Shown: piece after piece, positions 1 through 38,236 of the stretch | Layout of the letters: the number at the start of each line of letters is the position of its first letter | Numbering within the stretch: position 1 is the stretch's first letter | Source of the DNA: Basidioascus undulatus | Taxonomy: Eukaryota | Direction: 5' to 3' | DNA length: 38,236 nucleotides | NCBI GenBank assembly: GCA_000826855.1 | Contig: JTLS01000042.1 | Span: forward strand, 1-38,236 | The notes under the pieces: generated by a model | Told to the model about the DNA's origin: nothing | Database searches by the model: none | The model's input: the letters and a program-made list of their open reading frames with translations, nothing else | Program-made: the position numbers and the translations under genes

Positions 1-1080
1 ATCTAGGAGAGCGGACGAGTGGCTACTGGCGCACCGCTGCGAGGTGGGGCGGAGGAGATGCGCTGCGTGGAGGAGGACGGCTTGAGTAGCCCCGCAGGAA
101 GGCGCGCGCTCGAGGAGCGTGGAGCGGCGGGCCGGGTATTGGGGGGCGCGTTTGTGGAACGCGAGAGGGACGAGGCGGTCGGGCGTGTGAGGGTGCTCGC
201 TGGGCGGGGGATGCGGGAGGACGACGAGGCGCTGTCGGTGGGGCGCGGGAGGGGGAGGGTGGAGAAGAGGGGCGTGGGCTGCGGGGCTTTGGCGTCGAGC
301 AATGAGGACTCTGCTTTGGCATCGGCGCTCGCAGGCTTCTCTGTCTTTGCAGACTCCGGAGCGAGCTTCTTACGCTATCGTTCCTCACTCAGTCAAACGC
401 GTTGCCCGCGCAGTTAGCGACAGAGTCGAACGCACCTGAACCTGAGCTTCAGCCACCCTCAGACCCTTCGGGCGCTCTCTCTCCTTGCCGGCAGCAGTGA
501 CCCTGCTCTTCCTCGGGCTCGCCCGCTTGCGCTCCCTCTTCACATGCGGCGCGCCCCCAAAGACCTCCTCCGCCCTGTTCCTGGGCGCGCCAAAATCGAT
601 CCTGCGCGCTGTCTCCTTGCCAAACTCGAACGGCCCGCTGGCGTTGGCGCCGGCGTTGGTGTTGGCGGGGGCGGGGGTGAAGTCGAAGCTGGCGGTCTTG
701 ACGGGGGAGAGGACGAACGAGAACGGGTTGGAGGGCACGCTCGACGTGGAGGTGTTGGTGCGCGGGCGCTTGGCGGGGGACAGCAGGAGCTCGTCCTCCT
801 CGCCCTGGCCGTTATCGTTCTCGTCCGAGGGCGTGCGGGTTAACGGGCGGGCGCGCTTTGGGGACGAGTACGCGCGCGGCTTCTTTGCGGCCGACTGGAG
901 GAGGATGATCGGGTCCTCGTCGACCTCGTTGACCGCTGCAGCGGGGGCGGGCGCGGAGAAGAGCGATTTGCGCTTCCTGGATTCCTGCGCGTTGGTTGAT
1001 GAGGCGGAGGGCATGCTGGATCGGGTACTCGTGCTCATCGACCGTGTTGTGCGAACGGAGGAGGTTGGCCGGGTGGCCAT
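1..1080 (-). CDS. Uncharacterised Ser/Pro/Arg-rich low-complexity protein with several S/T-P-x-K/R sites; 3' end outside window
   Basis: ATG at 1080-1078 (MATRPTSSVRTTRS...). Exon 436-1080, phase-0 GT..AG intron 375-435, then an exon reading RKKLAPESAKTEKP...LDAKAPQPTPLFSTLPLP that joins ORF 3..302 and runs off the window. No recognisable domain. Confidence 0.7.
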
Positions 1081-1463
1081 GGAGGGCAAATGGACGGTCA
1101 ATGGACGGTATCTGTGAGTGGGCAAGAGACGGGGAGGCGGGGGTGGCGTGGCGTGATCAACTGGCGATGTTCTCTCGGGGTTTGGAAACAAGGATACACA
1201 CAATTCAGGTAGAGTGTTCAGAGAACAGCGTAGACGTAATTGAGGAGAACAAGACAAATCGCGCAGGCGCTCGATCCCTCGGCGACGCGTACTCACGACG
1301 CGGACAGTTTCGGGCATCCTCGGAAAGTCCCCGACGAGCCTTCCCTCACCGCGGACCACCACAGCGGGAGTCGGGGGTCGCAGTGCTCGCGACGCTATCG
1401 CTGTCGTTCACCATCATTTCGCATAACCTCGATCATTACAGTCGCACTTTCACTCCAAGGCCC

Positions 1464-4400
1464 ATGATGGCCGCCCCTGTATCCGACCAAGGCGGCCAGA
1501 ACGACGAAGGTGGTGTCCACCAAGACTCGCTTGTCCGTCTTCCCTGCTCCCCCCCCACCCCCCGGTGGTTCTAATCGCCTACACTTTCCCCTTCATAGAC
1601 ACTAGGCCAGCTTAAGCAGCTCACCTCTGCGTTTCCCAAGCCGCGCAAAGAGACATTCGCGTTCCGATATGACGACACGGACACCATACTCGCCGAGCTC
1701 GACGAGTTCTACTCGTATGTTGAGGTGCCTGCCGTGCTCGAGGCGAGGGACGAGTGGGTCCGGACGGGCGAGGGCGGTGCGTGTTCGTACTTCAGAGATT
1801 TCTATATAGGGGAACATTGGGCTAATGCGGTGGGGCCACAGAGTGGACCAAGATGAGCCAGGAGGAGAGGAGGGAGCTCGTGCGCCGCAAGTTGGACGGG
1901 CTGGATGCGAAGGATACGGGCGAGCGATTGGCCCATGCACGGAAGCTACTCTACATCCTCCAAGGTGCGCTTCTTCTTTATTTCCACACCACCCCCACCC
2001 CCTCCGGCATCAGCTCATCCCTCTCGACCAGGCACCTTCGCCGAGACGACCTCACCCGAGCACCAGCTGCACTGGGTGATCGAGAACGCCAAAACCGTGC
2101 GCGCCGCCTCGCCGAGCGCGATCCCCGCCATCGTCGACGCGCTCAAGGCCGCGTCGGCGCAGCACGAGTGGCTGAGCCTCGAGCCGCGCGAGCTAAGCGC
2201 GCAGGAGCGCGCGGAGCTCACTGAGGATGTCAATGCCGAGATCGCGACGTACTTTGCTATGCTGTATTTTGTCGTGGAGGTTTTTAGGGGGGAGGAGGCG
2301 TTTCGGGACGAGCTGAGTGAGTGGGGGGTGTGGGGGAGGAGGACGGGGAGAGGGCTGATGATGGATGGAGCACGCAGTGGATCTGGACCCGCCCCTGCCG
2401 ACTTATCTGTTTACGCTCGTCGCGGCGCTGAGGGACAAGACAGCGAAGGGGTATCCGGTCAAGAAGGTGCGTCAGCTTCCGGATTCAGGCCCTCCCGTTC
2501 CAAGGCTGACCGGACGTTACAACACTCAGCTGCTTCTCCTGTTGTGGAAGACGCTTTTGGCCTGCCTGGGCGGGATGCGCGACATCGAGCGCGTCAAGAA
2601 GCTCTCGCGCGAGCTCTCTGGCCTGGCGCCTTCTGCTGAACCCCCAGCCGATTCCGCAGGTGCGTACACATAACTCGCCCTTCGCCTGGCCGCTCATTAA
2701 TGCATGGTCCCTTTTAGCCCCCTTCGTCAAGACCACCCCCCTTGACTTCGATACCTTCCGGCACGAAATGGCGGTCAAGTACCCGACGTTCGCCGCCGCT
2801 CCCGAAGCCGGATCCACCTCAACCTCGTATGACCGGCTCGCGAGTGCGATCGCGCCGATCCCGGTCCGACCGTCCTATCACGACCGCAGCGGAACCTCCT
2901 CCTTCGCGGGGTTCGAGTCCTCGTCCTCCGGCGTGCCCGCGCCCGCAGGCCCGCTCCCCGCAACACCGGCGCCAACGCCCCCGCCCTCGCCCGCGCCGCC
3001 CAAGCCGAAGAAGCAGCAGTTTCAAACCGACCAGTCCAAGCCGTTCGTCTTCCCCTTCAGCGCGGCCGCGCACGGCGCGCGCTTCGTGCCGTACTCGATC
3101 GAGGAGGCGGGCCAGCTCTACGCAAGGCACATGCACGTCTCGACGGGGCTGTGGCAGATGTGGGCCGTGCGCGAGGAGTGCATCGCCGAGGAGGGCCCGG
3201 TGGGGTACAAGGCGCGCGCGGCGGCCGCGGCGGCGGAGGAGGAGGGGGAAGGCGAGCGAAGGAGGAAGGAGAAGGAGGAGGAGCGGGAGAGGGAGAGGAG
3301 GGAGGAGGAGGAGAGGGACCCCCTGAAGGCGCTGAGGGAACGGGATGCGGGGTTGGAGAGGGAGGTGCGGGACGCGGAGGAGAGCGGGGATAAGGCGCGC
3401 GTGCGGTGCGCAAGGGAGAGGAGATCGGACCTCAAGAGGCTCATGCGCATCGAGGTCATCTATGTGCGTCTTCCCACTCTTCCAGCACCAACCAACAGCC
3501 CCTGCTGTATAGATCAGATGATCTTGACGCCTCCCTGCACCGATACAGCGCGCCATCCTCCCCACCCTACAAAACAGCGTCATCGTTCTCCTCAAGCTCC
3601 TCCTCGCAACCGTCACCGCGAACGGGCCCAACCCGAACGCGCAGGCCGGTCCAAACGGGGTGTTCACTGAAGGTGGGGCGGGCGCCTCGCGTCTTAACTC
3701 GCTCACCGGCGCTGGAGCTGACGGATGAGGGTGGTTGCCTGATCCGTTTTCGGTTTTTGGCAGATGACCAGCCGCCCCCGACGCTCGAGGACATCGACGT
3801 CATGCGGCACCGCGAGATCACGTCCAAGGCTGTGAGCGCAATCATCCTGCTTATGCTCAAGTGGTTCAAGGCGTCCCGTGCGTTTCTCCCCTTCGCCTTC
3901 TGTGACAACGGCGTGTCGACGAGTGGCTGCGCTGGGTGGACAGACGTCATGAAGTTCCACTGGCTCGGGACGCTCCTTGTTGACTCCAACTGCCTGCTCC
4001 TCATCCTCAAGATGTTCGGGCTGCAGGAGGTGTCGGTCACGGTGCGGGCGAAGAACGAGGTGGAGGACAGCAAGTGCGTCTCCTTTCCTTCTCCCCCTTC
4101 CCCCTTCCCCTGACCTTCGCTCTTCGCGCCGCAGCTTCTTCCGCTACTGCCTCCTGCACGGCTCGAGCTCCCCGCACGCCGCGCGGCCGGAGGACGACGT
4201 CCTCGGCGGCGGCGGGGGCGGGGGCGGGACGCAGATGACAATCGTGAACGGCGAGGAGGTGAACCTCATCACGGACTACTCGTGGCGCAACTTTTTCGCG
4301 AGCGTCAACTTTACGCGCATCCTCCAGAAGCTCAGCAAGCGACGGACGCACCGCGTGCTCTTGCTAGTGCAGTACAAGAGCTCCGTGCGTGGGAGGGAAT

Positions 4401-6036
4401 GGGAGAGGGGAGAGGGGGATGAATGCTGATCCCGGGCGGGGGGACAGGCTATTTTGAAGCGGATACTCAAAGTCTCCCATCCGCTGCTTCAACTCTACGT
4501 CCTCAAGGTCATCAAGGGCCAGGTGCCGTACTGCGGCCGAAAGTGGCGACAATGTACGGACCCACCTCTTTGACACGCAGCACCGAGGCTGACAAACATG
4601 CTTGGATTGGGACCGCAGCAAATATGAAGGTCATCACGGCCATCTACCTCAACTGCCGACCGGATCTGCGCGACGAGTGGCTAGCGGGCGCGGACGTTGA
4701 TGCGGACATCGAGGAGTCTTTGGTGCGTTCGACGGTGTTCGAATCCTTGCATTAATGAGAATATGTGTGCTAACTCCGCCTGCGATAGCCTCAAGAACAG
4801 GCGCTTCGGTCACTGATCCGCTTCTGTGGGTGCTCTGATCTTGACAGCCGCTCTTCGCTTTATCTCAGCGGGCTCACTGGTGATCGCGGTCAGACAACAC
4901 CAAGCACTACGGCTTCTCGGGCACGGCACAACCAGGCGGCCACCGGCGGGCATCGAGCCAGCTCGGGGCCGCCGCGCCGTTCGAGGACCTCCGGACGTCG
5001 CCAGAAGGCCGGCGCGTCTCGGTCTCGTCTAACCGGGGCGAGGACGACGTCTTCCCGCCGCCGCATGCGCGGCCGTCCGATCAGGCCTCGCTCGCTTGGA
5101 TGCCGGACGACATCTTCGAGTCTGTCTTCTTCCCGTGGTTGCCCTTGATGCTGTGATAATGGTACTGATGATGTGGATGATCGGTACGAACAGCATGCAC
5201 GACTACGAGGATGTTCTGCACGAGATCTTTGGTGGGCTCGACGAGGAGCAGTACGACGCCCATGGGCACGAGATCGCATTGCGCGAGCTCAACCTCGACA
5301 AGCTCGACCGCGACTCAGTCGCGTGGAACCGGCTGGCTGAGATGCTCGGCCCCGACATCGCGGACGATATCAGCGATAGCGAGAGGTGCGTCTCCGTCCA
5401 AAGTGTGCCTGGCTTTTCCGCGGCTGAAGCTAGAAGGATCGGACAGCATCGTCACCGTTGGCGACCTTGGCGAACCCCGACAACTCGACAACGGCCGTGA
5501 GGGCGACGTGCCCGAGGAGAATCCAGGGCAGAACAATTGGGAGGTATGTCCTTCTTCCCTTTCTCTCCTTTCGCTTTTCTAAAAAGATTTCATCCATGCT
5601 TACCCGACAAACATGTTAGCACATCTCCGCCCAAACGCTCGCCAAGCTGCCGCCCTCGCCCTCTGGGCCGCAAGCGCGCCGCCGCAGCTCAGGCGGGTCC
5701 AACCTCCGCCCCGTCCTGCCGTTCGGGCTCGAGGACGCGACGGCGGCAGGGTCGGCCGTCGCGGACGAGGACGCCGCACAGCCGCTGCCACCCCCGGAGG
5801 GGAACCCGCCCGCGACGCACTTTGCTGGGGGCGCGGGAGGACTGGGAGTGGATGAGGTCGAGGTGCGGGGTTTCGTTCTCGCTTGTGTGGGTTTGCGGTC
5901 GAGGGTCAAGACTGACTTGCTTGCGCTGTTGTTTGCTTTGCGATCCCCGTTCGGCAGTATCTGTATGGCGGTAAGTCTTCTGGCATCCCGAGTGGCAGGT
6001 CACACGAACTGACATTAACGTTGTCTGTCAGAATGA
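1464..6036 (+). CDS. FAR11: Far11/STRIP1-2 (FAM40, HAM-2/PRO22) family STRIPAK subunit, N1221 + DUF3402 domains; multi-exon
   Basis: Spliced translation gives family-typical segments: TLGQLKQL...FAFRYDDTDTILAELDEFYSYVE, LLYILQGTFAETTSPEHQLHWV, GYPVKKLLLLLWKTLLACLGG, FRHEMAVKYPTF, QQFQTDQSKPFVFPF, VPYSIEEAGQLY, DVMRHREITSKAVSAIILLMLKWFK, YSWRNFFASVNFTRILQKLSK, LLLVQYKSSAILKR, NMKVITAIYLNCRPDLRDEWL. It ends VDEVEYLYGE* via a 13-nt exon (5958-5970) and TGA at 6034-6036. Confidence 0.93.
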
Positions 6037-6646
6037 ACTCGACTCGCATTGTTTACCTGTTCGTTTCTTCGTCTCTGTTTCGCCGGCGCCTGACGTGCCT
6101 CGCAAATATACCCAGCCTGCACGTTTGATCGACGTCTGTTTGCTTTGTACATCCATGGCGATATCCATGTGATTCCCAATGTCATGGGCTAGGAACTTAT
6201 TGACCTGCCGCCCAAATGACTACCTTCGAGAACACTGCCCAAATCACCTCAACTGAAAGACTTAGGGCGGCTGGACACGGCTACGGCAAGTCGGCTTGAC
6301 ACCGGTACGAAGTCTCGTGAGACGGAGCACTGAAGAGGCCGGCCTGTGGAGGCGACTCGGCAGCAGCGGGCGGATCATCTGCCTTCGCTCGTTTTACAAA
6401 TACTCGGTGGGTTCGACCAGTTCCACTGTATTTTATATTGTGTTTATTCGCACAGATTGGACTCTCAGACGGACGTTCGGCCGGGACGCAAAGTGCGCGA
6501 AGTGCAGTTCAGAACCTCGTGACTCACAGCGGTCTAACCGCTTGTCTCGCTGCGTTTGTCATCATCCCCTTAACAACCTCTCTCTCCATCTTCCCATCAG
6601 AAATCATCTCAGAGACAAGACCCTACCATCTATTGTCTCCTTCAGA

Positions 6647-8409
6647 ATGACGACCCAGACAACTACCTCGCGCGCTGCCGAGCAGACGTACTCGATCGAG
6701 CTTCCGGGCCCGCCTGGTGTGCTGCCTTTCCCGAAGGATGTACCCACAGTGCCGCTCTTGGTCATCGAGTGGGAAAAGGTAAGCATTCCAAGAATAATTT
6801 TCATGTTCCAGAAGTTGAACTAATGTATGTCACAGCTCGACGACCCCGAAGAGCGTAAGCGACTCGTCGAGGCATGCACGAGTGAGCGCTGTTCTGCTTC
6901 GTCTTTAAGCGGACCCACCATTAGCAGAGACACTGAACTCTTTGCTTCCGTACAGCCACGGGCTTCTTCTAGTAAGTATTCAGGCGTTGAATATTACACT
7001 GCCGTTGCTGAGTGGCGACGCTGCAGCCTGCACAAAACCCCTGTGGACCCCGCGCCCATGTTCGAGTTGGCCGACGAGGTCTTCGCACTCCCAATGGATG
7101 AGAAGATGAAGGTGTGAACTGCCCTTCCACACTGCTAGTTTTTGCATAAGCTTATGACGAATGATCTGAGCAGTACGACATGGGCACTACTGGCAACTAC
7201 TTCGTAGGCTCCCCTCTGAGAGGTCGCATAGTCCATCTGCTGTTCCTAACCAAGCGCCTGCCATAGGGGTACAAAAAGCAAGGCGCTATGACTTATGACG
7301 CAGACGGAACGCCCGACTTGATCGAGTTTATGAACATCTCGAAGGACGACGCGCTTCAGCAGTCGCCGCAGCCGCTCGCGCAGCCTGAACCGGTTGCAAA
7401 GAACATGCACAAGGTGGGTCTTCGGCATGCTAGTGACTTTGTGCTTAAATTTTCTCGTCAAATAGATCAGGGAGTACACTGAGGCGAGCCACACCGTCGT
7501 GCGCAAGATCTTGGAGGTTCTTTCGATCGAGCTGGGCCTTGAGCCCGACTTCTTGGGCAAGCTGCACGACAAGGCACAGCTCTCTGGAGACCAGGTGCGC
7601 ACAGTCGTTTAGCTACTGTGTTAGTATCTCAGTGTATTCATAGCTGTGGGTTTTCCCAAAGACTCGCTTTGCTCGGTCGCCGCCTGTTCCTAAGGGCGCG
7701 AAGGTCAAGGATGACCAGACGCTAGGAGCTCACAGTGGGTCGAAAGCTGTCGCCGTTTACGATCCTTGAGCTGACTTGCCCCCGGTGTATCCTAGCCGAT
7801 TACGGCAGTGTGACCGTCCTGCACAACCGCCTTGGAGGACTACAAGTGCGGCCTGATGGAGTGACCTGGGCGTTGAGTTTTTTCACATTGCTCGTAGCAG
7901 CGCAGGAAGTTCGATCACTGAGAATGCACAACTAGATATGTGCGGCCGCTAAAGGACTGCGCCGTGATCAACCTGGGCGACGCGATCGCAAAGATGACCG
8001 GTAAGACTCGATCCTGCTAACTGATTCTTTCACGCTATAACCTTGAGGCTGACCTCTTGTGTCTAGGCAACTTCCTCAAGTCCTCGCTGCACCGCGTTGT
8101 GTCTCCCCCAGGCGTGCAGGCTTCAACCCCCCGCACTTCGGTCGTCTACTTCAGTCGTCCCGCAAACGATGTGCTGCTTGCTCCTGTTCCCAGCAAGTAT
8201 GTCAAGGTTGACGACCAAGGGCCTTACCCCTCTGCTGGCGAATGGATCGCTAGACGCGCGAGGAACATGATGGTGGCAAACCACAAGGTACGCTGGCCGC
8301 GGATGGAAGCCGGCGAGGTGCTCCCACTTGTAGCTGACCCCAACAAACATAGGGAGAGGAGACGTTCAAGGCAGGAAGGGGTACCGAAGCCACCGACGTG
8401 GGCAGGTGA
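6647..8409 (+). CDS. 2-oxoglutarate/Fe(II)-dependent dioxygenase (DIOX_N + 2OG-FeII_Oxy, isopenicillin N synthase-like); multi-exon
   Basis: ATG at 6647. Spliced product includes VPTVPLLVIEWEKL...LVEACTTTGFFYL, FALPMDEKMKYDMG..GNYFGYK, LGAHTDYGSVTVL (HxD), GGLQV, VINLGDAIAKMTG, LKSSLHRV (distal His) and RTSVVYFSRP (RxS). TGA at 8407-8409. Confidence 0.92.
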
Positions 8410-9099
8410 ACCTCGCCCGATAATGAAGAAATGCGGGGGCGAGATACTGAACGAAAGGGATCGCTTATCGATCATACGTGTCGAATGAATAGTGCTTTTT
8501 TCTTGACGTGCAGTCCCTCTCTCTGTTGTACTTCGCGTTTTGTGCCATAGCGAAAGACTCATGAGGCTTCGTTATGCAAGCCCACCCGCCGTCTTGACTG
8601 TTCGTCATCTGTGAGCTTCGTACACCTTAGACGGGGCTGATTTGAGCATAATGCAACATGCCGCATAGTACGTACTGGTTCCGTTAAGAAAAAAGTGATG
8701 CGTAACCTGACATTTCAGTTCTGTATCGCACCTCTGACTCGGCAGCCTCTCCCTGCCACGCAGTTTCAATACGAGCTGGCAGACCAGGCAATCCAGGTTC
8801 TACAAAATACCAGAGCTCAAAGCTCATATTTATGTGTAGAGGCAATTCAAAGGTATGCCCTCTGGCATGAGCAGCTAAAAAATGGGCAGTTTCTGTACTG
8901 TTTCTTCATCGCAGCGCAATCATGACCTGCATGGCGAAATCATTTGAAGGTTCTTTTGTCCCGCCTGAGACCACAGCAGAGGGAAAGGTCTTGATAGTGC
9001 AAGGGAAACATGAAGCATTTGACCAAGAAGTCTTTGCAGACCAAGCATACAATTCCAAGAGGCCGTCGGTGCTGCTGCGAGTCAGACTTCCACGCCTAC

Positions 9100-9945
9100 T
9101 GAGCCTCAAGAGCTCAAGAGTCCTCTGGCCGCTTTCGAGGACGTCCGTCCTCATGCCCCCCCCCTCCTTCCACTCTTCAGTTCCTCCTTCAGCAGGCTCA
9201 CCTCGCGCTTTGTCTTCTCCAGCTCAACCTCCAGCTCCTCCGCCGGCTCCCACCACCGGATCGCCAAGTCCTTGTGATACCCCTCACTCTTCCTCTCGGC
9301 CCCTTCCCTTCCATCACGACTGCCCTGGCCCTCAGTGCGCTCTAGGTATCCACTCGGACTTCCTCGACGCTTCATTGAGGACAACGCACTCGGACTTCTG
9401 CGACGCTTCCTGGAAGACGACCGGGGCGTCGCAGCGCGAGGCGCGCGAGGGTTGACGTACATCCCGGAGAGCTGTTCCCAGGATATAGGGTGCTTGGTGA
9501 GTAGCGCGCTCGGTTTGCCTGGCCAGCTGGACTTCTAGACGGCAGCCGTGGAAGGAGGCGCCGTTGAGCGTGCGGCAGGCCTCGTTGGCGGCGGACACCG
9601 AGTAGAGCGAAGCGAATCCGAAGACCGATTGCGACGGGTGGGGTTTCTGCAAGAGTGGGGAATAGAGATGTCGGCACTGCCTTGTGAGCTCGGTAAGCAG
9701 CAGCATCTTGCATATGAGGGTCCTTAAAGAAATGGAGGGGCTCGTGGACTGACACTGGACCAAGCCGTGCAAGGAAAGCGAGCAGGAAGTCGACGGGCGT
9801 GTCGAACCCCTCGTGCAAGTTCAAACTCACTGAGATGTGTCTGATATAACGCCGGGAAGTTGAGATGGAGGGCTTCGGCGCCGGAAAACAGTTCGCGGAC
9901 GTCGCGGACGCCCATGTGCGCAATCCGGCAAGGACCAGCGGCCCG
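9100..9945 (-). pseudogene. Degenerate RRM-domain gene followed by a coiled-coil-like segment
   Basis: RRM-like pieces lie in different frames: LVLAGL (RNP2-like), DVRELFS (helix 1), SVFGFASL (RNP1-like), SAANEACRTLNGASFHGCRLEVQLA (helix 2/beta4). An in-frame stop follows at 9332, then ELEVELEKTKREVSLLKEELK in another frame. Confidence 0.5.
9351..9422. repeat. Two diverged tandem copies of a 36-bp unit
   Basis: cactcggacttcctcgacgcttcattgaggacaacg (9351) and cactcggacttctgcgacgcttcctggaagacgacc (9387); on the minus strand these encode VVFQEASQKSE / VVLNEASRKSE. Confidence 0.8.
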
Positions 9946-12900
9946 CAGTTTTACGTTCGTTTTACCAACAGGTCACAACTACCCAACCCTTGTAGAAAAT
10001 TGAAGGTCTAAAGTGTCACGTCCTGTCATAGGCAACAACTTTGGAATTTCGGGCCCTGCAAATCAGCTCGTGCAAGCAAGTCTAGGTGCATGACGAATGT
10101 TAACCTCAGTGCTCCAGTGTATTAGCCTTGGTTTGTCGACAGATTTAGACAGTCTTCACAGACTTCATGGGCCACTGTACATTCTGGAGCATATTGAGGC
10201 AAACTATGCAGCAGATCATGACTCGCACGTACATATGTTCGGCTGCGAGATAGGGATGTCTGCACCACGACCAAACTGGAGCGAGGCTGCGTGTGGAAGT
10301 GAAGGACTTTCTTCGCGCTTCGAATATTGAGTCTGCAGAGGTTTTATTTGAGGATTCCACAAGCATAGGTTGCTGCTCGCCGGCTGAATACACATTGCGA
10401 AGCGATTCAGATACTGCAACAAAGGACTGACAGTGCGCAACGCACACCTCGCGTGCGTTGATACTGGGCAATGACTGGTGTTGCACTTAAATCAGTAGAA
10501 CTCAGAAATAGAAACATATCCAGACACACTCTCACAATTTCGCTGCCGGTGCCCAATCACACCTGCGTTCAGGCAGACTGTTGCAGTACTACCCTGCCGG
10601 CATGTCGGGGATCTCTAATTTCACTTGCATGTGATGGTCTGACAGTTTTCAGAGATCTTATGAGGGTAAGGAGACACTGTGACAGTGCACATTTGTGCAG
10701 ATCTGACCTGGCGTGAAGCGCAAAGGGTTGGGAAGGGTATGCAGGTCTCATGTGGCCGTCATCACTCATGGGCTAGGTATTCTGCTCGCTCCATGTACAC
10801 TTCGATACTGTAAAAGTAAAGGAATATTACATGAAAGAACCTGTAACTACTCAGCCTTTCTCAGATACACACCATGGTATGAAGCGCTTCAGGCTCGGCT
10901 GCATCGCAGCACTGATTCTGGTCCTCACCGCCATGCCCTCTGCAAACTAAGGCATTTGACTAACCACAAGTATTCATCCCCTTCTTTACAGACCGAAGGA
11001 GATGAACTTTCCAAGAACTAGCATACCCTTCACAAGCAAGTCATATCCTCCGGAGGCTCCGAGTGTCTTGGAGTTACTGCAGTTCTCGTTGCGGGCTTCT
11101 CCCGTTGGCTCGGTGTCAAACTCCGCCGTAGCCGTCAGGCCTGCCGACCAGGGGAGGCCTTGTTTGGAGGGAGTCGCAGTCGGTGCGGGTCCGGTTGCCG
11201 TAAAGCTCTCGGAGAGCAAGAAGGCTGGTAGATGTATGGGCCGGGGCAGTGCACTCGTCCGCCGCTGAGGGATTGGACGTGTACGCATAAATGATGTTCC
11301 AGGCACCTCATACCTGAAAGAAATTTCCCGTAAGAACTCAACAGTTCCACGAGAATACTGCGTTGAAAGAACGCACATTCCGGGCTGGTCGGGATAGAAA
11401 AGGAACGTCCCGAACTCACCAGGCACGGTCTGCCAAAGCGTCGGGTTTCACATTGAGCAGGGGCGCCCGTCCCTCAGCGTAGTTGGCTGGCTCTTCCCGC
11501 TTCCACTAACCCGCTCAAAGACCCTCCCATTCTGGTAGGCTCAATCAACGCGTGTGATGCGTGCGACGCCGTACTACTGCCTGTTTTCGCTCGACTCCCC
11601 GACGCCCAAGGTGACCCACTGGCCTTTAACACAGCCGCGATGCGAGTTTAAGATAGTAAATACACAAGGAAGATAGACCCACCGACTTTCACAGGGCTGT
11701 CAGGCCAAACGAGCACTACGTCGTCGGGTGGAGACGCTGCCTCGACCGATGAGTGAAGCATGAGGAGGAACACAAGGGCGATATAAGAATGTTAGGCATT
11801 TTGGGAAATTGAGTTTAACTAAATGATTGGGAGTGTGGAAGAGGGGAGTGGGTGAACACTATTTGCAGTCAACGAAGGCTGCGAGTTGTTATCACGGCAA
11901 TGGGCCACTGGCACGGTGCACGGGTAGACACCGCCATGCGGACGTCTCTAGAGCGACATGATGTTGCGATCTATCGTTGTGTCGAGAATAAATACAGTAC
12001 TTCTTTATTCTCACACGCACATTCCGTCCCTCGAGGCCGTCTTGGAAGAAGTCCTCCGCGGTGGTGTGCGACGTGGAATCCGTCCATACGAAACTTCTCC
12101 AGGAACGGCGAGCGCAACTTCGCGAAGAGGCACTTACACTGCAAGATGTCCCAGGTTACAAGGACGATGATGAAGAACTTCCGGGAAACTTCATGAAGTG
12201 ATGCGACACACGTGCCTTTGGAGTTGACAAAGGATGTGCAATACAATACTGCAACCAAGCGCGACCAACGATTTTCGCGGGTTGACAACGGCCAGGCGCC
12301 TGTATATTCCTGAACACCAGATAATCTTGTACAGCCAAACTGGGTACAGCTCGCAGTCTGTTTGTCGACTGGTGTATGACTGTGGCTGAGTGCATAATGC
12401 GGGGCCTTTAAACAGCTAGAGACCTCCTGAGTGAGAGCGTTCTCGGATATATTGGACGATCTATTATTTACATAAATTCTCGGCCGCTTATTCCCTACAA
12501 ACTTTCGGTTTTCTCACACCTCAGCAGCCGCTCCATCCTATGCAGTCTAGAAACGAACTGCCAGCTCGGATTCTCCTCAGAAAAGCGGAGTGCCTCCTAC
12601 TCAAAAGCTATTTCTAACTCAATTTGTATGGCAGGACGGTCCCATGCATTGCATGCAGAGCGGACGGTTTGGCACTGCTGCACGGCACCGCACTCTTCTC
12701 CTAGCTTGCTGGCCAACCCGGCTTTTTGTTCACGGGGCAGACTATTTTCAGCACACTCATCAGTCCTTCCGAGTGTTTCAAGTTCGAGTGGGCGGATCTC
12801 GCTTTCGTGGTTTGCAAGTGCATACCCTCCTCAAGTCGCCCCACGCACATTCCAGTCCTGCACCGACACCCGTACCTCTTCTGACCCACTCGCCACTCGC

Positions 12901-13950
12901 CACTACTCTCTCGCTTTCCCCCCATCTCCTCTTCACCCCAATCATCCCTAATGCGTGTTCTCATTCAAACTCCAGCTCCACGGAGCTTCCACTAACATGT
13001 ACCACTGCGCACGTACGGAGCCACCTTTCTACTGATCACCAGTCCCTCAAAGCAAGCACGCCCAACGACTCGCGCCCTTTTGTGAAGTTATAAAGATGTA
13101 CCAGATCTGGGCGACCAAAGTCTCTGTCCTTTACTCCCGCACCTTTGCTCTCCGGATCATACGGCCGTTGTCCTTCAAGCGCTCATTGTAGCCCAAGCGC
13201 TCGAGCTTTCTGCACTCTCCGCCTTCGACTTTCTATAGCCATAGCTCACTCAAGATTTCAGCCCTGTTGCTACAGCGGCCCTGTAGATACTTCCCCGCGC
13301 ACCACCCTCCAGGGAGACACCCGCCCACCCGCAGGCTGCTCACTAGCAAACCACTCACGTACAGAGCGACTAGTCCAAACCGCTCTTCCAAAGTTCCTCT
13401 AAGCTCTCCAAACCGTCAGAGCCAACTGAGTATTCTCTCAAATCTCTCGCGCCCATGTATTCTCCAGACCGGACTGTCTACTTACTTTGACTGCAAGGGT
13501 CTTACCGAGACGACCGATCCGTTCCTTCAGCGAGCGGGCGTGCCTGTATCGGGCCGGTGCAGTTTCGCATACTTGCTAGAATGCGCATCACGCATTCGAT
13601 TTCAAGACGCATGGTCCACGGACTGACTACACTTCTACATCCTGCCTGGTTGGGCACAGCCCGAATGGCAGTAGGTAGTTATGGGCAAGCAAGAAGAAAA
13701 CGACGAAACCACGAGAGTTTAGCAGTTGCTCGAAATGAAACATGTACATGCGTACCTGTCGTCTCGTCCCACATCTCGCAACGCCTGCAGCACACGCGCG
13801 TCGACAGAAGGGGACCAAGGTTGTTTCTTAAAGAGCGAAACAATCCAATAAGGGGTATGCCCTACATCATTCCACCAATTTCCCCGACCCAAAACCCCAT
13901 GCACCGTGCGCCGAAGCAGTCAACCCCCCGCTCCCTGCCCTCCGCTCCCG

Positions 13951-15027
13951 TCAGATCGGCCACACGCACCCCGGACACTCCGCCGTCAACCCCTTCCACT
14001 CCTCCATCTCCCGCGGGTCATCATGGTACGTGGGCAAAACCACGAGCTCCTCATCCACCTCGTCCTCATCCCCCTCGTCCTCATCCTCCTCCTCGTCTTC
14101 CACCCACTTCCTCTTCCATTTCCTTTTCCCCTTTTCCTTCCCCATCTCCCTCGCCTTCCTCCTCTCCCTCATTTCCCTTCTCGCAAGCTCCCTCCCTTCC
14201 CTCTCCTCCCTTCCCCTCCACCCCTCGCACTCCCCTTCCCACCCCCGCGGCATCCAACTGACCTCCGCGCTCATCGTCTCATGGACTATCCTCCGGGCCC
14301 TCAGCACCTCCCTGACGTTCCCAGAAATCCCGTACTGGACGAGGCACTTGTCCGGGGCGGGTTCGAGCCCCCGCCCTGGCTTGGGCGCGGGGACGTGTGC
14401 GGAGCCGCGCCGGATGGGCCTGCGCGCGGCGGCGAGGAGCGCGGGGGGGAGGATGGAGGGCGAAGGGGAGGGCTCAGGCATGCGGACGGGCGCGGAGGGT
14501 GGGCCGAGAGGGGACTGCGAGGGCCGCAGTGCTTTCGGCGTCGTTTGTGAGTCGGCGGAGTCGTGCCGCGCTGGGGGGGAGGTCTTTGGAGGGGGTAGGT
14601 GTGGTTGTGGAGGGAGGGGACGCGGCGGAGGAGCGGGATGCTGAGAGGAGGGGGAAGTCGCGATTGTCGGGGGCGGGGGTGATGCGCGTGTAGGGGCGCC
14701 AGGCGAGGGGATCTCAAGGGAGAGCGGTCTGGGAGGGACAGGGGGCGGAGGGAGTGGTCTGGGGCTCGGGTGTGGGGCCTTCCGAGGCTGCGCAGGCTGG
14801 ACACAGAAACCCATCCACTTCTTGAGTTCGGCAAATGGAAGAGAAGAATGGTGGACAAGACGCACCTGAAGCGCCTGCCCTGCCCCGTCTTCCAACACCC
14901 AGAACGTCCGCCCCGTCCGCACATCGGCCCAGTACCGCCGCCCCTCTGGCGTCGCGTGCTGCGTCCAGTACGACTCGTCCATCCCCTTGTCTTTTGCCTT
15001 GGAGCCCTGCGGCTGCGTATCAGTCAT
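13951..15027 (-). CDS. WW-domain protein with Pro-rich linker and basic/acidic C-terminal tail
   Basis: WTQHATPEGRRYWADVRTGRTFW fits the WW pattern (W..x..GR.YY/W.....T.W). Probable in-frame 69-nt intron 14797-14865 (GTGCGT..CAG). GC-rich coding-like sequence within lower-GC flanks. Confidence 0.72.
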   Translation of the reverse strand: MTDTQPQGSKAKDKGMDESYWTQHATPEGRRYWADVRTGRTFWVLEDGAGQALQVRLVHHSSLPFAELKKWMGFCVQPAQPRKAPHPSPRPLPPPPVPPRPLSLEIPSPGAPTRASPPPPTIATSPSSQHPAPPPRPLPPQPHLPPPKTSPPARHDSADSQTTPKALRPSQSPLGPPSAPVRMPEPSPSPSILPPALLAAARRPIRRGSAHVPAPKPGRGLEPAPDKCLVQYGISGNVREVLRARRIVHETMSAEVSWMPRGWEGECEGWRGREEREGRELARREMRERRKAREMGKEKGKRKWKRKWVEDEEEDEDEGDEDEVDEELVVLPTYHDDPREMEEWKGLTAECPGCVWPI

Positions 15028-15232
15028 GCTGGTTTGGCGGGGCTGAGCCGGCTGGGAGCTTACTCGTCGGTCGTTAGATCGTGCTCGCTATCGTGAGTCG
15101 TGTAAGAGTCGTGAGGACCAAATGCCAAGGATGAGAGAGGAAACGATGAGGAGGATCGTCGCGGAGTTGGGAGCTGGGAGCAGAGCAGGCGGTGCAGCGA
15201 GCGCACAAACGTCGGTCAGAAGTCACGGATGC

Positions 15233-15240
15233 TGACGTCA
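15233..15240. promoter_or_regulatory. CRE/ATF palindrome TGACGTCA about 200 bp upstream of the WW gene
   Basis: Exact TGACGTCA followed by an extra CGTCA half-site. Function not shown. Confidence 0.25.
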
Positions 15241-15314
15241 CGTCACTGAGAGCATGTCGCACTTTGGCGACTGACAGGCTCTTATCGGGTCGCGCTGCAT
15301 TTGGGCTTGCTGCA

Positions 15315-15613
15315 AGCGAGAAGTACCTTGAAAATCAAGCTAAACGTGAAGATAGATGTACAACTGCTCTTATGAGCTGGTCACAGGAGGAAATTGGTTA
15401 GTGGGGGTCAGCGCAGGAAACTGCTCAAGCCGCTGCGACTCGCAGCAACCACTGTGACTTGACGAACGGCTCATTATTTGTTGTTCCAACGTTCTGAGAG
15501 AGATAAGTGGGGTAGAAGTAATGCCCAATGCCCCTCCACTATAATGTCGACAAAGCCTGGCGAGAACTTGCCCGGCGCCGGCAACAGCAGGGTTCTTCCC
15601 ATTTGAACGTTAC
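15315..15613 (+). pseudogene. Relic copy A of an unknown duplicated gene
   Basis: Collinear similarity to 17209-17446: SEKYLENQA, ggtcagcgcagg, WRELA...SHLNVT; in-frame stops. Confidence 0.55.
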
Positions 15614-15850
15614 GCTTGACTTTCTCCTGTGTGTTCAAAATATGCGATTCTGACCACTAGGCCAAAAAACATCCCGTAAAGTCTCAAAGAACACACCAGC
15701 ACTTCAGGAGAAGTCAAACAAGGCTTGTATGAATTCGGCACGGCGATGAAGTTTCAGTGCAGCATCAGGCATGTCGATTCACATATTCAACAGAGAGAGT
15801 AGGGCACAAAGCTAAAACGTTTAACAGGGGAAGGAGAACATAATGACAAT

Positions 15851-15950
15851 TTGTGTGTGTGTGAGTTGTGTGTGAGTTGTTTGTGCGTTGTGCGTGTAGG
15901 TGTGTCATGTGGGTGTAAGGTGTGAGCGTTAGGTGTATGTGATTTGTGTT
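15851..15950. repeat. Degenerate (TG)n microsatellite / TG-rich tract
   Basis: ttgtgtgtgtgtgagttgtgtgtgagttgtttgtgcgttgtgcgtgtaggtgtgtc... Confidence 0.8.
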
Positions 15951-17208
15951 CCCCTGTTCTTCTGGGTGGTGGTTGCGATTGTGGTCTTGTCCATACTTCT
16001 GGGTAGAACGGAGGGATGCGAAACCGACACTATACTGCGCAACGAGCGGTCGGCGACGGATCGTAAAAGCACGCCCACGCAGCGAAAGGAGACGCTGAAC
16101 AATTGGTGACGTCTTGACTACCTTCTCAAAGTGCTCCCTTACAGTTTAGAGAAGCCCAGGGCCGGGGTAAAGGGCCGTGTACGGCTGGAGGCGCGCATCA
16201 GTAAGGCGGACCTTAAAGCTTCAAGATACCTTTGGCCCAAAGGGTTGCTCTGCCCGCAGGACAATCTTGCCGTGTTTATTCAGGAGGACCTGCTCCGTGA
16301 TTTTGGCCAAGAAATTCCCACCGTCGAAATCGACGGTGTACCCGACGGACGCAAAAGCGACAAATACCGAATGGCCGCTGCAGCGTCGCTGCGTCTTCAG
16401 TCACACGGGCTTATCGCTTTTGGTTCGCAGTGTTGAGAACTCACTCACTAGGGGCTAATCTGGTGGTTCCAGTACATGAAAACGACCTCTTGCCTGTCGT
16501 GTAGTTCGGCCCTTGGAATTTGAACTCGATGTTCTTGTGGCCGGTCTGTGGTTGTCCGCTTTCAGCTCGCTCCTCTCGACCGTACTACAACCAATGAAAC
16601 TACTTACGGAATTTAGGTTGACTTGAATAAACTTCCCCGCCCTCAGTTCATCATCGGGACTGGTGAACTGGACCTGAACGCACAACAGGAGCGCTTGTAT
16701 CGTTGGCCCGTCCAGCGGCTCGGTCGTGCCAGGGAGGACTGCAAGAACGCAAACTATCGCACTGAGCCATGGACATAAAGCATATATGGAGTGATAATGA
16801 GCCTACCGAGATGGTTCAGCGATTGGTTGGACATGGACAGAGAAAGAGACAGAGAGATCGGAGGATGTGTGGAGAAGCTGTCCGTGGTAGACTGTGAGCT
16901 GGATGTTCAGGGGGGACAGATATCGACATCACCAGGAAGGGTGGTGCTTTTGTATTTTCCGCGGTTCAGAGCGGGGCGTCGGTTCGGGACCGCTCTTGGA
17001 TGAATCCCTCCCCCGTCAAGAGATCCCGAAGCCCGCCTGCCCATAATGCGGGTCAGATGTTTTTCTGTGATTGTGATTCTCTTCCAATCACTTGGTAATA
17101 CATTTACATGGAAATACCCTGGGTTTCTGTAGGGAACGAAATGGGACGGCGTGCAGACGTTGGAAGCGCACGAAAGAAGAGGAAGGACCGACCGCAGTGG
17201 GCTCTGAA

Positions 17209-17446
17209 AGTGAGAGGTATCTCGAAAATCAGGCCTACACATATGTGGACCTCTTTTATGAAGTGAATCGGGCAGAAAAAGAGGTCGGTTGTAGGTCAGC
17301 GCAGGCGGAGCTCGTTCACCGTGTGAAACCTTATAATGAACGGCGCATAACCAGTGAGTTTTCAACAAACCTCGAAAGGTTATGAGATGTAAGTGACATG
17401 AGTTAGCAAGTACAGAAAGATCCGACTCGGACCATTTGAACGTTAC
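17209..17446 (+). pseudogene. Relic copy B of an unknown duplicated gene
   Basis: SERYLENQA, ggtcagcgcagg, *HELA...DHLNVT; collinear with 15315-15613. Confidence 0.55.
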
Positions 17447-19146
17447 TTGTAATGGTACGATGCCGGTGTTGCCTATATTACCAATTCTAGCCTGACAGAT
17501 CCGAGTATGAGGCCTTCAACGTGCTCCGCAGGACCATTGCAACATACCCAACACCATATTTTCAATCCGATGTGGCAGTAATCTCAGCCATTATATAGTT
17601 GGAGCTTCTTTTAATGGCCAGTAAGGAACTGAGCAAAGATTGCAGTGCCCGAAAGCAGATGAACCAGGTCCGCTAACCATCCTGCCTGGCGTTCTCGTTC
17701 CCGCACTCGGACCTCTAACGATGAATGAAGAGAAAGTCGAGATCCTTCGACATCTTGGAGATTGCTTGACTATATGAAGGAGCATTCGTAAACCTCAATA
17801 GGTTGGCAGAGTCGTTGAAGCATTCGACCGGACACCAACTCTTCCCATGTCAGACGACTTGCCTCGCCGCATTAATGTCTGCTCACTCCCAACTTTCTCA
17901 GCGGCATACGACACTTATGAATATTTTCTAATACCTTTAACCTTCCAAACTTGCTCATTGTCCGATCCAAGCTCAGATTGAGGAGCGGACGACGGCCGTG
18001 AACAGGGGCCTATTGGGCGATGGAAAGGATCATGTTGCTGAGAGGAAGCAGAGAAGCTTGCCCTTTATACAGAATGAATATCACAATCATGTTTTATGAC
18101 TGACATGAACCGAACAGAGACAGAAAAACGTCTACTGAACAGCCTCTCGTTCGACAATGAACACGAGCAGCATGCGTGTGTACATGCGAGGGTGTATGAA
18201 CTGAGTTATCAGGTGACTATGCCGTGTTTTGGTCTGTTCCTATGCCTGGTTGCATTTCGTCCTTCGCTTGTGGCCCGGTACGTCTAGGCTAGTCTGCGGA
18301 AGGAAGTGTCAGCGCCAGCCTGCAACCAACAGGCATAGTGGCCTTTGCAATGGGCCATCGGCAGATAGTAAAGTCACAAGACCTCACCGTTAACCATGGA
18401 CAGAATAGGGATGCAATGACTATTTATTCTGCTACAATACATAAAATCACCGCATTTCGGCTCTTCAGCTCCGCATTTTGGAAACAGAACTCCAAGTTCC
18501 CCAACTGCGGCAGTGATCAGCTGGTTCACGCCCCGAAGCATGCATAGTTTGCCACACTCACATAATTTACATTCACATATGTAATAACTCCCACGTGAAC
18601 CATGCCGTAAGCCTCTGTGAACTGGACCTTCAGGCCGATCAGCGCCCGCAGCACTTCAACATCGAGCTGCACGACGGCGAGCAGCTGGTCTGGAGAGCTG
18701 AAACTCATCAGCTCGAGCTAATCAAACATCATAGCGACTTTGGAACTGGACGTACGGTGTGCGTTGATCGGATGGTTCGACATGAACAGAGACTAAGCAA
18801 GCGAACGGTGGGTGAAGAAGGGGTCGTTTGGTGAAGTCGAGCGGGCCGATGAAAGTTCTAATGGATGGCGATGAACAATTTTCGGAGTGAACAGGCATTT
18901 ATAGGCTCTGGATGTGAGGCAACCCGGGCGGGGATTGGCCTGGGATCAGATGTCCCTCTCGTGTCAGCTAAAGAAACAGCCCTGTTCCTACGACTGTGAC
19001 GGATTTAAGATACGGTCATGGGCCGGGATGATTGGTAGGTCTAAATGCAGGCAAGATGATGATTCCCTACGGTTTCTGAGGACACAACCGTGGGACTGCC
19101 TCAAGCGTACACGGAGGAGCACCAGGAAGCACAGAGATCGCGAAAG

Positions 19147-19340
19147 ACATGCCGCATTGCTTCCAGCTGGAAGATCACTCAGCTCCTCCGAGTCTATTCT
19201 CCACTACCGCATTCCAGCATAATGTAATTGAAAACTTTGACATCCAGGCAACACACCTGCAGTACTGCGGCCGGGTTGCGGAGGGTTGGGTTCTGCACGG
19301 GGTGCTGCAGGGCGCGGATGGAAGGCCTGAAGGCCTGCCC
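19147..19340 (+). pseudogene. Possible degenerate MYND-type zinc finger
   Basis: Allowing frameshifts it reads C-x-H-C ... LQYCGR ... RVGFC ... QGAD/WKA..KAC, resembling MYND CxxC...LxxCxxC..V.YC...CQ..DW..HK..C. Several edits are needed. Confidence 0.3.
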
Positions 19341-20804
19341 TGCTTCTCGCAGCCTCCACACTAGGGCGTTTAGTCTACTATATTTTCCCCGCGTGCTCCC
19401 TTCGGTGCGCATGTACGGACGAGTATGCTAATGTGTGAGGGAACCCCGTCCGCTCCCACAAGGCCGAACGAGTGCAAGAAGGCATTGGGGCGTGAGAGGT
19501 GCACTGGTCCAGGGGTATTGTAAGATACTTGAGTTTTCTTGTCCTCAGAAGAGGGCGACTGAGTTGAGTTAAAAGTGCGAGGTGGCGTTGCCGCAATGCT
19601 TTCGTCTAAGGAGTTGCGCTCGAACGCACTCGATTGACCCGGTTCAGGAACCTCAGCGGAAGGTACCGTGGATAGAAAGAAAATATTAGGGACAGTGTTT
19701 ATGTAAGCTATGCCTCATCGCTTTCCGAGCAAATAATATGCACGCCGCGAGTGCGTCCACCCAGATGCTCGATGTTCTCTGTGAGAAGCGCCGCCTGTCC
19801 AGTATTCCTGTCTCTCCACTCTTCTTTGCGAGGTACCCGCACTTTAAGTTGTAGATTACTCTAACAAAATTCCCAAATCTATTCCGGAAAGCGTCCGTTG
19901 GCTGGCATTGTGGAGACGACTGGCGCAACAGTGAGGAGGCGAGTCTGAGACTCCGAGTCTGAATGCCTCTGATAGTCTGCGGTACTACTTGCGGCAGGGG
20001 AATATGCTGCTTCCACTGGCATGCGCTCATTTAAAGGCCTATTCGACACCTCTCCGCACTCTCTTTCTCATTTCTTTCCCTTCTGTTCTCCTCCCTTACC
20101 GTGCTCTTGCCACACCACCTTCTGTCGTCGCGCCATCTCTCCTCGATATCCACATACTCCCCAGTCGCTCTCCCCACACATTATAGCCGCCGGAGTTGAG
20201 TCTGAATTCCTCGATCTGTGGGGTTTTGACCTGGCGTTGCATGACCGGTCGAACGCCGCCGGCACATGCCATGTGTAAACCCGAGTGTCTCGTCTTAAGA
20301 AGGAGAGGCGACAAGGTTGATGACCCGCAGATGAGAGCATGCCGGCTTCGATGTGCGGGCGGTCGGACCATGCAGAGGCCCGATTTCCCGAAGGACCTTT
20401 GCTGGCTGATATCCACTTTTACAGAGGGGATGATTAAGACTTGACATACTTGCAAGATGACGAGTTGCAGCGACGGGCTGGTGAGATTCTCTCTCTTTCG
20501 CTGTTCTGAGAGGGACTCTGGATTTTGAAGGCTGCGGTTTGCTGTCCAGCGACGTGGTACGGGTGGGAAGGGTGTGAATGGGGGAGGGGACGAGGCCTCG
20601 TATATGAGTTGCAGGTGACGATGGGGGGAGGAGGAGCGGCGCCTGATTCCCAAGGGTCTTCGTCTATTTTGAAGTTTTTTACACTTTGAAAGTGTCTTAA
20701 AAGCCATAGGTAGTGCAGCTCAGACGACTTGGTGCGACGCACGGAGCGTTTGTGGTCGGCGCTCTTAAAGGACACCATAACAATCTTTCCCGCCTTCATT
20801 CATC

Positions 20805-21790
20805 ATGCCTGACGATGAGGATCACAACCTTCTTCTTGCTTCCACACTCGACGGGCAAAGAGCGTATCGGTTCCAACGTCTTGCTCTCTCTACCGCCGCC
20901 TGCGCCTTACGACCTCTACGTCTCGGAATTGACCATCGACGCTCCGCCTCCTCGACAACAGTTGGTTCTGTGCCAACTACGAGCTTTTCCACGCGTTGGC
21001 AAAAGGTGGACTTCGAGGATAGGCGGGCCCATCATCCAGGATGTCGATGCCATATGTCGAAGTGGGGAGACTGGGGCCATGTGCGTGCTTGAATTCTCAT
21101 CCCTTCTTGAATGTGTTCAGCACGTGACCTTACTTGAATGTCATAATAACATGGGAGGGTCCGGGTCCGGGAAGACAACGCTTCTGAATGTGTGTGTTAG
21201 GGAAAGAGCGTACCCGCAGCTCTGACTTTCTAACTTTCTACGTGTGATGCAGAGTATGTGTATTGCGGTCGCTTCGGTCGTCGAGGCAGGCCGTCGGATC
21301 TTGCAATGCGGAAGTATTGCCTGCTGAGCAAGCGAGTGGGATAGTCGACCGGCGTCGGCATCTCGTTTGTGTCCACAGCGCTGTCGGTCAAGTTTCTCGC
21401 GTGCAAGACCAGTCAGTTCTTTCTCGTGTTGTACTTTGACACTTTTGAATGTATTGAGACCTCTCAATTGTCAAGCATGCTCTCGGTCGACATGGCTCAG
21501 CGACGTTACGTGTGGCACGATGACCAAGGTGCGAAACGATGCATCTCTCTTTCCAAGCGCTGCAGCTCATCGGCTTCCACGATCCCAGCTGGAGGTCCGG
21601 ATACAGTTCATCAACGAGGCAGTACGTCACTCTCTCCACAGCTGTCACCTCAAAGGTCCGTGAAGGCTCAGACCAATGCTTGTCGCAGATGGGGCTCGAG
21701 TTCAACTGCACGAAACAAGACATCTCCGATGGGTCCTGGGCGTCTCTTTCTCGCGATATATGTACTGGTGGATGAGTGCTAATCCCTCCC
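20805..21790 (+). pseudogene. Truncated, degenerate ABCG-type (YOL075c-like) ABC transporter, N-terminal NBD only
   Basis: LSLPPPAPYDLYVSELTI...IIQDVDAICRSGE..AIMGGSGSGKTTLLN (Walker A at 21154-21180), with downstream scraps AAAHRLP and DQCLSQMGL. The intron 21081-21149 ends in TAA instead of TAG. Stops and frameshifts follow; no ABC signature, Walker B or TM domain seen. Confidence 0.72.
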
Positions 21791-22556
21791 TTTAAGAGAT
21801 CGCAACCGACGGGCAGCAGCTCCTAGATCTCGTGTAAGTTCAAGACACCCGTGTGACCGGTTCTGCTACATCCTTTTCGGGCTCATCGTTGCAAGCACCT
21901 CCTGTTGCGTTACAGTTATAATTTGCGAAAAGGGTCGCTGATAATTGAATGCTGAATATTGCAAGGTATCGCCTGTGCGAGCTGGCGGCGCTTTCGCTGA
22001 AGGTGCGGAAGATGTGGGGGAGCACGGGCACGGGGCTGGCGGGAGGATGAGCGTCTGTGTTATACTTCTTTGTGGACACTTCAATTATATGGTAGAAATG
22101 TCGATATTCTGGACGTAGTCAGGTTCTTGGGGAAGGCTGCGGCACGACAAAGCGTCTGCTACCCTCGAGGCTCGCGTAGGACATTGACCGACCAGGTTGC
22201 TAGCAGAGGCGTGTCGGACAGAGATTTGTGGGCTGCGAAGCCGATTGGAAATACTCCCATTCGTCCATCTGGAGATCGAAAAACAACACGAGTACGCCAC
22301 GCCGCACAGGCGTCTCGAGATGCGATAGTGATGCGCGCTTGAAGAAGGTGCAGTGACCAAGATTGAGGCGCATGTCGACAACAATTTCGATCGAAAGTCA
22401 GTAGATCCTCGCATGAGACGAACAGGCTCCCACCCAAACGCGACCACGCCACCGAAGCCGCAGCGAGCCTGAGCCGCACAACAACCCAAACGCGAACCGC
22501 CGGTCCTTCATCATCTCAGCAAGTCGATCGGTCCAACGACGTCCCCCACAGTCCCT

Positions 22557-23362
22557 TCATGCCTTCCCGCCCGCCTGCTCATTCTCCTTCTCCTTGGCCA
22601 GGATGTCCACGACGGTCTGGACCTTCTCTGCGTTGCTGCTGGACTTGTCCGTGCGCGTGCCGATGCGGATGTCGGTGGCGATCCTGCGTCGCCCGCCCAG
22701 TTTTGCCGAATTTAGCCTCCGGGGCAGGCTCAAGTAGAGTTGAAGGGTTGAAGGATACCTTTGGCAGCCCATCGCGTGCACGGCCTGTGACGGGGAAGTC
22801 AGTTGGCGATGCGTGTCACCGAGCGGAAGACGCACAGCATGGGAATCCCGAATGGCTGCCATGACCTTATCCCATGGACCCTCGATATTGGTGCCATCTA
22901 TCATGCAACCGTGCGAATCAGCCCAGCCCATCTGTCGCCCCCACGCCCCCCCTCACGTACAGCCGTGGAGCTGCGCCCCAGCGTCAGCGATAATGCTTCC
23001 GAGAATTCTTGCGGCAATTCGGGAAAAAACGCACAGAGTACGTGAGCCCGCTCCGCTCCAGAACGCGTTGCACCTCCGCGATCTCCGCCCCTACGCTGGG
23101 CTTCGGGAGGCCCATGGCTGTCCCAGATCCATCCCTTCATTAGCAAATAGCCGCCTTCGCAATAGCGTAGATTAGGACTGACGAATCAAGCAGAAGTCTG
23201 GATTTCATTACAGAGATCCAGGTAGACGTTCAGTCAGTCTCACACGCACGAATCGATCGAAGGGGAGGCAGGCGGACCGGCTACGGCCATGAGTTCGCCC
23301 GCGGGGTTGGGGTGAGCTTCGATAGGCGTCGACGATGTCGGAGGGAGGTCAGAGTTCGACAT
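22557..23362 (-). CDS. ECM15: UPF0045/DUF77 thiamine-binding protein family (Ecm15/YqgV-like); 7 exons
   Basis: Spliced: MSNSDLPP...MAVADFCLIPMGLPKPSVGAEIAEVQRVLERSGLTYSLHGYGTNIEGPWDKVMAAIRDSHAAVHAMGCQRIATDIRIGTRTDK...*. All introns GT-AG, including 15-nt (23183-23197) and 10-nt (22961-22970) exons. Confidence 0.9.
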
Positions 23363-23596
23363 TGCTCCTTTCGTAAGTAGATGACTGTAAGAGAGCAAGA
23401 CGAGCAAGCTCAGTTTATTTGTGCAGGAGGTGTTGGTGGAGAGGAGTCAACCGCCGCTTGTCGGCCCGAAGCGAGAAGACGCCGGCGTGCTTGCCCTATC
23501 GTGGCGAACTTAGCCTCCTTACGCTTACCACAGATTATTGACCGCTGCTTCATTGATCGCAACGAATCATATCGCATATCGGCCATCAGTTGCGGG

Positions 23597-24625
23597 ATGT
23601 CGATCCAGATCTGACGCACACGCCCGAGCAGCAAGTCCACTTCCAGCGCCTGATCACCACCAACCCCGCCCGCGTCGTCGCCGCGCTCGACCTGGGCCTG
23701 CTCAAGCCGCACATGCGGTGGGGCGACACCAACGCGGATATCTTCCCTGCGCTGGCGGCCGTGCAGGAGGCAGCGATGGAGCAGGTCGAGGGCGGCGGGC
23801 GGGCGTGGAGGGGCCTCGTTAACGCCGGCGTTGCAGAGCAGCTCTGCGAGAACATCCTGGAGATAGTTACGGCTATTCAGGCGTCGCCTTTACAAAATAC
23901 AAAAAACATGCGTCTTCTCCCTCCCGAGCGAGCCTCGTCTTCTGACCTGCGGAAACTTCCCGCCTGTTTAACCGAACTTCCTCAACATCCAGGTCCGATC
24001 TCCCTATTACGGCCCCCTTGAAGCACTCTTGCAACACCGCTTGCAACTTCGCGGATCCTGCGGTCGCGACAGACAAACATACCATCGCTGCGCTCCGCGC
24101 GAACTGGTCAGCGAGGATGAAGCGCGTGCGTCCATTCCCATCACATCTGTGGGGCTTACGCTGGTGGGAAGCTGTGCTGTGTGATAGCTGTGGGAGGAGC
24201 TCGAGAACACTCTTAAGGTGGGCGAAACCCATATCCGCAGACGCGCGGTCGGTCGTCCCGCAGCTGCTCGTTCCCATCCTCGTCACAGACCCGACTTTCA
24301 CCTCGTTCTTCGTCCCTTCTTTCTCTACAGCGTAATCTTCCTCTTTAAGGTCTCATGCGCCCCGCACTTATAATCCGCAGTGTAATCTTCGATCCCTCGG
24401 ACCTGACTATCCCTCTCCTCCTCCGGTACTGGGCGCACTCGTCCTCCAACGCAGACGCGTACATCCCCTCCTCCGTCCTCCTCGAAATCCTCTCCCCCTT
24501 GCAGCCTACATGCAGAAGAACTCGCATTCACTGGGAAAGATCCTCCTCCCGCGCATCCACCTCGGCGCCGAACCACGCGGTGGCGGTGGTTGCAGGTCGT
24601 TGGATCGTTGGCGTTGTCGTCTAGC
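23597..24625 (+). pseudogene. Frameshifted, truncated basidiomycete-type hypothetical gene (helical; possibly the N-terminal part of a MYND-finger protein family)
   Basis: Coding-like GC-rich segments with intron signals: HFQRLITTNPARVVAALD, AWRGLVNAGVAEQLCENILE, PYYGPLEAL/CNTACN, AALRANWSARMKR, VIFDPSDLTIPLLLRYW, ILLPRIHLGA. Frameshifts near 23600, 24029 and 24505. The family link is from recollection only. Confidence 0.5.
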
Positions 24626-25198
24626 ACCCCGCTGCCCGCACCGTAACTCCAGCACACACGAGATGAGTCTGGATTACTTGGATAGTTCATGATTTGCGAA
24701 ATGACTGTCTCATCGGATTGTCCAGCTGTTTGCGTTTGCACGTCGCTTGCGAGAGCCATCCCCTCCCCGCCTTCGCGCGGCCTGCTTCACTCTCACGGAA
24801 GAACGGGACAGCGACTGCATTGTGCAATTGTAGATGGGGATTCGATGTGGGGTTTGGTACATTGACGGTTGATGCAACGTCTTGTTGTGAGGTTATGGGG
24901 TGGAAAGCGGAACAGGACCGGGGTGGAAGCGGGAGGAAGAAGCGGAAACCGATAAGGAGGCCATGACATGAAGGGGTCAAGAACCGGGGCGTGCCGTGCA
25001 GCAGTAGAAGAGAACCATGACCGCATGGAAGAACATACGGAACCTGGTTTTTATGCGGGAGTACAGAGGGAAAAGATGCAGGATGACATGCGGTGGCGTG
25101 GTGGTGGCGGTACAGCCGGTCGACGAAAGAAAAGAGAAAGAGAAAGAGCAATGAATAAATGCTGGGACTAAACGAGCGGAGAAGACAGTCGACTAGAA

Positions 25199-28100
25199 CT
25201 ACGCGGGGAGGGCGGCGATGATGCGCTCGAGCTCGACGACGACGTCCTTTGCCGTCCCGCGCGCCTTGGGCTCGTGCGCCCACATTTTCTCGACGAGGGA
25301 GACGACGTCGTTGCCCCACTGCCTGCGCAGGCCGTGTACCGACGGACGCTGCTTCTTGGCCCCGACGAGGTCGTAGATCGCGTGCCTGGACCACGGACAA
25401 CACACGCATCAGTTGAGTGGAGTCGATGAGGATGGAGAAGTAGAAGTAGGAGCAAGGAAGAGGAAGACGACGACGCACTCGTTCAGCCCCTCCCAAGGGT
25501 ACTGCTTCTTCTCCAGGTGCCACTGCATGATCTCCCAGAAGACGAGCGCGCATGCAAAGATATCGACCGAGAACGAGTACGCGGGCTTGGGCTGCCAGAG
25601 CTCGGGCGCTGTTCATTCGCCTCTCCATCATACTCAGCCTCCGTTGCCTCGCCCTCAACTCATCTCGAAGCTGGTTCAAATACGCACGCTGCCAGTTGAC
25701 CGTCCCCACAAGCGAGCGGATGACGGACCGCGTGCTCTGCTTGACCCGCGCCTGCCAGCAGATCCAGTTCAGCCCAGTCTTTTTTTTCGTTGAGCCGAAA
25801 GCCAAACACGCACCAGCCCAAAGTCATTGAGCTTCGCGCGCCCATCAGCGGTGATGAGCACGTTTGAGCTCTTGACGTCGCGGTGGATGACGGCCGCGGG
25901 TTTGCGCGTGTGGAGATACTCGAGTCCTTTCGCGATGTCGAGCATGATCGTGAGCACGTTGCGGAGCGGCGGGGCGGGGACGTTCCGGATGTAGTCAAAC
26001 AGGTCGCCGTTGCCTGAGGGAGCGAGCGAGCGAGCGAGTGAGCGGGTGGATGGGGAGTGGCAATAGTGGGTCGGGTGAGAGAGGTGGGAAAGGAAGGGGA
26101 CGAACGACACAGCTCCGAAACGATCATGCAAGGCACGCTCCCGTCCGCAGGGATCGACACGCCGATGAACTTTGCGATGCTGTCCCCCGAAACCCACCAC
26201 AATATCAGCGAACGTTCTCCTGGGACAAGCCGCGAAGCCCGTACTTTGGGTGGTTGAGCTTCGAAAGCACCTGCAGCTCTTTGATGTCCACTGCAAGACG
26301 CATCAACCCCAGCTATCAGCGTCCATCTCCGCCAGCATCCCACTCCTCTCTTCGCGCGGGACATACTCTCCGACAGATTCCCCCGAATATCGGCGATCGC
26401 GCATTCCCTCTTCTTATACGTCCCAATATAAACGCTGTCCGACCCTCCTCTCATCAGCCTCCTCCCCTCTTCTCCCCACCTCTCCCCTCAACGCGCAACG
26501 CACTCCTTGAACCCCCCACTCCCAATCTTCTCCTTCTTCACGAGCTCCTCACAAGGGATCTCCCTGCTGTCCAAGCCCAGACTCTCAAGGTCGAGCTCGA
26601 TACCCTCGTCGACGGCCGCCGCGGGGGGCGCGTGCGGCTCGGGCGTCGGCTGGCGCGTCGGGAGGGCGGAAGGGTGGTCCAGAAGCGGAGGAGCCGCTGC
26701 TGCGCCCTTCTTGCCGCGGCCGGCGCCGGCGGGCTTCTTGAACGTCCCTGGGGGAGGGGGCGTGGGCGGGCGGGCCGTGGAGGTGGAGGAGGCGGAGGTG
26801 GAGGTGCGTTCGCGCTGCGAGGGGGGGGCACGAAGATCAGTAACGCGCTTCTTCTCGTTGCAACACCAACAACACCAAGTGAGAACGAGGTGGTGGTCAA
26901 ATAAGAAGACCGGAGGGGGAGAGGGGAATGCGGGGAAGAGTGTTTGTGGGGAGGGGCGGATAGGAGAGTGGGGGAAGGGAGCGGCGAAAGAAGGGAAGGG
27001 CGGGGAAGAGATGAAGACACGACTCACATAGTCCAACAACGTCTTAACCAAATCCTCCTTGGTCCCCTGCGCCCCCAACCCGCGCGTCTCGCAGAGCTTG
27101 ACGAGCTCCGCCTTCCTATACTTGCGCAGGCTGGTGACCGTCTCGGCTTCGAGGTCGCCGTCTCCCTCCGCCATGGATACGTCGGCGTCGGCATCGGGCG
27201 CATCTGCCACCCCCAACCACATAGTCAGACCGCGAATGTGAGAACAAGAAAAGGGAGAAGAGACGCACCTTCCTCCATCGCCTCCTCCTCCCCCTCCTCT
27301 TCCACCACCACCTCCTCCTCCCCCACGGGGCGCTTCGCCAGCCGCACCCTGCGCATCTTCCTCCCCGCGCCCAGCCCCTCAAACCCGCTACTCTTCTGCG
27401 CCTCCAGCTCGCCCTCCCCCTCCTCCCCTTCCTCCTCCTCCCCTGCGCCCTCGTCATCCCCATCACTTGCCGTAACAGTGCTCTGCCGCCTCCCGCGGCG
27501 GCCCGCCTTCCTCGTCCGGCGCTTACCCCGGGGCGTGGCATCCTCCTCATCTTCCTGCACCTCCTCCATGGCATCCTCCTCCCCCTCTTCTTCCTCCGAA
27601 GACCCCGAGTCCTCCACGTCCGACGAATTCGCGATCCGCTCCAGCGCAGCCTTCTTCGCGCGGCGCGTGGCGCGTGCAGCGGTGGCGGGCGCGGCAGGCT
27701 TGCGAGTGCGGCGGGCCGCAGCCGCCGCTGCGGTGGCGGGCGGGGAGGCGGACCCTTCCGCAGAAGCGTACGCGGAGGTGCTCGCGCTCGCGGAGCCGCG
27801 GCACATGCGCGCGAGACCGGCCGCGGGGCTGGGGAGGCCGTTGGGGAAGCGGGCAGCCCTGGCCGCTGCAGCTGCGGACGAGCCGGAGCCGGAGCGCTTG
27901 GCGGCGTTTTCGGACATGCTTTTTGAGCGGCGGGCGCGAGTGTTGGGCGCGGGAGGGGAGGCGGACGGGGAAGTAAGGGCGGAGGTGGAGGCAGATCCCG
28001 GTGCGGGGGCGAGGGGAAGTAAGGGCGTGGACGTGGAAGTGGAGCGGGTCGTGACGCGCCGCCGCTTGGGGGAGGAGCCTAGGGAGGCGCCGGAGGTTTG

Positions 28101-29110
28101 GCGCCGCGGCGCGGGGGCACGGCGCGGCTGGGAGGATGTGCGGGAGGAGGAGGGCGGGGGAGGCCGCGCGGGGGAGGTGGAGGATTGTTTGGAGGTACGG
28201 GTCGTGCGCTGTCATCGATCCGCGTGTCAGCCGTGCTCCGATGCTATACGAGGCAGACAAAGAGGGAGGGGAAAGGGTGTAAGGGAAGAAGGGGAAGGGA
28301 GAAGGAGGGTGGGAGGGCGAATGAACGCACCCATTTCCAGAGCGCGTCGACGAGCATCTCCTTCGTCCAGTTCTTGCCGTCCTCCTCTTCCGACTCGAGC
28401 AACGGGTCGTCGACCCAGATCCCCGCCGCGCGGTGGACGTTGACGAGCTGGCGCTTGAGCAGGCGGTGCAGCGCCGAGCGCGTCGCGCGGTGGACGAAGA
28501 AGTCCAGCTGCTCGTCTGTCGCACCAGAGCAAAAGGGTGTGTTCAGCGCGCTGAGTGAGAGTGGGATGGACGGGAAGAAAAACGCACCATCCAAGTGGTC
28601 GTCGCCGTCCGCGTCCGAATCCCCGTCGCGCTCGTCCTCCTCCTCGTCGTCAGACTCAGTCATCTCATCCATCTCCTCCTCGTCCACGCCGTCCTCCTCG
28701 GCCGTCGTCTCCTCCTCCTCCGCGCTACTCTCGACATCGCGGCTCCTCTTCCTCTTCCCGCCCACGCTCTTCTCGCTCCCCGCCGCGCTGTCAGCCCGGC
28801 TGAACTTCCTCAGCGCAGGGGCAGGGGGGGCAGCAGGGGCGGTCTTACGCAACCCTCCCGGCCCGTGCCCAAGCGCGGGGGCCTTGGTCAGGCTGCGCGG
28901 GCCCGTCTTGATCATCGCGCCCGAGCCCGCGCGGGTCTTTGGCCGGTTGGCCGCGTCGGAGATGGGCGCCAGGGCGGGGCGGCGCGTTGTGCGCAGGGAT
29001 GGGGGCGGGGCGTGGGCGGTGGTCGGGGTGGAGGACGAGTCGGAGTCGCGGGTGTGGGTGTGGACGTGCGTACGGCTGGCTCGGCGTTGGGGCAGCGGGT
29101 GTCGCGCCAT
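25199..29110 (-). CDS. TKL-group protein kinase with long disordered N-terminus, SAP/HeH-like motifs and WNK-type lysine placement; multi-exon
   Basis: Spliced kinase domain: KIGSGGFKDVYIGTYKKRECAIADIRGNLSEMDIKELQVLSKLNHPNIAKFIG...MIVSELCRNGDLFDYI...LDIAKGLEYLH...VIHRDVKSSNVLI...KLNDFGLAR...VGTVNWQPPELW...SVDIFACALVFWEI...YPW...RP...MWAHEPKAR. ATG at 29110, TAG at 25201-25199, introns canonical. Confidence 0.92.
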
Positions 29111-29465
29111 CTAACGCGCGGGGGTGTCGGTCGCCGGCGGGCTGGGGTTAGGCGCAGGACGTCGGTCGGTGTGGATGCAACAGCTACGCGACGAGGAGCA
29201 TCACGAGCGAGTCCGAGTCGACGTGAAGCTGCCCGTTGAGAGCGACGGCGAGGGCGAGGGCGAGGTGGATGCGGGTGGAGGAAAGAGAGGAAAGGCTGAT
29301 GCGGGCGTGGATGGTGGCTGAGGTCAAAGGGAGAGAGGCAGACGAGACGTAGACAGTGGATTATACACCCACGATACGAGGCGAGGGAGGCTGAGCGCGT
29401 CCAGGTCGAGACAGCTTCGCGAACCGACTATCGGCCACGGTTGTCCGCGGACAGGACAGGCCACG

Positions 29466-29510
29466 ACGCGTCGATCGACTACGATCGACAACGATCGAGC
29501 TCCAACGCGT
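29466..29510. promoter_or_regulatory. Three CGATCGA units at 10-bp period flanked by two ACGCGT (MCB-like) hexamers, upstream of the kinase
   Basis: acgcgt(29466) cgatcgacta cgatcgacaa cgatcgagct cca acgcgt(29505), about 360-400 bp 5' of the kinase ATG. Confidence 0.4.
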
Positions 29511-30558
29511 CGGCGAGTTCGTTCGGGCTAACCGTCGCGTCTATGGATGACGTGACAAATGATAACTATCTTGGTATTAATTACAGTAACTTCATCCACA
29601 GGTTCAGCCAGACGTCGATACCAGTGAGCTGTGAGAGCCACGATGACACCCAACCCGCTTCCCAGGGTCGACGCCCATATCAGTGAAGTGATTCAAGATG
29701 GAATCGCATTCTGCTCAACTCATCCCATGTGTAATTTCACTCCCAAGCACCAGCCTCAGCCAGCGTCGGAGTCAATACACAACCGATCCGATCGTGGGCT
29801 GGATCTGGGAGAGCGTGGGCCTGCAGCGCAACCCTGAGCGGTGATTGAACGCGTTTGCAATCTAAAGTCCATCTTCCGGATAACTTCAGTGTTTGCTGCC
29901 GAAAACCCATGTACTGCAAGTCATTGACGTGAATCGTCGTGCGGGTGTCCACAGCGTACAGTACTGTCCGCCTGCCCACCGGGAGCCCACTGCTCTGTGC
30001 AGACTTCTCTACCGTATAATCAGGAACAAGGCATTATTGTATGTTTATATGCAATAATATGCGAATACCGTGAAGCCCCGGGATATGCTGCTTGTGCATA
30101 CGGGCCCTCTCCAAAGTGCCGCTCGTAGCTTACACCAACAGGATCAGGAAGAAGCTCAGAAGCATCGCCGCGGCGGCGACAACGATTGAAGAAGTGGGGG
30201 ACTTTCAAAATTATGGATGTATAGGTTGTAACACGGTATTGGCAACTTGGGATGGAGCCATAAGCTGACGGGAAGAAATAAGATGATGCTTTCTTGGATG
30301 TCGATGCGGTGTCTGCGGGCCATGAACCGCCAGCTTCACAACCTGACCGTGATAGGTGATATGCACCAAAACTCCCACTAGTTATCTATAGTGTTGTACT
30401 AATTAGGCGAAGAGGCGGTCTCCTGGGTAACGCGGATCCCAGAACAGTCCCGGCTTCGTCCCACCGCCGCTCTTAAGGTGATCGCTTCCTTCTTCCCTTC
30501 CTTCTACTCGCATTCTAGCAGTAGCTTTTCCCTAATATCCCGCAAAGTCCAGGAAAGT

Positions 30559-31330
30559 CTATCTAATCAAGTAATTCTGCCCTTGCTGTAGCGTGACGGG
30601 GCCTGCACCGTAACTAACCTGAAGCAAGGCCTCACGCTCTGCGCGCGGGACGGCCGTGTCGAGAGCAAGGCGGAGCATACTGTCTGGGAAGGGGAAGAAA
30701 GGCGCCCTTCCGCGATCGAATAAAGCCATGTAAGCGGCCGCTCGCATTTGGTCAGGTACTGCATATCCGATATCAGTGTTGCGTACAGACGCCGCGCTTC
30801 TTGGACCCTGTGGTCCTTCTCCGCCCTGTTCGAAAGGCGAAGCTTCACATCCTCCCGGTCGAGATACGTTGCCATAACTTCTCCGTCTATATTAGCGATC
30901 ACGGAACTGTAGTAGTCGAAGGACAGGCGTCCGGATACGTCCAGGAGCTTCGGCGCACAGCCGCCTGCGAGTTTTCGCATTTGATAGACCAAATCAGATT
31001 GAATCCGTAAGGCCTCTCGATGCGAGGCCGCGAAAGATTTTGACGACCCAAAGAAGTCCGTGTAGGATTGTGAAAAAACATATCTGGAGTCTCCGGAGAC
31101 GCATCGTCGAACTGGAAGAGGATCCAAGTCGAGGCGATCGGCCGAAACGCTCCGCTGCAGAAGGAGAAATCGGTCCCGATAGCGGATCATTACCAGGAAT
31201 TCGTCGCGTAGGATATCTGAAGCGAACAGTAATTTGCACTGGCTTGGTATCGATCATGGCCGCGCAGAATGGCGAGACACCGAAACCCTCCTCGATGGAA
31301 CGATTGATAGAAGAGTTTTGTTCCTCCATG
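30559..31330 (-). pseudogene. Possible degenerate kinase-like (PKL-fold) gene
   Basis: Overlapping ORFs join by frameshift: VVKIF / AASHREALRIQ..VYQMRKLAGGCAPKLL...SVIANIDGEVMATYL...LISDMQYL. This resembles beta3, alphaC, hinge and alphaE. No HxD or DFG found. Confidence 0.3.
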
Positions 31331-31708
31331 ATTCGAATAGAAGTTGAAGGGCATTTCGAACGGTCAAAAGTATACTTGAGTGGGCTCGGTAGAAAGGAGG
31401 GTGAAGATGGTCGGAATGAGAGAGGAGAAAAAGGTAAGATTTTGCCTCAGCGACCCGGGCTCGCTTATGTAAGTCTCTTGCGACGTGCGCTGTTCAACAA
31501 CGCACTCGTCTATGGGTTCTTATCCTTGAAGACAAAAGAAATGGAAAATATAATGTAGTGAGCGGCGCACTGTAACGGTTCCGACTCCGCAGTGCAAATG
31601 CAGCGTGACGTCTGTAGCCTGTCTCAGACCCGTTCCGATTGATTCGTTCCTTGCAACGATCATGCGTGCACTTTGCCTTCTGCCACCATCTCTTCTCGCC
31701 CCAGCGGA

Positions 31709-34030
31709 ATGGGGGAATCAACGACTTTCGCAATTGTCGGTGGCGGGATCAGTGGTCTCGCCTCGGCCTTCCACATTCTGAAGACGGCGAAACGCGTGGG
31801 GCGGCGGGTGAAGGTGGTGCTTTTCGAGAAGAACACGAGTGCCGGGGGTGTCTGGTGAGTACCATCTTCCTTGCAACTCTTCCACCTAGGTACTGAGGTT
31901 TTGATTCTCAGGTCTCGTGAAAGGCAAGCTATACTGCTCGATACGGCCAGCTGGCCCTCACTGGTTCCGCTGACGCGGGGTCTACAACGCAGCATCTACC
32001 CCGGTCTCATTTCTAACAACTCGTGGACTCAGATGCTTCCCGACAATGACGGGGCCTCCGAGAAGGTCTTCCAGGACGACCCAACAGCCCGAGGCGGCCC
32101 CGGCGGCTTTCGTGCGAGCGGCGAGGGCATGTTCAAAGTCATGGACAGCGTCGCGAGCCAGGTCGTTGAGCTCGGAGACGAGATTCGCTGCGCTACTCGA
32201 GTCGAATCGATCCCTCATGTGGACAAAGGAGGGTGGCTGGTTACCAGCTCTTGGCTCGCTGACGCAGTATTCGTTCGGGAGACTCGCTCCGAATCATTTG
32301 ACAAGCTCGTCGTCGCGACTGGTTCATTCTCCACTCCGGCCGTGCCGTCTTTCGCATCGCCCTACCTTCATTCTTTTCGGGAGCCGGTCACCGAATCGAG
32401 CTCTCCCCTCGTTATCCACACCTTCCAGCTGTCCGACCCAACCGTACAGGCGGCTCTTGACGCTCATCCGCGGAAGATCGTCGTCGTGGGCGCTTCCAAG
32501 TCGGCACTCGACGCGGCGGAACGGCTTGCTTTGGTGCGGTTGCTGTTGTCCCGTACGCATTGATTTTAGGATAACTTACCACAGAATATCTTTCAGAACG
32601 GCTCCCCCGTGACCTTGGTTTTGCGGAACCCGCCTTATCTCTCCCCGCCGTCTGCGAAAGACGGCAACGGCGCGCCTGCAGACGATGCCTCCGCTGTTGG
32701 AACTCGTGTACGTACAATCAGATCTGGCTCCAGGGTTTCTTTTTAACGACTTCAGACCGTAATATCTGTCATTTTTAGCTCAAGACGTCCCTCCTCCCCT
32801 ACTTTCGCGACCCTGTTTCTTCCACTCTCAGCGCCGGCGGCCTCCTCGCCTCCCTTTTCCGCTCTTTCCTGCACACCACTCGTCTCGGCAGTCATATTCA
32901 CCGCTTTCTCGTATCATCGATCACGTCTATTCTCGGGGAATGGGGCCAGTGGTCCCACCCGCGCACCGCCGCGATGAAGCCCTCTGTCGGTTTCATCTGG
33001 TCCGAAGCCTCGACTTTTTCCCAGGCCCCGCTTCGTTCCCCGCTCTCGTCCAGGCGGGGAAGATCGAGCTTATCAAAGGCGCGGTTTTTCATATGCGCAA
33101 GGCCCAGAGCCAAGCTGAAGACCAGTTCGGCGGATTTGAGCTCGATGTGCGGGTCGACGATGCCGCTGTCGATCGAACGCTCCCTGCCGATGCAGTCATT
33201 TTCGGGACGGGATGGCGCACGGGCACCTACCCCTTCTTTACATGGGAACAGTGCGAGGATCTTGGGCTCCCGCTCGAGTACACGGACAGAGTCCCGCCGC
33301 GCGAGTCGAACTTTGCCGAACTGGACGCTACGGTCTTGCGGGAGCTTGTGGAGGAGTACAGGACGCTGCGTTCACCGCCGGCTGCCTGGGCTTCACCCGC
33401 ATACAGCGCCCGTGAGCAGGGGGCCGAATCTCGAGCCAGAATTTCCCCCTACCGCCTCTATCGCCTCCTCGTACTCCTCTCACGCCTCGAGCAGCGCGAT
33501 ATCGTCTTTGCGGGTTAGTCCAGTTGCCAGCTTGCGCTTAGCATAGCCTCCGATCATCATTGTCTCTGCTCCTCTACAGGCATACCAACAAGCAAAGCGA
33601 ACCATATCGTCGCATTTGTTCAAGCTCATTGGTTAGTGCCTTTATTCAGGCCGAATACGTCCTGACGCCCGGGTACAGGCTGGCCGACTACCTTCTCGAT
33701 CTTCTTCCGACACTCTTACCCTCCCTCGATCTCGCTCGCCGAGAAGTCGGGCTACAAGTGGTATGGTCTCGGCGCCTCTTCGGTCCTGCGCATGGCAGGC
33801 TCGGGCAGTGGCTCGGCGGCGCGTGGATCGAATATTGCGGGAGGCTGTGTCACGGTGCGCTTTGACTCTTCTTCATCTGGCAGAGCGTTGGCTACGTACT
33901 AACGTACCGGTGCCTAGACATGGGTGTGCTGGAAGGAGAGCAGGGCTTGACTGGCGTTGTTACCAGTCGGACCTACAGACTTGAGGAGAAGCGGACGAAG
34001 AGGGACAGGAGGCGCGGACTGAATTTATAG
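31709..34030 (+). CDS. Flavin-containing monooxygenase (class B, FMO-like); one apparent frameshift at about 33015-33019
   Basis: FAIVGGGISGLASA (FAD GxGxxG), FEKNTSAGGVW, IYPGLISNN, FDKLVVATGSFSTP, VIH, KIVVVGASKSALD (NADPH), ADAVIFGTGW, RLYRLLV, DIVFAG, VQAHW. TAG at 34028-34030. Confidence 0.88.
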
Positions 34031-34420
34031 TGACCTTTCTTTTAATTGCACATCACTGCGCATGGGCAAGTACATCCATTTATCCGCTTGCTCTTCGATA
34101 GCTACTACACACAGAGCGCCGTCGGAAGGTCGAGAGGGAGGCTGCAACTGTACGAACGCGGTGGGCAGCCCCTCATGCGCAAAGGAAGCTGAAATATTTC
34201 AATCTAAAAAGCACTAGGCATTCATCTCCTGGCTATTTGTGGAAATCGTTAAAACAGGTCTGGAAACAGGTCATGTGGCCCAAATCATTGGGGCACGGCG
34301 GCTATCTAGCTTGACATGCCACATTGCTGTGGAAACGCCTCGCCGCGTCGTCGACGTTATCCTCCTCCCACATCCCACAACGATATCAAAGCTTTCCTCA
34401 CCATATCCGCCTCGAAATTC

Positions 34421-36092
34421 ATGCCCATTCCAGACCACCTTTCGATCGAAATATGGCACTCATCGCCGACCACTGCGAGGAGCTCGATGCGGCCTACCTC
34501 AAAGCATGGCTGGCGGTCGCCCCTGTCACCGCCGCGCGGCACATGCACGACGTCACGTTCGATCGTATCTTCCGGAAACTCAAAAACTCAATCTTTTTAT
34601 TCCACCAAGTGAGGAGCCGTCGTTAAGTTCTAAATTGACGCGCTGTCTGCGCGAGCCCGAGCTGCTTCAGGCTCTGAGGGACGTCGGTGTCAGCTGGTGG
34701 GAATTGAAGGGGAGCCCGCAGGAGGGGGGCACTGCTCATCGGAAGTCCCATTCTGTTAGTTATCATGCAAAGTTTGAGGCTACCACCTGAACTCACGGGT
34801 TTGGGGGCACAGAGCTATACGAGCTGCTTGACAAGGTCGCGCCTCTGCGCGAGTGGGCGTGGACCGGGTACGAGCTAGTGCCCTCGACTCTTTGTCTGGC
34901 TTTCAACGCCACATGCCGACGCTCCGAGGCTCGATATCTCGTAAGCAACTGTATCTGATCGTTCCCTCACTCGCCTCTAACTGTATATGTGACAGCGAGC
35001 TTTCTTTCGACAACCCTCTCGATCTCAGCTCGGCCCTGAACTGCGCTCGCTCTCACTTCACGGCGTTTCTTTCCCCGTGCCGGCTTTAGGCGCATCAAGC
35101 GTGAGCATTCAGAGCCCGTTGCTGTCGCTCACCCTAAATGGGCTGCCTAACTACAATCAAAACCGGCCCAGCACTTGCGCGACTACCTCACGGGCATCAA
35201 CCTCTCGCATCTCCGACAACTTCACAAAGCCAGCACTTCGCTCTCGCCTCGGGACTTTTCGTGTATGTTCAGTCAAAGTGCTTGCGCTCTTGTCGACCTG
35301 GCGCTCATCGATGTAGGCTCTTCGCTACCGTGGCCAATGTACTGCGCGGCCGACGCGCGTTAATGGACTTCATTTCATTCGACATCCAGTTTGATCCATC
35401 CGACCTACGCGACTTGGACGACGCCCATGTTCTCTTATCGAGGCTGGCGTGTTTCGTTGTCAAACAGCTTTCTCTACGCCACCTGACCTTCGGAGTCGCA
35501 TTCGACCATGCCCTTCCTGTTTGGAGCGGACGGCAGGGAAAAAGCGCCAAGCTGCACGATAGCCTGTTCAGCGCCGCGGCACTTCATGCGGGGCTGGAGG
35601 CGCTGCCGCACCTGGAAACGCTCCATCTCTGGTTATTCGCACTCCTGGTGCGCGCCGCCGGTTACTCCAGCCTTTGTCACGTTGTTTAGATCAACTGCGC
35701 GCGCTCGTCGTCTACTCCATACGCTCCGACGTAAACAAAGAAGCCGAAGTAGGTCATTCTCTTATCCTGCTCACCGTCGTCCCTCTTGACTGAACTTGCC
35801 CCATCTGACGACCCCCACCGCGCTAGCCAAGCAAATCCCTGCTTTCCCAGCGCTTCTTGAGTTCTCGTACAAGGTTCTGCTTCCCTCCGAACGGGAGGCG
35901 GCGCGGAAGTCCAACAGCCACGGCCTTGCGCATGCGCTCGCCGGACAGTCGCGCTCCCGCGTTGAGCGTGTCACAGTCGAAAACGAGCTGTGGGTTGCTG
36001 GACCGGCAGACGTCGACAATGCACATGGTAGCCGCCGAGCAATAGGGTTGGAAGGGAAATTGTACGAATGTTTCTGCATGATTGTGCCTTGA
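34421..36092 (+). pseudogene. F-box/LRR-like protein gene with multiple frameshifts
   Basis: F-box-like start MPIPDHLSIEIW/LIADHCEELD...MHDVTFDRIFRKL, frameshifted at about 34457. Leu-rich segments LSLRHLTFG and LEALPHLETLHLW, and C-terminal SRVERVTVE. Segments lie in changing frames. Confidence 0.55.
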
Positions 36093-37392
36093 CGTCGGAG
36101 TTGTGAGTGGGCGCTTGAGGACGGGCTTGTGACTACCGGAAAGTTCACTGTGGGCCGGCGGCACCTTGTGACGAAGTCGGACGTGATTGAATTTGCATTT
36201 TGAGGACCAAGGCCTCCAATAAGGCGCCTTGCCGCTGTAGGAATCCAGGCGAGCTTGTACCGGCCGAGGCAGTGTCGACGCGAATACAGAAGGACTGGCG
36301 TCCCTTCCAATTGATCAAAAGCGGCACTGACCCTAGGGTCCCTCCCAGTACACAGCACGTGCTACTCGTGAAGCTGATCAAGAATGAAACGGGCGCAACC
36401 ACCCGCACGGGCGTTGGAAGGAAAGGCTCAGAGCCGCGAGCTCGATGGAGAAGACGCCCTTCGGCGTCCCTGCCGCTTCAGTTCTGACCGGTAGTGTGGA
36501 CTCAAAGCTACCTGAAAGTACACCAAAGAAGCCCAAAGTCGAGAGTTGTCTGACGCTCCCAAAGCGAGGACGATGCTTTGTTTCGGTCTACAGCTGTCCC
36601 ACCGCGATGTACACTTAACCATGCGGCACAGACCCATTGCAGACTTGCAGTTAGTCCCAGCGACCGGGGGTGAACTTGGCTGACTTTCCAAGTACCACGC
36701 ACATGCGTGCAATCCTCAGCTGCGGAAAGACTGTCATTGGACCAGCACCGCGAACAGCTGCCCTCTTTCACGCCACCTTTCCGCTGTGCATGTCGCTGAT
36801 CTCACCTCTGCCAAACCGCCATCCCTCGCCCATCCTTAGCTGAACCCCCTCGCAGCTTGCACCCCCCGCTCCCACACGCACGCACGCCCACCAATGCAGC
36901 ACTGCAACTGGTATTTCAAAACATGCACCTCCACTCCCTGCAGTACCCTTTTCATTCGATTCGTTTCTCAATCAACAATCGCCCAAACGACCAAGACCCT
37001 GCGAAAAACGCAGAAGGAAATAAACGTAAGAGAAAGAGATGGAAGGAGGGGGCCAATTAGAGGCGCGAAGTAGAGGAAGGACTCCGAAGGATGGATGGGG
37101 ATGATGCGGTGCGGCGTGATGGAATTGGGGCGCTGCGCGAGCGATGCGATGTAGAGATAAGGATGCAAGGTGGCTAAGGATGAGGATGAGGGAGATGCAG
37201 CGAGAGACGACAGTGAAGACTCGGTACGAGTCGCAAAACGGGATCTTGAATTTGGACGCAAAAGCGGAATGGGATAGAGACTCGAAATATAAAGCACCAG
37301 AGGAACGAAAGACCTGTTTCCCCAACTCCCGCTCATCAGCCTCCCGCACTGCACTTCACCTAGCCACGCAGACTCACCATGACTACGCCGCA

Positions 37393-38091
37393 CTACCTCC
37401 TCCCCGCATACGGATCCACCATCCCAACAGACTGTGCCTTCTCGCCCATCTCCGGCGTATGTGGCCTGCTCTGGCCGGGCATCGGGCTAGGCACGGGGCT
37501 GTACGCGTGCGCGCCAGGGTAGGGCGGTGCGAGTTTCCCTCCGTACAGATGCGGGGGGACGGGCGCGACGACGCCGGCGCCGGCTTTCTCGCTCAGGGTA
37601 GCAGAGGCAGAGGAGGAGAGGGAGGTGATGGTGCTGGAGGAGGTGGAGGAGGGCCGGTTGTAGGCCATTGTGCTGGCTAGGACGGTCGACGCGCCGATGA
37701 CGAAGGCGGGCGTGATGTGGAAGTCGAAGAGCGCTACGGAGGCGACGAAGGAGAGGACGATGGACATGGAGGTGGCGAAGCCTTTGAGGATCTGCGGTGT
37801 GGTTTCGGTTCAGGGAGGGAGAGGTGGGAGGAAGGATGAAAGGAAGACCCGCGCACATTATCGCTGTACTTAATAACCACAGCGGTAATCAACCCGCCAA
37901 ACACCTGCGTGAGCACGGTCGCCCACGCCCAGGGCGTAAAGTTCCTAACGAGGTTGAAGCGTGCGAAGAGGCCCGCGCCTGCGGGGGCGTTGGAGCCGAG
38001 GACGACGGGGACGAGCGCGGGGACGAGCGAGAAGAGCGAGAGCTGGACGTTCCGCACCCAGAGGTCCGCGGACGAGCCTTTCAGCACTTTC
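37393..38091 (-). CDS. UDP-galactose/nucleotide-sugar transporter (SLC35A, gms1/Ugt1-like), last two exons; 5' part outside window
   Basis: KVLKGSSADLWVRNVQLSLFS...WAWATVLTQVFGGLITAVVIKYSDN|ILKGFATSMSIVLSFVASVALFDF. Exons 37857-38091 and 37393-37791. Confidence 0.92.
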
Positions 38092-38236
38092 CTGATTCCA
38101 GGCACCGTGAGATCAGCACTTCGGTTGTTCGAAAGGAGAGGAGAGAAAGGAAGGAAGGGAGGAGAGGAGGAGAGGGAGGGTGGTAGAACGTGTCGGTTGT
38201 TATTATCTGAGAGACATGAGTGAGTGAGCGAATGCG

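Follow-up and report, generated by a model that had tools for sequence, protein, structure and literature searches.

The lysine of strand beta3 is treated as an invariant residue of protein kinases, and it is the usual target both when kinase-dead mutants are made and when pseudokinases are counted. The WNK kinases (WNK1, WNK3) carry this Lys at the third position of the Gly-rich loop, and their beta3 strand is without it. The mechanism of lysine relocation is also already known from POMK (SgK196), a published independent case with a migrated Lys in beta2 (PMC10211241, PMC13519141), and mutation of the beta2 Lys abolishes activity in both WNK1 and POMK (PMC10211241). PKDCC is described as having an extra beta2 Lys alongside the beta3 one (bioRxiv 10.64898/2026.02.19.706771). 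Here we describe a fungal kinase family in which the same swap occurs in a TKL-type kinase domain.

The gene is located on the minus strand of a contig of Basidioascus undulatus that was analysed over its full 38,236 nucleotides ("the window"). In our gene model it occupies positions 25199..29110, comprises 12 exons separated by 11 introns, all of them GT..AG (11/11), and encodes a product of 967 aa with a single, terminal stop; for the start codon and for exons 1 and 3 the model relies on open frame and splice signals only. A long, low-complexity N-terminus precedes a SAP-like domain and a C-terminal TKL kinase domain that runs to the stop codon. Exon 5 (26504..26814) encodes the linker, beta1 and the Gly-rich loop and, as the original prediction stated, codon 26508-26506 specifies a Lys in G-S-G-G-F-K-D-V-Y. 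This residue, Lys711 (26506..26508), lies at the third Gly-loop position and at the start of beta2, a site that we take to be that of Lys233 in WNK1, and is the proposed catalytic lysine. Intron 5 (26435..26503; GTGCGT...CTGAT...CAG) splits the Asp codon following it. Exon 6 (26367..26434) provides beta2-beta3, where codon 26394-26392 indeed gives Ala (Ala726, 26392..26394) in C-A-I-A-D-I at the beta3 (VAIK) lysine site. Beyond intron 6 (26291..26366; GTATGT...CTGAT...CAG), the other kinase motifs are present as predicted: the alphaC Glu (Glu739, 26277..26279, read as 26279-26277) in exon 7 (26245-26290), beta4-beta5 with a Ser gatekeeper and the hinge in exon 8 (26106..26179), and the catalytic loop in exon 9 (25814..26013), with HRD-x-K-x-x-N and DFG in frame (HRD Asp820, 25877-25879; DFG Asp838, 25823-25825). 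Exon 10 (25688..25751) holds the activation segment with a conserved Ser (25713-25715) that precedes GTxNW by three residues, exon 11 (25479..25608) the (P)PE motif and alphaF, and exon 12 (25199..25385) alphaG-alphaI, the TKL-type W..P..R motif and the stop. The predicted PE reads as PPE over a split codon, at a site where 306/313 aligned family domains have the Ala of APE.

The swap is not confined to this gene. The first 116 orthologues were retrieved with exon 9 as the query and, since this exon holds no N-lobe, the count of loop Lys among them (101/101 with an intact loop; beta3 non-Lys in 106/106) is not circular. In the enlarged family the loop Lys is present in 314/314 domains together with a small non-Lys residue at beta3 in all 310 that align there (105 Ala, 104 Gly, 82 Ser, 19 Cys, four gaps and no Lys among the 314), so that the co-conservation to be expected of a genuine relocation is complete, and no member with both lysines was found among the 314. 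Three models with Gln at the loop position were discarded, as these gene models start inside intron 5 and are not true variants. Among other TKL/TK domains the loop Lys occurs in 1/230, or in 4/233 when three swapped Anaeramoeba domains are included, and 217/230 possess the VAIK lysine that is found in 0/310 family domains; judged by these counts, the presence of the loop Lys in the family is not due to chance. The original prediction took the family for a basidiomycete one, but its named members extend from Basidiomycota to Mucoromycota, zoopagomycete lineages, Basidiobolus and aphelids, and the family in which the swap has become fixed predates the basidiomycetes by far. Yeasts and other ascomycetes appear to be without it. 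The window gene is best read as belonging, in single copy, to an ancient family of fungal TKL kinases with a SAP domain (Cryptococcus Ykl1-like). A search of the ESM Atlas returned generic TKL clusters only. No description of the swap in this family was found in a literature search that covered few subscription papers; a 2019 tree-of-life pseudokinase survey may include the family in its main part or its supplements.

Cryptococcus neoformans YKL1 (CNAG_06671) is probably the orthologue of the window gene. The family's H99 protein, AFR95956, bears the name "TKL protein kinase", and CNAG_06671 is the sole gene so described in the kinase tables of PMC5052723, where its BLAST pattern (strong in basidiomycetes and Phycomyces, generic in ascomycetes) fits the range of the family; the link thus rests on name, chromosome letter and range rather than on a locus-tag sequence. 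In the 30 tests reported there, the deletion scored -1 for capsule, +1 for urease, +1 for peroxide and 0 in the other 27, i.e., loss of the probable orthologue is nearly silent. That study names and deletes the gene, and in its available sections makes no mention of a lysine swap or a SAP domain; the words "WNK" and "pseudokinase" have 0 occurrences in its main text.

The assignment of the domain to the TKL type is well borne out. In a tree from which the trait columns had been removed, TKL, TK and the family form a clade (100/99) without WNK, and the same grouping against AGC, CAMK, CMGC, STE and WNK received an SH-aLRT of 99 in a second outgroup tree. The WNKs are monophyletic (100/100), and neither in this tree nor in further ones does the family fall inside them. 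In a single-sequence search of the PDB the best matches included CTR1 (133 bits), DLK, ZAK and TNNI3K; WNK1 (102) ranked high for a non-TKL kinase. No WNK occurs among the 60 matches listed for the family profile, nor among the matches listed in three fold searches, although fold searches do not sharply distinguish kinase groups. The Raf-like/MLK TKLs (CTR1, DLK/MAP3K12, ZAK/MAP3K20, TNNI3K, BRAF) are the best matches in both sequence and fold and have the TKL-diagnostic columns in common with the family; no specific orthology to any of these five was found. CTR1 differs in keeping the beta3 Lys and in having Gly or a small residue at the loop position, and the same holds for DLK, ZAK, TNNI3K and BRAF. 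A comparison of columns over 11 family, 7 WNK, 20 TKL/TK and 14 outgroup rows showed that the family has 7/11 TKL-specific and 1/26 WNK-specific columns, the latter being the Lys itself; 12 columns are common to the family and TKL only, and one, again the Lys, to the family and WNK only. The TKL-type columns comprise those of HRDxKSxN, GTxxW, WE and W..P..RP, and the WNK-specific ones those of VAW, KCDNIF and GTPEF, among others. With the WNKs the family has in common the Lys at the third loop position and the Lys-free beta3 in exact register, an intact HRD and an activation-loop Ser at the same position. It differs from them in DFG (versus DLG), HRDxKSxN (versus HRDLKCDN), GTxNW (versus GTPEF), a TKL-type C-lobe, the SAP-like N-terminal domain, its separate clade and the spacing from loop to beta3, which is 15 residues, as in canonical TKLs, versus 17 in 20/20 WNKs. 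The OSR1_C/CCT domain (PF12202) was not detected in the 13 family proteins scanned, whereas two WNK controls scored 33.9 bits (above the cut-off) and 20.3 bits (below it). The best reading is that the kinase descends from TKL kinases and not from WNK.

Whether the relocation itself was reinvented is a separate matter, and here the prediction of an independent origin stands only in part. It is likely, as the family is of TKL type and separate from WNK, yet AU tests do not reject the two as sisters (p 0.82, 0.26 and 0.11, the last under LG+F+G4), and independence of WNK can therefore be called likely only. The test with p 0.82 was run without outgroups, and there the constraint improved the tree by 24 lnL. 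Because WNK was free to attach beside the family when the tree was limited to TKLs (71 rows), 14 non-TKL kinases were added to give the preferred tree; in the best topology of the outgroup trees family and WNK are apart. An alternative is that the loop Lys was inherited: the family could be the sister of WNK, or early TKLs could have had both lysines, as PKDCC does, with the beta3 one lost separately in the family, in the Anaeramoeba kinases and in POMK. The ankyrin-TKLs of Anaeramoeba ignava (P0451, P0453, P0454) likewise combine a loop Lys and a non-Lys beta3 with intact HRD and DFG, but they have Met/Leu at beta3, form their own clade (100/99) and, in the case of P0453, bear ankyrin repeats where the family has SAP. 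Placing them with the family is not rejected (p-AU 0.235), and the best tree of each outgroup-rooted analysis puts the swapped TKL lineages outside the 20 canonical TKL/TK rows (69/90), which fits an inherited Lys. The nearest rows are two P0210 domains with a loop Arg and a beta3 Lys (94/93). Against this, a tree that unites all swapped kinases in one clade is rejected (p-AU 0.0135), and the basal placements carry no star; P0210 forms a long branch, and no POMK occurs among the 60 PDB matches listed for it. P0210 has a Pfam PIP49_C match, and from this and its motif style it might be labelled PKDCC-like, a label on which we do not rely. Together with the single WNK-specific column, the difference in spacing and the want of a two-lysine member, these results lead us to consider an inherited Lys unlikely. 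The trees contain no POMK or PKDCC sequence. A second origin would in any case not be a new kind of event, because POMK already has the swap. POMK uses a migrated beta2 Lys, as is proposed for the family, but its HRD and DFG are gone and its substrate is a glycan, whereas the family keeps all canonical protein-kinase motifs.

This retention bears on the question of activity. The HRD-Asp, the catalytic-loop Lys and Asn and the DFG-Asp are all intact in 309/310 family domains, from aphelids to mushrooms. The catalytic-loop Lys is, accordingly, present in 309/310 domains, and the tyrosine-kinase loop HRDLAARN/HRDLRAAN (PMC3937382) was not encountered among them. The alphaC Glu is conserved in 106/106 domains of one family alignment and 116/117 of another (beyond the family, alphaC is wrongly placed in the large alignment), the gatekeeper is Ser/Thr in 313/313 aligned domains, and an activation-loop Ser/Thr before GTxNW and a basic residue at DFG+3 are each found in 313/314. 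An AlphaFold model of the Basidiobolus member (111 rows, pLDDT 86) places the loop Lys as the first residue of beta2; an earlier model (14 rows, pLDDT 66) was dropped as too poor in the loop. The family may instead consist of pseudokinases, i.e., nucleotide-binding proteins or very weak kinases in which the loop Lys helps to hold ATP and which act as scaffold or allosteric partner of another kinase. In plants and fungi, pseudokinases are most abundant in the TKL group according to PMC10211241, the deletion phenotype of the probable Cryptococcus orthologue is weak, and a strict three-residue rule would flag the family. Catalytic decay, however, is not what we observe: the phosphotransfer residues are kept, the compensating Lys is invariant, and the activation-loop phospho-site is conserved with its basic partner. 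As an internal control, 12/12 other domains that have neither the beta3 Lys nor the loop Lys have lost the HRD-Asp or the DFG-Asp. We consider a pseudokinase quite improbable, and the best reading of the sequences is that the family comprises active, phospho-regulated Ser/Thr kinases with WNK/POMK-type compensation, the window product probably being a functional kinase that a check of its motifs would class as inactive.

The SAP-like domain, which was not part of the original prediction, lies at the end of exon 4 (27028..27129), where the window exon matches Pfam PF02037 with 31.3 bits (cut-off 23.9); the Basidiobolus member scores 31.2, and 7 further proteins of the 13 scanned have matches below the cut-off. 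A SAP-like match is present in 261/278 family proteins with at least 90 residues ahead of the kinase domain. The SAP-kinase members of Mortierella and Rhizophagus are compact, at about 370-390 aa. The net charge of its core is near zero (mean +0.3 over 112 proteins) and, therefore, binding of nucleic acids is not assured. A weakly conserved element in exon 2 (28331..28515, residues about 174-236) has blastp matches in 6 family proteins, including that of Cryptococcus (E about 1e-3 to 1e-4), and no Pfam match; in our reading it resembles a degenerate second SAP-like hairpin. Basic runs in the N-terminus of the window product look NLS-like, and the SAP-like domain may plausibly position the enzyme in the nucleus.

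The chloride sensitivity suggested by analogy with WNK is unlikely. The residue at the site of WNK1 Leu369 is Phe in all 314 family domains and Leu in 20/20 WNKs, and WNK1 L369F is a chloride-insensitive mutant (PMC7606576); because every domain carries this chloride-insensitive Phe, the family is probably not chloride-sensing. That it would nevertheless stand in for WNK, as a chloride- or osmolarity-sensing fungal kinase with an anion site in the space vacated at beta3, might be argued from the genome of B. undulatus, where no WNK match was found (best 45.6 bits, generic kinases), from a review suggesting that the position of the Lys could allow chloride to bind (PMC7606576), and from similar residues at the WNK1 Leu299, Gly370 and Leu371 sites. 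The invariant Phe, the undetected CCT domain and the wild-type growth of the probable Cryptococcus deletion on KCl, NaCl and sorbitol (6/6 tests) make this highly improbable.

The observation in the window gene itself is confirmed. Both N-lobe introns (26503-26435 and 26366-26291) have GT...CAG ends and a CTGAT branch site, the unspliced frame meets a stop, and the splice path of the original prediction scores highest against a family profile from which the window was excluded (46.6 bits; runner-up 39.0). Restoration of a beta3 Lys by alternative splicing was considered and rejected, as 0/440 open one- or two-intron paths give A-x-K between the loop and alphaC. A gene-modelling or sequencing artefact as the cause of the swap is already effectively refuted: a base error might lie behind PPE, but the two diagnostic codons are exonic, none of the splice paths brings the motif back, and 313 database proteins, some of them transcript-derived (Paraphelidium P0392/P0495), have the same motifs.

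Taken as a whole, we have reasonable confidence in an active, phosphorylation-switched, TKL-derived SAP-domain kinase that has a relocated Lys and is probably not a chloride sensor. The lysine that anchors ATP would have left beta3 for the beginning of beta2, where it occupies the third position of the Gly-rich loop, and the vacated site, with only Gly, Ala, Ser or Cys, would leave room for its side chain, which by analogy with WNK1 and POMK would extend to the phosphates of ATP and to acidic residues in alphaC and DFG. The enzyme would most likely be an active RD-type Ser/Thr kinase that is switched on when the conserved Ser/Thr of its activation loop is phosphorylated; the SAP-like domain would determine its location, plausibly the nucleus. 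A wider scenario, which we regard as tentative and unlikely, is that of a SAP-tethered (chromatin- or RNA-associated) active TKL lineage that dates back to the split between aphelids and fungi and has disappeared from ascomycetes. Along with Anaeramoeba and POMK/PKDCC it would record migration of the Lys via a two-lysine intermediate, repeatedly inside TKL; its open beta3 pocket would accept a regulatory ligand at a site distinct from the one that binds chloride in WNK, and it would be a natural DFG-bearing counterpart that separates Lys migration from chloride sensing.

As yeasts and other ascomycetes seem to lack it, an old fungal signalling protein appears to have gone unnoticed. A family that is conserved from aphelids to mushrooms and lacks the beta3 lysine but keeps all else would wrongly be counted among the inactive kinases, and the usual kinase-dead mutant is impossible in it. 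With its moved Lys and yet a DFG motif, which is the chloride-insensitive form, it may also serve to test whether, in WNK, relocation of the lysine is tied to chloride sensing.

The kinase gene (minus strand, 25199..29110) was modelled with 12 exons encoding 967 residues, in which a long N-terminus rich in acidic, basic and proline residues is followed by a SAP-like domain (its exon above the Pfam cut-off, 31.3 vs. 23.9 bits) and a C-terminal kinase domain. Both codons underlying the original prediction of a WNK-style lysine relocation were confirmed in predicted exons, i.e., the Lys codon (26508-26506, minus strand) within the Gly-rich loop G-S-G-G-F-K and the Ala codon (26394-26392, minus strand) within beta3 C-A-I-A-D-I. 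Donor, branch site and acceptor are standard in both introns between the loop and the beta3/alphaC region, and no alternative splicing restores the beta3 Lys: an enumeration of every open path with one or two introns gave 440, none of which yields A-x-K between loop and alphaC, and the path originally proposed scores highest against a profile of the family from which the window was left out. The APE motif reads PPE, with a split codon (25607-25608 and 25688, minus strand), which is either a true substitution or a base error; in the family the first position is Ala in 306 of 313 domains and Pro in two. The long N-terminus also has a weakly conserved element at 28331-28515 (minus strand), present in Cryptococcus and two further long members as well, which resembles a second, degenerate SAP-like hairpin. 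A quick tree of 71 rows joins the window protein to the Wallemia member (SH-aLRT 98). Neither a close paralogue nor a WNK match was found in this genome, the assembly of which may be incomplete. The same genome holds a second, canonical-looking TKL-type kinase (locus L002, G000:C1781) with loop Gly and beta3 Lys.

The window further contains a plus-strand gene with N1221 and DUF3402 Pfam domains (2510-4426 and beyond), presumably Far11/STRIP-like, and, facing it, a basic, serine-rich open frame without Pfam match (388-1407, minus). Also on the minus strand are a match to a small thiamine-binding protein family (22560-22952; PF01910), a partial nucleotide-sugar transporter gene (37737-38234; PF04142) and long open frames upstream of the kinase gene (30570-31618), of which the frame scanned (30570-31253) gave no Pfam match.

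Homologues were first searched with exon 9 alone, without the N-lobe. The 120 matches listed of 257 comprise 116 family members and four plant kinases; 101 of these members have Lys at the loop position, 12 show a gap, and the three with Gln are gene models starting inside intron 5; at beta3, all 106 aligned have one of Ala, Ser, Cys and Gly. Three more searches (150, 120 and 120 matches listed), whose N-lobe-bearing queries may favour Lys-bearing members, added further Basidiomycota (Wallemia, smut relatives, rusts), Mucorales, Mortierellales, Glomeromycotina, Calcarisporiella, Kickxellomycotina, Thamnocephalis, Massospora, Basidiobolus and the aphelids Amoeboaphelidium and Paraphelidium. Contrary to what had been supposed, the family is thus not confined to basidiomycetes. 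Ascomycete or chytrid names were absent among the matches listed, although deep members without taxon name could be either. Of 567 domains covering the N-lobe (fragments dropped), 314 lie above a break in the scores, at 226-265 bits, and make up a single clade, consisting of 313 database proteins, some near-copies, and the window. All 314 carry the loop Lys, with Ala (105), Gly (104), Ser (82), Cys (19) or a gap (4) at beta3, the co-conservation that was anticipated. The relocated-Lys swap is real, fixed in the family and old. Of the 278 members with enough sequence before the kinase domain to hold one, 261 have a SAP-like match; outside the basidiomycetes, most members are compact SAP-kinase proteins of ~370-390 residues. 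Some Mucoromycota have two members each, i.e., Mortierella alpina (P0313, P0324) and Calcarisporiella (P0197, P0343), of which P0197 is longer and does not branch with the compact clade. The loop of the deep members P0392 and P0415 reads Y-K-T-V, close to F-K-T-V of WNK; this is probably chance because Thr occurs there in just 2 of 314 sequences.

The swap is in exact register with that of WNK (113 loci collected by motif, 20 with a complete unspliced kinase core). However, 12 columns are common to the family and TKL only, vs. one to the family and WNK only; this one, the loop Lys itself, is also the only one of 26 WNK-specific columns present. Profile and fold searches listed TKL and TK first, and the best PDB matches were CTR1, DLK, ZAK and TNNI3K, with WNK1 lower (133 vs. 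102 bits). In a tree with 14 non-TKL outgroups and without the four trait columns, the family groups with TKL and TK (100/99) to the exclusion of WNK, itself a clade at 100/100. The TKL sample used was picked by similarity to the family rather than curated. Judged from these comparisons, the family is, apart from the swap, TKL as originally predicted, and not WNK.

The independent origin that had been proposed is only partly borne out. In the tree, the 20 canonical TKL/TK rows do not include the swapped TKL lineages, which branch outside them at a weak 69/90; this would also fit an inherited loop Lys with repeated loss of the beta3 Lys. Independent origin is favoured by the separation from WNK, but AU tests did not reject the family and WNK as sisters (p 0.82 without outgroups, the constrained tree being the better one; p 0.26 and p 0.11 in two further tests). 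A single clade of all swapped kinases was rejected (p 0.0135).

Of 310 scorable family domains, 309 retain the full set of HRD-Asp, catalytic-loop Lys and Asn, and DFG-Asp. A Ser/Thr in the activation loop, three positions ahead of the GT motif, and a basic residue at DFG+3 (each in 313/314) would fit an RD kinase switched on by phosphorylation. As internal control, 12 other domains lacking both the beta3 and the loop Lys have all lost HRD-Asp or DFG-Asp. The loop Lys of the Basidiobolus member sits at the start of beta2 in a modelled structure (pLDDT 86). Mutation of the beta2 Lys abolishes activity in WNK1 and POMK (PMC10211241, excerpt). From these lines together we infer kinase activity for the family; by analogy, its active site would work like that of WNK, though it is not a WNK. 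Overall, an active kinase of TKL descent with an independently arisen swap is the likely reading.

Chloride sensing is unlikely: WNK1 L369F abolishes chloride inhibition (PMC7606576, excerpt) and the family has Phe there in 314/314, a Pfam scan of 13 family proteins found no CCT domain, and the deletion of the probable Cryptococcus member was wild-type on KCl, NaCl and sorbitol (data extracted from PMC5052723). In Cryptococcus, YKL1 (CNAG_06671) is probably the family's representative; in the same data its deletion gave scores of -1 (capsule), +1 (urease), +1 (peroxide) and 0 (27 further tests). The BLAST table excerpted from that paper lists strong YKL1 matches in basidiomycetes and Phycomyces, just generic ones in the ascomycetes included, Batrachochytrium, Encephalitozoon and Rhizopus oryzae, and for Allomyces, as best match, a protein labelled WNK8 (2e-23). 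One of the family searches contains Rhizopus members, and the table can therefore miss members.

Three ankyrin-type TKLs of the metamonad Anaeramoeba ignava, P0451, P0453 and P0454, carry the loop Lys, have Met or Leu at beta3 and retain HRD and DFG, and are on sequence a further swapped lineage; they form their own clade in the outgroup tree, and grouping with the fungal family was not rejected (p 0.235). The database protein P0210 (1715 aa) has five tandem divergent TKL-type domains and a PIP49_C match; two of its domains, with loop Arg and beta3 Lys, are the family's neighbours in trees, an effect perhaps of long-branch pull.

The literature searched gave no account of the swap for this family; subscription papers and supplements may bear on novelty. 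Reviews, as excerpted (e.g., PMC10211241), present WNK and POMK as the cases in which the Lys has migrated to beta2, and PKDCC has an extra beta2 Lys (bioRxiv 10.64898/2026.02.19.706771, in part). With WNK and POMK the mechanism has precedent, and no strong phenotype has emerged so far; the family itself, best classed as TKL kinases with a SAP domain and a relocated catalytic Lys, from aphelids to mushrooms, would be surprising to kinase specialists.
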